The translations under genes were made by a program, and so were the position numbers. Of a DNA stretch of 64,000 bases, positions 1-64,000 are shown one piece after another (positions within the stretch are counted from its first letter, which is position 1; each line of letters starts with the position of its first letter). The stretch is from assembly GCA_965198235.1 (NCBI GenBank), contig OZ240248.1, positions 480,001 to 544,000 on the forward strand. Direction: 5' to 3'. The notes under the pieces were generated by a model, which was not told the DNA's origin, did not search any database, and saw only the letters and a program-made list of their open reading frames with translations. This DNA is from Candidatus Poribacteria bacterium. GTDB taxonomy: Bacteria; Poribacteria; WGA-4E; WGA-3G.

Positions 1-683
1 GCAACGCATCAGCGGTTGTGGCTTGTAGCGACGGTTTACGCGAACTTGCGCGAGAGACGGATATGGCTGTGAAAATGGATGTAATTCCTGATGGTTTGGA
101 TTTAGGACGCTTTGAGCCGGTTCAACGTGATGCCTGTCCGGAAAAGGTCCGAGTGCTCACAATTGGGAGGCTTATACCGCGCAAAGGTTTCCAATTTCTG
201 ATTCGCGCGCTTCCGCAAATTATTGAAAACGCGGCACACGACTTTGAAATTGAAATTGTCGGCGATGGACCGTATCAGGCGGAACTCCTAAGATTGTCAG
301 AAGACCTCGGCATAACGTCACATATCCACTTTGCGGGTTCAGTGCCGTATTCCGAACTGCCACAAAAGTATCGCGACGCTGACGTTTTCATCTTGCCTTC
401 GCTTGCGGAGGGGATGCCGCTTGTCGTTTTGGAGGCGATGGGAACGGGGTTGCCGATCGTTGCCAGTCGTGTTCAAGGCATTGATGAACTCGTGGTAGAG
501 AACGTTAACGGTGCGTTGTTCGACGCGGGTGATGTTGATGGACTTGCGCACTCCCTTGTCAAACTGATTAACGCTGGTGAAGGTCGTGTTGAGATGGGCA
601 AAGCGAGCGTTGAACGTGTTAAGCCTTACGATTGGAAACACATCGCCGACGCTTATTTAACCCTCTATGCCGATATTTTATAG
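1..683 (+). CDS. Glycosyltransferase family 4 (GT-B), 5'-truncated
   Basis: GRLIPRKG and EGMPLVVLEAM motifs; frame is open to the window edge. Confidence 0.9.
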   Translation, partial: NASAVVACSDGLRELARETDMAVKMDVIPDGLDLGRFEPVQRDACPEKVRVLTIGRLIPRKGFQFLIRALPQIIENAAHDFEIEIVGDGPYQAELLRLSEDLGITSHIHFAGSVPYSELPQKYRDADVFILPSLAEGMPLVVLEAMGTGLPIVASRVQGIDELVVENVNGALFDAGDVDGLAHSLVKLINAGEGRVEMGKASVERVKPYDWKHIADAYLTLYADIL

Positions 684-792
684 TCTTCAGTCGTCAGTTT
701 TCAGTCGCCAGCACGAGTTGCTGACGCAACCCTTTCGGCAGTCAGCAAAGAGGGTGTAACTTCACCAGAGAACCTCTTTGCCAATAGCCAAA
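684..792. repeat. Heptamer-rich imperfect inverted repeat, copy 1
   Basis: TCAGTCG/TCGGCAG heptamers then GCAAAGAGG(745-753)...CCTCTTTGC(773-781); related to 2271-2408. Confidence 0.55.
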
Positions 793-820
793 TGGAAAAC
801 GGAGGTCTAAACGTAAAAAA

Positions 821-2308
821 ATGCTGCCAACCAAAATACTTGCTATCGGTGCGGGCGGTTTACAACGCGCCTTAACCCATGAATTTGTCCATATCCTCAA
901 CCAACGGAACCTCTATGACGGCGGTATCTTTGTCGGTCAGCCGCGCGGCACTGAAAAAGCCGATGCCTTCAACCAACAAGGCGGCGTATACCATGTTGTC
1001 ACGTTCGACATGAGTGGTGTCCATGACATCCAACAGGTCTCAAGCGTCGTTGGTGCGACGACACTCGCCACAGAAGCAGGACGTGAGCAGTTCTACGCAC
1101 AGACGGAAAATCCGTTGGATCTCCTGCTTATCGGTGTAACTGAAGCGGGGATCGCTAAGGGTGAACTGGCGATGGACGTGTTAGAAGAGACTCTCTATCG
1201 CTATTTCTGTCATCACGGTGCGGATGCGACGCTTTGTGTCATCAACACCGATAACCTCCGAAATAATGGCGATATTATTCGCGATATTCTCTGTAATGAG
1301 TATCCGAGACGGAGGGACAATTACGCGGCGTGGTTGGAAACGAACGTCGGATTTCTCAACGAAATGGGTGACCGCCTCGTGCCGCAGGTCTACGCTGTGC
1401 CTGATGAGATTAAAGAGGTGGCGCGTGCACAGATCGAAAGCCAAGATGAATTGATAACCTATGCAGAAACAATGCCGGCGACACCACTTATCCTGGAGGA
1501 TCTGGACGACCTGTTGCGCGTGCCGTTCGGTGAACTTCAAGACTACGGCGTTGTTGTCAGTCGGGAGAGTATTGAACCGTATCACGACTGGAAATTGCTT
1601 TTGGTGAATTCCGTGCATGTGCCTGGGATCACGCACAAAGGAACGCTCTCTGGTATTGAATATGTCAACGAAGCAGCAACACACCCAACGTTTGCCCCAC
1701 ACCTCGAACGTCTGATGAATGGATATGCCGAGATTGTGGAAACAGACATCCCGATAGCCGGGAAAAGCGCGCGTGCATACTCGCTGGAATTCGTTGATCG
1801 TATCCGTAGCGTCAAAGATGACAATGCCCGGATTAACATCATTGAAACCGTGAAACTTCGCGAACGCGCCGCCGACATCGTCCGCTCCCCGAACTATGAT
1901 GCGAGTACAGAACTCTTCAAATCTGACTTCGCGTATTCCTTCGCAACGGTGCTCCGGTTTCTGACACCCCACACAATCTCGTCTCCTGACGACTACAGCG
2001 GCATCACCGATACTGGCGAGGCATACGAAATCCGTGATTCCGACCGGACGATACAGGATGTTCTGAAGGGAGCATTTGGGGCAAGCCGAGTAGATGTAGC
2101 GGAACGAATCGCTACTATTTTCTCAAATGCGGCATTGTGGTCACCTGCTGGCACTGCGTCACCGAGCGGTTTGGACGGGAATCGAGACTTTATGGAACGC
2201 GTCGGAGGATACTATCATCGATTGGTTAACAGAGAGACGTGTCTTGGGGTTTTGGAAAGCATCAATAGCGTATCGGCTGTCAGTAATCGGCAGTCGGCAG
2301 TCGGTTAA
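821..2308 (+). CDS. Mannitol dehydrogenase family, altronate (tagaturonate) oxidoreductase-like
   Basis: IGAGGLQRA Rossmann start, TEAGI, NEMGDRLVP (cf. NTLVDRIVP), KLLLVNSVH (cf. KVRILNGAH). Confidence 0.75.
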   Translation: MLPTKILAIGAGGLQRALTHEFVHILNQRNLYDGGIFVGQPRGTEKADAFNQQGGVYHVVTFDMSGVHDIQQVSSVVGATTLATEAGREQFYAQTENPLDLLLIGVTEAGIAKGELAMDVLEETLYRYFCHHGADATLCVINTDNLRNNGDIIRDILCNEYPRRRDNYAAWLETNVGFLNEMGDRLVPQVYAVPDEIKEVARAQIESQDELITYAETMPATPLILEDLDDLLRVPFGELQDYGVVVSRESIEPYHDWKLLLVNSVHVPGITHKGTLSGIEYVNEAATHPTFAPHLERLMNGYAEIVETDIPIAGKSARAYSLEFVDRIRSVKDDNARINIIETVKLRERAADIVRSPNYDASTELFKSDFAYSFATVLRFLTPHTISSPDDYSGITDTGEAYEIRDSDRTIQDVLKGAFGASRVDVAERIATIFSNAALWSPAGTASPSGLDGNRDFMERVGGYYHRLVNRETCLGVLESINSVSAVSNRQSAVG

Positions 2309-2408
2309 GAGGCTCTTTGTAACAATCCACAGCAGTTTGGAGTCCTCCCGGAAGAAGTGAATTGTTACTGAACACCTCTTGCTGATAGCCGATGGTTTCC
2401 GATAGCCT
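2271..2408. repeat. Heptamer-rich imperfect inverted repeat, copy 2
   Basis: TCGGCTGTCAG/CTGATAGCCGA, AAGAGG/CCTCTT and GTAACAAT/ATTGTTAC arms; lies between convergent genes. Confidence 0.6.
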
Positions 2409-3356
2409 TTAAAGGGAGATGACCCCTTTTTTGCGTTGAAGGACAGCATCGTAGAACCGCATCGTGCCAACACAGTCGTGTATGCTGGATATTGGCTCTC
2501 GGTCTTCACGAATAGCGTTGACGAACTCGGTGAGACTGATGCCATCGCCTGTTAGTTCCCCGTTACGCTGATCAGAAAAGTTTGAGGTGAAGGTGTTCCC
2601 GGATTCAGTGAAGTGTTGCGCACCCCACAACCCGTCTAAAACGATGTATTCGTGCTGTCCGGTAATCTCGATGTAGTCATAGTTGCGTTGCCATAAGCGT
2701 TGACTGGTTAACTGCAGACTCCCAACCGCGCCGTTCGTGTATTCTACGGAGACAGCAAAGGCACCCTGTCCGTCGACTTCATTGTGAAAGACGCTGAGTT
2801 CCTTCACATCCGCACCGGCGATATGTCTCGCCAAATCGAAATGGTGGATGGCAAAATCGAGAAGATAACTTTTGACGGTTGGGTATTTCCCACTACAGAA
2901 CGAGCAGAAAAGTTGTGTGAGTTGTCCGAAGGATTCGGTTTGCATGATCTGCCTTGCCTCTCGCACCCCGAGGCTGAACCGACGTTGGAAGTTCACCATG
3001 AGTGTCTTACCGTGTTTTTCTGCGGTTTCTGCCAGCGTGATCGTTTCCGCGAGAGAGGGTGCTGGCGGTTTTGGTGTGAATACATGATACCCCGCCGCAA
3101 GCGTTTCAAGGACAAGCGATTGTCTTGGGTCGGGTCCCATGGAGATGATGACTGCTTCCAGGTCTTCCTTTTCAAACATTTCGTGCCGATCGGTATAATA
3201 TCTGCCAGTGCCAAATTTACTGGCAGCGTCCTTTGCACGATTTTCGTCGGCATCACATATGGCTTGCAATGCGACAGGGGCGAGATGTAATGCGGGATAA
3301 ATGGTGTGCCTGGCAAAACCGCCAGCACCGAGAAATCCAATTCGAAGAGGTTCCAT
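2409..3356 (-). CDS. Gfo/Idh/MocA family oxidoreductase
   Basis: IGFLGAGG, HVFTPKP, NFQRRF, IHHFDL; start at ATG after AAGGAA. Confidence 0.9.
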   Translation of the reverse strand: MEPLRIGFLGAGGFARHTIYPALHLAPVALQAICDADENRAKDAASKFGTGRYYTDRHEMFEKEDLEAVIISMGPDPRQSLVLETLAAGYHVFTPKPPAPSLAETITLAETAEKHGKTLMVNFQRRFSLGVREARQIMQTESFGQLTQLFCSFCSGKYPTVKSYLLDFAIHHFDLARHIAGADVKELSVFHNEVDGQGAFAVSVEYTNGAVGSLQLTSQRLWQRNYDYIEITGQHEYIVLDGLWGAQHFTESGNTFTSNFSDQRNGELTGDGISLTEFVNAIREDREPISSIHDCVGTMRFYDAVLQRKKGVISL

Positions 3357-3374
3357 ATCTGTTTCCTTACCGTT

Positions 3375-3396
3375 AGGCACAATGGAGTGTGCCTAC
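3375..3396 (-). repeat. GTAG-type REP-like palindrome
   Basis: GTAGGCACA-CTCCAT-TGTGCCT. Confidence 0.55.
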
Positions 3397-3581
3397 TATT
3401 AAAGTTTGTATGAACTTTAGCACAATCGTGGAGTGCTGTAAAGGAAAATTTTTGGGGTGTCGGGCAAACGATAAAAATTTCAATTCAACCTAATTGCGGA
3501 AATTATGTCAAAAGATAAAGTGCAGGATTTCTGATTGCTGCGGTTATAATATAAAAAATTTGGATAGGAACAAAATAGAGA

Positions 3582-4967
3582 ATGCCTAAAGTAGGAGGGG
3601 TTTCTAACCCCGATACCAATACGCGAAACTTCCGATTTGGGATACTCCAAGGCACCTTCATGCGTATCAACTTCGCGTTTGCGGATTCATCGACGGTGCT
3701 TCCTGCTTTTATCTATAAACTCAGTGGTTCCGATATTCTGGTGGGTTTAACGGGTTCAATGATGACGGCAGGATGGATGTGGCCCCAACTGCTGATGTCG
3801 AACCTGCTTGAACATCGACCGAGAAAAATGCCGTTTTACGCGCTCGGTATGAGCGTTCGTGTTTTGGCGTGGCTTTCTATCTTTTTCTGTACTATCACAA
3901 TCGGTGAGCAGAACCCAATGCTGCTTGCTGCATCCTTTCTGGGTCTCTATTTCATATCCTCCTCCGCCATGGGCGTTTCGACACTTCCGTACATGGATAT
4001 TGTTTCTAAAGCGATAGCACCGCAGCAGCGCGCCCGTTTCTTTAGCCTGCGGCAACTATACGGTGGTTTTTTCGCAATCTGGGTTGGATTTCTTGTTCGT
4101 GCGGTGCTCGGGGACGAATCCGAATTTACCGGTATACTCGGTAGTATTACGCAAACTTTCAAAACGGTCACGATGTATTTTATCGGCTCCGTTTGTCGTC
4201 TGGAGACCGATCTTGGGTTTCCGTATAACTATGCTTTTCTCTTTGTCTGTTCGGTGGCAGCAGCGTTCTTCTCTTTCGTGAGTTTTTTAGGCGTGCGCGA
4301 GCCTATTCATCCTGTCCATCCGAGGCGTCAACCAATATGGCAACATTTAAAGCACGGGGCGTACTTCCTGCGGACAGACGCAAATTATCGGCGTTTCATT
4401 CTCTTCCGCGTTTTTGCACACTTTTCCGGGATGGCAGCCCCTTTCTACATGCCGTATGCATTGAATGAGTTAGGATTTTCAGAAGCGACGATGGGATTTT
4501 TCATCGTCTGTTCTGCGTTGAGTGGTGTGGTTTCAAACGCATTGTGGGGACATATCGGCGAAAAGTATGGTGTTCGATGGTTGCTAATTATCACGGCAGC
4601 ACTGATGGGCATTCCTCCTGCACTCGCCTTTTCTTCGGGCATATTGCCGACTTCATTACAGATGCCTGCCTTCCTCCTGATTTTCATCGTTGGAGGTGTA
4701 TTGTCAAACGGAATGATGGTAGGTTTTATGGCATACATGTTGAATATCGCGCCGCCTCGGAACCGTCCGAGTTACATCGGTTTCATGAACACGCTGCTCA
4801 TGCCTGTGAGTTTTGGGCCTCTTCTTGCTGGACTTCTTGCCCCTCATATCGGTTATCGGTGGTTGTTCGCTATATCGGTAGGTATCTGTCTCGCTGCTTT
4901 CCGTATTGGAACACAGTTAGAGGAAATCATGCACGAAGATGAGATGGCGGAAGAAACTGACGACTAA
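3582..4967 (+). CDS. MFS transporter
   Basis: About 12 hydrophobic segments; WGHIGEKYG motif-A-like loop. Confidence 0.85.
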   Translation: MPKVGGVSNPDTNTRNFRFGILQGTFMRINFAFADSSTVLPAFIYKLSGSDILVGLTGSMMTAGWMWPQLLMSNLLEHRPRKMPFYALGMSVRVLAWLSIFFCTITIGEQNPMLLAASFLGLYFISSSAMGVSTLPYMDIVSKAIAPQQRARFFSLRQLYGGFFAIWVGFLVRAVLGDESEFTGILGSITQTFKTVTMYFIGSVCRLETDLGFPYNYAFLFVCSVAAAFFSFVSFLGVREPIHPVHPRRQPIWQHLKHGAYFLRTDANYRRFILFRVFAHFSGMAAPFYMPYALNELGFSEATMGFFIVCSALSGVVSNALWGHIGEKYGVRWLLIITAALMGIPPALAFSSGILPTSLQMPAFLLIFIVGGVLSNGMMVGFMAYMLNIAPPRNRPSYIGFMNTLLMPVSFGPLLAGLLAPHIGYRWLFAISVGICLAAFRIGTQLEEIMHEDEMAEETDD

Positions 4968-5030
4968 AATATAGCAATTCTGTCTCAATTACTTACGTAG
5001 TAGATTTTAGAATCACTTAGACATTATGAG

Positions 5031-5180
5031 CGGGCACCCACAAGGAGTGCCCCTACAAGATGTTTACTTATCTCTATAATCCAGTATAGTTTTCGGTTTT
5101 CTGTCCGTTTTAGGTGGGGGATCACGACCTGGAGGTCGCTTCTACAGAGATGTGTATTTCTGCGGATTTCCGCCACCTAC
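5031..5180 (-). repeat. Cluster of three GTAG-type REP-like palindromes
   Basis: GTAGGGGCACTCCTTGTGGGTGCCCG (5031-5056), GTAGAAGCGACCTCCAGGTCG (5125-5145), GTAGGTGGCGGAAATCCGCA (5161-5180). Confidence 0.6.
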
Positions 5181-5220
5181 AGAAGAACTGAATACCTTTA
5201 TTCAAGGAACGGAGGTTTGG

Positions 5221-6234
5221 ATGAAAGTCGTTGCAAAATTCGGTCCCGAAAGTGCGGGCTTAATAGATAAACCTGACCCGGTTGCCAAGGGCGAGTTCGT
5301 TGTCGTCAAAATTCATTCAGCGCCGATGTGTACGGAATACAAAGGCTTCAAAAGCGAGCATAAAGGCGACGGTTTCGGCCACGAAGCCGCTGGTGAAGTG
5401 GTAGAAGTCGCACAGGAAGGCACTGTCAAGGTAGGCGACCGCGTTGTCGTGATGCCACACTACCCGTGTGGAAAGTGTCATCTCTGCTTAGCAGGCGAAT
5501 ATGCCCACTGTCCGGACGACCACAAGATCCTACACGTTACCGAACAGACTGGTGTGACGGCGACCTACGCGCAGTACATTCTTAAACAGGACTGGCTGCT
5601 CGTGCCAATTCCGGAGGAAATCTCCTATCATCACGCTGGAATGGCATGTTGTGGGCTTGGATCGACATCGAATGCCATGCGGTTGATGAATGTCAACGCG
5701 TTTGATACTGTTCTGATTACGGGGATGGGACCTATTGGGCTTGGTGGCGTGATTAACGCAGTGTATAGGGGTGCGCACGTCATCGCTGTTGAGAGCCATC
5801 CGTATCGGGCGGACCTGGCGAAAAAACTCGGTGCGGCGGAAGTCGTCAATCCGCAGGATGAGGATGTCGCCGATCAGATTCGGGATTTGACAGGTGGCAG
5901 GGGTATCGACAAAGGTGTGGAGTGTTCAGCGGCTTCCGCAGCAGTCCGATTATTGATTGACATAACACGCCCAAAAGGACAAATCGCATTGATTGGTGGA
6001 ATTGGTGAAGTGGCAATTCAGGGGAGTGGTATTATCAATAAAGGCTTGACATTACACGGCACGCGGCATTACAACCTCGCAGACGCACCTGCTATGATGC
6101 GGCTGATTGCGCAGATACCGCAACAGTTAGATACATTCATCACACACACCTTCCCTATGAGCAGCATTCAGGAGGCGTGGGCGTTGCAGTGTACACATAA
6201 CTGCGGGAAAGTTGTCCTTGAGGCGTGGGCATAA
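5221..6234 (+). CDS. Zinc-binding alcohol dehydrogenase family protein
   Basis: GHEAAG, CGKCHLC..C, GMGPIG; GGAGG RBS before ATG 5221. Confidence 0.9.
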   Translation: MKVVAKFGPESAGLIDKPDPVAKGEFVVVKIHSAPMCTEYKGFKSEHKGDGFGHEAAGEVVEVAQEGTVKVGDRVVVMPHYPCGKCHLCLAGEYAHCPDDHKILHVTEQTGVTATYAQYILKQDWLLVPIPEEISYHHAGMACCGLGSTSNAMRLMNVNAFDTVLITGMGPIGLGGVINAVYRGAHVIAVESHPYRADLAKKLGAAEVVNPQDEDVADQIRDLTGGRGIDKGVECSAASAAVRLLIDITRPKGQIALIGGIGEVAIQGSGIINKGLTLHGTRHYNLADAPAMMRLIAQIPQQLDTFITHTFPMSSIQEAWALQCTHNCGKVVLEAWA

Positions 6235-6270
6235 AATTAACCGGACCTGCTTCGACGAAGGAAGATTGTT

Positions 6271-7323
6271 ATGAATTCTATGGCAAACAATATGTCTCTA
6301 TCAACACCACTGGACATTCGCCGCGGGGTTACAGATGTGGCAGATGTCGCTTTTCCGTTACGTTGGGGTATCCTCGGTGCTGGTAACATTTCGGCACAGT
6401 GGGTGTGGGCTCTACACGCCTGCGAAGGAGCAACTGTAGCCGCTGTGGCGGCACGGGAAATTGATCGAGCGAAAGAATTCGCGAGGCAGTATGGAGTCGC
6501 TACTGCTTACGGTGACTATAGGGAAATGGTCGCAGCCGATGACGTAGATATTATCTACATCGGCACGATCAACCGACTGCACAAGGAACATACCCTTCTC
6601 GCAATTGCGGCGGGCAAGCATGTGCTTTGCGAGAAGCCACTCACCGAGACCCTCTCCGATGCGCAAGAGATGTATGTAGCAGCCGAGGAGAAGGATGTGA
6701 TGATGCAGGACGGCATGTGGACCCGTTTTTTTCCTGCGGTGGAGCATGCTCGCGCCGCCATTGAGGCAGGCACGATTGGGGAGGTTGTGCTAACACAGTC
6801 CGATTTCTTCGACCCGATCTATACCATCCAAGCGGTACCCCTCGCCTTCGGTGCGTCAGCTGTGCCTGTAGCGATCACTGCCTTGGGCAATAGAGCCGGT
6901 GGCGCGATTGTGGATTACGGGGATGACAAGTACGCTGTACTGACATTTCCGCCGCGCAACTCTGAACTTCCAGAGGTGACAGAACTCGTCGGCACAGAGG
7001 GACGCATCACGCTTGAACGACCCGGACATTGCCCGACGCGTATTTCTATCCGAATTCCACCACCGAATGGCGTGCCTTCGCAATACAGGACACGAAACGC
7101 ACCTGCCCCGCTGCATTACTTTGAGTATCCGTTGCCAGGGTCTGTAGCGATGGCGAGATCCTCTCCCAATCAACACGGCTTTCTCTACCAAGCCGAAGCA
7201 GTCCACCGTTGCCTTGCTGCCGGTTTGCGTCAGTGTCCGCAATACGACAAAGAGGAGTCATTGCATTCGATGAACGTGTTGACGGAGATCAACAAAGCAA
7301 GACAAGTTGCGGCAGATCGTTAA
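6271..7323 (+). CDS. Gfo/Idh/MocA oxidoreductase (dihydrodiol dehydrogenase-like)
   Basis: LRWGILGAGNI, GKHVLCEKP, MWTRFFP. Confidence 0.9.
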   Translation: MNSMANNMSLSTPLDIRRGVTDVADVAFPLRWGILGAGNISAQWVWALHACEGATVAAVAAREIDRAKEFARQYGVATAYGDYREMVAADDVDIIYIGTINRLHKEHTLLAIAAGKHVLCEKPLTETLSDAQEMYVAAEEKDVMMQDGMWTRFFPAVEHARAAIEAGTIGEVVLTQSDFFDPIYTIQAVPLAFGASAVPVAITALGNRAGGAIVDYGDDKYAVLTFPPRNSELPEVTELVGTEGRITLERPGHCPTRISIRIPPPNGVPSQYRTRNAPAPLHYFEYPLPGSVAMARSSPNQHGFLYQAEAVHRCLAAGLRQCPQYDKEESLHSMNVLTEINKARQVAADR

Positions 7324-7360
7324 TCGGATATCAGGCACCTCTTATGCTGTTTCGGTCTTC

Positions 7361-7384
7361 TGAGTTTCGTTCAACCCAACCTAC
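7361..7384 (-). repeat. GTAG-type REP-like palindrome
   Basis: GTAGGTTGGGTTGAACGAAACTCA. Confidence 0.5.
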
Positions 7385-7400
7385 GGCACTGATTATTTTT

Positions 7401-7652
7401 CTACCCACGCAGAGATTTTGCCGTCAGCGTGGGTCTCGGGGACCTCTGCCTGAAATCTCGCTTTCCTTGCCTCCCGATCGGTGTCCTCATCGAACAGAGC
7501 AAGTAAACTTTGATCGATTCCCACACATACATGCTTTTTCGTTCGTCGGGATTTTCAACCCATGCCGAAGAAGGCATGCGGGTGCCTCGGTATCTTGCGT
7601 TCGCAAAACTGCCAGCCGACTCCACGAAGGGTAGCGTTTTTCGTTGTGCCAT
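7401..7652 (-). CDS. Small protein, degenerate DUF433-like (possible antitoxin remnant)
   Basis: AAAGGAGA RBS, TTGACA-17-TATCAT promoter (7742-7714); VES..RGTRMPSSAWVEN resembles the DUF433 pattern VES..RGTRVPVSALFEN. Confidence 0.45.
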   Translation of the reverse strand: MAQRKTLPFVESAGSFANARYRGTRMPSSAWVENPDERKSMYVWESIKVYLLCSMRTPIGRQGKRDFRQRSPRPTLTAKSLRG

Positions 7653-7911
7653 GAGTGTTCTCCTTTGTGTTGGGAGAAAGAAGGGTTTGGTTCCCGGTAA
7701 CACGTTTTCTGACATGATACGATAGTCTCAATTCACTGTCAATAGCGAATTTGATGTAATTTTTGGGGTAGTCAAATCGCCTGAGATAAAAAAATATTGA
7801 CATTTTTGCGAATTTAAAGCATACTGGAGTTATACAAAATTAACCAGATATGCATTGTTTTCCTATTCGCTCTTTGTTTTAGTGGAGCGGCATGTTTATA
7901 GGAGGTGGACC

Positions 7912-8124
7912 ATGTTAAAAATTGTTGAAACAACAATCGATGCGCAGAGCACTGCGAAATTAACTCGACCCAATCGGTTGTCGAAACTCAGACGAGCATT
8001 TGGGACAATTTTCATGGAGGAACTCCGAGTTCCTGAAATCGCCTTGCTAAGTGAATTCGTGCTTACGCAAGACTGGCATTTTTCGGAGGAAGATGCTGCC
8101 CGGGCACACCTCCAGCCGGAATAA
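7912..8124 (+). CDS. Small protein resembling putative antitoxins found upstream of PemK/MazF toxins
   Basis: AGGAGG RBS, TTGACA-17-CATACT promoter (7797-7825); C-terminal ALLSE..L..DW...EEDAA..HLQ pattern. Confidence 0.55.
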   Translation: MLKIVETTIDAQSTAKLTRPNRLSKLRRAFGTIFMEELRVPEIALLSEFVLTQDWHFSEEDAARAHLQPE

Positions 8125-8224
8125 CTCCCGGCTTATGCAAAAGAGTTCTCTGTAAATAAAGAAGTATTTTTCAGAATCGGCGCGCTTGCGAAGCGCGCCT
8201 AATTTATATTAAGGGTTCCTATAT

Positions 8225-9553
8225 ATGAGCAAACCAAATATAGTGTACATTCATTCACACGACACAGGTCGATATGTTCAACCTTACGGGCATGCGATCC
8301 CGACTCCGAACATCCAGAAACTTGCGGAAGAGGGTGTTGTATTTCGGAACGCATTTTGTGCAAATCCAACCTGTTCACCATCTCGCGCCGCACTCCTCAC
8401 CGGACAATGGGCACACAGTTGCGGTATGGGTGGTTTGGCAAACCGCGGTTGGAGCCTTCCGGTGCCAGAGCACCTCATCACCTACACCTTGAATCAGGCT
8501 GGATATACTACCGCCTTGGCAGGATTCCAGCATGTCGTCCGAGATCTTAAGGAGACGGGATACCAGCGACTTTTATCCGAAGGCACCGTGCGCGCGGGGG
8601 CAGAAGAACGCGCACGCGACTTCATCGCGGAGAAGCACGATGCTCCTTTCTTCTTAGATGTCGGGTTTGGTGAAACGCATCGCCGAGGGAAAGGGTTCGA
8701 TCCGCCACCGGATGGAGAATCCAAAACCGACCCGCGCTATGTGAAACCGCCTGCCCCGTTCCCCGACACGCCTGTCACCCGACAAGATATGGCGGAATAC
8801 ATAGATGCGGCTCGGACGCTTGATAGAAAAATGGGTGTGGTTTTTGACGCGTTGGAAGAGAATGGACTTGCTGAGAACACGCTTGTGATATGCACGACCG
8901 ATCACGGGCTCGCCTTCCCCCGCATGAAGTGCCATCTCAGCGACCACGGCATTGGTATAATGCTCATTGCCCGTGGTCCCGGTGGCTTTAGCGGAGGACA
9001 AGTTGTGGACGGGTTAGTTAGCCAGATTGACCTTTTCCCAACTATTTGTGAATTGGCAGGAATTGAAGCACCGGCGTGGCTCCAAGGAAATTCTGTTCTC
9101 CCATTAGTTCGCGGTGAGGCGGAAGATATCCGCGATGCTGTTTTCGCTGAAGTCAACTATCATTGCTGTTATGAACCGCAACGCGCGATCCGAACCAAGC
9201 GATGGAAATATATCCGCCGCTATGACGATGCGGAAAAATGGGCACTGCCGAACTGCGATGACAGCATTAGCAAGACTTTTATGCTGGAGCAAGGCTGGGA
9301 CGACCAACCTGTTGAATCAGAGCGGTTATACGATGTCGTGTTTGATTCGTCGGAGGCACATAACCTCGCGGGGAACCCCGATTATGCAGATGTTTTGGTG
9401 GAGATGCGAGATCGTTTGGCGCAGTGGCGGACGGAAACCGATGATCCGGTGAACGAAAATCAGATTATGGTGCCACCGGAAACGGCTGTACTGAACGACC
9501 CGACGGATATATCACCCGGTGATACGCATTATCCGGCACGTGAAATGGTATAG
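8225..9553 (+). CDS. Sulfatase (N-sulfoglucosamine sulfohydrolase-like)
   Basis: KPNIV, CSPSRAALLTG formylglycine motif, TTDHG. Confidence 0.92.
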   Translation: MSKPNIVYIHSHDTGRYVQPYGHAIPTPNIQKLAEEGVVFRNAFCANPTCSPSRAALLTGQWAHSCGMGGLANRGWSLPVPEHLITYTLNQAGYTTALAGFQHVVRDLKETGYQRLLSEGTVRAGAEERARDFIAEKHDAPFFLDVGFGETHRRGKGFDPPPDGESKTDPRYVKPPAPFPDTPVTRQDMAEYIDAARTLDRKMGVVFDALEENGLAENTLVICTTDHGLAFPRMKCHLSDHGIGIMLIARGPGGFSGGQVVDGLVSQIDLFPTICELAGIEAPAWLQGNSVLPLVRGEAEDIRDAVFAEVNYHCCYEPQRAIRTKRWKYIRRYDDAEKWALPNCDDSISKTFMLEQGWDDQPVESERLYDVVFDSSEAHNLAGNPDYADVLVEMRDRLAQWRTETDDPVNENQIMVPPETAVLNDPTDISPGDTHYPAREMV

Positions 9554-9590
9554 GGTTTAGAACCCCGATTAATGTCGTTGGTGAGGTTTC

Positions 9591-9718
9591 ATGAAGATAA
9601 AAAAATAATTCGGTAATTGACGGGAGACCATGAATTGCCCTACTACAAACGAAGTTGCTTGTAGTCGTGCTATTTATAGTACGTTCGGAAATTATCCGAT
9701 TAAATTCTTAAACTTCAT
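9591..9718. mobile_element. MITE-like 128-bp element with imperfect TIRs carrying an inverted REP doublet
   Basis: Ends ATGAAGATAAAAAAATAATTCGGTAATT and (reverse complement) ATGAAGTTTAAGAATTTAATCGGATAATT; interrupts a GAGGTTTC^CTAACCTC palindrome. Confidence 0.55.
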
Positions 9719-9825
9719 CTAACCTCGCCAGAATCGAATGTAGGTTGGCTTCAATTAGAAGTGAACTCAACTCGGCACCGATAGAAATCTAAAAACGGAT
9801 GTTTGTATCTGCCCGTTGCTGTTTT

Positions 9826-10497
9826 TCAAATTCGGTTTCCAACCCACAACGCGCCGCGGCAGATAACTTTCTGAAAACTCGGATTCTCAAGAACTGCCAT
9901 ATCGTGTCCAAGAGCGAAGTAGAACACTCTGCCCTCGCCATACGTATGGTGAAATGCCATGACATGCGTCTCATCTTTTGTCTCGTCATACGCGTGCATG
10001 AGATGGTGTGATGTATCGGGATTGTGCTTTAGATAATAGAGTTCATCCGTCACCCCAAAATCGGCTAATCCTTCGGTAATCGGATGCTCGGTATCGCTCA
10101 CATTAACGGTGAAGTCCATATAGGGGCTGTGTCCATCAAAGAACCCGTTGAGCATACCGTGGTAGCCTTCAGCTTCTCTGAATGAAGCAGCTGCAGTGTG
10201 TAATCCAAAAAACCCGCCGCCCGTTTGGATATAGGTAAGTAGACCGGTTTCTTGTGCTCCTGTGAGTTCCCCGACATCGGTGTAGAAGAGCACGGTGTCG
10301 TATCTGTCAAGTCCATTGGCAAGCAGGTCGTAGTCTTGCGAGAAATCGGCTTCAATATTATCGGTGTCATTGAGCATCGCTGTCAAGAATTGTCCGTTCC
10401 CGGCATGATCGTGGTAAATCCCTTCTGTCCCGACAAATATGAGCAGTTTAAGAGTCTCCATTTTGGCGTAGCTTGCAAGCCAAAACTTGCTATGCAA
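9826..10497 (-). CDS. ThuA domain protein
   Basis: HDH, GGGFFGLHTAAASF, DELY, YGEGRVFYFALGHD; TTG start after AAGGAGG (alternative ATG 10461). Confidence 0.88.
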   Translation of the reverse strand: MHSKFWLASYAKMETLKLLIFVGTEGIYHDHAGNGQFLTAMLNDTDNIEADFSQDYDLLANGLDRYDTVLFYTDVGELTGAQETGLLTYIQTGGGFFGLHTAAASFREAEGYHGMLNGFFDGHSPYMDFTVNVSDTEHPITEGLADFGVTDELYYLKHNPDTSHHLMHAYDETKDETHVMAFHHTYGEGRVFYFALGHDMAVLENPSFQKVICRGALWVGNRI

Positions 10498-10507
10498 ACT
10501 TCCTCCT

Positions 10508-11539
10508 TTAATTGTTAGGTTGCACGAGAACTTTGACAGACCCGTGCTCATCACGACCGGCCGCGACCGCGAACGCTTGTGTAATGTCATCCAGGTTAAA
10601 CCGATGCGTGATCAGTGGATTCGGGTCGAGTTTGCCAGCAGCAAGTAAGTCGATGGCAACTTGGAACTCCGTTTTCCCACCCCGTCTGCCGTAACAGAAC
10701 GACCAGATCACTGTGAGTTCTCTACTCCGTGCGAACCGTTCTGAAAAGGAGAGCGGGGTACGATGCCCGCCTACCATACAAACGCGTCCTCGTTTCGCTG
10801 CGATCTCTGTCGCCTGTCCCAGCGTATTCGCGCTCCCACCAACTGCCTCAAAGACAACATCCGCCCCTCTGCCATCGCTCCAATCCTTGATAGCCTCGAC
10901 AGCATCCGTCTTATCTACGTTGATAGGCACGGCTCCGACTGCCTCGTGTGCGATCTGTATCGGACCCTCCGGCTTGCCCAACATGGCGATGGAGGTCGCC
11001 CCGGCGACATCTGCTACCTGAGCGATCGTCAACCCAACGGGACCGCTTCCGATAATGGCGACATGATCCCCAGGTGATACCATTGCTCTGTTGACGGCAT
11101 GGACTGCGACTGCGTAAACCTCTGCTAATGCGCCACCCTCAGATGATACACTGTCCGGCAATGTGTACACGTTTGGCGTACGGGCGACCATAAACTCCGC
11201 AAAGCCGCCGCCCGCGTGCCGCAGGTTCCCACAGATATTGTAATAGCCATTGAAGCATTCAGGACAGTTGTTACACGGAGTGATCGGTTCAACCGCTACG
11301 CGAGTACCTCTTTCATGCTCTGTAACGCCTCTGCCTATGTCGATAATCTCTCCTGTTAATTCATGTCCACCAATGCGTGGAGATAGAGGCTTCTCTGGTT
11401 GATGATGGTACCCGTGCAGATCGCTACCACAGATCCCTGTTGCTTCTATTTGTACCAACACTTGTCCCTCTTCAGGTGTTGGATCCGGTACCGTTTCGAC
11501 CCTTATGTCTTTTCCACCGTAAAATTGAGCAGCTTTCAC
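10508..11539 (-). CDS. Zinc-binding alcohol dehydrogenase family protein
   Basis: GICGSDLH, GHELTG, CNNCPEC..C, GSGPVG; GTG after AGGAG. Confidence 0.9.
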   Translation of the reverse strand: MKAAQFYGGKDIRVETVPDPTPEEGQVLVQIEATGICGSDLHGYHHQPEKPLSPRIGGHELTGEIIDIGRGVTEHERGTRVAVEPITPCNNCPECFNGYYNICGNLRHAGGGFAEFMVARTPNVYTLPDSVSSEGGALAEVYAVAVHAVNRAMVSPGDHVAIIGSGPVGLTIAQVADVAGATSIAMLGKPEGPIQIAHEAVGAVPINVDKTDAVEAIKDWSDGRGADVVFEAVGGSANTLGQATEIAAKRGRVCMVGGHRTPLSFSERFARSRELTVIWSFCYGRRGGKTEFQVAIDLLAAGKLDPNPLITHRFNLDDITQAFAVAAGRDEHGSVKVLVQPNN

Positions 11540-11800
11540 AATAGTCTCCTCAAATATAATAGTCTGTTTGAAATATAGCACAGAATCGGAATTGTGTCAA
11601 TACCAACTTTGCTGGAGCGTCCTCACTTTGGAGGTTTCCTAACCTTGTCAATCTTCCTTAAAAGATGTATCGAAAGATGTCGTAAGTACAGAGAAAGGTA
11701 AGTCCAATATGTAACCCTATTGGCTGAGAGATTGGAAATTTCGCTTGACTTCTAAAGGAGAAATGGATAAAATCAATAAAATACAATATCTAATGAGGGG

Positions 11801-12865
11801 ATGAAAATGAGAACAATTAAATTAGGTTTGATTGGGGCGGGTGGTATCTCGGGGGCACACTGTCGAACGCTTGCTGAGATTGACGGTGCTGAGATTATCG
11901 CTGCTGCCGACCTTGTCCCTGCAAACCTGGAACGTGCGCAAGAACAGTGGGGCATCAAGCGTACGTTCACTGATTACAACGAAATGCTCAAAATGGACGA
12001 GATTGAGGCGGTGTATGTCTGTACCCCCACTGGCGTGCATGCGGCACCTACCGTCGCCGCGCTGAACGCTGGCAAACATGTTTTCTGCGAGAAGCCGATG
12101 GAAGCGACGTTGGACGCTGCCGCTTCAATGTGGCGTGCCGCAAAAGAAAACGATAAAATCCTCATGGTCGGTTTGAAACTCCGGTATTCACCAGAGGTCG
12201 TTAAAGCGAAAGAGATTGTTGATGCTGGCACCCTTGGTGATATTTACTACGTCGAAACGGTTGCTGATAGACGACGAGGGAATCCGGGTGGCAGTTTTAT
12301 CCGTAAGGCGACAGCCGGTTTAGGCGCGTCTGCAGACATTGGTGTTTACGCACTGGATACCGCTCTCTATCTGATGGGACATCCCAAGCCTGTAGCGGTC
12401 TCTGGTATTACCTCTAACTATCTAAGCCTCCACAACACGTGGAATCCTGCGCTCCGTGAGACCGAAGTTGAAGATTTCGGTGTCGGCTGGGTGGTTTTCG
12501 AGAACGGTGCGCGCATGGTCTTCAAAACGTGCTGGTGCATGAACATGGATTCGCTCGGCGGGACGATTTTCCTTGGTAAAAAAGCAGGACTCCGCCTTGG
12601 TATTGGCGAAGTCCGCGGGCCGCAGGACGGTGTACGCGTCTATGGCGACAAAAACGGTGAAATTTTTGACCAAGAGTTCACCGAGTTTGAATCGGTGAGT
12701 GTATTCCATGAGGAAGATACGGCGTTTATTGACGCTGTCCGTGAAGGAAAACCTGCACCGATCGATCCTTACGGTGTGATGCTCACGAACGTTATCATCC
12801 AAGGCGTTATCGATTCTTCAAATGCCGGCGGACGCGAAGTCGCAGTGAAGGTGCCGACCTTGTAA
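11801..12865 (+). CDS. Gfo/Idh/MocA family oxidoreductase
   Basis: LIGAGGI, GKHVFCEKP, DIGVYALD. Confidence 0.9.
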   Translation: MKMRTIKLGLIGAGGISGAHCRTLAEIDGAEIIAAADLVPANLERAQEQWGIKRTFTDYNEMLKMDEIEAVYVCTPTGVHAAPTVAALNAGKHVFCEKPMEATLDAAASMWRAAKENDKILMVGLKLRYSPEVVKAKEIVDAGTLGDIYYVETVADRRRGNPGGSFIRKATAGLGASADIGVYALDTALYLMGHPKPVAVSGITSNYLSLHNTWNPALRETEVEDFGVGWVVFENGARMVFKTCWCMNMDSLGGTIFLGKKAGLRLGIGEVRGPQDGVRVYGDKNGEIFDQEFTEFESVSVFHEEDTAFIDAVREGKPAPIDPYGVMLTNVIIQGVIDSSNAGGREVAVKVPTL

Positions 12866-13091
12866 TATTGTTGGGCGAGGTCTTCGTGTCTTGCTTCCTC
12901 GTCCGGTATTTGTTGGACTATCCTTTTTCACCCTTGCAGACTCTATATGTACGGATGTACGAAAATAGTGAGACGAGGTTTGCAAGCCGATATTCAACCG
13001 TAACCCACGCTTTGGCGTGGAATACTGCAAGCTTGTTCCTTTTCATGTAACAGGCGAGATATTTCCCGTAGAAGCGCGGAGGTCCTTCAGA

Positions 13092-14183
13092 ATGAAATTT
13101 ATTGAGATTGCAGGTAAGAAAATCAAATTAGGATCTCGACTGGCGCGGTTATACGCGCTCTTCATAGATTTTACCTGCCTATCTGTCATCCAAATAATTT
13201 CGCTCTGTTTGATGCGGCTGATAGCACATATTATTTCTCCGTCAATGTGGGATCGTCCGGAAGGTGCTTGGCAAGGCTTCATATTAGGAACTTTCGTTTT
13301 TAGCAGCTTGGCTTTGTGGGCATTCGGTTTGCTTTTCATAGATGGTTTCAGGAAGGGGCAAGGGTTAGGAAAGAAACTGCTGTCCTTACAGGTGATTCGC
13401 TTGAAAGACGGCAAACCGTGTACTTTCAAAGATGCTTTCATTCGCCGGTTCGCAGGCATCTTTCAACCGCTGGATTTTTTCTGGACCCTCGGTAAAAAAC
13501 GGCAACGGTTGGGTGATAAGTTGGCAGAGACGGTAGTGGTGAAACATGAGCCGGAACTGGAACAGACTGAAGCTGAAACCGAAGATCTTGAGCAGATTTT
13601 AGAAAATACTATCGTTGAGATGAAAAACCGGCTTTCAGAAGCGCGCGGAAAGGTTAATGCTTCTATCAGTGTTGAAAAGCAATTTCAGGATACTTATGAA
13701 AGTGCTGTTTCCCAAGCGGAGCGGTGGCAAGAGCGCGCACTTATTTCCCTTAAAGCCGGACGTGAGGATTTAGCACGCGAAGACTTGGAAAAACGAAACG
13801 AGTACAGGCGGTTAGCAGATAAACACAAAAAGCAATGGGAAGACCAGAAACAGATTGTCCAAGAACTTAGCAACCTTCTTGAGCATTTCCAACAGAAAAT
13901 GATGGAGGCGGAAGGAGAGAAAGCCGCCGTCGTAGCGAAACACAGGAACATTGATGCCGAAGCACATCTCCGCGAGATGCTGAAAGAGATACAGGACAGT
14001 AAAGCATTTGAAACGCTTGCGAAGATGGATCAAGACGCGACTGAGGCAGCCACTTTGGCAAAAACGGCGGCTGAGGTGGATGTCGCATATCAGGATGCGA
14101 AATTGGAGCGCGAATTTTCGAGTTATGCTGAAGAGGCATCGCTTGACAAGGACCTCACTGAATTAAAGGCGAAATTACAGTAG
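13092..14183 (+). CDS. RDD domain-PspA/IM30 fusion protein
   Basis: RDD: RLYALFID, GQGLGKKLLSLQV, QRLGDKLAETVVV; PspA: WQERALISLKAGREDLAREDL; GGAGG RBS. Confidence 0.85.
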   Translation: MKFIEIAGKKIKLGSRLARLYALFIDFTCLSVIQIISLCLMRLIAHIISPSMWDRPEGAWQGFILGTFVFSSLALWAFGLLFIDGFRKGQGLGKKLLSLQVIRLKDGKPCTFKDAFIRRFAGIFQPLDFFWTLGKKRQRLGDKLAETVVVKHEPELEQTEAETEDLEQILENTIVEMKNRLSEARGKVNASISVEKQFQDTYESAVSQAERWQERALISLKAGREDLAREDLEKRNEYRRLADKHKKQWEDQKQIVQELSNLLEHFQQKMMEAEGEKAAVVAKHRNIDAEAHLREMLKEIQDSKAFETLAKMDQDATEAATLAKTAAEVDVAYQDAKLEREFSSYAEEASLDKDLTELKAKLQ

Positions 14184-14221
14184 GCGTGATCTATAATCGC
14201 CAGACCCTTTCAGGAATTATA

Positions 14222-15694
14222 ATGGATATATACAGTTCTCCAAATATTGTCTTTATCATGGCAGACGATATGGGATACGGTGATGTCGGTTGCTATAACC
14301 CCGATTCAAAGATTCCGACCCCGAATATGGATAAACTTGCGCAGGAGGGAATCCGCTTCACCGATGCGCACTCCCCCTCTGCAGTCTGTACGCCGACACG
14401 ATACGGGGTTTTAACGGGACGGTACTGCTGGCGAAGCCGCCTCAAACACGGCGTGCTTTACGGGTACGAGACACCCCTTATCGAACCTGACCGCTTAACA
14501 GTTCCTCAATTACTGAAAGATGCGGGTTACAATACTGCATGCGTGGGTAAGTGGCATTTGGGTCTCGGATTTTCGACGGTTCCCGGATACGATTTCGATT
14601 TCAATGCGCCGCTGCCGTGGCAGAACGCAGAACGTGAATTGGAAGAACATATCGACTTCACAGCACCATTAACCGGCGGTCCAGTAGATCTCGGCTTTGA
14701 CTATTTCTATGGAAACGCCGGTTGCCCGACCTGCCAACCCCCTTACGGCTTCATTGAGAACGATACGTTTGTCGAGATTCCGAGCGTCTATCATGAGGTG
14801 CCAGAGTTTACGAGCCGCCGTGGAATGATGGTCCCAGAATGGGAGCACAAAGATGCTGATCCGATTATCGCGCAGAAGGCGGTTGAATATATTGAGAGAC
14901 AATCCGATGCCGACACCCCTTTCTTCCTCTATCTGACTCCGTCCGCGCCACATGAACCTTGTACAGAAGCGGTCGTTCCAGATTTCGCACGTGGCAAAAG
15001 TAGTGCTGGTCCGCGCGGGGATTTGGTGTGGCTTGTCGATTGGATGGTAGGTGAGGTAATGGATGCGTTAGAACGTACCGGTAAAACCGATGAAACGCTT
15101 ATCTTCGTCACAAGTGATAACGGCGCATTGCCCGGCGACCGAATCCAAGGCGACAATAGTCCAATGCCGTATCACCTCTATGACCATAAGTCATGCAGCG
15201 ACTGGCGCGGCTACAAGGCGCATATCTGGGAAGGTGGACATCGTGAACCTTTGATTGCGCGCTGGCCCGGAGTTATCGCACCAAACACGCAAACCGACGC
15301 ATTAACTTGTCTCACGGACCTGATGGCGACGTGTGCCGCTATTGTTGGGACAGAAGTCCCCGACGATGCGGGACAGGACAGTTGTAATGTCTTGCCTGCG
15401 CTGTTAGATGAAAAGACAGAGAACCCCTTGCGGGAGGCTATCGTACATCACTCCAGTACCGGTGTTTTTTCTATCCGTCACGGCGCGTGGAAGTTGATTC
15501 TGGGAACGCAAGGTTCAGGTGGGTGGCCTCCACCGCGCGATGGAGGTCCGAAATCGGATGTCCCAGGGCAATTGTATCAGATTTACGAGGATCCGGGTGA
15601 AGCAAACAATGTATGGGAAATATATCCAGAGATTGTGGAACGCCTGACGGGGTTGCTGGAAAAATTTCAGCGAGATGGACACAGTCGGATGTGA
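14222..15694 (+). CDS. Arylsulfatase
   Basis: PNIVFIMADDMGYGD, CTPTRYGVLTGRY, GKWHLG, SDNG. Confidence 0.93.
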   Translation: MDIYSSPNIVFIMADDMGYGDVGCYNPDSKIPTPNMDKLAQEGIRFTDAHSPSAVCTPTRYGVLTGRYCWRSRLKHGVLYGYETPLIEPDRLTVPQLLKDAGYNTACVGKWHLGLGFSTVPGYDFDFNAPLPWQNAERELEEHIDFTAPLTGGPVDLGFDYFYGNAGCPTCQPPYGFIENDTFVEIPSVYHEVPEFTSRRGMMVPEWEHKDADPIIAQKAVEYIERQSDADTPFFLYLTPSAPHEPCTEAVVPDFARGKSSAGPRGDLVWLVDWMVGEVMDALERTGKTDETLIFVTSDNGALPGDRIQGDNSPMPYHLYDHKSCSDWRGYKAHIWEGGHREPLIARWPGVIAPNTQTDALTCLTDLMATCAAIVGTEVPDDAGQDSCNVLPALLDEKTENPLREAIVHHSSTGVFSIRHGAWKLILGTQGSGGWPPPRDGGPKSDVPGQLYQIYEDPGEANNVWEIYPEIVERLTGLLEKFQRDGHSRM

Positions 15695-15714
15695 GTATTC
15701 TACACAGATGTTGA

Positions 15715-15815
15715 AGAAATCCACAGAAATACCCAAGCAATACGCAGAAATCCGCAGAAATCCGCAGAAACACCCAAGCAAAAACCCCTATCAAAAACCC
15801 CAAGCAAAAACCCCC
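15715..15815. repeat. Low-complexity tandem repeats (GCAGAAATCC and CCCAAGCAAAAA units)
   Basis: Degenerate 10-14 nt units visible directly. Confidence 0.7.
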
Positions 15816-15831
15816 GCTGGGGCTTAGCGGA

Positions 15832-15860
15832 ATTATACTTTCAAATCAACGAAAAGTCAA
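15832..15860 (-). promoter_or_regulatory. Orphan sigma70-like promoter pointing antisense into the sulfatase
   Basis: TTGACT-17-TATAAT on the minus strand. Confidence 0.5.
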
Positions 15861-15959
15861 ACTAAAGTCCAGAGAACGCAACCAAACCCGTATCTATTGG
15901 ACAAGGTCCCCGTGCCTTAGTCCAATAAACTTTATGAGATAGTTTGAGGAACAAAGACT

Positions 15960-16796
15960 ATGGAAACCACTACGACACTTGATTCACTCTTTCGATTATC
16001 TGGTCCGTCGCAGGCGGATATCGATTCTTTTCATAACGATGGCTACATCGCGTATCCAGATGTGTTCACGGACGACGGCAGAGAAGGATTGATTGAGGAA
16101 ATCACACAGCGTTTTGAACCGACACGTCAGTTCATTGAGGCATTGAATAATGGTAACCAACAAGAACGCTCTTATTTTATTCGTCCATGGAACGATCGCG
16201 GTGCCTACAGCGATCAGCTTATCGACGACCCTTTCATTACGGCACTGATACGCGCAACTATCGGTGACGCATACCACTTCTGCCACTCTGCGCTCAACAT
16301 CGCACCCCGTGGTGTCGGTCCACTTGGATACCACCAGGACCATCACCATTGGAAGCATGAGAACCCTGTTAACCTCGTGGAACGCGATAACTACTATATA
16401 CAGATTCTGTACTACCCGAACGGTTTTACACGCGGCGATCGGAATCTCAAAGTTATATCGGGCAGCCATAAGGTTGCTCCGACAAAAGAAGCGACACCCG
16501 AACGGATGCTTGCAGGCGATTTCGACGGAGAAGCTGGACGTAAACTGGAAGAGAAACGGCTTGAATTGCCACCGGGCAGCATGGTCTACATTAATGCCCG
16601 CATCTTCCACGGAGTAGAAACGAAGCCTGTGGACTCACCGCAACTCTATCGTATCTTCGCTATTGACATTTTCAAGGAAGCGGGGCCGCCGCACCGCTAC
16701 ACGCAAGAAATCCCGGCGGAATGGATCGAACGCGCTTCCCCAGAACGTAAGAAGCTGTTTATTCGCGACGCTTATACAGAAGGGTGTTGGAAGTGA
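15960..16796 (+). CDS. Phytanoyl-CoA dioxygenase (PhyH) family
   Basis: F..DGY start, YHQD, SGSHK, IFHGV facial triad. Confidence 0.85.
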   Translation: METTTTLDSLFRLSGPSQADIDSFHNDGYIAYPDVFTDDGREGLIEEITQRFEPTRQFIEALNNGNQQERSYFIRPWNDRGAYSDQLIDDPFITALIRATIGDAYHFCHSALNIAPRGVGPLGYHQDHHHWKHENPVNLVERDNYYIQILYYPNGFTRGDRNLKVISGSHKVAPTKEATPERMLAGDFDGEAGRKLEEKRLELPPGSMVYINARIFHGVETKPVDSPQLYRIFAIDIFKEAGPPHRYTQEIPAEWIERASPERKKLFIRDAYTEGCWK

Positions 16797-16937
16797 TACC
16801 ATCCACTACCTAAAGGTAGGGAATTTGACGGAAAGCGTGTTAAACTCGCTACACAAGATTTTTTTAATGACTCCTGTGATTCTATTGACTTAAATCACTG
16901 TTTGGGGTACAATCGTTGCCAAAAACAGGGAGTCATA

Positions 16938-18548
16938 ATGAGCACACCAGATCGCCCGAACATTCTTTGGATATCTTTAGAGGATACGACCCCACGCTTC
17001 GGTTGTTACGGGGATACGCTTGCGCGGACACCGAATATTGACCGACTTGCTGCTGGCGGCTGTCGGTTTCCGAATGCGTTCTCGACTGCTGGTGTCTGTG
17101 CACCGAGCCGCTCCGCGATCATTACCGGCATGTACCAGACCTCCATTGGTACGCATCACATGCGCACCGCCCATACAAATCAAAACACGCCTGACATGCC
17201 GACCCCATATTCTGCAGTTCCGCCACCCTATGTCAAGACCTTTACTGAATATCTCAGGGGTGCGGGCTATTATTGCACGAACAACAGCAAGACCGATTAT
17301 CAGTTTACACCGCCAATCACGGCTTGGGACGAGTGTAACAACACTGCGCATTGGCGAAATCGTGAAGCGGGGCAATCCTTCTTTTCGGTCTTCAATCCGA
17401 CTGTAACGCACGAGAGCGGTATGTGGGAACGGGAGGATCGCCCGTTGACCACAACTACGAATCCGGATGACGTGCAGTTACCGCCCTATCTACCGGATAC
17501 ACCAAAAGCACGGCAGGCGTTGGCACGTCAATACGATAATCTCGCCACCGCCGATGCCCGCGTCGGTGAGTTGCTTGATCAGTTGGAAGAAGATGGACTT
17601 GCGGAGAACACGATCGTCTTTCTCTGGAGCGATCACGGCGAAGGACTTCCTCGCGGCAAACGGTGGCCCTACGACGCTGGTATTCGTATCCCGTTGATTG
17701 TGCGCGGGCACGATTCGCTTTCTGCTGGCAGTTCCAGTGAGCAGCTCGTGAGTCTGATTGATCTCGGTCCAACGGTGCTATCACTTTGCGGCGTGCAAGC
17801 ACCGGAACACCTACAGGGACAACCCTTCCTCGGACCGGAGAAGATGGAACGCGACTATATCTTCGCGACCCGCGACCGTTACGACGAATCTTATGATATG
17901 GTCCGTGCTGTGCGTGACAAGCGGTATAAATACATCAGAAATTATTATCCTGAAAAACCGTATCTGCTCTGGATTCCCTACCGTAATCGCCACCCGATCA
18001 TGCAGGAGATGTGGCGGTTGTATGCCGCAGGCGAGTTGGAAGGTGATCAGGCAGTCATGTTCCGTTGTCCGCGCCCCGCTGAAGAACTTTACGATGTTGA
18101 AGATGACCGGTATGAACTCAACAATTTAGCAGCGGATGCTGAGCATCAAGATGCCCTGGAACGGATGCGCGGCGCGTTGACGCAGTGGCAGTCCGAATTT
18201 GGAGACATGGGGGATATCCCGGAAGAGCAGATGGTCGCGAAGTGGTATCCTGATGGTACACAGCCACAAACGGCGGCTCCGATTTTTATTCCGATTAACG
18301 CCGAACATCCCGGTATGGAGGTAACCCACGAGGATGGCGAATGGGCGGCTCCGCTTGTTTTACAACTTCACTGCTCCACGCAAGGCGCGTCTATCGCCTA
18401 TACGATGGAGCAAGGGGACGATGCACGTTGGCAACTGTATACCGACCCACTGCGTCTATCGAAAGGCGAAACCGCCGTGCGCGCAAAAGCGATCCGCATC
18501 GGCTATCATGAAAGTGAAGAGAAAACGATTCATCTCAAAGTTTCATAA
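16938..18548 (+). CDS. Sulfatase with C-terminal Fn3-associated/chitobiase-like domain
   Basis: RPNILW, CAPSRSAIITG, SDHG; C-terminal CSTQGASIAYT...LYTDP...VRAKAIRIGY. Confidence 0.9.
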   Translation: MSTPDRPNILWISLEDTTPRFGCYGDTLARTPNIDRLAAGGCRFPNAFSTAGVCAPSRSAIITGMYQTSIGTHHMRTAHTNQNTPDMPTPYSAVPPPYVKTFTEYLRGAGYYCTNNSKTDYQFTPPITAWDECNNTAHWRNREAGQSFFSVFNPTVTHESGMWEREDRPLTTTTNPDDVQLPPYLPDTPKARQALARQYDNLATADARVGELLDQLEEDGLAENTIVFLWSDHGEGLPRGKRWPYDAGIRIPLIVRGHDSLSAGSSSEQLVSLIDLGPTVLSLCGVQAPEHLQGQPFLGPEKMERDYIFATRDRYDESYDMVRAVRDKRYKYIRNYYPEKPYLLWIPYRNRHPIMQEMWRLYAAGELEGDQAVMFRCPRPAEELYDVEDDRYELNNLAADAEHQDALERMRGALTQWQSEFGDMGDIPEEQMVAKWYPDGTQPQTAAPIFIPINAEHPGMEVTHEDGEWAAPLVLQLHCSTQGASIAYTMEQGDDARWQLYTDPLRLSKGETAVRAKAIRIGYHESEEKTIHLKVS

Positions 18549-18562
18549 GGAGATTACTAATA

Positions 18563-19657
18563 ATGGCGCAACAGAACAGCCAAGATTATTTCGTTTATGT
18601 CGGGACCTATACACACGGAGATAGCGAAGGGATTTACGTCTACCGCTTAGACGGAGCGACTGGTGCCTTAGCATATAGCAGCAAGATGACAGGCATTGAG
18701 AATCCATCGTTTCTGGAGATACACCCGAGTGGACAGTATCTCTTTGCTGTCAATGAACTGGGCGAGTTTGAGGGTGAAGATAGTGGCGCGGTCACAGCGT
18801 TTTACATTCATAAAGAAACAGGGGAGATTAGTTACCTCAACCAACGTGCTACCGGTGGTGGTGCTCCGTGTCATCTGAGCGTGGACGCTACCGGCAAATG
18901 CCTGCTCGTGGCAAACTACGGAGGTGGAAGCGTTACTGCTTTCCCCATAGCGTCGGATGGCAGGCTCGGTGAAGCCTCGGATTTTGTGCAGCATCAGGGA
19001 TCCAGCATCAATCCGCAACGGCAGATGGAACCTCACGCACACTCAATTATGATCGACCCGGGCAATCGTTATGCCTTTGCACCTGATTTGGGACTTGATA
19101 AAGTTCTCATCTATCAATTAGATGCGGAAAACGGAACGCTCACGCCTAACACGCAACCGTGGGCACGCGTGCAACCGGGCGCGGGACCGCGGCATTTCGA
19201 TTTCCATCCGAACGGACAGTACGCATACGTGATTAACGAGATAGATTCTACTTTCACTGCTTTTCGGTACGACGCGAGCGCGGGAACGCTGGCTGAATTC
19301 CAGACAGTCTCCACGCTTCCCGAGAATTTCGATGGCACCAGTCATTGTGCCGATATCCACGTTCATCCTTCTGGAAAATTCTTGTACGGGTCGAACCGGG
19401 GACATGATAGCATTGCGATTTGCACGATTGATTCAGAGACGGGAATGCTGAGTCCCATCGGTTATGAGTCAACGCAAGGCCAAACACCGCGGAATTTCGG
19501 GTTGAATCCAGAAGGGACGTTCCTTTTTGCCGCTAACCAACAGACCGATACGGTTGTCACGTTCGCAATTGACGCTGAAACTGGCGAATTAAATGCGACA
19601 GGAGACGTAGCAGAGGTGCCGGCACCGGTCTGTTTGAAGATGCTACCGTGTGCTTAG
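18563..19657 (+). CDS. pgl: Lactonase family protein (6-phosphogluconolactonase-like beta-propeller)
   Basis: YVGTYT, NPSFL, ANYGGG, PHAH, GPRH, SNRGHD, TPRNF. Confidence 0.88.
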   Translation: MAQQNSQDYFVYVGTYTHGDSEGIYVYRLDGATGALAYSSKMTGIENPSFLEIHPSGQYLFAVNELGEFEGEDSGAVTAFYIHKETGEISYLNQRATGGGAPCHLSVDATGKCLLVANYGGGSVTAFPIASDGRLGEASDFVQHQGSSINPQRQMEPHAHSIMIDPGNRYAFAPDLGLDKVLIYQLDAENGTLTPNTQPWARVQPGAGPRHFDFHPNGQYAYVINEIDSTFTAFRYDASAGTLAEFQTVSTLPENFDGTSHCADIHVHPSGKFLYGSNRGHDSIAICTIDSETGMLSPIGYESTQGQTPRNFGLNPEGTFLFAANQQTDTVVTFAIDAETGELNATGDVAEVPAPVCLKMLPCA

Positions 19658-19668
19658 TTTTTACGACG

Positions 19669-19694
19669 ACGGGCGGCGTTCCCTGCCCGCCCGT
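19669..19694. terminator. GC-rich hairpin between convergent genes
   Basis: ACGGGCGG/CCGCCCGT stem. Confidence 0.45.
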
Positions 19695-19714
19695 TATACA
19701 CGCGGTTTTTTACG

Positions 19715-21313
19715 CTATTGGCGTTGCTGTCTACGTTTCTCTTGAAGCTGATCCCACGGGTAGATGAAACAGCGATCTGTCCAATCTTGATAAAGCCCAA
19801 CGAGCTCCTTTAGTTTTTGTGGATGCTTGGCAGCAAGATTGTTGATTTCTGTCCGTTCGGCTTCCACGTCGTAGAGTTCCCAATCGCCGGGGAACTTGCA
19901 AACCAGTTTCCATTTACCTTGGCGGACTGCACAATTGCCTTCGTGTTCCCAATAAAGAACCTCTTTACCGTTATCCTTCCCATCGAAAATCGGTACTAAG
20001 CTTGTTCCCTCTAACGGCAAAATCGGTTTCCCGTTGTGTTCTTCAGGGTAGGTTGTCCCTGAGACATCAAGGCATGTTGCCATGATGTCCGGTAATTGCC
20101 CGGGTTGATGGCGCAACTCTCCCGCCGATCTTATAGCATCTGGCCAATGTGCAATCAGCGGCGTAGCTATACCGCCTTCATGCACCCAGTGTTTGTATTC
20201 TCGGAACGGTGTATTGGACAGATTTGCCCACGGCACGCCGTAACTCTGATAGGTGGTCTCGGGCCCGGGCATGATGCTGGGATCGTTGCCACGATAGATG
20301 GGTTGTCCGTCGGAGGTCGTCTCAGTACTGATGAGTGAATCGCTGTCGCGTATTGCGGGAGGTCCTCCGATTTCTTCGGCACAACCGCCGTTATCGGCTA
20401 AAAACAGGATGAGTGTGTTGTCGAGCTCGCCGGTCTCTTCCAACGTGTTGATAATTCGTCCAATACCTGCATCCATACGGGTGATTTGCGCTGCGTAAAC
20501 CTCCATACGGCGTTGATTCCATTCCTTGTACTGCACATCGCTCCAAGGTGGCTGTGAGGGATCACGTGCCGTGAGCTGCCATGCTTCGTCTAAAATTTTC
20601 ATTTCCCGCATCCGTGAGAGCCTTTCTTCTCGGAGCTCGTCCCATCCAGCGGCGAAACGTCCATTGTAGTAGGCGATGTCTTCTTCGTGCGCGTGCAGGG
20701 GCCAATGCGGCGCAGTGTAAGCGACGTAGGTGAAAAACGGGCGGTCAGGGTTCTTTTCGGTGTGATTACGGATAAAGGTCGTTGCTTCGTCGCTGATAGC
20801 ATCTGTGAGGAAGTAACCTTCAGGGAGTTCGTCGTGTTGGATACGTGTGTTATCGCGCGTCAGAGTGTTTGGTTTCCAAAAATTTGCAGCACCGGTGATA
20901 ATACCGTAGTACTGGTCGAACCCACGCTGGCAGGGCCAACTATGCTTGGGTCCATCAGCACCGGTATGCCGAGAGATATGCCACTTGCCGCTCATATAGG
21001 TGCCGTAACCTTCTGAACGGACAGCATCAGCAACGGTGATACAGCGATCGTTTAGGTCGCCACGATAGCCTTCTAATCCATCGTCGCCCATCATGTGGCC
21101 TACCCCAGTTTGGTGCGGATGTAGCCCGGTAAGCATGGAGGCACGGGATGGACAACAGCGTGCGGTGTTGTAAAATTGTGTAAACCTCAGCCCACCTGCG
21201 GCAAGCCGATCCAGATTCGGGGTGTGAACTTCGCCGCCGTAGCAACCTAAGTCAGAGAAACCCATATCGTCATTCAGGATGAGGACGATGTTCGGTTTTC
21301 TATTTTCATTCAT
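19715..21313 (-). CDS. Arylsulfatase
   Basis: KPNIVLILNDDMGFSD, CCPSRASMLTG, GKWH, ADNG. Confidence 0.93.
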   Translation of the reverse strand: MNENRKPNIVLILNDDMGFSDLGCYGGEVHTPNLDRLAAGGLRFTQFYNTARCCPSRASMLTGLHPHQTGVGHMMGDDGLEGYRGDLNDRCITVADAVRSEGYGTYMSGKWHISRHTGADGPKHSWPCQRGFDQYYGIITGAANFWKPNTLTRDNTRIQHDELPEGYFLTDAISDEATTFIRNHTEKNPDRPFFTYVAYTAPHWPLHAHEEDIAYYNGRFAAGWDELREERLSRMREMKILDEAWQLTARDPSQPPWSDVQYKEWNQRRMEVYAAQITRMDAGIGRIINTLEETGELDNTLILFLADNGGCAEEIGGPPAIRDSDSLISTETTSDGQPIYRGNDPSIMPGPETTYQSYGVPWANLSNTPFREYKHWVHEGGIATPLIAHWPDAIRSAGELRHQPGQLPDIMATCLDVSGTTYPEEHNGKPILPLEGTSLVPIFDGKDNGKEVLYWEHEGNCAVRQGKWKLVCKFPGDWELYDVEAERTEINNLAAKHPQKLKELVGLYQDWTDRCFIYPWDQLQEKRRQQRQ

Positions 21314-21505
21314 CGAATAAGTACCCTTTTGTTTGCAAAATTGGTGTTGCTTTTGGTGATACAGTATGTTACTATAAATTGGAAGAAATCCACTTAAAAA
21401 AAGATATCTAACCTGAAAATACACAGTAGCCATAAAAGCGTAAACGCTTTATTAAACAGAGCGTTGCAAGACTCATAAATGCCTCACAGATTTCCGGAGG
21501 TAAAA

Positions 21506-22108
21506 ATGATTGCAAATATGATTACACTCTTCCGTCTGATACTGGTTTTTGTTGTGATCTCCCTTTTTGGAGTTCATGTCTACTTAGACATTCTGCTTGT
21601 GGGACTAATAGGTTTAATCCTATTTCTTGACGCAGTTGACGGTTACGTTGCTCGACGACTGAACCAGGCTTCTGCTTTCGGTGCGTTGTTCGACATAGTT
21701 GGCGATCGGATTGTCGAATGTATCTTCTGGGTATACTTTGCCGTTATTGGATTGATTCCGTTCTGGATTCCAGTTATCGTAATTGCTCGCGGTTTTTTCA
21801 CAGATGGTTTGCGAAGCGCCGCTTTTGCGCAAGGCAAAACCGCTTTTGGTGAAAACACGATGATGTCCTCGAAATGGACCCGTGCGCTCACCAGTTCACG
21901 AGCGAGCCGTAGTATCTATGGTATCACGAAAACCCTCGCCTTTCTTTATCTCGGTGGTGTCATTGCACTCAAAAACTCAGGTGCCTTTCCCGAATTGGTC
22001 ATCGGGCTGGAATTGGCAGGCGTGATTCTATCTACCGTGGTTGTTGCCATGTGCCTAATTCGCGGGCTCCCTGTTTTGGTTGATGGCTGGAAATACGTCA
22101 AGGGTTGA
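21506..22108 (+). CDS. CDP-alcohol phosphatidyltransferase (PgsA-like)
   Basis: DAVDGYVAR...FGALFDIVGDR signature; GGAGG RBS. Confidence 0.88.
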   Translation: MIANMITLFRLILVFVVISLFGVHVYLDILLVGLIGLILFLDAVDGYVARRLNQASAFGALFDIVGDRIVECIFWVYFAVIGLIPFWIPVIVIARGFFTDGLRSAAFAQGKTAFGENTMMSSKWTRALTSSRASRSIYGITKTLAFLYLGGVIALKNSGAFPELVIGLELAGVILSTVVVAMCLIRGLPVLVDGWKYVKG

Positions 22109-22186
22109 CGCTATTTTACTGTATCGTTTCTTAAGCCCATTTTCTTGTGATAAGGACGATCCAGAACGCTGAAGATCAGAGAGTTG

Positions 22187-24916
22187 TCATCGCCTTGACA
22201 TGCGACTGTAGCTACCCATATTTAGCAACAAATGACTTCCATCTTCACTCGCAAGTGAAATAAAAAGCAATTTTGCCGCTGGATATGCAACTGCTGGGAG
22301 TATCTTATTTTTAAGGGTAAACATAAGTCGATAGGTGATGGTATTCTCAACCTGCCTATACTGTCGAGTAAATTCTGCGCTCTCCATGGTATGATGGCTG
22401 TCTTCCGGTAGAGCGGCGCTCCATCCGTCTGGAATCTGAATACGAATCGTTTTCTCAACTTGCGTTGGATAACCGAAGTCCAATGAATAGACGCGTTGGT
22501 CGTGAGCGAACGCTTCAGCGTACTCCCCAAATTCATCAATTGGTAAAGGCATCAACATGTTGTTGCTTAAAGGTGTTGCGTAATTCTCAACGCGAAAACC
22601 GAGTCTAATTTCCACCGGCACATTGAGTTCATTGAGGTCCGACATCTCGTGCCATACTATCTGAATACCGGGAAATTGTTGGCTGAGTTCAGTCGCCAAA
22701 GTGGCTTTCACCGCACGAGGCTGTATTTGTTGATATGCCCACCGCGTATTTAGATCGTATTGACCGCTTGTCTGAATGTGGAGTGTCCCTTCTACAGTGC
22801 CTTGATTGTTTAGGGTCAAATCTGTCGTGCTCACAAGCCTATTAGATTCGGATGGGAAAACAGGTGTTTTCACAAATTCACCGTGCGTATCGGAAATGAG
22901 AAATCCTGTGCGTTCTTGCGTGTTATAAGGTAGGTCCCCGTAACTACAAGTCGCCGAGGTGGGATCTAACCAAATATAGGTATTTGCTCCAGTAGGGATT
23001 GCGGCGATCATGTGATTAAATTGGCTAAGTGCCGGGAGTGCCGTGTCAATCCGCTCGTAGGGTGCGAGGCTAATCAAAACCGGATAAGCCTTGATCCCGA
23101 CCAGATCCAACATTGAAATCAGGAGTGTCGTTTTATCCTTGCAGTCGCCGTATTGCATTTGAAAGACTTCAGCGGCAGGTGAGGGTTGATAAGCACTCTG
23201 CCCAAGTTCAATACCAACGTACCGGATATTTGTAGCGACAAAATGGTAGATGGCGCGTATCTTTGCCTCTTCTGTCGTCAGATTTTGGGTTAACTGTTGG
23301 ACTTTTTCCTCAATTTTAGCATCCGGTGTGTATCTCCCTTTCGCGAGTTCTTTATACCACATGTAAACATCGTTCCAGCCGGCAATTGAAGAATAGCGCA
23401 AGCGTGGGACGATGTCATTAACATGTGGCATGCCTTCCTCTATTGTCAGTGCGGGTGTTTCGCCATACCTCCAAATATACACAACGGTGTCGTTTTCAGT
23501 GTAGGACACCTCAGGTTCTTGCGCGTTTGTGTTTGAGGTGTCGTTAGCAATTTTCCATTGAAGATGCCATGCCTTGGGTATTTGAAGGGCGTAACTCGTC
23601 TCAAGTGTAGCTTCTGTTGCTTGGAAATTGTATCCCCCTGTGATCCATGTCTCGCCTCCAGGGACTTTATCTTCAAGTGTTACCTGATACTCAACGCAGA
23701 CTCCCGGTGCGAGACCGACCATGGAGATGACCTTCCACATCGCATCGGAATAAAGGTTTTGGGACAAGAGTCCAGGTGGTGTTGCATCGTTAAACGCCTC
23801 ATCGGGAGGGTGCAACACCGTGCCGTCCGCTGTAATTGTTCTTGCTATATTAACACCGATGTTTTGCGCGGTGGGTTGGTAAGGAATGGCAATATCGCCG
23901 TATTTTTGTATACCTCTTTCGGTGAGGATTTTAACGACTTGATGCGTTGTATAACGCGACTGCCCTGTCGGCAGGACATCGTGGCTAAAATGGCTGAAAA
24001 GGACTAAGGTATCGGCATCAGGATAATCGCTTGCGTCTGAGGCATTCGCGATAATACGCTCAACATCCGGATTGAGAAGCGTAACGGGCGGCACATCAAC
24101 AATTTCTGTCGGCCCGAAGTCTTGTCGTGCGAGGGCTTGGAGCCGCGTTAAGGCAAGGAGATTGTCTGGGTCAATTTCCAAAATCTGCTGGTATTGGAGC
24201 TGCGCCTCAAAATAACGCTGCTGATTCTCATAAAGTGTGGCGAGTTGTTCCCTTGCCCAATTGTCGTTTGGGAATAACCGAATCGATTCCCGTAGTTCTG
24301 CGATAGCTTCACCTATTTCACCGCGCTCTAAGTAAATTAATCCCAAGTAGTTGTGCAAATTTTCGCTTTCGGGACGTTCACATCTCGGATCAAAAGACAA
24401 TGCCGTGTGGAGCACCTCAATTGCTTCGTCGAAACGTTGCAGCTGCTTATAGGCTAAACCGAGATGGTTTAAGGCATAGAGATTATCCACCGATATATTG
24501 AGAACTCGCTCGTAGTATTCAGAGGCGGCTATATAGTCATGCAATTTTTCAGAGATGTATCCGGCGTAGTTTAGAGCCGTGATATTATTCGGTTCCAGTG
24601 CTAAAAATGCTACAAATGCATCTCGCGCGTTTTCGTACTCCTCAAGTTGGAAATATATCTCTGCGATTTTGCGTTGTACTTCGCTTGAGTCCGGACGAAT
24701 TGCAACAGCGGTTTCGTAAGCGGTAAGCGCGGCTCGCAAGTTTTTGCGTTGTAGTTCAGCATTGCCAATCTCAACCTGCTCGTGCCACTCGCGATTCCGT
24801 TCGACAAGTGGATCGACTACTAACGGAGTAGACGAGATTTTTGGGAAAATTGCACATCCACCGATGATAAAAAGCAGACTTAAGACTAAAAGTGTGTTGC
24901 CTCTATGGAGCATCAT
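22187..24916 (-). CDS. Lipoprotein with TPR repeats, DUF3857 and transglutaminase-like domain
   Basis: IGGC lipobox, several TPR helices, GDCKDK / FNHMI / WLDPT Cys-His-Asp triad. Confidence 0.85.
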   Translation of the reverse strand: MMLHRGNTLLVLSLLFIIGGCAIFPKISSTPLVVDPLVERNREWHEQVEIGNAELQRKNLRAALTAYETAVAIRPDSSEVQRKIAEIYFQLEEYENARDAFVAFLALEPNNITALNYAGYISEKLHDYIAASEYYERVLNISVDNLYALNHLGLAYKQLQRFDEAIEVLHTALSFDPRCERPESENLHNYLGLIYLERGEIGEAIAELRESIRLFPNDNWAREQLATLYENQQRYFEAQLQYQQILEIDPDNLLALTRLQALARQDFGPTEIVDVPPVTLLNPDVERIIANASDASDYPDADTLVLFSHFSHDVLPTGQSRYTTHQVVKILTERGIQKYGDIAIPYQPTAQNIGVNIARTITADGTVLHPPDEAFNDATPPGLLSQNLYSDAMWKVISMVGLAPGVCVEYQVTLEDKVPGGETWITGGYNFQATEATLETSYALQIPKAWHLQWKIANDTSNTNAQEPEVSYTENDTVVYIWRYGETPALTIEEGMPHVNDIVPRLRYSSIAGWNDVYMWYKELAKGRYTPDAKIEEKVQQLTQNLTTEEAKIRAIYHFVATNIRYVGIELGQSAYQPSPAAEVFQMQYGDCKDKTTLLISMLDLVGIKAYPVLISLAPYERIDTALPALSQFNHMIAAIPTGANTYIWLDPTSATCSYGDLPYNTQERTGFLISDTHGEFVKTPVFPSESNRLVSTTDLTLNNQGTVEGTLHIQTSGQYDLNTRWAYQQIQPRAVKATLATELSQQFPGIQIVWHEMSDLNELNVPVEIRLGFRVENYATPLSNNMLMPLPIDEFGEYAEAFAHDQRVYSLDFGYPTQVEKTIRIQIPDGWSAALPEDSHHTMESAEFTRQYRQVENTITYRLMFTLKNKILPAVAYPAAKLLFISLASEDGSHLLLNMGSYSRMSRR

Positions 24917-24935
24917 TGTCCATCTCCTTCGGCGG

Positions 24936-25289
24936 TTAGGTGTCTGATCCTCGGTTTCTCAAAAGCTTAGGGTTTTCGCTGTGACGTTTTTTATCTCGGC
25001 GCGTCTTTTTTTCGATTGACTTTTTGAATGCATCCTCAAGTTTGATGCCTGTTTGATTCGCGAGACAGATAAGTACGAAAAGGATATCAGCCATTTCTTC
25101 ACCAAGGTCCAAGTCTTTCTCATTCTCCTTGAAACTCTGTTCCCCATACTGGCGTGCCATAATCCGCGCTAATTCGCCGACTTCTTCCATAAGGATGGTG
25201 GTATTGGTTAACTCTGAAAAATAGCGGACCCCAAAGGTGTGAACCCAGTCGTCTACAAGTTTTTGGCAATTCTCAAGTGTATAGTCCAT
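24936..25289 (-). CDS. MazG-like nucleotide pyrophosphohydrolase (YpjD type)
   Basis: EEVGELAR...YGEQSFK, EEMADILFVLICLANQTG. Confidence 0.92.
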   Translation of the reverse strand: MDYTLENCQKLVDDWVHTFGVRYFSELTNTTILMEEVGELARIMARQYGEQSFKENEKDLDLGEEMADILFVLICLANQTGIKLEDAFKKSIEKKTRRDKKRHSENPKLLRNRGSDT

Positions 25290-25482
25290 ATCAGTTTCGG
25301 CTCCATTGATGACTTATACTCAGGATTTACGGGGCGCGACAATAGAGTGCCTTGGAGGCATAGTAGTGCCCTCAAAGCGGTTAGGCGCAAAATCCAATTT
25401 TTAATATTTTAACAAGGTTTGCAAGATAAGTAAACCTTTTTTTCTCGGAGCGCGTTTAACCAGACAGTCAGGTGAAAATCCC

Positions 25483-25511
25483 TTGATTTTTCCGAACACT
25501 TGGTGTATACT
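25483..25511 (+). promoter_or_regulatory. sigma70-like promoter
   Basis: TTGATT-17-TATACT. Confidence 0.5.
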
Positions 25512-25612
25512 TTAATAGCATAATTTATTGGGGAGGCGAAATCGGTACCATTTAGTTTGGTGAGCCCAAGCCTGAGGTTATGGCGTGCTAAATGGAACTA
25601 AGGAGAAATTGT

Positions 25613-26353
25613 ATGGGACTTACGAGCAAAGAACAGCAATTTTACGTGGAAAACGGCTATTTCCTGAAAAAGGGGCTTGTCTCTTTAGAAGACATCGCGC
25701 GAATTCAGGAGGAGATTGAAGATATACACAACCGTATGGCAGAACAACCTGCTGATGGCATCGGTATTTCTTGGGAAGTCTACGATTCGGAGGACTATCC
25801 GCCGCGTATCAAACAGTTGATGCACAGTGAGTTGGTGAGCCCGACGCTGAACCGTCTGCTTCGTTCTGACGAAGTGTTGGATATATTGGAAGTGTTGATG
25901 GGTGAAAACATATCGCTCTATCATAGCAAATTACTTCCAAAAGCAGGTGGCGATGGGACGGCTATCCCGTGGCATCAGGACTACGCCTATTGGAAAAATG
26001 ATAACAACAAACCGGTTATGATTAATTGTCAATTGGCTATCAACGAGGCGAACCTTGAGAATGGGTGCATTCAGTTTGTACCCGGTAGCCATAATTGGGG
26101 TTTACAAGAGCATGAACGGAAACATCAGACCTTTGGAGTGTTTCTACCCGGTCACTATCAAGAACGGGAAGACGCTGTTGCTGTCGAGATGGAACCGGGG
26201 GACGCGGTCTTTTTTAATGCCCTGGTTATTCATGGATCTGCCCCAAATAATTCGGCGAACGACCGGCTGATGAACACGTTCGCTTACAATGTAACTGGAA
26301 ACGGTGAGACCCAATCTCGGGAAGTCTTGCGTGGGAAACCTCTTAGCGCATGA
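25613..26353 (+). CDS. Phytanoyl-CoA dioxygenase (PhyH) family
   Basis: FYVENGY, WHQD, ENGC..PGSH, IHGSAPN; AAGGAG RBS. Confidence 0.92.
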   Translation: MGLTSKEQQFYVENGYFLKKGLVSLEDIARIQEEIEDIHNRMAEQPADGIGISWEVYDSEDYPPRIKQLMHSELVSPTLNRLLRSDEVLDILEVLMGENISLYHSKLLPKAGGDGTAIPWHQDYAYWKNDNNKPVMINCQLAINEANLENGCIQFVPGSHNWGLQEHERKHQTFGVFLPGHYQEREDAVAVEMEPGDAVFFNALVIHGSAPNNSANDRLMNTFAYNVTGNGETQSREVLRGKPLSA

Positions 26354-27354
26354 AAAAAGTAATGGATGTCTGGAAAATTCTTTGGTTCTTGCTTATTGGT
26401 GTTGCGGTAGGTTGCGGTGGTGATGAAACCAGCAGTAGAAACGTTGCACCGCACATTCTGGTGTTTGAAGCAGAATCAAATATAGTTTCGCCAGGGGCAG
26501 AGGTGCCGATTCGTCTGGAAACTGGTGACCTTGAAGGGCACTCCCTATCATATACGTGGACGGTTACGGGTGGCGACCTAACGGAGAACGCTTCTGGTGC
26601 ACTCTGGCACGCTCCTCAAACTGAACGGAAATACCAGATTGAAGTTACGGTAAGCGATGGGGAAAATGCTACGAGAAGTACACTTGATATCCAAGTGTGG
26701 CGGATCCGTCCTGGAGACTATTATCCGTTGGCTGTAGGGAATGTTTGGCATTACCGCGACGCAAGCGGTGCTGAGATTACTTTTGAAATTGTGGATACCA
26801 TCCAGATTCAACGCGCAGGTGGGGAAGCCATTGAGAGTTTTGTCCTCCAGAAATCGAATAAGGCTGAAGGTTTAGAGAACGTTGTGAACTACTCTTACCT
26901 CGGAACAAGCCTTGATGAAAAGGGTGAAGTTTCAGTGATTGTACAGCACGCACAGAATACCACATCCGGCACAGGTGATACGATTCTGTTTGTGCCGTAT
27001 CTCCCACTATACCAATTCCCACTCATTCCGGGCGAGAGGTGGGAGGTTAACTTTCAGGCACAATTAGTTCCTGAACTCTTTCCGATTGGCGGTGGGCTCG
27101 ACGAATTTGAGGTGATTTCAGAAGAGACTATGACCGTGCCAGCTGGAACTTTTGAACATGTCTTCCAGGTTCAGGAATCCTTTCGGTGGGGATTTGACAT
27201 TGAAAATCAGAATGTTCCACTTGACATCACTGTCGTAAAAAAATGGGTTGCACCGGATGTCGGGATTATCAAATTTACACAATCACAGACTCGGGGTGGT
27301 GTGACTGTCGACACGGTCTTTGAACTTGGGTCCTTTGAGTTAGTCCAAAATTAA
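26350..27354 (+). CDS. Hypothetical lipoprotein (Ig/PKD-like N-domain plus beta-rich C-domain)
   Basis: AVGC lipobox, LSYTW..TGG, YYPLAVGNVWHY, TVPAGTF, W.APDVGIIK. Confidence 0.7.
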   Translation: MKKVMDVWKILWFLLIGVAVGCGGDETSSRNVAPHILVFEAESNIVSPGAEVPIRLETGDLEGHSLSYTWTVTGGDLTENASGALWHAPQTERKYQIEVTVSDGENATRSTLDIQVWRIRPGDYYPLAVGNVWHYRDASGAEITFEIVDTIQIQRAGGEAIESFVLQKSNKAEGLENVVNYSYLGTSLDEKGEVSVIVQHAQNTTSGTGDTILFVPYLPLYQFPLIPGERWEVNFQAQLVPELFPIGGGLDEFEVISEETMTVPAGTFEHVFQVQESFRWGFDIENQNVPLDITVVKKWVAPDVGIIKFTQSQTRGGVTVDTVFELGSFELVQN

Positions 27355-27358
27355 ATCT

Positions 27359-28378
27359 GTGAAGAATACAACAAAAAAACCAGAAATTTTAACCACGACT
27401 GTGGGTTCTTATCCTGTACCGGCATGGCTCCTGTCAACGCCAACAGAGCAGACGCTGCTTGATGCGACACGGGTTGTCGTAGATGTCCAGCGGCAACGGG
27501 GTATTGACCTGCCGACGGATGGCGAACTCTACCGCTTTGATGCCAATCACCCAGATACCAACGGAATGATTGATTATTTTATCCGTCCGCTTTCTGGTGT
27601 GAGGGCGGAAGTGGGGCGGCAGGAATGGCATGAATTTCGGCAGATGCAGACGATGTCGTTCCGTGCGAAACCGGCAGGGGTTGTTGAGAGTGCCCTGGGA
27701 GAAGGCACGTTAAATCTCGTTTCTGATTGCGAGCGCGCAGTGAGTGTATCTGGAAAGGATATCAAATTTACGGTAACGAGTCCTTACATGCTCGCACGGA
27801 CGCTGTTGGACAAATATTACGGCGACTTTGATACCTTGCTGACCGCTTTGGCAGAAGTGTTAGCGACACAGGTCCGTGAACTGGATTGTGCCTGTCTTCA
27901 AATTGATGAGGCGAATATACCGGGTAATCCACAAGATGGACCTCGCGCTGCGGAGGCGATTAATATTGTCCTTGATGCATTTGGTGGGGAGAAAGCGGTC
28001 CATTTCTGCTTTGGCAACTATGGCGGTCAGGTGATCCAAAGAGGGAACTGGGGTGCTCTGGTGGACTTCTTGAACATGCTCCGGTGCGACCACTTGGTTT
28101 TGGAACTGAAACACCGCCCTGAGGCAGATCTTGAGGCACTCAGGGAAGTTACATCAGACATTGTCCTCGGTATTGGGGTGATTGATGTGAAGGTCAATCC
28201 GATTGAGACACCGGATGACGTGGCAGCCAGTATCGAAACAGCGGAAAAGATGTTGGGTGCTGGACGGATTGGCTGGGTGCATCCGGACTGTGGCTTTTGG
28301 ATGCTCCAACGCTCTGTGGTAGACCGAAAGATAGAGGCACTTGTACAAGGCAGAGATAAGTATTTGGGGCTTACCTAA
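27359..28378 (+). CDS. Cobalamin-independent methionine synthase II family (single barrel)
   Basis: TTVGSYP, TDGE, QIDE, HFCFGN, PDCG Zn ligands. Confidence 0.88.
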   Translation: MKNTTKKPEILTTTVGSYPVPAWLLSTPTEQTLLDATRVVVDVQRQRGIDLPTDGELYRFDANHPDTNGMIDYFIRPLSGVRAEVGRQEWHEFRQMQTMSFRAKPAGVVESALGEGTLNLVSDCERAVSVSGKDIKFTVTSPYMLARTLLDKYYGDFDTLLTALAEVLATQVRELDCACLQIDEANIPGNPQDGPRAAEAINIVLDAFGGEKAVHFCFGNYGGQVIQRGNWGALVDFLNMLRCDHLVLELKHRPEADLEALREVTSDIVLGIGVIDVKVNPIETPDDVAASIETAEKMLGAGRIGWVHPDCGFWMLQRSVVDRKIEALVQGRDKYLGLT

Positions 28379-28430
28379 CGAAAATACGGACTCTGTTGTG
28401 CCTATACAAATAGGTATAGAAAAGGGACAA

Positions 28431-28709
28431 ATGTTTGAAATTCAGCTGCCGGCGTTTAAAAAAATTCAAACAATCTCCGCAGTAGCTGCCTGTGTTGGTT
28501 TTGTGATCGGGGTGCTGATTCCTGCCCGAGCCATTTTTGCCAATAACTGGCCATGTCCATTTGGAAATGGACCAATTCAGGTTTGTGGATTCTTGGGCAT
28601 CACAGGGATCGGAAGCGGAATTGTTGCGGGGAACCTTGCTGCCCTTGTCTTAATGGGTCTTGCGAAATACCGCCGGATGTTATCCAATTCATCGAGAAAA
28701 AGGAAGTAA
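28431..28709 (+). CDS. Small two-TM membrane protein
   Basis: Two hydrophobic segments flanking WPCPFGNGPIQVC; basic C-tail. Confidence 0.55.
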   Translation: MFEIQLPAFKKIQTISAVAACVGFVIGVLIPARAIFANNWPCPFGNGPIQVCGFLGITGIGSGIVAGNLAALVLMGLAKYRRMLSNSSRKRK

Positions 28710-28827
28710 CAGAAGCCTGAAACGGAGAAACCTTAAAAGGAACGCCACGGTTCTTTATGCTGTGAGAATTCGACGAACACCATCGTGAAACGAAGTGGAA
28801 CGATGCCCAGGAGCAATCATTTAAAAA

Positions 28828-29598
28828 ATGGAATTTAACTTTTTACATGTCCTCTTGCTGTTTGGTACAGGTATTGCCGCGGGTTTCTTAAATACAGTTG
28901 CTTTCGGTGGCTCGCTGCTTGCCCTACCGGTGCTCATCTTCCTTGGACTTCCTACTGCAGTAGCAAACGGGACCAACAGAATAGCTATTTTCTGCCAAAA
29001 TTTCAGTGCCATTATAGGATTTCGCCGTAAGGGGGTCTCTGACTTTGGCTACAGCATCCTACTCGCCATACCAGCGGTTATCGGTGCCGTAATAGGTGCT
29101 ATAATCGCGGTTGACATCAGGGACGCAGTATTCAACCTAATTCTTGCTGTTGTGATGATCACTATGCTGGTTTTAACACTGATCAACCCAACGGAGCGGT
29201 TGAAGGAAAGGATTGAGAGCAGAGACAAGCGTTCCCAAATCATCGCAATGGTTGTTTTCTTTTTTATCGGAATTTACGGTGGGTTCATCCAAGCCGGTGT
29301 AGGCTTGCTTGTTATAACTGCTTTGCGTCTTCTTACCGGTATAGACTTAGTTCGGACGAATGCGATTAAAGTTTTTGTTATCTTCTTTTATACCGTGGTT
29401 GCACTCGGTATTTTTATCATAAAAGACAAAGTCAATTGGTATTTAGGACCAACACTGGCAATTGGTAACGCGTGTGGTGCATGGCTTGGAAGCCATTGGG
29501 CAGTCGAAAAAGGCGATAAATGGATTAAAGTGGTGCTGATTGTCGCTGTTCTGGCTTTTGCCATCCGTCTCGTTTGGCTGAGCGTGGGTGGAGGCTAA
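28828..29598 (+). CDS. Sulfite exporter TauE/SafE family
   Basis: AGFLNTVAFGGS, ANGTNR, GIYGGFIQAGVG. Confidence 0.9.
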   Translation: MEFNFLHVLLLFGTGIAAGFLNTVAFGGSLLALPVLIFLGLPTAVANGTNRIAIFCQNFSAIIGFRRKGVSDFGYSILLAIPAVIGAVIGAIIAVDIRDAVFNLILAVVMITMLVLTLINPTERLKERIESRDKRSQIIAMVVFFFIGIYGGFIQAGVGLLVITALRLLTGIDLVRTNAIKVFVIFFYTVVALGIFIIKDKVNWYLGPTLAIGNACGAWLGSHWAVEKGDKWIKVVLIVAVLAFAIRLVWLSVGGG

Positions 29599-30218
29599 CG
29601 ACTCAATTCTTGATACGAAAAGATGAGGCGGTGGATAGCGGTAATGTGTGAGGTGAGAGTGAGTATACCGAGTGTACAGAGAAGAATCATTCCTGTACTT
29701 TGGAGGAAGGGAAACTTGTGCAAGAGTGCCCCTTGTAGCACAGTTCCAGCACCGAGTAAAATAATGCGTTCTGGTCGTTGCATGAGTCCGACCTTGCAGG
29801 TCACCTGAAGTCCTTCCGCTCTTGCCCTTACGTAACTAACGAGTATTGAACCGAACCATGCGCTGAACGCGAGGATTATCCCGAGTAGACTTTCCAAACT
29901 GTAAAAGTAGATGAGGGCTCCAAGGAGAAGAAAGCCTTCCGAGTATCGATCAATGACGGAGTCCAAGAGTGCGCCCGATGCGCGTGGATTTCTCTGTGCG
30001 CGTGCCACTGCCCCGTCTATCATATCAAAACTGCCCCCAAACAGAATCAAGATCCCACCGGTGACGAGACGACCTGTTGCAAAGTAAAAGGTCGCGATGA
30101 GGTTCACGACGAACCCGAAGAATGTCACCATATTCGCTGTAATACCGATGGCAACCATCTTATTTGCCACGACAGATAGGATCACTTCAAGCCGGGGTTT
30201 TAATTTCGCTTCAAACAT
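29595..30218 (-). CDS. CDP-alcohol phosphatidyltransferase (phosphatidylinositol-phosphate synthase-like)
   Basis: DMIDGAVAR...GALLDSVIDRYSE, VSYVRARAEG, VGLMQRPER. Confidence 0.85.
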   Translation of the reverse strand: MFEAKLKPRLEVILSVVANKMVAIGITANMVTFFGFVVNLIATFYFATGRLVTGGILILFGGSFDMIDGAVARAQRNPRASGALLDSVIDRYSEGFLLLGALIYFYSLESLLGIILAFSAWFGSILVSYVRARAEGLQVTCKVGLMQRPERIILLGAGTVLQGALLHKFPFLQSTGMILLCTLGILTLTSHITAIHRLIFSYQELSR

Positions 30219-30232
30219 TCGGTTTCTCCTCA

Positions 30233-30853
30233 CTATAGGGACGAGTTTGAAGATAACTCCGTTCTGCTTTTCGCCGCGAATCGTAACGATTCTTGCCGAT
30301 TTTTGATTAATTCTGTGGTAGGAACCGCTCCCGCTTGACAGAGGAGTTCCAAAATTGCGGATGCAATGTCCGTTGGGTGCCGCGCTATTTTCACTTTTTC
30401 GTGCTCAGAAAACTGTGCATCCGGTGGCATCACGAGTACAACCCCGTCGTTCCATATGAGTTCCGGATACGCGTAAGTGCTGTCATAAGCTTCGTCGAAA
30501 ACCGTGATGATAGGGTATGGCAATTTTAGCAGTTCCAATTCAGCGTTCTGAATTGCTTGTGCACAATCTAACGAGGTTCGACGTTGGACTGTAGCGATAT
30601 GTACAACGGGCAGATTCCACAAAACAACAGGCTTTTTGAGACGATGCGCCAGTGTCGTTAGCCGTAGAAAACATCGCCACTCCGCAGCACCGTTCAGGCT
30701 TTGGGCATTGCCTTGTACAAGGATGACTTTGGTGTCCTGTATCCATGCGAGGCCAGCGAATCTGAATGTTCCCTTACTTCCCGCTCTATCACCGTAAAGT
30801 TTGATTGCCTGAGTGAAGGGTGGCTGAGGATATTTAGCGATATTTGATGACAT
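30233..30853 (-). CDS. Divergent acetyl-CoA carboxylase carboxyltransferase alpha (AccA)-like protein
   Basis: LYGDR, AGLA, RLTTLAHRLKKPVV, AQAI..L..LPYPIITV are collinear with AccA; GEGGSGG absent. Confidence 0.6.
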   Translation of the reverse strand: MSSNIAKYPQPPFTQAIKLYGDRAGSKGTFRFAGLAWIQDTKVILVQGNAQSLNGAAEWRCFLRLTTLAHRLKKPVVLWNLPVVHIATVQRRTSLDCAQAIQNAELELLKLPYPIITVFDEAYDSTYAYPELIWNDGVVLVMPPDAQFSEHEKVKIARHPTDIASAILELLCQAGAVPTTELIKNRQESLRFAAKSRTELSSNSSL

Positions 30854-30887
30854 ATACCCAGGACCTTTGATCAGTAGCGAATTCTAT

Positions 30888-30925
30888 AAAAAAGGCAGGG
30901 AGGTGCTTGAACACCTTCCCTGCCT
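30888..30925 (-). terminator. Rho-independent terminator closing the giant-protein operon
   Basis: AGGCAGGGAAGGTG/CACCTCCCTGCCT stem followed by a T-run. Confidence 0.8.
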
Positions 30926-30944
30926 AAAAGGTGATGGGTTTTGC

Positions 30945-31808
30945 TTATTCGCCGCTACGTCCACCCATAGCGTTGATAGCAAACAAGCCGACACCTGCTG
31001 CTACAGTGGTCAGAAACACCAAAGCGCGCTTGGATGAGGAGAGTTCCTCGTGGACACCTTTGGCATCCTCAAGCATCATCTTGACTTCGTTGATTGCCTT
31101 TTGGTTGGCTTCAACGCTCGCCAAAAACATCTTCACGTTCTCTTCGATTGATTCAACGAGTTCGTGCGTTGCCTTCGCCTGCATTTTTTGTGCTTCAAGC
31201 ATTTTAGCTGCTTCTTCAAGATGCATGTCGAGGTGGGCAATCTGGTCAATGATAGCCGCTTTGTTCGCTGCCAAGGCTTCTTTGATACTGGAAGAGACTG
31301 CGTCACTAGATTGACTCACAGCAGCCATTAACTTTTCTTGTGATTTTAGGCTTGCCCCAAGAGCTTCGATTTGTGCCCTGAGTTCGTCCATACTCTTGTT
31401 GAGTCCGTTAATTTCTGCTTCGAGTTTATCCCGCGTTGCTTCAGATTCGGCTAATTCCGCCTTTAACTTTTCAAGCTCCTCCTGCTGCATGGCAAGTTCT
31501 TCTTCAGCTTCCTCAACGACCTCTTTTGCCATAGCGACCGGAATACGTAATTCTTCGTCGGGATAGATGAGGTGTGGATTGGTGAAGTCGTTATACTTGC
31601 TCAATTCGCGCCACCGGAGTGGATCCTTGAGATGCGTTTGGCAGAGATCCCAGAGGGTATCACCTTTTACAATGGTGATGAGCATAGTGCCGTCATCTCC
31701 GTCGTGCGGTGTGATTTTCGCAGATGCGGATAACACATAAACTCCACTGAGTGCTGCGCAAATGTACAGAACCAGTGCCAACTTCAGTGTGCCTCTTATC
31801 ATTTTCAT
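30945..31808 (-). CDS. LysM protein with long coiled coil and C-terminal TM anchor
   Basis: Signal peptide, IVKGDTLWDL...NPHLIYP LysM, heptad-rich helix, ALVFLTTVAAGVGLFAI. Confidence 0.88.
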   Translation of the reverse strand: MKMIRGTLKLALVLYICAALSGVYVLSASAKITPHDGDDGTMLITIVKGDTLWDLCQTHLKDPLRWRELSKYNDFTNPHLIYPDEELRIPVAMAKEVVEEAEEELAMQQEELEKLKAELAESEATRDKLEAEINGLNKSMDELRAQIEALGASLKSQEKLMAAVSQSSDAVSSSIKEALAANKAAIIDQIAHLDMHLEEAAKMLEAQKMQAKATHELVESIEENVKMFLASVEANQKAINEVKMMLEDAKGVHEELSSSKRALVFLTTVAAGVGLFAINAMGGRSGE

Positions 31809-31820
31809 CAGTTATCTCCT

Positions 31821-32819
31821 TTAAAATCTATAAGAGAGGGACGCAAAGTGAGTCGATCCGACACCGTTAATTTCACTTGCCATACCATCTTGAATGGCAT
31901 AGTCAATCTGCAGACCGCCGATGTTCACGCCAAATCCTCCGAAGAGGTTTTGGGTGTCGCGTGATGCTCTGATCCCGCCTCGAATGGCAAAGGCAGTGGA
32001 TTTGTAAGTGAGAATGGTGTATTCAGCACCGAGCCTTAGGCTTGTCGCGCTCTCGTCAAGGTTGATCATCTCTTGCTCGATATCGGCTGCGAATGTGACA
32101 ACGTTACCCATATAGAGGTTATAGGCTGCCCCGACGCTAATCACCATCGGTACAGTGTCTTCACCAAGGGCTGCCCCCAAGTATTTCGCAGCGATGCCGT
32201 AATGGAAGGTTGGGACCTTTTCCTCGCCTACATCTATGTGCAGGGCATGCCCCATCAACCCGACATCTACGCCACCAAAGCCACTCTGGCTTTCAACCCC
32301 TTTTGCGCCAAAGTTATCCATCAGCATGCGACCTGTTAGACCGATACCGAAGTTTCCGAGACCAATGCCGTAGGAGAGGGAATAGGCATTCGCACTATAG
32401 TTGAATGTGCCACTGTAGCGTTCTTTGGCATCATATTGCTGGATACCACTTACGCCTGCATTTGTGATAGCAAGTCCGATAGATCCGGCTGAACCAAGAG
32501 TTTTCGTCAATGCGATAAAGTTATGGCTCCTATCCAGATCGAGTTGCTGTGTTGAAAAATTGAGACTTAAATCCGCTGCGGAGCCGAGTCCTGCTGGGTT
32601 CCAAACCGTTGCGGTGGCATCATCGGCGATTGCTGTGAAGGCACCACCCATGCCGATCGAGCGTGCACCGGCACCAAGCCGTAAATGTGGCATAGCATCC
32701 ACTCCGGCAAAGCTGACCGGTGACACCGCTAGGATAAGAAAGAAAAGTGGTATTAAACCGCATAGCAATTTCGGGCCCTGTTTGGAAGCCCATTTAGCAA
32801 TTTGCTTTGTCATTAACAT
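31821..32819 (-). CDS. PorV/UPF0164-like outer-membrane beta-barrel
   Basis: GARSIGMGGAFTAIADDATATVWNPAGL signature, alternating beta-strands, terminal SLSYRF. Confidence 0.85.
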   Translation of the reverse strand: MLMTKQIAKWASKQGPKLLCGLIPLFFLILAVSPVSFAGVDAMPHLRLGAGARSIGMGGAFTAIADDATATVWNPAGLGSAADLSLNFSTQQLDLDRSHNFIALTKTLGSAGSIGLAITNAGVSGIQQYDAKERYSGTFNYSANAYSLSYGIGLGNFGIGLTGRMLMDNFGAKGVESQSGFGGVDVGLMGHALHIDVGEEKVPTFHYGIAAKYLGAALGEDTVPMVISVGAAYNLYMGNVVTFAADIEQEMINLDESATSLRLGAEYTILTYKSTAFAIRGGIRASRDTQNLFGGFGVNIGGLQIDYAIQDGMASEINGVGSTHFASLSYRF

Positions 32820-32891
32820 TGTATCCTCCTTCAGTGTCCACATCGGGAACCGGACAGACGCCCAATTCCCGATATGCAGACTGCCGTTTAC

Positions 32892-35800
32892 TTAGCGCGT
32901 CAGTGCGAGTTTGAGAATGGCATACTCTGGCTCGAAACCATCTGCTACCATAATTTGACAGAAGTAGATGCCTCGAGCTAAATCTTCACCAGCGGTGCTG
33001 GTTCCGTCCCAGCCGATAGCACCTTTGCCAATGTACTCGCCTGCATCCCAAACCTCGTTGTCTACAAGGACTCGAACTGGACGGAGCGTCATATCGTAAA
33101 TGATGATGCTCACTGTAGATTGTCGAGTCAGTGTGAAGGAGATACGAGTGTTCTCCTTGAACGGGTTGGGCGCGTTAATCGGACGCGATGCCAATACTGG
33201 GCCTTCCTCACTCTCAACAAAGAATGTAAACTCATGAACCGCCATGTTCGCTTTACGGGCACCGGTACTCTTATCAGAAACGTTACCCTCTTTATGCGCC
33301 ATGTCAGATACTTCAAGTTTAACTGTATGTTGACCGAAAGCGAGCTCGGCAGGTGACGTATATACCACTTGTGATGCCGATTTCTGATTCGGTTTGAGGT
33401 TAATCAGCTGGTCATCGAGAACGAAGCGGATAGAATCAGCATCTACACCAGATTCAGCATCGGCATAGGTTATCGAAATCTGCGGTCGACGTTCAGTCAG
33501 GCGTGCCTCATTCTGTGGGGACGACATCGTGATAACCGGAGCGGCAGTATCGAAGTCGATTGTGAAACTACCCTTCGCTGTGGCGGAGTTGCCGATTGTA
33601 TCCGTTGCGCGGACTTCAATCGCGTAAGTTCCCTCATCAAGAGGTTTTTCAGGAATGAAATCCAAGCGTGTGATACCTTCGACATCGTCCTCGCCATCAT
33701 CTTCGGTGTCCCCTTTCACCTCTTTACCATTACTATCCATCAGGACGATATCCATTTCGTCAACGCCTGATTCATCGTTGGCACTCGCCGAAATTACCGG
33801 GAGTCCAGCACGGATAGTTCCTGTTGGCGTAATTGAGGTGATTGTAGGTGCAACGTTATCGACTACCAGTGTGAAGGTCCATGAGTGTTCTCTTGAGCCA
33901 CCTTCGCTGACTGCAATGAGTTTGATGGTGTGCGTTCCTGCTGTGAAACTATCAGCAACCTGAACTCGCCCTTCAGCGATCAGTGCGGGTGCCACGGAGC
34001 GGAACGGTTTGTCGTCTATACCGAACTTCACACTTATAACCTTAGATTCCGCATCGTTAACAACTGCTGAGAGCGTTACCCAACTTTCACCGCTGATGGT
34101 TCCAGACGGAGCCGCCTCAGCGATGACTGGCGGTGTTGCGTCTTTGGGTGTGCCGTTGATAGCGAACTCAACGGAGTCCTCACCGACGTTTCCGAGTATA
34201 TCGGCAACTTGCACGGTTACTCGATATGCGCCACCGGAAAGTTTCTCAGTACGGGTGTAAACCAACGCTTCTTCATCTTTTTCAAGAGAATTCGGGTCAA
34301 CGTCCTCCACTGGTACTTCATCGGGAGGTTGGATGCGTACAAGATCGACGCTTCCGCTCGCCCCGTCAACACCACTGCCTTCACCATCGTTATAGGTAGC
34401 GTGAACAGTTGGCAAACTATCTACTGTATGGTCTTCCGAAGGCGTTTGAATTTCGACCATCGGACCCGTGTTATCCAGATTGATTGATGCCAGCGGGAAA
34501 CTCACCGAACCGTTCCGTTTGGTAACGACAGCATCCGGTGTATACATTCCGTCGGATAACCCTGAAACATCTACATTGAGTGAGAAGGTATTTTCAGGAT
34601 TTTCGTCACTTTCGCTTGGCACTTCACTTCCATCAACAGAACCACTCAGCTCTTCAGCATCTAACGAACCGTTGTCAACATCAAAGCCTACAGTGAGTGA
34701 ACTCCGAAGCGGAATCGGTTCCGTTGGTGTTCTTGGAACGTCCACACCGTCAACGGCTGTAACTTTCAGCCTGGTGACATCAGCGACTTGGAAGTTTAGC
34801 ACGTTCACCGTGGTCTGTGGAGACTCATCGGTTTGCACATTACCGAATTCATCAACGGCGAGAGCGTGAAGCATATAAGCCCCATTTTCAAGCATCCCGA
34901 CATCGGTTGTAATGTCCAAAACCCCGACTTCACCATCAATCATGGTTTCGTTGCCGTCGGCATCTACTTGAACTAACTTAACCGAGGCATACGTGCTCGG
35001 GTCGGCAGTCGGTTCAACAGTATAAGTTGCTATCGGTGTCGGAACTGTTTCATCAACGATTCCACCGACTGTGTAGTTGCCATCTGCGTCTGCATCAATA
35101 GCACCAGCAACATCGGCTACAGCAACAATGTTTGTGGGACCTAACGGTCCGACATCGTCAACGTTGTCAACCGATAGATGCGTTCTTGCGCCCGGACGTC
35201 CCGGGACTTCTTCAGCACCGCTGGTGACTGCGATCGCAGTTGCCATATGCTGGCTGTCATCCTTGGAAGCATCGCGTGCTGCGGCACTCTCTGCTGTGAT
35301 GGTATCGTCCAGAGCCGTTGTATCTACCTCAACAGACCATTTCAGGTAGGTTGGGTAGTAGATGGGTTTCCCTGACAGTTCATCCATGGCTGTAGCTTCA
35401 GCTGCAACCGCAACGAGATCAGTGATGAAGTCGGTATTCTGCTGTAACGCCGCTATTTCTTCCTCAGTAGCGAGAACGCCTGTATCGGCTGTACCAACGA
35501 CTTCATCGTTGATTACCACCTTGAGGGAACCAAGCTCTGGATATGTCCGTTGTGGCGTATATCCATTGATAACGACCGTGCCTTGCGGACCACCACTATC
35601 TGGATTCGTTTTCGTAATGGACTCAGTGTCAAGGACGAGTGCCAAAACCTCAATATCCACCGGGTGAACACCGGCATCCAATTTTATTGGAAACGGCTCC
35701 GACATGTGTGTAAGTTGAAGCGCATTGGTTGCCACAGCACGCACCATAACAGAATCACCTGCACTTACTAATGCGTCAAAATCGGTGACATCCCAACTCA

Positions 35801-38660
35801 CTTCAAACATTGACACTTCTTCGCCTTCAGCGAACATACGCGCTTCACCAATTGGTTGCCAATCACCGTTCGCGTCCATGTACTCCGCCCAGATAGATGC
35901 GGGATGCGCTGTGCGCATTACAGCGATAGTTAACATCACGCCATCTGTGGTGTTCGAGTAGATGGTTCCGCTTTCGTAGGGTTCATCAGCGTCGCCATCA
36001 CCGTTTCGGTCGCCGATACTGGCGGCTGTAACACTCGCTTTGTCAGTTTCTGGCATGACGACTCTGAGCCGAGTCGGTTCAGCGTAGGAACCGACGTTGA
36101 AGAGCGTATCAATTCCCATTGCCCGAACGCCGTATTCACCAATCATCAGAGGCATATGTGCGCCCTGGATGGGCATCATCACGGTGTGCGGTGCGTCAAA
36201 GGTAACCGGCACGAGGCGATCAACGATGTCTATCGAGGCACCTAAGGCTTGATGTATCGCTGTAGCTTGGGCTTCAGTTAGTGTGAAGTTCTTTATCCCT
36301 AAACTCTTGAAAACCGAATTCGCAGACATTTGGATAGTCCCTGGCGTGAGCAATGCCAATATTGCCTCAGGACTGGTAGCCATGGCGAGGCTCAGTATTG
36401 ACTCGGCATCAAGTCCACCGACGAGCTGCGGGAAGTTCTGCTTCAGGAAAGAAACGATCTGGTTTCCATTTCGCTGGAGGATGGATGTCCAAATTCTGGA
36501 AGTCAACATGGTAGATTCAACAGTTAATGGCATCCATGTGCTTGTCGGCATTCCATGGGCATCGAGTTGAACCTCTTGGTAGAACAGGTATCCTTCGCCT
36601 GGACCGACACCTTGACCTGCGTAAGCGGGTTTCGGTGTGCCTGTAACATTGAGCACCGCGGCACCAGCGTTAGGGGCAGTGGCAACGTAGATACCTTCGC
36701 TGTTCTGATAAACTGCGGTATTCGCATCACCGGGTTTAACCTCGATGCTTGCTTCCGGCGCGCTGGTATCAACGGTGAAGCTTTCTTGAATCTGATCGAC
36801 CGGATTTCCGTCGGCATCGTGTACCAGAGCCTCTAAGTAATAGTTACCATCGGCAATGTCATTAATGCGTGCAACCCAGATTGACTCCGCTTCGAGATTG
36901 AGACGTGGCACAGTGAAGACAGAAGCCAACATCGGATCGAATGAAGACTCGAATTTGGTTGTCAGTGCGTTCGTATTACGAAGCAATAGATTCTGAAGTC
37001 TGCGTTGTTGCTTTGGTGTAATTACACCAAAAACATCACTTAGGGTAACCTGTTGACGGCTTAGAAACTTTGAGATTATAGGAGCTGCTTGGGGTGACCC
37101 CAAAATACCGATAATTGCAGCCCGTACATCAGCGGTGAATAATGCGTCAATAATACCGCGATCCGCTAACTGAAGGTTACGCGGGTCAGGCATTGCCCAA
37201 CTCTCAATCGTGTATTTTCTTGTAGCACTTAGCACCTCTGCGAACGTTATGGCCGTCGGATCCATAGCCGCGAGTGCTTCACGATTCAGCGTCGTGAATG
37301 ACACCGGTTCAGCGAGTGTTACTTCAAAGTAGTAGTAGGTGCTGACCCCAAGTGGAATTCCTATCTCTGTTTCCCAAACGATACCGTCTTTCCCAGCCGC
37401 CGACTGCATATCAACAGCTATATAGTCTCCTGTTAAACCCGTTTGTGAATAGCGGAGAACAACACCAGAGAACAACTGGGTGTCTAAACTGGGCCATGCC
37501 GGTAGGTTTGTAGCGGCGAGGGTTTCTTCCAACCGGAAGGTATAAGGGATGGTATCCGCTTGGAATTCATCTGACGTGACCTTCGTACCTTCGATGGCTT
37601 TACCGCCTGAAAGGCTAAACATAACACCACCGACGTTCGCTGATGGAACACGCGTATAAACGTGCAAACTATCGCTGCTTAGGTATTTACCGCCTTGCTC
37701 CAAGTAGGCATAATCGGTGAAATTCGGCGTTATAGCATTTCCGAAGTTCTCAGGATCTAACTGGCTTGCTTCATTAGCGAAAGCAATGGCTTGATTGTTA
37801 GACGTTAGAATCTGCTTAATCTGCTTTTTGGGGAGATAGCCTGGTGGTACCAATGCCAGAATTGAATCCACGAGGGTTTCTGCTTCAACAGGCAATGCCA
37901 ATGAAGCAATTATTCTATCTACAAACCGCTTTCCAGAAGTTGTATTTAGAGAGAGACCACCGAGACGCGATTTGCCGAAAAGGTCCTCATCTTCGGGCAT
38001 TATCTGATTAAATGGATCTGCTGGTGTAACTGCCATTGGTGGCGTTGTATCCACGGGTGGTATTGTGTCCACAGGTGGCGTTGTGTCCACGGGTGGTGTT
38101 GTATCCACGGGTGGTGTTGTGTCCACGGGTGGTGTTGTATCCACGGGTGGTGTTGTGTCCACGGGTGGTGTTGTGTCCACGGGTGGCGTTGTGTCCACGG
38201 GTGGTGTTGTATCCACGGGTGGCGTTGTGTCCACGGGTGGCGTTGTGTCCACGGGTGCACCAACATTCAACAACCCTGCGAGTTCATCAATAGCTGCCGG
38301 ATCTTGAAGCAGTTCCTGCACGATTGGATCACTGAGCAGTGCTTTAAGTTCCTCATCTTCTTTCAGAAGGGTCACGAATTTCGGATCTATATCTGGAGCA
38401 AATTGTGGTAGGAGATCCGGATTATCGATGACAAGGGTAAGGGTTGCGGGGTTCAAAATGGCTTGAATGTTTGGTGCTTTCAGCCCCTCCAGAACTTGAG
38501 GTAAAACCGCTTGAATATCCTCACGTTGAAGCGTCTCACTGTATTTTGCAGCTACCTGTTCTGCGAGAGAAACTTCTTGCCCGAAAACAGTGTTCGGGAT
38601 TGAAGTGTAAAGAACACACAATGTAAAAATCAAAAAACAAACGAGTGTCCGTTTTTTCAT
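32892..38660 (-). CDS. 1922-aa secreted Ig-repeat protein with T9SS type A CTD/FlgD-Ig-like C-terminus
   Basis: Signal peptide, (PVDTTP)12, Ig modules starting DTSAP/DNTGP/DATPP/DNVAP/DTAAP, C-terminal NAPNPF..T.I.F.L...IYD...VR.L...WDG....G..LARGIYF. Confidence 0.88.
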   Translation of the reverse strand: MKKRTLVCFLIFTLCVLYTSIPNTVFGQEVSLAEQVAAKYSETLQREDIQAVLPQVLEGLKAPNIQAILNPATLTLVIDNPDLLPQFAPDIDPKFVTLLKEDEELKALLSDPIVQELLQDPAAIDELAGLLNVGAPVDTTPPVDTTPPVDTTPPVDTTPPVDTTPPVDTTPPVDTTPPVDTTPPVDTTPPVDTTPPVDTIPPVDTTPPMAVTPADPFNQIMPEDEDLFGKSRLGGLSLNTTSGKRFVDRIIASLALPVEAETLVDSILALVPPGYLPKKQIKQILTSNNQAIAFANEASQLDPENFGNAITPNFTDYAYLEQGGKYLSSDSLHVYTRVPSANVGGVMFSLSGGKAIEGTKVTSDEFQADTIPYTFRLEETLAATNLPAWPSLDTQLFSGVVLRYSQTGLTGDYIAVDMQSAAGKDGIVWETEIGIPLGVSTYYYFEVTLAEPVSFTTLNREALAAMDPTAITFAEVLSATRKYTIESWAMPDPRNLQLADRGIIDALFTADVRAAIIGILGSPQAAPIISKFLSRQQVTLSDVFGVITPKQQRRLQNLLLRNTNALTTKFESSFDPMLASVFTVPRLNLEAESIWVARINDIADGNYYLEALVHDADGNPVDQIQESFTVDTSAPEASIEVKPGDANTAVYQNSEGIYVATAPNAGAAVLNVTGTPKPAYAGQGVGPGEGYLFYQEVQLDAHGMPTSTWMPLTVESTMLTSRIWTSILQRNGNQIVSFLKQNFPQLVGGLDAESILSLAMATSPEAILALLTPGTIQMSANSVFKSLGIKNFTLTEAQATAIHQALGASIDIVDRLVPVTFDAPHTVMMPIQGAHMPLMIGEYGVRAMGIDTLFNVGSYAEPTRLRVVMPETDKASVTAASIGDRNGDGDADEPYESGTIYSNTTDGVMLTIAVMRTAHPASIWAEYMDANGDWQPIGEARMFAEGEEVSMFEVSWDVTDFDALVSAGDSVMVRAVATNALQLTHMSEPFPIKLDAGVHPVDIEVLALVLDTESITKTNPDSGGPQGTVVINGYTPQRTYPELGSLKVVINDEVVGTADTGVLATEEEIAALQQNTDFITDLVAVAAEATAMDELSGKPIYYPTYLKWSVEVDTTALDDTITAESAAARDASKDDSQHMATAIAVTSGAEEVPGRPGARTHLSVDNVDDVGPLGPTNIVAVADVAGAIDADADGNYTVGGIVDETVPTPIATYTVEPTADPSTYASVKLVQVDADGNETMIDGEVGVLDITTDVGMLENGAYMLHALAVDEFGNVQTDESPQTTVNVLNFQVADVTRLKVTAVDGVDVPRTPTEPIPLRSSLTVGFDVDNGSLDAEELSGSVDGSEVPSESDENPENTFSLNVDVSGLSDGMYTPDAVVTKRNGSVSFPLASINLDNTGPMVEIQTPSEDHTVDSLPTVHATYNDGEGSGVDGASGSVDLVRIQPPDEVPVEDVDPNSLEKDEEALVYTRTEKLSGGAYRVTVQVADILGNVGEDSVEFAINGTPKDATPPVIAEAAPSGTISGESWVTLSAVVNDAESKVISVKFGIDDKPFRSVAPALIAEGRVQVADSFTAGTHTIKLIAVSEGGSREHSWTFTLVVDNVAPTITSITPTGTIRAGLPVISASANDESGVDEMDIVLMDSNGKEVKGDTEDDGEDDVEGITRLDFIPEKPLDEGTYAIEVRATDTIGNSATAKGSFTIDFDTAAPVITMSSPQNEARLTERRPQISITYADAESGVDADSIRFVLDDQLINLKPNQKSASQVVYTSPAELAFGQHTVKLEVSDMAHKEGNVSDKSTGARKANMAVHEFTFFVESEEGPVLASRPINAPNPFKENTRISFTLTRQSTVSIIIYDMTLRPVRVLVDNEVWDAGEYIGKGAIGWDGTSTAGEDLARGIYFCQIMVADGFEPEYAILKLALTR
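38040..38255 (-). repeat. 18-bp tandem repeat x12 encoding PVDTTP
   Basis: 12 units counted; mostly synonymous variation, one T-to-I change. Confidence 0.95.
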
Positions 38661-38912
38661 TAACTCATCCTCCTCGTTAAGTCTGCGCGCTCACAAGACT
38701 AAGTACTGAGTTTCTTAGATGGGCAAGCGAGAATACAACTAAAGACGACTGGGGTAGATGTCTGCCCATCCAATTAACATCCTACCAACGAGCGTTAAAA
38801 TTTCCCGATACCGATGTAACCATGGGATAGAGTTAGTATAGCCTATGGCACAGGTCAAAAGCAAATGAAAAGCGGGCATCTAACTTTAGTGATTTGACCC
38901 TGCGGGAATTTT
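38661..38912 (-). promoter_or_regulatory. Long structured 5' leader of the giant-protein operon
   Basis: Several predicted helices; extended -10 TGCTAAAAT just upstream, and a TTGACA-17-TATTAT promoter at 39130-39102. Confidence 0.4.
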
Positions 38913-39247
38913 TCTATTATTTTAGCATAAAGTGGCAAAATTAAGCAAACATTTAATCGTTAAGTGTCAGAGATATTGTGTTACACGGACAAAACCGGTA
39001 AACAAAATCGTCCTGCAGTTACGTGATGTTTTGTGCAATCGGTGAAAATTTGTTCCCGCCGCATCGGTATATCATCGATTAAATTGCAGTCCACCTATAT
39101 AATAATACCACAATTCTCAAAATATGTCAAATCAAAATTTCAAATTTTCCTACAGATTTCTGGCGATTTTAGTAGAAATCCACAATCTGTTTGACATATT
39201 ACCAAAAAACGTTTAAACTGTCAAGAAAAATAACACCGGAGAAAAAA

Positions 39248-39994
39248 ATGGCTATCTTGACTGAATCTGAAAAGAATCAATTGGACCAGCACGGTTTTTT
39301 GCTGCTGGAAAGTCTTATACCTCCAGATACAACGACGCGGCTTCGGGAACGCGCTTTATCACTGGCTGTAGCAGAACAAAAAGACGGCAAAGGTCATTCA
39401 TACCTTGCGAATGACAGTGCACAACGCGTCTGGAATCTCGTTGACAAAGGCGAGATATTTGAAGAGGCGATTCAACAGCCAAAGATGCTCGCCGCGATGG
39501 AGTATTTACTCGGTGCTGATTGCACGCTGAGTTCCTTCACCGTAAATGTGCTTTATCCGGGCGCGCCTGATACCGGTCTCCATATCGATTATCCGTTATC
39601 TGGGCTCCCTACCCCACGTCCAAACTTCCCTATGGTTGCCAACAGCGTATGGTTTTTAGATGACTGGACGCTTGAAAATGGCGCAACAAGTTGTGTACCG
39701 GACAGCCACCGACGGCTTGAAGCATTACCTGAACCCGGTGTAGAATATGACGACGAGCTGCAGATTTGTGGACCACGTGGCTCCGTTTTAATCGTCAACG
39801 GTGCGATATGGCACGGATCTTCAGAAAATAGAACGAATGAACCACGGGTTGGGTTACTTGGTTTCTTCTGTCGTTCTATCCTAAAACCGCAGCAAGCACA
39901 CCTTGAATTAGTATCGGATGACGTTGTATCACGCGCAACACCGACCTTAAAACGGTTGCTGGGTTTCGATTCGTTGCCGAATATGAACGCTTAG
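39248..39994 (+). CDS. Phytanoyl-CoA dioxygenase (PhyH) family
   Basis: QRVWNL, LHID, ENGAT..PDSH, WHGSSEN; TTGACA-17-TAAACT promoter at 39191-39219. Confidence 0.9.
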   Translation: MAILTESEKNQLDQHGFLLLESLIPPDTTTRLRERALSLAVAEQKDGKGHSYLANDSAQRVWNLVDKGEIFEEAIQQPKMLAAMEYLLGADCTLSSFTVNVLYPGAPDTGLHIDYPLSGLPTPRPNFPMVANSVWFLDDWTLENGATSCVPDSHRRLEALPEPGVEYDDELQICGPRGSVLIVNGAIWHGSSENRTNEPRVGLLGFFCRSILKPQQAHLELVSDDVVSRATPTLKRLLGFDSLPNMNA

Positions 39995-39998
39995 CATC

Positions 39999-41018
39999 TC
40001 AATGGACAACGTGAATTTTTTCCGCCATCAATATCCACTCGGATTCCGGTGTCTTCGGTATCAATTGGTACATCAACTGGACTGTGATTGTGTCACCGGT
40101 CGCGCTGGATAAAGTGTCGAAAATGTAAGTTCTCTCCTCATTTGGGAGAAGACGGTTTTGCTTCTCAGCCGAAATTGTAATTTGCTCCTTTTGCCGTTCA
40201 GTGCCTTCTGGAGAGAGAAGTTTTGCTTCAAGAATGATGGTGCGCAATGTGCCGCCCGGCAAGATGTGGCCGGTTTTGCTCTGTAACTTTACATTCACTT
40301 TTTGAGGTGTGATTTCAAGTTGAAGTGTTGCAGCGCGCCTGAGTTGTGCGACACTACGGCTGCCGCGCCATGTATGCTTCCTACCTTTGATGCTTTCATA
40401 ACTGGCTGTGCTTTGGAGTCGGTTCACAACTGGCATGTGACATGTCGCACAACTCCTATTTCCCTCGGCGAATTTACTATTCAGAAAGCTGGAAACCTGG
40501 TCGTGCTCAGGAACGGTCGGTTGACCATGGCAGGTACTACAGAGTGTTGTTGGTGCAGTATAGATGGGGTTGGTTACGTTAGTATGGAAATAGGTCTCTG
40601 CACTTGCTGGCGGTCCGTGCATCGCGCCTCCAGCATCGAGATGGCAGACAAGACAGGAAACGCCTGCCTCCCGTTGCGTATTTCTGAGTCTCGGCATTTC
40701 TCCAATGCCTGTGGTGAGGATCGGTTGCGGGGCATGGCACTGGTCACATTTGGTTTCTCTATCCTTAATTTGATTTGCGATCTCCTGATAAATTTCGTCA
40801 ACCCATGCCTTCGCGTGCATCGAATTTTCCCATTCTCTCCAGATTGCCGGGTGGCAACTTTTGCACTTTCCTTCCTGAAATCCCTGATACGCTTCTGTTA
40901 CGCGATCTGTAGCGTCTTCAGCGCGGGGCGCGAGGTTTCCGATTAATGTCACCAACACGCATCCGAATAGTCCGAGACTTGCGGCAACTACGCGTCGGAG
41001 CGTTATCGTAAAATTCAT
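39999..41018 (-). CDS. Pentaheme c-type cytochrome
   Basis: Five CxxCH motifs: CKSCH, CDQCH, CLVCH, CSTCH, CATCH; N-terminal signal/anchor. Confidence 0.9.
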   Translation of the reverse strand: MNFTITLRRVVAASLGLFGCVLVTLIGNLAPRAEDATDRVTEAYQGFQEGKCKSCHPAIWREWENSMHAKAWVDEIYQEIANQIKDRETKCDQCHAPQPILTTGIGEMPRLRNTQREAGVSCLVCHLDAGGAMHGPPASAETYFHTNVTNPIYTAPTTLCSTCHGQPTVPEHDQVSSFLNSKFAEGNRSCATCHMPVVNRLQSTASYESIKGRKHTWRGSRSVAQLRRAATLQLEITPQKVNVKLQSKTGHILPGGTLRTIILEAKLLSPEGTERQKEQITISAEKQNRLLPNEERTYIFDTLSSATGDTITVQLMYQLIPKTPESEWILMAEKIHVVH

Positions 41019-41027
41019 CACGTTTCC

Positions 41028-42446
41028 TTACAGTGCGTTCAAGAGTGAAAGTGCTGCTGCTTCGGCACTCTGAATACAGTCTGGAATGCCGACCCCGTGG
41101 TAACCATTTCCTGCGAGTGCGAATCCTCGCAATTCGCTCGTGAACTGCTCTATACTACTCACAACATCTTGATGTCCCACCTGATACTGTGCCATTGCTT
41201 GTGAATGCTTACTAACCATGGCAAACCGTGGGGCGTTTTTGATTCCGAGAAGTGGTGTTAAATCTGCCTGACACAATTCGATGAGTTCCGTTTCAGTTTT
41301 TTTCGACGTGGGTTCGCCAACGAAGGCGCGCAACAGAACATGGTCGGCTGGGGCGCGGCTTTCAAATTTAACGCTACTGAAAGAACACCCGATGAGAGAT
41401 AGGTTTTCTGTAGCAGGGACAACGAATCCCATGCCATCTAATGGGTGTGTAACATCTTCACGACGGAATGCTAAATTGACTGTTGCCGAGGAGGCATAGG
41501 GGATCGCGTTAAGCTTTGTGGCAAGAGGACTTGGGACGCTTTCGATGAGTGCTGCTGCTTGTGGTGCTGGAAGAGCAATACAGAGAAGTTCGGCGTTTAA
41601 CGTTTCTCCGTTAGCAAGTGAAACGTGCCATCGGTTACCATCGCTCGCTTGTTGAATATGTTCTACTTTCGCATCTAATCTGATACTGTTAGATAACGCT
41701 TGGGTAAGCGTATCGGTCAGTGTCTGCATTCCAGATTTAAACGAAAGAAAAAGACTGTAGCGAGGTCCGCTTGTGTCTCGACTGGTTTGGGACGCTTGTT
41801 TTTTTTGCACACGGAGTGCTTTGATAATGCTGCCATGCGCTTTTTCCATTTCCAAGAATCTTGGGAATGTTGCCTTTAGGCTTAAATTTTCGGCATCTGA
41901 GGTATAAATACCTCCTATCATAGGTTGTGCCATGCGTGTGAAAGCTTCAGTGCCGAGGCGACGCCTGACGAAGTGTGCTACAGCTTCGTCCGCATCTCTT
42001 TCCCTGCGCGGAATAAAGAGGTCCAGTGCCATCCGCAGTTTGCCATGCCAACTGAAGAGCGGCGTTTTTAAAAACGGCATGAACGACCCTGGTGCCATCA
42101 TGTAAAAACCCTCAGGGACAGGATGCAAGGTCCCGTTCCGGATTACAAAACTCCGACGGACCTTTGGGTTGGTCCCAATGAATTGATCTGCAATACCAAG
42201 TTCTTCGCATAACGCCTTTGCCGCTGGTTTGGTGGAAATAAAAGCATCGGGACCGTGTTCAATGAGAAACCCATCGCGGTGTTCGGTTTGAATGACACCA
42301 CCGACACGTCCACCCGCTTCAAGGAGTGTAATGTCAAGCGGAATATCGCGTGCAGCAGCCTCGCGCCGCAAGCGATAGCACGCGGCTAAACCTGTGATGC
42401 CGCCTCCGATAACAATGGCATGCTTTCTACCTGAGTTTTCCGACAT
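41028..42446 (-). CDS. hemY: HemY-type protoporphyrinogen/coproporphyrinogen oxidase
   Basis: IGGGITGL, GPDAF, PMIGGIY, G.GFVVP, QYQVGH, GVGIPDC. Confidence 0.93.
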   Translation of the reverse strand: MSENSGRKHAIVIGGGITGLAACYRLRREAAARDIPLDITLLEAGGRVGGVIQTEHRDGFLIEHGPDAFISTKPAAKALCEELGIADQFIGTNPKVRRSFVIRNGTLHPVPEGFYMMAPGSFMPFLKTPLFSWHGKLRMALDLFIPRRERDADEAVAHFVRRRLGTEAFTRMAQPMIGGIYTSDAENLSLKATFPRFLEMEKAHGSIIKALRVQKKQASQTSRDTSGPRYSLFLSFKSGMQTLTDTLTQALSNSIRLDAKVEHIQQASDGNRWHVSLANGETLNAELLCIALPAPQAAALIESVPSPLATKLNAIPYASSATVNLAFRREDVTHPLDGMGFVVPATENLSLIGCSFSSVKFESRAPADHVLLRAFVGEPTSKKTETELIELCQADLTPLLGIKNAPRFAMVSKHSQAMAQYQVGHQDVVSSIEQFTSELRGFALAGNGYHGVGIPDCIQSAEAAALSLLNAL

Positions 42447-42457
42447 AACCTATGGCA

Positions 42458-42518
42458 GGGTAGGCACAAGACCTACCCCTACAGACATCGGCTCGGTACG
42501 GTTAGAAACCACACCTAC
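42458..42518 (-). repeat. Two GTAG-type REP-like palindromes
   Basis: GTAGGGGTAGGTCTTGTGCCTACCC and GTAGGTGTGGTTTCTAACCGTACCG. Confidence 0.6.
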
Positions 42519-42541
42519 CAACGAAGTGTATAAGTTCTAAT

Positions 42542-43492
42542 TTATTTTTCTTTCACAGCCTTTTCACACACAAAGTCTGCTAACATGTTGATGAATTTGG
42601 GATGGACACCGACCGTGCCTGCTCGAATGAAATCGATGCCACAGGCTTCAGCGGTTTCTGTCGCCTCTATGTCCAAATCGTAGAGCACTTCGACATGGTC
42701 ACAGAGGAAGCCGATCGGTGAAGCGACGACGGTATCGACACCTTCTTCTTTTCGGGTTTTAAGCCAATCATTGATATCCGGCTGTGTCCATGGAATAGGG
42801 CTATTTTCTACCTCACTCTGGTATGCTAAACCGAATCGAGTTTTCCCAATTTGTTTAGCGACTACCTCGCCTGTTTTTCCAAATTGTTGTGTATAAGGTG
42901 AAGTATTCGCCGCTGATTGGGGAATTGCGTGTGCTGTGAAAACAAGTTCGGCGCGTGCTAATTTGTCGCCACATGCGGTTTCGATGATTTCGGCGATGGC
43001 ACCAACGTAACCTTCGTGTGTGTACCACGGGTCGAGATAATCAATAGTCGGTTTCTCACCATCGACTGCGTCGATTCCTTTTTTTACCGTTTGTTGGTAC
43101 CATTCCCAACTGACTTTGGATTGGTGCGGTGCCATGATAATGCCGAGTATTTTGTGGTGTCCTTTTTGTGCCATTTCCGCGATGACTTCTTTTAAATAGG
43201 GATTCCAATGTCTGAATCCAGTGTAAACAGGTAGCGGCAGATCGCGCGCTTGCAGTGCGGTTTCTAATGCGTCGGCTTGTTTGAAAGTCAATTCGTTGAA
43301 TGGCGAAAATCCGCCCAATTTTACGTAGTGGGCTGAGATGTCTTTTACGCGTTCTCTTTGAGATTCAGCTGCCCCGGCAATCCCCTCCACAAAGCAGTAG
43401 GCTTCACCGGGACACATATCGTTATTGTATTTTTGACAGCAGCCGGGTGTTGGTCCACCGAATGCAACGAGTAAGACACTATCGTATCTCAT
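42542..43492 (-). CDS. hemH: Ferrochelatase
   Basis: LLVAFGGP, HY..LGG.SP, VFTAHAIP, AYQS, PW..PDI, GFLCDHVEVLYDLD. Confidence 0.93.
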   Translation of the reverse strand: MRYDSVLLVAFGGPTPGCCQKYNNDMCPGEAYCFVEGIAGAAESQRERVKDISAHYVKLGGFSPFNELTFKQADALETALQARDLPLPVYTGFRHWNPYLKEVIAEMAQKGHHKILGIIMAPHQSKVSWEWYQQTVKKGIDAVDGEKPTIDYLDPWYTHEGYVGAIAEIIETACGDKLARAELVFTAHAIPQSAANTSPYTQQFGKTGEVVAKQIGKTRFGLAYQSEVENSPIPWTQPDINDWLKTRKEEGVDTVVASPIGFLCDHVEVLYDLDIEATETAEACGIDFIRAGTVGVHPKFINMLADFVCEKAVKEK

Positions 43493-43504
43493 TTTTGTTT
43501 CCTC

Positions 43505-44962
43505 CTATGCCATATTCGCTAACTGTGCTGGCATATACCTTGCGTCAGCGGCGATCGCCTTCGCGAAAGCTTCACGTGCGAGCGTCTCGTCTCCATTTGT
43601 GCGGTGCGCAAGTCCGATACAGAAGTATGCTTGTGCAAGTTGCGTCCCCTGAATTCCGATGACGAGAGCTTTATAGATGGATTCCAGTCCTATTTTTGTT
43701 TCGTCGCCGTTACGATAGGCAGAGAGAATGTGGTTGTACCCACGCAAAAGATGTGCTGGCGCGTGATTAGGGTCCAATTCAAGTGCAACATTGAGTGCTT
43801 TTTTAGCCTCGGCGAAGAAGTCACCCTTCTCAAGGACACTTGGCACGGTGCGGGACGCTTGTGTGAGCAAATCCGCGTATGCTGTCCACGCGTCGGGTAG
43901 ATTCGGATATTTTTCGGTTGCGGTTTTCAAGATAGCAATTGCTAAGCCAAAATCATTGCCTTCCGCGACCTCTTCGGCGATTTCTCGGTAAGCCTGAAAG
44001 TCTTCAAGTTCGTGTGTTTTTTGGTGAAGTTTTTCGGTATCCGCAGTTGGAATAGCTGAAGGTTTCAGATGTTGCCAACCCGGCTCTGGACCGTCGATTA
44101 ACCCACGATATACCCTTAAAATCGCATAACGGGGTGTTCCCCATACTTCAGCAATAGAGCGAATCCAGTCGGGTAAGTTGGCTTCCATTTCGGTAAGCAG
44201 TGTGTTTAAGGACATGCCCTGTTCAACACGTTTTCGGACTTCTGTTAGGAAATAGGACTCAATCTCAAGCAACAGGTCAATTTCGGCATCACGCGCTAAG
44301 GGTCCGTGTCCCGGTAGGACAGATTTAGGTTCGTATGCCTGGAGTTCTTTAATTGTGTTGATCCAATCGTGGTTCGCCATGAGTCCTTCATTCATAACGG
44401 GCTGTCCAAAGATGGGAAAACTCCCTGTCATAACGGTATCACCAGAGACGATGCAATCTTCTGCTGGGATCCTGATGGCAGTGGCATCATCCGTTTCTGC
44501 CTTTCCTAAGTGAACGAGGTGCAGCGGTTGATTGCCTAAATCGAGTTCGGTTTCGTGTGTGAACGTCTGTTGTGGTAGAAAAGGAGGATCGCCCAGTGTG
44601 AAACCGCGGGAACGCAGGAATGCCTCCTGCCGCGGCGACCTGTTCACCATAAAATCTTTGGTCATCTCGCGAGCGACAACGGTTGCCCCGGCTTCATGAA
44701 AAATAGTGTTTCCATTGGTATGATCCCAGTGGTAATGGGTGTTAATTGCGTACAGTATCGGTTTATCAGTAATGGTACGGATTGCATTGCGCAACCGTCG
44801 TGCCATCATTTGGTTTACCTGTGTATCAATTACCGCAACCCCTTTATCTCCAATGATAATAGAAGAGTTTACAATATTGCGAAAGAGATACACCCGTTCT
44901 GTTACTTTAACGAGCTGTCCGTATTGTCGTGGTGCAAAGGGGTTTTCGAGGATGTTTCTCAT
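43505..44962 (-). CDS. MBL-fold metallo-hydrolase with C-terminal TPR domain
   Basis: THYHWDH, SGD, PGHG; TPR-like helices at the C-terminus. Confidence 0.85.
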   Translation of the reverse strand: MRNILENPFAPRQYGQLVKVTERVYLFRNIVNSSIIIGDKGVAVIDTQVNQMMARRLRNAIRTITDKPILYAINTHYHWDHTNGNTIFHEAGATVVAREMTKDFMVNRSPRQEAFLRSRGFTLGDPPFLPQQTFTHETELDLGNQPLHLVHLGKAETDDATAIRIPAEDCIVSGDTVMTGSFPIFGQPVMNEGLMANHDWINTIKELQAYEPKSVLPGHGPLARDAEIDLLLEIESYFLTEVRKRVEQGMSLNTLLTEMEANLPDWIRSIAEVWGTPRYAILRVYRGLIDGPEPGWQHLKPSAIPTADTEKLHQKTHELEDFQAYREIAEEVAEGNDFGLAIAILKTATEKYPNLPDAWTAYADLLTQASRTVPSVLEKGDFFAEAKKALNVALELDPNHAPAHLLRGYNHILSAYRNGDETKIGLESIYKALVIGIQGTQLAQAYFCIGLAHRTNGDETLAREAFAKAIAADARYMPAQLANMA

Positions 44963-44970
44963 CAATTTTC

Positions 44971-46050
44971 CTACAGTGTTTTTGCGATGTGTACGAAATG
45001 CTTAACATTTTCAAATGGTGTGTCTCTGTGCAGACCGTGGTTCAGGTTCAAAATATGCCCAGTTTTTCCGCCCTGTTTTAGACAGGTCTCAACGGCTGCT
45101 GTGATATCGGCAGGTGTACCATCGCGAAGGATGTCGTTATCGACGTTTCCTTGAAAGGCGACGGCACCGTTTGTGTTTGCCTTGGCTTTGCTAAGATCCA
45201 CACATTTCCCAATGCTTAAGACATTTGCCCCGCTCTGATGCATTAAATCCACATAGTTGCATTCTTTTGCGAACAGAATTCCTGGTGCCTCTGGATTGAG
45301 TTCGGTGAAGATTCGCTGATGATAAGGAAAAGCGAACTCTTCATATATCTGCCTCGGTAAGACATCGGCGATAGACTCGAAAAGTTGCACTATTTGAACA
45401 CCCTCGCTGATTTGGTAGTTCAAGTAGTTAACAGTCATTTCGGTCAACTTATTTAGGAGACGATGTAAGAGTTCTGGTGCTTCTTCCATCATTCGGAAGA
45501 CTGGAGCCGCTTTTTCAGATATTCCTGAACCACGCTTGATCGGACTTTCCCCTGCGATGAGGAAAAAGGCAAGGGTCAAAGGTGCCCCGGCGAAACCGAT
45601 GAGGGGTAGTTCTTCGTTCAAGGTTTCGCGTAGTTTGCGAATGACCTTTCCTGTGAACGCTAATTGTGTGGAAGGATCATCGACGGGTCGAAGCGCGTCT
45701 ACTTGTGCTTGCGTGCGGATCGGCGGGTTTAAAATGGGCCCTGGATCGAATCGGAAATGCGCGCCCATAGGTGCCAAGGGAGTAAGAATGTCCTTATAGA
45801 CAATGATGGCATCGACACCGATACGTTTGGGCAGAAGTGATATTTTGACCGCTGATTCGACATCTGTTTGGGACATCGGTGCGGGGCAGGTCCGAAAGAG
45901 CCGTTCGAGCGGAAGGTTAAGCTCACGTCGAATTTGTCGGTAAACGGGATCTGACCTGCCTGCCTGCCGCATCATCCACACTGGAACGCGCTCCACCGGC
46001 AGACATTTCGATGCGCGAAGCAGTAAGTCATTTTTTAATTGTCGTTTCAT
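44971..46050 (-). CDS. hemE: Uroporphyrinogen decarboxylase
   Basis: PVWMMRQAGR, DIL, LIGFAGAP.TL, QGNVD, NL.HG. Confidence 0.92.
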   Translation of the reverse strand: MKRQLKNDLLLRASKCLPVERVPVWMMRQAGRSDPVYRQIRRELNLPLERLFRTCPAPMSQTDVESAVKISLLPKRIGVDAIIVYKDILTPLAPMGAHFRFDPGPILNPPIRTQAQVDALRPVDDPSTQLAFTGKVIRKLRETLNEELPLIGFAGAPLTLAFFLIAGESPIKRGSGISEKAAPVFRMMEEAPELLHRLLNKLTEMTVNYLNYQISEGVQIVQLFESIADVLPRQIYEEFAFPYHQRIFTELNPEAPGILFAKECNYVDLMHQSGANVLSIGKCVDLSKAKANTNGAVAFQGNVDNDILRDGTPADITAAVETCLKQGGKTGHILNLNHGLHRDTPFENVKHFVHIAKTL

Positions 46051-46069
46051 ACTGATCGGAATTACCTCT

Positions 46070-46918
46070 TTAGCGCGCTTTCAAATTGCCCCACGTCGTC
46101 GCCAATTTGCCTGTAGGTTCTACTGGAGCAACACCAAGAACTTTGCCCACACCTTCTTCCATGAGCGTTTTCAGATCCGCCTCGCTCAAAGCATCGCTGA
46201 ACATCGCCACATCGTCAATGATGCCTTTGAAGTAGCCACCGTCACATCCGTGACCTGCCGGGCAGAGTCCACTTCCGATGAGTAAGCCTTTTTCAGGTGC
46301 CCCGACCTTATTCGGTCCCTTCGCCTTAAATTCGCCATCAATATAGAGTTCGTATTCAGTGCCGTTGTAGATACCGGCGACAAAATACCATTCGTTTGGT
46401 TTATTCACTGGTGTGTTCGCAGCGGCACAACCGGCTTGGCAACTTTTGAACTCAAAGTTGCCGCCGTTCCAGAATTCAAACCACCAATTCGCGCCGCCAC
46501 CGTCACCCGGATTACCGTTTGCGATGATAAGGGTAGCTGACCCTTTACCCCCCGGATTATTGCCTCCAATAGTGGTCGGATGCATCCAGAAAGTGACTGT
46601 GAACACCTCCGGATTGAACAGAGGTGACGGAGCGATTTCAACGTAATCATCTTTTCCGTCGAATATAACGGCTTGCCTGAATTGTCCGTCTTCCCATTTC
46701 GTGCCTTCCTTGAGTTCGCCATCGTTGCCGTTTCCGGATAAATCTTCGGCAATTTTTCCATTACCTTCATCGAAAAGCCAGATTCCAGCAACTGTCTTTG
46801 GGTCAATTTTGGCGTTACTTGTCGTAGCACAGTATAGGGTGAGGCATGCAAACCCGAAGCCTATCAGAATCCAATACTGCTTGGGTTTGCTAACAAGGAA
46901 TCTTATGAGAGAATTCAT
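46070..46918 (-). CDS. LamG-like jellyroll protein with C-terminal VEPxGKLATTWGxLK motif
   Basis: W.FDEG.G..A.D.SGNGNDG, W.FVAG.Y, LYIDG, F.G.IDDV. Confidence 0.88.
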   Translation of the reverse strand: MNSLIRFLVSKPKQYWILIGFGFACLTLYCATTSNAKIDPKTVAGIWLFDEGNGKIAEDLSGNGNDGELKEGTKWEDGQFRQAVIFDGKDDYVEIAPSPLFNPEVFTVTFWMHPTTIGGNNPGGKGSATLIIANGNPGDGGGANWWFEFWNGGNFEFKSCQAGCAAANTPVNKPNEWYFVAGIYNGTEYELYIDGEFKAKGPNKVGAPEKGLLIGSGLCPAGHGCDGGYFKGIIDDVAMFSDALSEADLKTLMEEGVGKVLGVAPVEPTGKLATTWGNLKAR

Positions 46919-47259
46919 TGTGAAATGTCCCCTTTTTGGTGTCGTTCAAGAAACTGCCGTAGTTTGGCAAAACTTTTTACATTTTTCATGATTCTGCCGC
47001 TCTCCCGTTCTTCGAGATAGAGAAAAAAGCCCATAAAATAGAGGCTCACTAAAAACAGCAGAAATCCAGTGAAACACTGTGCGATTGCCCAATAATTTGG
47101 TTGAAAACTCAGGTAAGGGGTGACAGCCACGGTGTCGCTTTTTGCGTCGGCTGAGCCCTGCTGAGGCCATTCTACCGAAACGAAGCCACCCCACCCAGTT
47201 ATTCCAAGAGATAAGAAAGCGATTGAAAGGACAAAAAGGATGAAAAATGGGATGCCCAT
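46915..47259 (-). CDS. Small two-TM membrane protein
   Basis: Two hydrophobic segments; ATGA overlap with the LamG gene. Confidence 0.65.
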   Translation of the reverse strand: MGIPFFILFVLSIAFLSLGITGWGGFVSVEWPQQGSADAKSDTVAVTPYLSFQPNYWAIAQCFTGFLLFLVSLYFMGFFLYLEERESGRIMKNVKSFAKLRQFLERHQKGDISQ

Positions 47260-47271
47260 ATTATTTACCGG

Positions 47272-48342
47272 TTAGGCAGAAACTTTTATCAAGCCCTTGG
47301 TGCAACCGTCTTCGCGATTGCGTACCTTTGTTATCCCTTCAACAAGTGATTCGAGTGAGAACTCGTGGCTGATGATTCTGTCCATGTTGACATCGCCACT
47401 CGAAATGAGTTGTACTGCTTCTTCCCACGTATCAGGTGCCAGCCAAGAGAACCTGATGGTTTTATCCATAAGGATCGTATCGAGAATGGGAACCTGCATT
47501 ATATCTGTATCGCCGGGGAGTCCGAAGATAACGACAGTTGCGTGTCTGCCTGTGACTTCTAAGGCGGTATGGATCGCGTCGAGCGAGCTGGTAGCCGTAA
47601 TTGCACGATCTGCCAATTCGCCGTCGTTGAGTTCCTGAATCATAGCACCTAAGTCTTCCACATAGTGAGAAGAATTGGTATCGCTGACGTTGACGACTAC
47701 GTCAGCACCGAGCTCCTTACCGCAGTCCAAGCGATAATCACGGGTTCCGACAAGGAGAACGTTTTTCAAGCCACGGCTTTTTAGGACTTGCACCATCATC
47801 AAGCCGATGGGACCGGGTCCGAAGACGACAGCGGTTTGTCCTTCCTCGGCGTTGAGATTATTGACAGCGTAAAGTCCGCAAGCGAGCGGCTCCGTTAGTG
47901 CCCCTTGATCGTATGTTACATTTTCGGGTAACTTGACTGTCCAACGATAGTCTGAGACTGCGTACTCCGCAAAACCACCATCAACCCCTACACCTAAGAC
48001 GCGTTTTTCGGGACATAAGTTGGACAATCCTTTCTGACTCCAGAAGGAATCTGGATTTGATTGAACAGGATTGACGACAACCCGATCACCTGCTTTGAAT
48101 CCACCTATTTCTCCTGCTTCGCTACCAACTTCGACGACTTCACCAGTAAATTCGTGTCCAAGGATAAGCGGTCCTTTTCCGTCATCGGTTTCAAGCGAAC
48201 TATTGCCAAAATAATATGCTACGTCCGAACCACAGATACCTACCGAACGGACTTGGACGAGCAAGTCATTGTCACCGGCGGCTGGCACGGGCCGATCTTC
48301 GAGGCTCATTGATTCAGGCTCATAGAAAATTTGGGATTTCAT
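47272..48342 (-). CDS. Zinc-binding alcohol dehydrogenase (sorbitol/threonine dehydrogenase-like)
   Basis: GICGSD, GHEFTG, GPGPIG; most structural-Zn cysteines lost; GAGGAGG RBS. Confidence 0.9.
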   Translation of the reverse strand: MKSQIFYEPESMSLEDRPVPAAGDNDLLVQVRSVGICGSDVAYYFGNSSLETDDGKGPLILGHEFTGEVVEVGSEAGEIGGFKAGDRVVVNPVQSNPDSFWSQKGLSNLCPEKRVLGVGVDGGFAEYAVSDYRWTVKLPENVTYDQGALTEPLACGLYAVNNLNAEEGQTAVVFGPGPIGLMMVQVLKSRGLKNVLLVGTRDYRLDCGKELGADVVVNVSDTNSSHYVEDLGAMIQELNDGELADRAITATSSLDAIHTALEVTGRHATVVIFGLPGDTDIMQVPILDTILMDKTIRFSWLAPDTWEEAVQLISSGDVNMDRIISHEFSLESLVEGITKVRNREDGCTKGLIKVSA

Positions 48343-48494
48343 TATTTGCCTCCTCAAGTTTGTAATGAATGTAGTAATTTTAGCATATCTGAAATTTAAA
48401 TTACAACGAAATTCAATCCTCAACGCCAGTATATTTGGTTTTCGGATGGACGGTTATCAGCATTCGGTGTTTAGTTGTTAGAAAGCGACCTATG

Positions 48495-49337
48495 TTAAAA
48501 AATAAATCGCATTTCCAGAAACAACAATCGACTGCAGAACTCGCCAAGAAGCACTGTGATGATGGCGATAAAGAGGAAACCGGTTGCAGCTCGTGTCGCA
48601 CCGAGCACATCGCGAGCGATAGATTTCGGACGCAAGCAGTCCCATGTAATGAAATAGAGGAACAACGTACCACCGATACCTATAAGTACCCGCATGCTGA
48701 AGATGATTTGATAGAAAAGGTTAAAGGGGATGGTATCTGTGGATTGCTGTCTGAAAAAGAGATTCAGGCAGAGCAACAGTGCCATACCCAAAAGCGTACA
48801 GAGCAGGACGGTATTAAACCGTTTCAGGTAAACCACCGGTAAATCGGGCACTACGAGATACCAATGACCAAACCACATCCCGCTGTGGACTGCACCGAGC
48901 AGCGCGGCGGCTGTCAAGAATTGAAGCGGTAACAGGAACATTTCACCCGGAAGTTGTACGATTTGAAGATACCGCTGGGCACTCAAAATCAGCCACGCCA
49001 CGCCGGAAATAAGTCCACTCAAGAAAAGGAGCCGTGTGAGGAGTGGTGTTTTGAACCACCAACTCAGTGTATAGATAAGGACAATGAGAACGAAACAGAT
49101 AACAGAAATAGACTCGGGATTCTGCCAAGATCCGAAGAAGTTGCGAAATGTGACAGGCTGCTGATGGAGTGCGAGGTTTGCGCATCGCGATAATCCGCTC
49201 ACGAGTAGATAGATGCTACCCATCAAACGGTAGAAATTCGCACCGACTAATCCTGTTGGGACTAAGAGGAGGAGAGCAAACCCACCAACTGCGAGTTGAC
49301 TGAAAACAAGATAAAAGACATCGACGATACTGAACAT
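48495..49337 (-). CDS. Polytopic hypothetical membrane protein
   Basis: About 8 TMs; M..GHWYLV.P and ATG.L.IA motifs. Confidence 0.7.
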   Translation of the reverse strand: MFSIVDVFYLVFSQLAVGGFALLLLVPTGLVGANFYRLMGSIYLLVSGLSRCANLALHQQPVTFRNFFGSWQNPESISVICFVLIVLIYTLSWWFKTPLLTRLLFLSGLISGVAWLILSAQRYLQIVQLPGEMFLLPLQFLTAAALLGAVHSGMWFGHWYLVVPDLPVVYLKRFNTVLLCTLLGMALLLCLNLFFRQQSTDTIPFNLFYQIIFSMRVLIGIGGTLFLYFITWDCLRPKSIARDVLGATRAATGFLFIAIITVLLGEFCSRLLFLEMRFIF

Positions 49338-49441
49338 CGGGGGCACTCGATAATTTCCAACAAGTGAATGGAAATCTCCGGGAGATTGGTTCTAATCAAA
49401 CCGTGCTGACGCTTGTGGCGTTTATTTTTTTACAAAAACGG

Positions 49442-49509
49442 AAACCCATTATAGTTCGCCGTAGAGCGATGAATTGGGCATCGCTATGCTCAAGAACCAT
49501 AATGGGTTT
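49442..49509. repeat. Inverted repeat enclosing a GTAG REP; probable terminator after rplL
   Basis: AAACCCATTATAGTTC/GAACCATAATGGGTTT arms around GTAGAGCGATGAATTGGGCATCGCTA. Confidence 0.6.
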
Positions 49510-49567
49510 ACCTGTCGTGCGCGGTTTAAACACGCGCTGTCTGTGATGTAAGACGGTATGCTTCCGT

Positions 49568-49963
49568 CTATATAATTTCGACGGTGGCACCGAGGGCTTC
49601 GAGTTGTTCTTTAATTTTCTCGGCTTCCTCTTGGGCAATGCCTTCTTGAATGACGACTGGTGCGGATTCGACTTTCTCTTTGGCTTCCTTCAACCCGAGT
49701 CCAGTAATAGCGCGAACCTCTTTGATAACCGGAATCTTCTTGACACCGAAGTCTTTGAGTTGAACGTCGAATTCTGTTTGCTCTTCAGCTTCGGCTTCTT
49801 CTGCAGCAGCAGGGGCTGCTGGCATCATCCCAGGCATAGCAACTGCCGGTGCGGCTGATGCGCTGACTCCGAATTTATCCTCTAAGGCTTTGACCAGTTC
49901 AGAAAGTTCCAGAACGGTCATATTACTAATTTCGTCAATCAATTTTTCCAAGTCTGCGGCCAT
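49568..49963 (-). CDS. rplL: 50S ribosomal protein L7/L12
   Basis: [37 protein letters not shown]. Confidence 0.98.
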
Positions 49964-50092
49964 GTTTGTATCCTTTCTATATGTAGTATCAAATTAACTT
50001 GCTTAGAGATTTCCTGATCAAGTCGTGCGAGGTCAAGTCACGGGGACTTGGTTCCCCTCGATATTTGATATAAGCGCCGTATGCGCTTTGGG

Positions 50093-50659
50093 TTAGGCGT
50101 CTTCCGCCTCTTTCTTTTGGTCGGCAACCTGTGTCAGTACGGAGGTTACCTGACGTATCGTTCCACTGAGTACGTTCACCATACCTGTAATAGGTGAACC
50201 CTGACTTAAGGTGTTAACAAGTCCAGTGAGAGGTGCGCTGATAATCCCGACAGTGCGGGCGATCATGACATCTCGTGATGGCATATCTTTCAGGACTTCA
50301 ACGCCTGCCGCATCAACTATTCGTGTTCCAAGAATGCCACCTTTAACCTTAAAATTTTCGTGTTCCTCACCAAATTCAAGCAAGATTTTTGAAGATGTCG
50401 CCGGATCTGTACCAGTAGCGAGGGCTGTATTTCCTTTGAGATAAGGTGCTAAGCCATCAATACCTCTTTCTTGAGCGACGACGTTTATCAATGTATTCTT
50501 ACAGACCCTATAGCGGATACCGGCTGCTCGGAGTTGGTTCCGCAGTTCGTTAATTTCTGCGACGGTAAGCCCCTGAAAGTCTGTTAGCAGAACAACATCG
50601 GCATTGTCAAAAATCTCACGAATTTGTTCTGTTTGCTGAACATTTGCCTGATTCGGCAT
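50093..50659 (-). CDS. rplJ: 50S ribosomal protein L10
   Basis: GLTVAEINELR, V.KNTL, KGG.L, PSR; between rplA and rplL. Confidence 0.97.
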   Translation of the reverse strand: MPNQANVQQTEQIREIFDNADVVLLTDFQGLTVAEINELRNQLRAAGIRYRVCKNTLINVVAQERGIDGLAPYLKGNTALATGTDPATSSKILLEFGEEHENFKVKGGILGTRIVDAAGVEVLKDMPSRDVMIARTVGIISAPLTGLVNTLSQGSPITGMVNVLSGTIRQVTSVLTQVADQKKEAEDA

Positions 50660-50751
50660 GTTTCAGCTCCTTTCTATGTAGGTTGTATAGTAACCGTGAC
50701 ACGATGCCGTGGTTTTCCTATTAACCTGTTAATTGGGTATACGATTGCATG

Positions 50752-50910
50752 CAAAAAGCCCCCAGCAGGTGTCTGGAGGCTCACATAAAGAGGAGCAAAC
50801 AGGGGGTGATGAGATTTTACGGACGCTTCAATCGTACACCACTTGTTTCTGTTCCATTCAAGCCTCGGTAGGTAATTAAGCCGATGGCACCTACGTTCTA
50901 CGACTCTATT
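50752..50910 (-). promoter_or_regulatory. L10 leader with attenuator-like terminator
   Basis: GTCGTAGAACGTAGGTG..TTAA..CCTACCGAGGC core; AGCCTCCAG/CTGGGGGCT-TTTT hairpin before rplJ. Confidence 0.75.
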
Positions 50911-50947
50911 CAGTTATAGGGCTATCCCATATCGTATCCCGTACGGA

Positions 50948-51646
50948 TTATGCAAATTGTTGTGGGTCTATTCGGATAGCGACTCCCATTGTTGCTGATA
51001 TAGCAACACTCCGAATGTACCTACCTTTCACCGCTGACGGACGAGCGGCAACAAGCGCACCCATCACTGCGTTGAGGTTCTGTTTAATACTTTCTTCCTC
51101 GAACGAAACTTTGCCAATTGGAACATGAACAATACCGGAAGAACGTTCTGCTCGGTATTCGATTTGTCCGGCTTTGATATCTCGGATGGTTTCGGCGACA
51201 TCCATTGTGACAGTACCAGCTTTGGCGTTAGGCATTAAGCCTCGCGGTCCAAGGACTCGCCCAAGTTTGGGCATGATATTTCGCATTAAGTCCGGTGTTG
51301 CAATTGTTGCGTCAAAATCGAGCCATCCGCCAACAATTTTATCGACGAGATCGTCGGTTCCAACGAAATCTGCCCCCGCTTCTTCGGCTTGCCGTGCCGG
51401 ATCGCCTTGGGCAAAGACGACAACACGAACAGATTTTCCTGTTCCGTGCGGCAGCGCGACAGTGCCTCGGATATTCTGGTCTGCCTGTCGGGCGTCTATG
51501 CCGAGACGCGATGCCAAATCCACGGTTTCATCAAACTTCGCACTGCCCGTTTTTCTAACCAGCGAGACAGCCTCGTCTATCGTGTAAAGTTGAAGTCTGT
51601 CTACGTGTTCGTTGATGCCGCTGTATCGATTCCCTCTTTTCGCCAT
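50948..51646 (-). CDS. rplA: 50S ribosomal protein L1
   Basis: KFDETVD, RGTVALPHGTG, LGRVLGPRGLMPN. Confidence 0.98.
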   Translation of the reverse strand: MAKRGNRYSGINEHVDRLQLYTIDEAVSLVRKTGSAKFDETVDLASRLGIDARQADQNIRGTVALPHGTGKSVRVVVFAQGDPARQAEEAGADFVGTDDLVDKIVGGWLDFDATIATPDLMRNIMPKLGRVLGPRGLMPNAKAGTVTMDVAETIRDIKAGQIEYRAERSSGIVHVPIGKVSFEEESIKQNLNAVMGALVAARPSAVKGRYIRSVAISATMGVAIRIDPQQFA

Positions 51647-51741
51647 GTTGTTCTCCATGGGGCATATCTCTATTACCCCGTTTCAAAGTGAACTTATCCG
51701 TATATCAACGATGCTATGCTTCGCCAGACGGATAAGCTTCG

Positions 51742-52164
51742 CTAATTAACCGTCAATCCCATGCTACGAGCGGTTCCTTCTACCATCCGCATTGCCGCCT
51801 CTAAGTCTGTCGTATTTAAGTCAGGTAATTTCGTCTGTGCGATTTCGCGGATTTGCTCCATTGTAACGGAAGCAACCTTGTTCCGGTTGGGTTCGCCAGA
51901 ACCTTTGGCAATCTTTGCTGCGGATTTGAGTAAGATTGCGGCAGGCGGTGACTTTACGCTGAAACTAAACGACCGATCACTATAACAAGTGATGACGGTT
52001 GTCACCACCATTCCGGCTTGATGCTGCGTCTGGGCGTTAAACGATTTGATAAACTCCTGCAGATTAATCATGTAAGGTGCGAGACTGGGACCAACGGGTG
52101 GTTGTGGTGTCGCCTGTCCGGATACTAACTGGAGTTTAACTTCACCTGCTACTTTCTTTGCCAT
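51742..52164 (-). CDS. rplK: 50S ribosomal protein L11
   Basis: ATP.PPVGP, KGSGEPN, GTARSMG. Confidence 0.98.
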
Positions 52165-52267
52165 TGTTTTTCCCTATTTTGGGTTGTGAGCGTTCCACGG
52201 TGCATTTTACAGTAAGACGGCGCGAACTCACAATCATGGTTCTCTATTTAAACAACGCCGTTTGAGT

Positions 52268-52834
52268 TTAGTTCAATTCTTCCACTTCGAGCAAGCCCAA
52301 GTCAACGGAGGTGGAGCGACCGAAAAGCGAAATGCTGAGGCGTAATCGTTGATGTTCCATGTCAATTTCCTCGATTTCGCCGGGGAATCCACTAAACGGA
52401 CCGTTTATCACCTTGACCTTATCGCCTATTTCATATTCCATTGCGGGCACTGGTGGGGCTTCCTCTTCCTCGGTTGACATCTGGAGCATTGCTTCGACAT
52501 CAGTAGAACTCAGAGGCGATGGATGTGAGGTGGGCCCTAAGAAGTTCATGACTCCCGGTGTTTCCTGTATGAGAGACCAACTTTTTTGCCCAATCGGATT
52601 GTCGACATGTGGACCGAGTTCATGGGTAGTATTAACAAGGACGTAACCCGGATAAGAGGGTCGGAGGCTAACTTTCCGTTGGCTGTCTTTAACCTCTACA
52701 ACCTCAGTTTCTGGGACATTAACTTGCAGGATTTCGTCCTGTAACTCTTCCCTCGCAATCATGTTGTCGAGGTTAAGTTTAACCTTTTTCTCATGTCCAG
52801 TGTATATTTGAACGACGTACCAGTATCCATCCAT
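52268..52834 (-). CDS. nusG: Transcription termination/antitermination factor NusG
   Basis: WYVVQ.YTGHE, YPGYVLV, TPGVMNF, KOW GPF.GF.G, LFGRST. Confidence 0.97.
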   Translation of the reverse strand: MDGYWYVVQIYTGHEKKVKLNLDNMIAREELQDEILQVNVPETEVVEVKDSQRKVSLRPSYPGYVLVNTTHELGPHVDNPIGQKSWSLIQETPGVMNFLGPTSHPSPLSSTDVEAMLQMSTEEEEAPPVPAMEYEIGDKVKVINGPFSGFPGEIEEIDMEHQRLRLSISLFGRSTSVDLGLLEVEELN

Positions 52835-52865
52835 ATTCTGATTCACCAGTGTATGCACATTATCG

Positions 52866-53288
52866 TTAGCGAATAAAGAGGGTTCTGAGGAAAGCCATAC
52901 CGAAACCTTCAAGGGAATTATTCAGGACATATTGGTTTACAAGTACAACAATTAAGGGGATACAGGCTATTGCTGCCGCTATCACTTTCCGACTTCCCTC
53001 GTTCCCATCAGACAATTCGGCTTCTCTGCTACTTTGCGGCTGATTCTCCCAACTTCGCATAATAAAGAAAACAACAATTGGGAGAGCGACCAGAAAGATC
53101 CAACCCAGCGGGTTGTTCCATTGCGGAAAAGCGGAGTTGCCATCGACTAACCCGATGTAAAGTCCTAACAAAGCGGAAGCAACAATAACAGTAATAGTGC
53201 TTCCTTGGACTTCTTTGGCATCCGGTTTAGACACTCTTTGCCATTCTTGATTAATTCCCTGAATGTAATTTTTCAAACGAGCTATCAT
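52866..53288 (-). CDS. secE: Preprotein translocase SecE with an extra two-TM insertion
   Basis: Lies between tRNA-Trp and nusG; E.QRVS.P..KEV..ST..V...LYI..VD core. Confidence 0.85.
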   Translation of the reverse strand: MIARLKNYIQGINQEWQRVSKPDAKEVQGSTITVIVASALLGLYIGLVDGNSAFPQWNNPLGWIFLVALPIVVFFIMRSWENQPQSSREAELSDGNEGSRKVIAAAIACIPLIVVLVNQYVLNNSLEGFGMAFLRTLFIR

Positions 53289-53300
53289 AAGATTAAAAGG

Positions 53301-53374
53301 CAGGCCAGGAGGGATTCGAACCCCCAACATTCGGTTTTGGAGACCGACGCTCTAGCCGTTGGAGCTACTGGCCT
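53301..53374 (-). tRNA. tRNA-Trp (CCA)
   Basis: Cloverleaf AGGCCAG/CTGGCCT, anticodon loop CTCCAAA, GTTCGAATC. Confidence 0.97.
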
Positions 53375-53451
53375 GCAAGTTTTGCGTAGGAGATCGCACA
53401 CCTAATATTTAACGGTTAGAGTGGTGTTGTCTATGTCACCTACTCAAAAAG

Positions 53452-53604
53452 TTATCGCGTTTCCTTGTGGGATGTATGCTTTCGACAGAAGCGACAGTAT
53501 TTCTTCCGTTCGTATCGATTTTGGTTTGTCCGGCGGTTCCGGGTTGTCACATAATTCCGCTGACTACATACATCACATGCTAATGTTACAATGTCTCTGG
53601 GCAT
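53452..53604 (-). CDS. rpmG: 50S ribosomal protein L33 (Zn-ribbon type)
   Basis: LACDVC..RNY.T, KKYCRFC.KHT.HKE. Confidence 0.97.
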
Positions 53605-53628
53605 AATAAGCACTCTACTTTCGATAAA

Positions 53629-53704
<76 letters not shown>

Positions 53705-53724
53705 AAAAATAAAAAACACCAACA

Positions 53725-53797
53725 AGCGGGAGACGGGAATCGAACCCGCGACACATGGCTTGGAAGGCCAATGCTCTACCAGCTGAGCTACTCCCGC
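53725..53797 (-). tRNA. tRNA-Gly (TCC)
   Basis: GCGGGAG/CTCCCGC acceptor, loop CTTCCAA. Confidence 0.97.
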
Positions 53798-53949
53798 ATA
53801 ATACGAAGTTGGGAACTGCCATACTACTGAAGCATGGTAATCTGGAACCTATAGCGAATGCGCTCGTAGTATGGAAAATTTGCAAACTGCTCCGTGGACC
53901 CATCCCTCGACCAGATCCCGCTGCGATGCTACTTCGTAATAAAAGCAGA

Positions 53950-54031
53950 TGGGGGCAGATGGATTCGAACCACCGTAGGCATAGCCAACAGATTTACAGT
54001 CTGCCCTATTTGACCGCTCTAGCATACCCCC
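53950..54031 (-). tRNA. tRNA-Tyr (GTA)
   Basis: Loop CTGTAAA, long variable arm, GGTTCGAATCC. Confidence 0.96.
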
Positions 54032-54040
54032 ATTAAGAAA

Positions 54041-54112
54041 AGCTGACGAGAGGAATCGAACCTCCAACCTAGTGATTACAAATCACTTGCTCTACCATTG
54101 AGCCACGTCAGC
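54041..54112 (-). tRNA. tRNA-Thr (TGT)
   Basis: GCTGACG/CGTCAGC acceptor, loop TTTGTAA. Confidence 0.97.
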
Positions 54113-54122
54113 AGCACTTTTA

Positions 54123-54151
54123 ATTATACCCACTTTATTGGGAATTGTCAA
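54123..54151 (-). promoter_or_regulatory. Consensus sigma70 promoter of the tRNA operon
   Basis: TTGACA-17-TATAAT. Confidence 0.85.
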
Positions 54152-54226
54152 GTGCCTTCAATTTTTTTGGCGATTTCTTCGGCGAGAGGTTGTTTTGGTA
54201 GGAGCAATTTCCGCCATTGACGAGAT

Positions 54227-54571
54227 CTAAATACCTTCCTCGCGCTCCTCTGCGTCAGTATCTTGTTCGCGTGCGAGGAGTTCTTCATCGAATATATCAC
54301 TCCCGTCGTCTGAATCCTGCGAGTCGGTAAAAATCGACGGTGTATTCTGGGCTGGTGCTTTGACCTCGCTTTTTTCAAAGTGAAGTTTACCTTCAACCAA
54401 TTCTTGTGTTGCAATGGCGACAGGTTTCTTCTTTTTATCTGCAGTGCTTGAAGGCGCAATAGGCAAACCGTCTGCATTTATATCTCTGGCGCGTTTTGCG
54501 GCAATATTCACTGCAAGATATTTATTTGATACGCGTTTCACTAAGTCCTCGTTGTAAACCACTTCGTTCAT
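54227..54571 (-). CDS. rpoZ: RNA polymerase omega subunit with acidic C-terminal tail
   Basis: NKY.AV..AAKRAR.I, KPV.IA..E...GK; AGGAG RBS. Confidence 0.9.
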   Translation of the reverse strand: MNEVVYNEDLVKRVSNKYLAVNIAAKRARDINADGLPIAPSSTADKKKKPVAIATQELVEGKLHFEKSEVKAPAQNTPSIFTDSQDSDDGSDIFDEELLAREQDTDAEEREEGI

Positions 54572-54662
54572 TTTGTTTCTCCTCATTAAATATAGATTCA
54601 GATCAAACGTATTATAATTATACTTAATTTTCCTTAAAAGTCAAATTAAAATGGCAGAAAAG

Positions 54663-54691
54663 TTGACAAACAGGTTATAAAATGTTAAAAT
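54663..54691 (+). promoter_or_regulatory. sigma70 promoter for mqnC
   Basis: TTGACA-17-TAAAAT with extended TG. Confidence 0.6.
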
Positions 54692-54742
54692 TGAATATTA
54701 GATTCGGCCTTAGTATGCTTTATGAATTGAGGAAACTTGTAA

Positions 54743-55810
54743 ATGGATACAAACATCCAATCTATCCTTGAGAAATCGCTTGCGGGAGAACGGTTAGACT
54801 TTGACGACTGCCTGACGCTTTTCAAGAGCCACGATTTACTTGCTCTGGGGCACGCTGCGGATATTGTCCGGCAACGCAAACATCCGGAAGGCTACGTCAC
54901 TTACATTGTTGACCGAAACATCAACTATACCAATTGGTGTTATGTTGACTGCGATTTTTGTGCTTTTTACCGCCATCGTCGGGATCCTGACGCTTATGTT
55001 ATGGAGCGGGAAGAACTGGGGAAAAAGATACAGGAAACACTGGATCTTGGTGGTGAGTTGATTCTCATGCAAGGTGGATTGCATCCGAAACTCAAACTTG
55101 ACTGGTACGAAGATCTCCTCCGTTGGATCAAAGCAAATTACCGCATTCATATCCATGGGTTTTCCCCCCCAGAGTTGGACTGGTTTGCCAAGATAAACCG
55201 TATGTCGTTGCGAGAAATGCTTATCCGGTTGCGAGATGCTGGGCTCGATTCGATTCCTGGCGGCGGTGCAGAGATTCTCACTGACCATGCCCGTAATGAG
55301 ATTAGCCATAAGAAGTGCACCGCTGATGAGTGGCTGGAGGTCATGCGTCAGGGACACTTGGTTGGACTCAAGTCAAGCGCGACGATGATGTATGGGCATG
55401 TAGAAAGTTACGCCGAACGTGTTGAGCACCTCGTCAGGCTGCGTGATTTGCAAGATGAGACAGGTGGATTCACAGCGTTTATCTGCTGGTCGCTACAACC
55501 CGCCAATACCCGTATGGATCACATACCACCGGCAGGGAGTTTTGAATATCTCAAAACGCTTGCTATTTCGCGATTGTTCTTGGATAATTTCGACAACTTT
55601 CAATCTTCATGGGTAACCCAAGGTCCGAAGATCGGGCAATTATCACTTAAATTCGGTGCGAATGATATGGGTGGTACAATGATAGAGGAGAATGTTGTCA
55701 GCAAAGCTGGAACGGTCTATTGTATGCCGATTGAGGAGATTGAACGCACTATAGCCGAGTTAGATTATATTCCCAAACGCCGCAACTTCTTCTATGAACT
55801 CCTTAATTAA
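54743..55810 (+). CDS. mqnC: Cyclic dehypoxanthinyl futalosine synthase (radical SAM)
   Basis: VTYIVDRNINYTN.C...C.FCAFYR, QGGLHP, SIPGGGAEIL, QSSWVTQG, GAND.G..M.EENVV. Confidence 0.93.
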   Translation: MDTNIQSILEKSLAGERLDFDDCLTLFKSHDLLALGHAADIVRQRKHPEGYVTYIVDRNINYTNWCYVDCDFCAFYRHRRDPDAYVMEREELGKKIQETLDLGGELILMQGGLHPKLKLDWYEDLLRWIKANYRIHIHGFSPPELDWFAKINRMSLREMLIRLRDAGLDSIPGGGAEILTDHARNEISHKKCTADEWLEVMRQGHLVGLKSSATMMYGHVESYAERVEHLVRLRDLQDETGGFTAFICWSLQPANTRMDHIPPAGSFEYLKTLAISRLFLDNFDNFQSSWVTQGPKIGQLSLKFGANDMGGTMIEENVVSKAGTVYCMPIEEIERTIAELDYIPKRRNFFYELLN

Positions 55811-55881
55811 TTACCACCGGAGCCTTCACCCCGACAAAGTGTCGAACCCTCAAATTGAGATTGCTCGGCTTAGAGTTTGAG

Positions 55882-57327
55882 ATGCCTGATACCCGTCCCA
55901 ACATCCTTTTAATCACCACCGACCAACAACGTGGTGATTGTTTGGGCTTGGACCCCAACGGGCCCGACTGCCTACAGACACCAAACTTAGATTGGATCGG
56001 TCGCACCGGCACGCATTTTCGCCGTGGATATGCTGAATGCCCGAGTTGTATTCCGGCTCGACGTAGTTTGATGACCGGTACCGCGCCAGCCGCCAACGGT
56101 GGGGTTGGATTTAAAGGAGCACCGTGGAACCCGTCCCATACCCTGGCAGGTGAATTGTCTGCAGCTGGTTATCAAACCGAGATGATCGGCAAACTACACC
56201 TGACCCCACCGCGTAAACGGTACGGTTTCGACCACCTCCAACTGGCTGATGCCACCCGTGGGGATGATAACGACTATGTCGATTGGTTGCGGCAATATCA
56301 CCGCCGCAACGATGTTCATCCGGGTGTTGCCCACGGTGTCTCCGCTAACGGATGGATCGGTCGCCCGCATCATCTACCGGAAGAGCAGATGCACACCTTC
56401 TGGTGTATCGACCGCGCCCTCAATTTTCTGCAAAAACGCGACCCGACGGTGCCCTTTTTTCTCAACATCTCGTTTATAGATCCACACCCACCGTTAACTC
56501 CACCGGCACATTATTACCAGCGCTACATCCAGCGGGATATTCCTTCACCCGTGATTGGTGACTGGGCACCCGAATTCGAAGGAGCTGAGAAGGGGTTAGA
56601 TCCAAACGCTTGGGAAATCTGCCTCGACGACCACGACATGCAGTGTGCTCGTGCGGCTTATTACGGGATGATCAATTTTATCGACGATCAGATCGGCCGC
56701 CTGATCCAGTCCACGGGCGGACTGGCGGACTGTTTGATCGTTTTCACCTCCGACCACGGTGAGATGCTGGGCGATCACAACCTGTACCGAAAAACCTGGC
56801 CCTACGAAGCCTCGGCACGAGTGCCTTTTCTGATACGGGCCCCGGCGAAATGGGGCTACCGAAAAGAATCCGTCTGCCAAAGTCCCGTCGGTCTACAGGA
56901 CATCATGCCCACCATTTTGGACGCTGCCGGAGTTGAGATTCCCAGTATCTGCACTGGTAGAAGTCTACTACCCATCATGCGAGGGGATACTGACCGGGTG
57001 CGGGACCATCTGCATGGAGAGCACTCCGGTTGTTACGATTATAGTCATGGTAACCACTATGTAACCGACGGACATCACAAGTACGTGTGGTATTCCCAAA
57101 CCGGTCAGGAACATCTCTTCAATCTACAGGACGATCCCCACGAAACATACGATCTGGCAAGCTTAAGTGGATCGGAAACCCTCCTAATCCCCTGGCGGAA
57201 TCGTTTGATCGAGTTTCTCCGTCACCGTCCCGAAGGCTTTACCGATGGCACAAATCTCATAGTGGGGCAAACGCATGATGCCTTGCTGCCGGACTATCAT
57301 CCGGATGCCACCTATCCGTACTCATGA
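55882..57327 (+). CDS. Arylsulfatase (choline-sulfatase-like)
   Basis: RPNILLITTDQQRGD, CIPARRSLMTG, GKLH, PHPP, SDHGEMLGDH. Confidence 0.92.
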   Translation: MPDTRPNILLITTDQQRGDCLGLDPNGPDCLQTPNLDWIGRTGTHFRRGYAECPSCIPARRSLMTGTAPAANGGVGFKGAPWNPSHTLAGELSAAGYQTEMIGKLHLTPPRKRYGFDHLQLADATRGDDNDYVDWLRQYHRRNDVHPGVAHGVSANGWIGRPHHLPEEQMHTFWCIDRALNFLQKRDPTVPFFLNISFIDPHPPLTPPAHYYQRYIQRDIPSPVIGDWAPEFEGAEKGLDPNAWEICLDDHDMQCARAAYYGMINFIDDQIGRLIQSTGGLADCLIVFTSDHGEMLGDHNLYRKTWPYEASARVPFLIRAPAKWGYRKESVCQSPVGLQDIMPTILDAAGVEIPSICTGRSLLPIMRGDTDRVRDHLHGEHSGCYDYSHGNHYVTDGHHKYVWYSQTGQEHLFNLQDDPHETYDLASLSGSETLLIPWRNRLIEFLRHRPEGFTDGTNLIVGQTHDALLPDYHPDATYPYS

Positions 57328-57463
57328 CGTGTGTTCAACCTAAACACACTTTCGACAGCAGTGGATAGCACCCACACAAGCGTGCGGGGTCGAAATGCTA
57401 TCCAACAGGCTTAGTAGCATTATAACATATTTGCTAAAGCATGGAGATTTGGCGGGAAGAGTG

Positions 57464-59422
57464 TTAACGATAATCCGGATGTATCCAGAGTTCACTCGCC
57501 TTTTTGCGTGCGGCGAACCAATTCAAATATATTTCCCGTTTTTTTGCTTGAATGAGGGCTTGACGATGCCGGGCTTTCTCAGCCGGGTCCATTTGGAACG
57601 TTTCAATGTCTGGTTCTTCCCTTTCAATGAGTTGAACAATGTAGACGGCGTTGTTGCCTTTGAAGGGACCACCAATGTCATCAACCTTCATCCGAAATGC
57701 TGCGAACATAGTTTCAGACGAACTTCCCATACCGGCAATATAATCGCTGTTTGGGCCGAGCGCGAACAAGTTGCTTTCTTGGACAGAAAGCCGGTCTGTC
57801 GCTAAGCCGTCAGGAGCATCATACTTTTCCAATAAGGCATCCAAGGATGTGGTATCTGCACGTTTATTGAACAGGTTTTGTGCATCCGTAAAGGCACGCT
57901 CCTTAGATTTTTCCGTCTTCAGATCGCTGAAAACCTGTGGTATGATTTCCGAAAAAGGTGGGACAGTCGCCGGTTTTTTTTCAAAAACGGTGGCGACAAA
58001 ATAGGCTTCCACCCGTTCTCCATCCGATTTTTTCGCCTCAATAACCTTTATTACGTTCACTTCCATATCAAAGAGTTCTTCGATTAACCCGTGATAGCCC
58101 CATCTTGCACCAATCTGTGGGATAGTTGTAACATCACGGCTGAAGAACCCGGTTTCCAGCGCAATGAGGGAAAGTTCCTTATATCTTTCAAGTGCAAGAG
58201 CCGCTTCATAGTCCTGAATTTCGATTTCATACAGAAGGTCAGACGCAACTTCTTTTGCCTCATCAACGCCGCTTACTTGAACGAGTTTTTGTCGGATGTC
58301 GTATTGGACCTGGTCGAACGGTTGAACTTCTGGTGCTCTCTTCTCCTCTAATTTGATGATGTGATACCCGAATGACGTTTCGACCAAGCCACTGACTTCT
58401 CCCGGTTCCAAGATGTCGAAGGCTGTTTCCTCAAAGGGTTTCACCATGTCACCACGTGCGAAGTAGTCACCGGGTGGAAGCTTTGGGTTTCCACCTCTCA
58501 ATGCACCACCTTGGACACTGGAAGGTCCCTCTGAATGCGTCATTGCCAGTTCGGCGAAATCTGCACCTGCTGAGAGTTCTGCGTTGATAGTTTTGAGAAG
58601 TTCCTCTGCAGCAGTTTTGGTTTCTGCCTTTTGTTCGTCGGTTGCGTTATCAGGAAACTTTTTCAAGATATGGCGTGCTTTAACCACTTCCAGTGTCGTA
58701 AACTCCGCTTGGTTTTCCTCATAATACGTAGCAACGTCTTCGTCTGAAACGAGATCGGCAGGATTCACCCTGATAAACTTTACATTCACCTGTTCTTCCG
58801 ATTTATAGTTCTTCCGATTTTTCTCAAAGTACGCCTCTGCTTCTGTTTCATCTACCTCAGCTGTTGCGGTATAATCACTATGCTTAAATTCAATAAATTT
58901 AACTTTTGCCTTGTCTGATTCAAGTCGATATGCTTGTTCTGCCTCAGTATCGGTTACCAACTCAAGTGATTGGACACTATCTCGGAGTGCAGTGGAACTG
59001 AGTAGTAAACGAATATTCTCTGTGTAGAGGTCTGCTGCCCCGAATTGTTGGTAAAGATTGTACCGCTCGACTCGGCGTGCGTCACTTCGGATGTAGCGTT
59101 CTATTTCAGCATGACCGATATCTTCACTTCCTTCAATGGTTTGTTGTACCCAGCGATCGATTACCGATTTTTGGGTTGCCTCTCGGTCAGGCGCGCCGAA
59201 CCTCTGGTTCCGTCTTTGAGTTTCCAAGGCATTGGCGACAGCACTTTCAAATTCTTCGCGTTTGACTTCTGTGTTATTAATCCTGAGAATGACTTCTCCC
59301 TCGGGACCTTCACCGCCGCCCCGCGTATTGCTGTAGAGGAACACTGTCCCCACAAGGAACACAATGGCGATTATCCACATAAAGAGTTGCGCAATAAATT
59401 TTTCGCGTAGAAAGATAATCAT
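57464..59422 (-). CDS. PpiD-like membrane-anchored parvulin PPIase/chaperone
   Basis: N-terminal TM, SurA-like N-domain, VKARHIL, F.ELA..HSE, MV.PFE, VETSFGYHIIK. Confidence 0.88.
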   Translation of the reverse strand: MIIFLREKFIAQLFMWIIAIVFLVGTVFLYSNTRGGGEGPEGEVILRINNTEVKREEFESAVANALETQRRNQRFGAPDREATQKSVIDRWVQQTIEGSEDIGHAEIERYIRSDARRVERYNLYQQFGAADLYTENIRLLLSSTALRDSVQSLELVTDTEAEQAYRLESDKAKVKFIEFKHSDYTATAEVDETEAEAYFEKNRKNYKSEEQVNVKFIRVNPADLVSDEDVATYYEENQAEFTTLEVVKARHILKKFPDNATDEQKAETKTAAEELLKTINAELSAGADFAELAMTHSEGPSSVQGGALRGGNPKLPPGDYFARGDMVKPFEETAFDILEPGEVSGLVETSFGYHIIKLEEKRAPEVQPFDQVQYDIRQKLVQVSGVDEAKEVASDLLYEIEIQDYEAALALERYKELSLIALETGFFSRDVTTIPQIGARWGYHGLIEELFDMEVNVIKVIEAKKSDGERVEAYFVATVFEKKPATVPPFSEIIPQVFSDLKTEKSKERAFTDAQNLFNKRADTTSLDALLEKYDAPDGLATDRLSVQESNLFALGPNSDYIAGMGSSSETMFAAFRMKVDDIGGPFKGNNAVYIVQLIEREEPDIETFQMDPAEKARHRQALIQAKKREIYLNWFAARKKASELWIHPDYR

Positions 59423-59519
59423 GTCTTAAAGGTATCTCCTGAATATAATACAAGGAATGAATTTGGTCTATTCCCAGACCAAATTCGGTTTCTATTACTT
59501 TACAGACAAAGGTGTTAAT

Positions 59520-59548
59520 ATTATACACATAAACAGGCGAAATGTCAA
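59520..59548 (-). promoter_or_regulatory. Consensus sigma70 promoter of the PpiD-like gene
   Basis: TTGACA-17-TATAAT. Confidence 0.75.
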
Positions 59549-59808
59549 ATTATCGTAAATCCACTGATTCTTCGGAGACAGTCGTAAGATTTACTGGAAT
59601 AGGCGGTTTTTATACTTGTATGCAGTGAGGGTTGAAACGAAATAGGTTTATAGAATTCGTCTTATTCAGGCATCAGATAGCCGAAAACAAATCGGATTTT
59701 GGGGATTCAGAATAAAAATTTGCTAATTTTTCAAATTTGCTATATACTAATTAGCAAATATCAAGGGCGTTGCTTGTATGTCCTTATCAAAACTCAGCAA
59801 GACACACG

Positions 59809-60729
59809 ATGCAGATTCGGGATGCAACAGATTTTAGTTTGAAATATACCTTAGAATCGGGACAGTCGTTTCGATGGAATCGAATGGATGATGCCTATTA
59901 CGGTGTCGTGGAGGGACGCATCCTCAAAATTTGTCAAGTAGGAACTACTTTGCGTGTTGAGAGTTCTACCACCGAGGATAAGACTACCTTCATACCATTT
60001 CTCCAACACTATCTTGACCTTGGACGCGATGTTCCAAATATCCTTGCCGAAGTAGCCAATGATGCCTATATGCATCGGACAATTGAGAAACTTTGGGGGA
60101 TGCGCATTCTCAACCAAGAGCTCTGGGAAACGGTGGCATCGTTTATTCTATCTCAGAACAACAATGTATCCCGGATTCGTGGGATTATCCGCCGACTCTC
60201 CGAGCGCTTTGGCGAACAGTTGACGCTTGCACGTTACGTGGATTATAGTTTTCCGAGTCCAGAAGCACTTGCAACCACAACAGAGGATGAACTTCTCGCG
60301 TGTGGTGTCGGCTATCGAGCAAGCTATCTTCGAGATGCTGCGGCAGCAGTTGTTAGTGGTGAACTTGTGCTCACGGCGATGAAGGAAATGTCGTATCCTG
60401 AGGCAAAGCGTGAATTAATGCGCCAAAAAGGTATAGGTGAGAAGGTAGCCGATTGTATCTGTCTATTTTCGCTTGGACATCTTGCAGCACTACCGATTGA
60501 TGTTTGGATAAAACGAATCTTTGAGACACTTTATCTGCGTCGGCGTGCTACGTATCATGAGATACGCGAGTTCGCGCACACCTACTTCGGGGATCGCGTG
60601 GGGTACGCGCAGCAGTACCTTTTTCACTACGTCCATGAATGTCCAGATTGGGCGGATGCTGAGCACCTATCGCTGATTGAAACGAGTGTTACTGCTACGG
60701 TGGAGAATCGTAAATCCGCCGCGAATTAA
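59809..60729 (+). CDS. 8-oxoguanine DNA glycosylase (OGG1 type)
   Basis: TLESGQSFRW, G.RIL.Q, SFI.SQNNN..RI, G.GYRA, HhH GIGEKVADC, PIDVW, GYAQQYLF. Confidence 0.92.
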   Translation: MQIRDATDFSLKYTLESGQSFRWNRMDDAYYGVVEGRILKICQVGTTLRVESSTTEDKTTFIPFLQHYLDLGRDVPNILAEVANDAYMHRTIEKLWGMRILNQELWETVASFILSQNNNVSRIRGIIRRLSERFGEQLTLARYVDYSFPSPEALATTTEDELLACGVGYRASYLRDAAAAVVSGELVLTAMKEMSYPEAKRELMRQKGIGEKVADCICLFSLGHLAALPIDVWIKRIFETLYLRRRATYHEIREFAHTYFGDRVGYAQQYLFHYVHECPDWADAEHLSLIETSVTATVENRKSAAN

Positions 60730-60756
60730 TAAATATACCACTTTGGAGGAATTAAT

Positions 60757-61158
60757 ATGTCTGACGCATTAGAACAAAGTATTGTATCACTGCTGGAGGA
60801 ACGTGTTGAACTTGCGATTTCAACTGTTCAGGAATTGAGAGCAGACAAGTTGGAACTTGAGGCTGAAAATGCCCGGCTCAACAGTGGTTTACTGCAACGC
60901 GATGCACAGATTCAGGATCTTGAAGATCGTAATAGCGACCTTAGGGAAGAACTTGATTCAGAGCGTGCAGCCACCTCGGATGAACGATCAGAGATCCGCG
61001 AGAGACTTGAAGGTTTGATGGATGTCCTTATTGCATCAGATGAAAGTCCGGTAGATACAAACAATGAAATCACTTTCGAGGCAGAGACTGATGAATCGGA
61101 CGGCGAGGCAGCTGAAGCTGAGAAGTCAATGCGTCCGAGAGTCTTTGGGAGTATTTAG
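60757..61158 (+). CDS. ZapB-like coiled-coil protein with acidic tail
   Basis: LEERVELAI.TV..L....ELE.EN...ERLEGL; GGAGG RBS. Confidence 0.6.
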   Translation: MSDALEQSIVSLLEERVELAISTVQELRADKLELEAENARLNSGLLQRDAQIQDLEDRNSDLREELDSERAATSDERSEIRERLEGLMDVLIASDESPVDTNNEITFEAETDESDGEAAEAEKSMRPRVFGSI

Positions 61159-61172
61159 AGACTTAATTACTC

Positions 61173-62324
61173 GTGCGTGTCTTAGTCCTTTCTCATTCCT
61201 ACATTATGAAGCCGTACCGACAAAAGTTCGCTCTCATTGCGGAACGTCCGGATGTCACGTTACGGGTTGTGGTTCCTGCACGTTGGTATGAAAGTTTCCA
61301 AGATATTGTCTTTGAACCAGACTCGGACACGCCGTGTGAAGAATTCCCGTGTCCAATCCGATTCTCGGGGTACGGCAGTCGTTTTTACTACCGCCATGGT
61401 GTGAAGTCCCACTTCCGAGATTTTCAACCGGATATTATCCACTTAGAGGAGGAGGCGTGGAGCCTCAACGCACTACAGACAGTTCGGTTGAAACGGAAAT
61501 ATTGTCCAAACAGTTGTTTTATTTTTCGAACATCACTTAGTATACCGACCAAACAGCGGTTTGGCTTTTTGCCTGTGTGGATTGAACGCCGTGTCTTTCG
61601 AGAAACGGATAGAGCTTTCCCGCTGAGTGTGAATGCTGGTAAGATTCTAACCCAACGAGGTTACACCGGACAACAAACCCCGTTCCCGAATGGAGTTGAC
61701 GTGCGGCATTTCTATAAAATGGATGTCAGCAAGTTGAAGAATTCATTGCAGCTTAGCGACTGTTTTGTGGTTGGTTACGTCGGCAGATTGCTTCAGATGA
61801 AGGGAATAGATACGCTTCTTGAGGCTGCGGCACACCTTGTAAGCCAGGATACGACGCGCACATATAAACTTTTAATCGTTGGGCAAGGTGAAGATAAACA
61901 TAGTTTTCAAAAAACTGCCGAAACCCTTGGAATTTCTGGACATATTGTGTGGATAGACGCCGTGCCCCCAGAAGAGGTAGCCGCCTATATTAATTGTATG
62001 GATACACTGGTTCTGCCATCTCGGACAACAACCGGATGGGTAGAATTCTTCGGTAGGGTGCTTATCGAGGGAATGGCATGCGAAGTGCCGGTTGTCGGTT
62101 CAGATTCTGGCGAAATTCCACACGTGATTGATAGCGCGGGACTTGTTTTCCCTGAGGACGACATAGAGGCTTTGGCAGAACAGATACATCGCATCGCGAG
62201 CGATGCCTGTCTTCGGAACGATTTAGTTGAAGGTGGGCTTAACCGCGTCAAGGATTTTACATGGGAGACGATTGCGGAGCAGACCTATCAGGTATATCAG
62301 GAGTTGCTTGAGGGTGCTTCGTAG
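61173..62324 (+). CDS. Glycosyltransferase family 4
   Basis: PDIIH.EEE, PNGVD, GYVGRL..KG, EFFGRVLIEGMA. Confidence 0.92.
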   Translation: MRVLVLSHSYIMKPYRQKFALIAERPDVTLRVVVPARWYESFQDIVFEPDSDTPCEEFPCPIRFSGYGSRFYYRHGVKSHFRDFQPDIIHLEEEAWSLNALQTVRLKRKYCPNSCFIFRTSLSIPTKQRFGFLPVWIERRVFRETDRAFPLSVNAGKILTQRGYTGQQTPFPNGVDVRHFYKMDVSKLKNSLQLSDCFVVGYVGRLLQMKGIDTLLEAAAHLVSQDTTRTYKLLIVGQGEDKHSFQKTAETLGISGHIVWIDAVPPEEVAAYINCMDTLVLPSRTTTGWVEFFGRVLIEGMACEVPVVGSDSGEIPHVIDSAGLVFPEDDIEALAEQIHRIASDACLRNDLVEGGLNRVKDFTWETIAEQTYQVYQELLEGAS

Positions 62325-62367
62325 GTTGGTGACTGGAATTAGAATCTGGAAACATGGAAAGGGAACA

Positions 62368-62451
62368 TGCCCCCGACTGGACTCGAACCAGCATGCCAAT
62401 TAAGGCACAGGCCCTCAACCTGCTGTGTATACCAAATTCCACCACAGGGGC
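62368..62451 (-). tRNA. tRNA-Leu (GAG)
   Basis: GCCCCTG/CGGGGGC acceptor, loop TTGAGGG, long variable arm. Confidence 0.93.
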
Positions 62452-62463
62452 ATCGTATGGTTA

Positions 62464-62492
62464 ATTATACTTTACTTGGGTAGCAATGTCAA
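62464..62492 (-). promoter_or_regulatory. Consensus sigma70 promoter of tRNA-Leu
   Basis: TTGACA-17-TATAAT. Confidence 0.85.
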
Positions 62493-62569
62493 ATTTTTTT
62501 GGGGAGGATTTAAAAAAATAACGGTCGTGATTATCTCTCACGATGTTTACAGTTTTTTGGACAACAAAT

Positions 62570-64000
62570 ATGGACCCTTCTACATCGGCACTTGAACAAC
62601 AATTATCTAATACGCTTGCAGGAGAGGTGCGCTTTGATCAGTATTCTAAGGCACTCTATAGCACAGACGCGAGCCTCTACCAAATACAGCCGATAGGTGT
62701 TGTAATCCCGAAAGATAGCCAAGATGTTATTAAGACTGTGCAAATCGCAGCAGAACGCAACATTCCAATCCTTCCACGCGGTGGCGGCACGAGTCTCGCT
62801 GGACAGAGCGTCGGTGAGGCAATCGTGTTGGACATGTCCAAATATATGAATCAACTGCTTGAGGTAAATGTTTCCGAGCGTTGGGCGCGCGTGCAACCCG
62901 GTATTGTCTTAGACGAATTGAACCATAAGTTAAAATCTCACGGCTTGATGTATGCCCCTGATGTTGCCACGAGCAGTCGAGCGAACGTCGGTGGCACCAT
63001 CGGAAATAACTCCGCGGGTTCGCACTCCCTCATCTATGGTAAAACCATTGATCACGTCATGTCGCTTGACTTAGTCCTTTCCAACGCTGATGAAATCACA
63101 GCATCCCCCATTTCCATTGCAGAATTAGAGACTAAAAAACAGGGAGACACATTAGAGGCAAACATCTATCGTGAACTTTGTCGAGTGTGTACGAACAACG
63201 AAGCTGAGATCCGTAAACGTTATCCTCGTATCTTGCGTCGCGTTGCGGGTTACAACCTTGATGAGTTTATTCCAAACGCTGGTTCAAAAGAGGTTACACC
63301 TTATTGTCGCGATGGATGTGATGAAGACCATCCGTTTAGTTTGACGAAAATCCTTGTCGGTTCTGAAGGCACACTTGCAACAACTACTGAGGCAACGGTG
63401 AACCTCGTTCCAATTCCTCAATTGACCGCTCTGTGTGTCGTCCATTTCGAGTCACTTGTTGGCTCTATGGAGGCGATGCAACCTATCCTGGAATGTAACC
63501 CGACTGCCGTAGAACTTATAGACAAAACAATCCTTGATATGGCTCGGGATTCATTGGAATTTTCACGGCTTACCACTTTCATACAAGGCGAACCTACTGC
63601 ATTGCTTGCCGTTGAATTTTACGGTGAGACACGAGCGGAATTGGAGTCGCAGTTAGATAGGCTTGAAAAGACGTTGAAAAGCACGGATTTTGGTTATGCA
63701 TTCGTGCGCTGTTTCACCGCTGAGGAGAAGTCACGCGTCTGGGAGACTCGGAAAGCTGGGCTTGGGTTGTTGATGGGTATGAAGGGTGATGCGAAACCGG
63801 TTGGTTTCGTCGAAGATGCCGCGGTGTCGATAGAGAATTTACCGGAATACATCCGCCGATTTGACGAGATTGTCACATCACATGATACCACTGCTGCCTA
63901 CTACGCGCATGCGAGCGTTGGGCTATTGCACAACCGTCCTATTGTCAACCTCAAATCCGAAACCGATATTCAGAAAATGCACGACATTGCCCGCGAGGTT
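62570..64000 (+). CDS. FAD-binding oxidoreductase (FAD-linked oxidase, YdiJ-like), 3'-truncated and absent from the ORF track
   Basis: Hand translation: GEVRFD...LYSTDASLYQ..P.GVV.P, PRGGGTSLAGQ, VGGTIGNNSAG, GYNLD, VGSEGTL, HASVGLLH; alternative ATG 62543. Confidence 0.9.
   Translation, partial: MDPSTSALEQQLSNTLAGEVRFDQYSKALYSTDASLYQIQPIGVVIPKDSQDVIKTVQIAAERNIPILPRGGGTSLAGQSVGEAIVLDMSKYMNQLLEVNVSERWARVQPGIVLDELNHKLKSHGLMYAPDVATSSRANVGGTIGNNSAGSHSLIYGKTIDHVMSLDLVLSNADEITASPISIAELETKKQGDTLEANIYRELCRVCTNNEAEIRKRYPRILRRVAGYNLDEFIPNAGSKEVTPYCRDGCDEDHPFSLTKILVGSEGTLATTTEATVNLVPIPQLTALCVVHFESLVGSMEAMQPILECNPTAVELIDKTILDMARDSLEFSRLTTFIQGEPTALLAVEFYGETRAELESQLDRLEKTLKSTDFGYAFVRCFTAEEKSRVWETRKAGLGLLMGMKGDAKPVGFVEDAAVSIENLPEYIRRFDEIVTSHDTTAAYYAHASVGLLHNRPIVNLKSETDIQKMHDIAREV

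Follow-up and report, generated by a model that had tools for sequence, protein, structure and literature searches.

PspA, Vipp1 (IM30) and LiaH (PF04012) are bacterial ESCRT-III proteins, and the protein described here shares their alpha1-alpha5 core. In eukaryotes, some ESCRT-III proteins have a built-in means of attachment, such as the N-myristoylated Vps20/CHMP6 and CHMP7, which has an N-terminal membrane-binding domain. The membrane anchor of PspA and Vipp1 is described as the helix alpha0, and recent structural work centres on this helix as what fixes the polymer to the membrane and generates curvature (PMC12358876; PMC7619361). According to a published survey of approximately 2,500 PspA homologues, more than 98% have the PspA_IM30 domain only, fusions to NlpC/P60 and PspAA are rare, and in Actinobacteria a Snf7 homologue is joined to a transporter of the RND family (Ravi et al. 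2024, PMC11237479). The term "RDD" is absent from the main text of that survey, and a fusion of RDD with PspA was not found in the literature searched. The RDD family is defined by an arginine that opens the first membrane helix, an aspartate in mid-helix and a second conserved aspartate near the C-terminus (PMC5996927).

The window, i.e., the whole stretch of 64,000 nt analysed from a Candidatus Poribacteria contig, carries one gene for such a fusion, whose 363-aa product (P0001) is an RDD membrane domain followed by a PspA/IM30 domain (Table 1). The longest ORF at the locus runs from a GTG start (13017..14183, forward strand), but P0001 begins at the in-frame ATG at 13092, the same Met at which the alignment of its homologues begins, and its reading frame is open with no internal stops. 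Of the 120 best relatives in the database, all but one have both Pfam domains (119), and many independent assemblies, complete chromosomes included, share the same RDD-PspA junction. Within one Candidatus Poribacteria family, 105 of 112 genomes have a strong match (E 4e-61 or better); because the other seven, including one that is 99% complete, do not, the fusion protein is taken to be dispensable. Contigs from sponge RNA libraries (two runs of one study) bridge the junction, X1 covering 12686-13775 and X5 covering 13414-13776. The hosts of the fusion are uncultivated sponge symbionts.

Table 1. Features of the RDD-PspA locus, in window coordinates
Feature	Position	Strand	Basis or remark
GFO/IDH/MocA oxidoreductase, upstream neighbour	11801..12865	+	Pfam; same place in 6/6 loci compared
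Shine-Dalgarno-like GGAGG	13078..13082	+	9 nt 5' of ATG; read from sequence
CDS of RDD-PspA fusion, 363 aa + stop	13092..14183	+	stop codon 14181-14183
Basic N-terminal beta-hairpin, residues 1-15, MKxIEIAGKKFKLAS, predicted cytoplasmic	13092..13136	+	AF2 strands 3-6, 9-13
Transmembrane helix 1, residues 16-48, with R16/R19 and D26	13137..13235	+	hydropathy; AF2 helix 16-48
Short outer loop, residues 49-58	13236..13265	+	entropy 2.46, most variable part
Transmembrane helix 2, residues 59-85, conserved D84-G85 at end	13266..13346	+	hydropathy; AF2 helix 59-85; conservation
Cytoplasmic/interfacial RDD part, residues 86-151	13347..13544	+	entropy 0.68, most conserved part
Acidic disordered linker HEPELEQTEAET, residues 152-163, in place of alpha0	13545..13580	+	pLDDT <50 at 154-164; junction comparison
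PspA/IM30 (ESCRT-III-like) domain, residues 164-363	13581..14180	+	Pfam, PDB phmmer, AF2, Foldseek
Sulfatase, downstream neighbour	14222..15694	+	Pfam; 38 nt past fusion stop if ATG 14222 used

A preliminary description of this DNA had proposed that a single ORF joins RDD to a PspA/IM30 core lacking alpha0, and this architecture is borne out by Pfam and by a phmmer search of the PDB. The C-terminal half matches PspA_IM30 (PF04012) at residues 158-361 (E 3.9e-16, 59.8 bits versus a cut-off of 33.9, profile positions 16-217 of 220), and residues 161-362 align with residues 20-217 of solved Vipp1/PspA chains (8qbw, 6zvr, 7o3w; E 5e-13 to 1e-11), to which the core is 23-29% identical. The helix of about 20 residues that is alpha0 is thus absent, and comparison of the junction agrees: the PspA part opens at E164-D165-L166-E167, where the family consensus is EDPE, the start of alpha1, whereas canonical poribacterial PspAs have M-GIFDRVSTIFKANVNSALDKA directly before that motif. 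Where canonical relatives have GIFDRVSTIFKANVN ahead of EDPE, the fusion has RDD and the linker. The scores for the NCBIfam equivalogs fall short (55.7 versus 242.95 for PspA, TIGR02977; 39.4 versus 380 for LiaH, NF045984), and on these profiles the protein is a member of the PspA/IM30 family, not an equivalog of Escherichia coli PspA or Bacillus subtilis LiaH. Snf7 (PF03357) gave no Pfam match in the fusion protein at E up to 1, and the Snf7 core 5fd9 appears only at a Foldseek E of 0.2; the relation to eukaryotic and archaeal ESCRT-III is at the superfamily level only.

The AF2 model of the whole protein is moderately confident (mean pLDDT 70.9, pTM 0.39), with higher values (pLDDT 79-91) in the alpha1/alpha2-3 hairpin. 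It places helices at 161-221 (alpha1), 225-283 (alpha2/3), 288-328 (alpha4) and 331-362 (alpha5); Foldseek ranks 1-17 are all Vipp1/PspA (best E 2.8e-5), and the E. coli PspA hairpin 4whe superposes with an rmsd of 2.0 A over 118 columns (TM 0.77). The PspA part is thus predicted to have an ESCRT-III-like fold, with a long alpha1/alpha2-3 hairpin followed by alpha4 and alpha5. In alpha5, two hydrophobic residues align with F197 and L200 of Vipp1, positions that have a role in the contact between alpha5 and the hairpin in the polymer: F342, which is invariant, and Y345, which is kept in at least 90% of sequences. A complex prediction with four copies of residues 158-363, run without controls, scored 0.01 against a mark of 0.42, a value that speaks neither for self-assembly nor against it. 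In alpha2/3 the fusions are net acidic (-1 to -4, n=7) and canonical PspAs net basic (+1 to +4, n=6), a shift that may hint at relaxed electrostatic binding to the membrane.

The N-terminal half matches Pfam RDD (PF06271) at residues 16-145 (E 1e-12, 49 bits versus a cut-off of 24.1, profile positions 4-136 of 137) and bears the RDD signature, R16/R19, D26 and D142, conserved in at least 90% of 47 sequences; D84 and R118/R119 are likewise conserved in at least 90% of sequences. Positive charges outnumber negative ones by 6 to 1 in residues 1-20 and by 10 to 2 in residues 85-125, which form the loop after the second helix, and the hydrophobic stretch at 119-133 (Kyte-Doolittle maximum 0.77) is too weak for a membrane span. 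AF2 places strands in the N-terminus and, at 99-103 and 147-151, in the post-TM2 loop and the C-terminal part of RDD. Two spans with both termini inside are predicted, the PspA part being cytoplasmic and tethered at the alpha0 position, which is consistent with the earlier view that RDD takes the place of that helix. The pattern of conservation is anchor-like: column entropy is 0.68-0.88 in the cytoplasmic parts (0.78 in residues 1-15), about 1.6 in the membrane helices and about 2.5 in the outer loop, where relatives bear insertions, some of them large. Conserved motifs of residues 86-151 are GQGxGKK, LKDGKPCTFKD, RR and GDKxAETVVVK, and the PspA half is about as conserved as this block.

A subfamily of stand-alone RDD proteins, some 150 aa long, occurs in other Poribacteria, in Krumholzibacteriota and in Gemmatimonadaceae. 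Its members are 32-39% identical to the RDD part of the fusion and share with it the two membrane helices with the R/D/D signature, the motifs MxxIEIAGKRYKLAS (N-terminal) and GxPCTF, and a GDKxAxTxVVK ending; they stop shortly past VVVK, whereas the fusion continues with the PspA core. None of 13 stand-alone RDD loci, collected with a four-sequence alignment, has a PspA gene within 8 kb, so that the neighbourhoods lend no support to a general RDD-PspA partnership. A stand-alone RDD of the same subtype is absent from the window's genome, which has only a more distant RDD protein (31% identity), and a sequence comparison of RDD with solved structures gave nothing meaningful, the best match being cytochrome b6 at E 1.6.

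In a quick-search tree, for which SH-aLRT is the only measure of support, all 20 fusion sequences fall into a single clade (support 100) with a long stem (1.25), nested within the clade of canonical poribacterial PspAs (support 99), and on this topology the fusion arose once, from a canonical poribacterial PspA. A search of the 112 family genomes with a canonical PspA found, among the 150 of 328 matches listed, a free full-length canonical PspA in one genome, and all the other matches listed lie in fusion genes. The fusion appears, therefore, to have replaced its soluble ancestor, which is near-absent in the family genomes searched. The window's genome retains two soluble PspA-like paralogues with N-terminal helices, L002 (226 aa, Pfam E 8e-14, terminal branch of 3.05 on the tree) and L003 (278 aa, Pfam E 4e-7, under the cut-off), which score 43 bits against the PspA part of the fusion, where canonical PspAs from sister families reach 100-113 bits. 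In relatives, one to four fusion paralogues stand in tandem at a conserved locus between the oxidoreductase and the sulfatase. Two very long database forms, P0125 (651 aa) and P0128 (716 aa), resemble two tandem copies read through. An ancestral synteny was considered from a genome (G044) in which a free PspA gene adjoins a GFO/IDH/MocA gene and a free RDD gene adjoins a Zn alcohol dehydrogenase gene; since these neighbours are only 29-31% identical to those of the window, they were regarded as paralogues and the idea was dropped. For P0143, one of the most divergent fusions, a search of 176 Poribacteria genomes gave nothing at E 1e-60 or better, and the ESM Atlas yielded only the same Poribacteria-dominated cluster, so that the fusion cannot be claimed to be confined to one family. 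Other transmembrane PspA fusions were sought among the 150 best matches of a search of 1.84 billion proteins, 30 of which were put through Pfam; the fusions among these 30 from outside the family had CesT-like, adenylate kinase, DUF6115, alpha-2-macroglobulin or second PspA domains as partners. Hydropathy was computed for nine non-RDD proteins, of which one (P0252) shows a lone hydrophobic stretch at its N-terminus, with alpha0 retained.

The neighbouring genes encode, by Pfam, ThuA, Zn alcohol dehydrogenase, GFO/IDH/MocA oxidoreductase, sulfatases, PhyH and lactonase. The gap between fusion and sulfatase is 34-39 nt in the five other loci compared, and an RNA-library contig runs from the fusion into the sulfatase (13842-15770). 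The 226-nt gap 5' of the fusion gene has no promoter-like site; promoter and terminator scans of 11500-19800 gave 11 versus 8.8 and 11 versus 9.1, the level of shuffled sequence, and Rfam gave nothing at E up to 0.1 on 12500-16200. Near the fusion there are no psp or lia genes, as the preliminary description had it, and PspC, PspB and LiaF-like_C have no match across the whole genome (96.3% complete). The further claim that RDD replaces these partner proteins is weak, because PspC is also missing from four of five other Poribacteria tested, which retain a normal PspA.

We consider it somewhat better than an even chance that the fusion is a PspA-type subunit permanently inserted in the inner membrane, which polymerises on its cytoplasmic face. 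The RDD anchor would be a two-helix hairpin with the N- and C-termini inside, accompanied by a small conserved cytoplasmic beta/alpha subdomain, and the acidic linker of 12 residues would join it to a complete PspA core (alpha1-alpha5) exactly at the canonical alpha0 point. The cores may polymerise on the cytoplasmic membrane face as in Vipp1/PspA, by stacking of hairpins and contacts of alpha5 on the hairpin, with every subunit permanently inserted and not recruited from a soluble pool. The outcome would be a constitutive scaffold embedded in the inner membrane, which it would stabilise or bend; in relatives with two to four tandem paralogues this scaffold is probably heteromeric; we infer polymerisation, the membrane-stabilising role and heteromers alike. 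The retention of F342/Y345 is counted in favor of a polymerising subunit. The conservation of the R/D/D triad and of the juxtamembrane arginines is counted against, since a mere anchor would not need them, and so is the 150-aa membrane domain that each subunit of the polymer would have to carry.

The conserved charged residues (R16/R19, D26, D142, D84 and R118/R119), together with the location of the protein's most conserved block within the RDD part, favor another reading, to which we give perhaps one chance in five in loose terms: that the work is done by RDD, as a small channel or transporter for ions or solutes that must oligomerise, and that the PspA coiled coil is a scaffold or gate by which RDD units are clustered or controlled, for example by linking ion flux to stress on the membrane or to a loss of proton-motive force. 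Na+(Li+,K+)/H+ antiport dependent on C-terminal R/D residues has been reported for a Halobacillus RDD protein (PMC5996927), the one RDD protein for which antiport is cited here. As a lead only, the model of RDD alone is most similar in structure to a chain of entry 7t92, the peroxisomal retro-translocon (Z 9.0; 124 residues with an rmsd of 3.7 A), the next match being at Z 5.3. Judged by the title of the entry, this chain belongs to a channel-forming complex. However, a Z of 9 may arise by chance with a helical model, and there is no sequence link to 7t92. Signature residues aside, few parts of the protein are less conserved than the membrane helices, which is unusual for a transport pathway, and each chain has two spans only. 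Moreover, the PspA half retains its five helices and polymer-contact residues and is conserved like the cytoplasmic block of RDD.

The anchored nucleator proposed in the preliminary description, a receptor that would recruit soluble PspA-like subunits to the membrane, has analogues in LiaI, which recruits LiaH, and in the myristoylated Vps20 and membrane-bound CHMP7, which seed ESCRT-III. The anchor does occupy the position of alpha0, and L002 and L003, with their N-terminal helices, are soluble subunits that could be recruited. Nevertheless, we find this role rather improbable, because a nucleator implies a soluble pool and the soluble orthologue, the PspA closest to the fusion, is almost gone from the family; the two remaining paralogues are very distant from the fusion by score and, for L002, by branch length, and it is the anchored form itself that has multiplied in tandem, as one would expect of a building block more than of a seed. 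The fusion is, then, more likely to be the subunit that polymerises than to seed a different protein. Overall, the architecture, the loss of alpha0, the lack of nearby partner genes and the conservation of the fusion stand from that earlier interpretation, while the nucleator is the less likely role and the case for a replacement of partners is weak.

A regulatory or sensory protein that does not polymerise was also considered, in which the coiled coil would bind a cytoplasmic partner, much as PspF is bound by PspA in E. coli, and RDD would sense a membrane or periplasmic cue. Different inputs could explain why the outer loop and the membrane helices diversify between paralogues, and the long stem branch points to a functional change after fusion; yet all six loci have genes for metabolic enzymes as neighbours and no linked regulator gene, and the polymer-contact residues are conserved, so that we regard this role as quite improbable. 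Finally, that two genes were joined by misassembly or by a lost stop codon, or that the gene is decaying, is refuted as far as sequence data allow and is hardly conceivable, given the recurrence of the junction in relatives and family genomes, the open frame with both halves conserved and the RNA-library contigs that cross the junction, and no support for it was found, P0125 and P0128 being the only related case.

The scaffold of permanently inserted subunits could be taken further. It is a bold and rather doubtful extension that, in one family of sponge-symbiont Poribacteria, the main PspA of the cell became a polytopic membrane protein and was then multiplied into as many as four paralogues, which would assemble together as a heteromeric ESCRT-III lattice within the membrane, the bacterial equivalent of eukaryotic ESCRT-III with its several subunits. 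RDD would then be more than a passive anchor: clustered by the polymer, its units would form a gated pore or ion path and so couple scaffolding to transport across one and the same membrane patch. A link to the poribacterial cell compartments (Jahn et al.) was also considered and found no support. The fusion is a natural variant in which alpha0 was deleted and a transmembrane hairpin substituted; nearly all the genomes searched have lost the soluble ancestor, and the fusion has been amplified. This variant could help to show how the ancient PspA family grips and shapes membranes. It offers a test case for whether an ESCRT-III-type lattice needs a reversible peripheral anchor, for the effect of permanent insertion on assembly and curvature, and for whether bacterial paralogue arrays can form heteropolymers. 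The poorly understood RDD family gains its first defined structural context, and the RDD-PspA proteins are small and should be open to expression and reconstitution.

Compared with PspA and Vipp1, the fusion has alpha0 replaced by an integral membrane domain of 151 aa and the 12-aa linker, and compared with the PspA and LiaH systems it lacks PspB, PspC and LiaF-like_C in its genome and occurs as tandem arrays in relatives. With Vps20/CHMP6 and CHMP7 it shares the idea of an ESCRT-III core held more firmly than by an amphipathic helix, although those proteins are peripheral and nucleate soluble subunits, whereas the fusion has a transmembrane anchor and probably no matching soluble subunit. The Snf7-RND fusion of Actinobacteria is a precedent for joining the PspA/Snf7 superfamily to a transmembrane transporter, but it involves the other branch of the superfamily, Snf7, and a membrane domain other than that of RDD-PspA.

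The longest open reading frame at the fusion site opens with GTG, and a GGAGG precedes an in-frame ATG, at whose Met the alignments of homologues begin; from this spacing and these alignments we place the start of the gene at that ATG. Both domains were assigned by Pfam, RDD (PF06271) with E 1e-12 and 49 bits against a cut-off of 24.1, and PspA_IM30 (PF04012) with E 3.9e-16 and 59.8 bits against 33.9, the match covering positions 16-217 of the 220-position profile. When the PDB was searched with phmmer, residues 161-362 aligned to residues 20-217 of Vipp1/PspA chains from 13 distinct sequences at E <=0.01 (among them 8qbw, 6zvr, 7o3w and 7abk), and the RDD-PspA fusion that the preliminary description had observed in one 363-aa frame is thus borne out in every particular. 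By profile score and fold the protein falls in the Pfam families PspA/IM30 and RDD. The NCBIfam equivalog models give it scores well under their thresholds (PspA 55.7, cut-off 242.95; LiaH 39.4, cut-off 380), and it is an equivalog of neither.

A search of 5.8 billion proteins returned 653 matches at E <=0.001, and 119 of the 120 best matches listed carry both Pfam domains, P0050 having a small deletion in its RDD part; the best matches come from Candidatus Poribacteria and are named 'PspA/IM30 family protein', 'hypothetical protein' or 'phage shock protein A'. Of 176 species genomes from the phylum, 163 gave a match at E <=0.001, and the full-length matches among those listed are found only in f1, the window's own family, where 105/112 genomes (the window's included) reach E 4.2e-61 or better, G069, G102 and G124 match only weakly, and the remaining four (G073, G079, G100 and the 99% complete G096) have no match to the fusion. 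Five genomes of other families, viewed match by match, align with the PspA part only (query 154-362, frames of 229-276 aa), save G044, which has a separate match over the RDD part; the remaining 59 genomes outside f1, by best E-value alone (2.5e-33 or weaker, or no match), resemble such PspA-only matches. An exhaustive search of 1.84 billion cluster representatives gave 28 proteins at E 1e-30 or better, whose full-length members put through Pfam all have PspA_IM30 and, except P0133, P0136 and P0142, RDD too, while the list below them holds PspA-only (query 161-362 onto residues 20-221) or RDD-only matches. In the ESM Atlas, a single cluster of 115 members has PF04012 and PF06271 each on 100% of them and Poribacteria as its commonest taxon. 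For the most divergent fusion representatives (e.g., P0143, 44% identical), restriction to f1 is not proven. Longer forms also occur, of 504 aa (P0124), 566 aa (P0127), 651 aa (P0125) and 716 aa (P0128): in two of them a doubled RDD stretch precedes a single PspA domain, and in the other two the PspA stretch is doubled, as if a pair of tandem copies had been called as a single protein. These forms may be genuine fusions or may reflect stop codons overlooked in calling metagenome genes.

In four RNA-library runs of one sponge metatranscriptome study, 54-89% of the sampled words were present, and contigs of runs X1 and X5 bridge the junction, a further X1 contig extending into the sulfatase gene; as they come from one study with DNA carry-over possible, these contigs attest presence in RNA libraries, not expression level or a single transcript. 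The fusion is real and conserved. With both domains joined in so many relatives and the junction bridged, the chance that it is an artefact, a concern of the preliminary description, is negligible.

Canonical PspAs of other Poribacteria start M-GIFDRVSTIFKANVNSALDKA-EDPEKML, with alpha0, the amphipathic membrane-binding helix of PspA/Vipp1, followed by the conserved EDPE that opens alpha1. The consensus at the fusion junction is ...GDK(L/F)AETVVVK-YEPEPEQTEVET-EDPEKVLE, the window copy having the linker HEPELEQTEAET and the motif EDLEQILE. As read from these aligned junctions, alpha0 and its loop (~22 residues) are cleanly replaced by 151 RDD residues and a 12-residue acidic linker, in agreement with the earlier remark that the amphipathic N-terminal helix is missing. 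Column entropy over 47 fusions rises from the cytoplasmic RDD block 86-151 (0.68) through alpha5 (0.73), the N-terminal hairpin and alpha4 (0.78 each), alpha2/3 (0.84) and alpha1 (0.88) to the linker (1.39), TM1 (1.62), TM2 (1.65) and the outer loop (2.46). The net charge of alpha2/3 is acidic in seven fusions (-1 to -4) and basic in six canonical PspAs (+1 to +4).

Hydropathy indicates two membrane spans, and a third hydrophobic stretch (119-133), lying between RR and KKRQR, reaches only 0.77 in a 19-residue Kyte-Doolittle window. Basic and acidic residues stand at 6:1 in residues 1-20, 1:2 in the loop 47-60 and 10:2 in 85-125; by the positive-inside rule, the established basis for reading membrane orientation from charges, the protein is predicted to be N-in/C-in and its PspA part therefore cytoplasmic. 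The AlphaFold2 model of the whole protein (47-sequence alignment, mean pLDDT 70.9, pTM 0.39) has Vipp1 or PspA at ranks 1-17 in a Foldseek search of the PDB (best E 2.8e-5), and the E. coli PspA hairpin 4whe superposes on it with an rmsd of 2.0 A over 118 columns (TM 0.77). In Vipp1, F197 and L200 make the polymer contact between alpha5 and the hairpin. The invariant F342 and Y345, the latter kept in at least 90% of the 47 fusion sequences, align with Vipp1 F197 and L200, the pair mutated in PDB entry 8qbs according to its title.

Coordinates of the features (positions in the window unless a genome contig or protein residues are given)
Feature	Position	Strand	Details
Longest ORF at fusion site	13017..14183	+	GTG start
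Fusion gene	13092..14183	+	363 aa (P0001)
GGAGG	13078-13082		nine bases 5' of ATG 13092
RDD-only model	13092-13559		residues 1-156
Block dense in genes of carbohydrate and sulfate-ester metabolism	8225-19657		ThuA, Zn alcohol dehydrogenase, GFO/IDH/MocA oxidoreductase, PhyH, 7-bladed lactonase, sulfatases
Sulfatase	8225-9553		Pfam
Sulfatase	14222-15694		Pfam
Sulfatase	16902-18548		Pfam
Dispersed repeat	15716-15862		~80-100 bp; core about 15733-15815
Hairpins in repeat region	15812-15832	both
X1 contig	12686-13775		1090 nt
X5 contig	13414-13776		363 nt
X1 contig	13842-15770		1929 nt
PspA-like paralogue L002:1471-2151	G000:C1:1576742-1577422		226 aa; Pfam E 8e-14
PspA-like paralogue L003:1381-2217	G000:C1:3643087-3643923	-	278 aa; E 4e-7, under Pfam cut-off
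Free PspA of G147	G147:C378:3844-4506		248-aa frame
Fusion array L027	G169:C1:2189549-2193017
Fusion array L028	G149:C1:2891389-2896146
Fusion array L029
Fusion array L030
RDD (Pfam)	residues 16-145
PspA_IM30 (Pfam)	residues 158-361
Membrane spans (hydropathy)	residues about 20-46, 61-84
Strands (AF2)	residues 3-6, 9-13, 99-103, 147-151
Membrane helices (AF2)	residues 16-48, 59-85
Short helices (AF2)	residues 112-131
Disordered linker (AF2)	residues 154-164		pLDDT <50
PspA-part helices (AF2)	residues 161-221, 225-283, 288-328, 331-362		hairpin pLDDT 79-91

The bacterial ESCRT-III proteins PspA, Vipp1 and LiaH assemble into rings, rods and carpets. According to two papers, alpha0 lines the membrane-facing surface of the polymer and anchors it (PMC12358876, PMC7619361), and proteins of this group are recruited by membrane partners such as LiaI (PMC7619361). 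In the fusion, the predicted transmembrane hairpin takes the exact place of alpha0, held by a tether that is short and flexible, and the core for polymerisation is intact, which makes an always-inserted subunit the most economical reading and, on balance, a probable one: a PspA-type protein permanently in the membrane would polymerise in two dimensions on the cytoplasmic face, stabilising or bending the membrane without a soluble-to-bound switch, and would probably form heteropolymers where several paralogues are present. It is unlikely, though deserving of some weight, that the RDD part is instead a working transporter or channel for which PspA serves as scaffold. Its charged residues are conserved (the RDD signature R16/R19, D26 and D142, plus D84 and R118/R119, is kept in at least 90% of fusions), antiport activity is reported for one RDD protein (PMC5996927), and there is a structural lead: the RDD-only AlphaFold2 model (pLDDT 78.3, pTM 0.68) has as its best structural hit chain A of 7t92, in which a RING ubiquitin-ligase complex forms the peroxisomal retro-translocon, with Z 9.0 and an rmsd of 3.7 A over 124/156 residues at 12% identity, an outlier given a second-best Z of 5.3. 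The search against solved structures found no sequence-level link between RDD and 7t92, nor did we find literature joining RDD with Pex10 and Pex12, and the modelled likeness could stem from distant kinship or from a widespread way of arranging helices.

In a quick maximum-likelihood tree of the PspA part (51 rows, SH-aLRT support only), the 20 fusion sequences fall into a single clade (support 100), whose long stem measures 1.25 changes per site; it lies within a larger clade (support 99) of canonical free PspAs of other families of Poribacteria. With one canonical poribacterial PspA as query, a free full-length counterpart was found in 1/112 f1 genomes, G147 (87% complete, 6% contamination); it is 62% identical to a sister-family PspA and may be either an ancestral gene that was kept or a contaminant. 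The other matches among the 150 listed of 328 all lie in fusion genes and start at query residue 9-23. The RDD half falls in a subfamily whose other members are small stand-alone RDD proteins sharing its N-terminal motif, from further Poribacteria (G044, 36% identity), Krumholzibacteriota and one Gemmatimonadaceae genome; none of this subtype was detected in the window's genome, whose only RDD protein besides is more distant (31% identity). Both ancestral genes appear to have merged into, and been replaced by, the fusion in the f1 ancestor. The earlier proposal of an anchored nucleator, taken here as one for soluble PspA-like paralogues, is weakened by this loss of the matching soluble PspA, and we consider it doubtful; the window's genome has only two further PspA_IM30 matches, both distant and soluble, with N-terminal helices. 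The gene at L002 adjoins, as judged by eye only, a DNA methylase-like and an ABC ATPase-like frame. A non-polymerising sensor or regulator is improbable.

Fusion paralogues stand in tandem, numbering one in G173, two in G105 and G078, three in G169 and four in G149, and many further adjacent pairs and triplets occur among the listed phylum-genome matches; the single copy of the window's genome is at the low end of this range. The arrays, of 2-4 paralogues, are each flanked by the same oxidoreductase and sulfatase genes. A long insertion between the two membrane helices marks one type of paralogue (about 390-400 aa), and in the tree the sulfatase-adjacent copy is a lineage common to two genera. 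G149 has an additional 392-aa frame between oxidoreductase and array, absent from the other loci. All 6/6 loci compared, from two genera, share the order ThuA(-), Zn-ADH(-), GFO/IDH/MocA(+), fusion(s), sulfatase and PhyH, with a gap of 34-39 nt before the sulfatase and, in most, a further sulfatase and lactonase downstream, an arrangement that may reflect general synteny and not a link in function. By our own clustering, another sulfatase-family frame lies on the minus strand just past the window's block. The repeat between the sulfatase and PhyH genes, without an Rfam match, looks like a REP- or MITE-like element: a 171-nt query gave 52 matches in the genome (77-100% identity, mostly 45-105 nt), and RNA-library contig depth summed over four runs rises there to 35-428 from about 0-15 in the vicinity, with numerous loose ends. 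PspB, PspC and LiaF-like_C gave no match in the window's genome, and PspC is also absent from 4/5 other Poribacteria tested, so a lack of partner genes is not peculiar to the fusion.

The architecture is already visible in public databases, as NCBI 'PspA/IM30 family protein' and as the two-domain ESM Atlas cluster. We found no literature pairing PspA_IM30 with RDD: the best 20 of 108 records on RDD with PspA held none on the subject, and those on Poribacteria with phage shock nothing related, by title and start of abstract. 'RDD' does not appear in the main texts of Ravi et al. 2024 (PMC11237479), Popp et al. 2022 (PMC9239133) and a 2025 review (PMC7619361). As far as searched, the fusion is therefore undescribed, although the supplementary tables of rare architectures of Ravi et al. 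might list it. Beyond the preliminary description, the present analysis adds the single clade, the loss of the free ancestor, the tandem arrays and the conserved locus. The fusion differs from PspA in missing its defining alpha0, and we infer that it works like a PspA with a hard-wired anchor. Its nearest conceptual parallels are the lipid-anchored Vps20/CHMP6 and the membrane-binding CHMP7. Among fusions, the nearest such parallel is that of Snf7 with an RND transporter, pointed out by Ravi et al. 2024 (PMC11237479).
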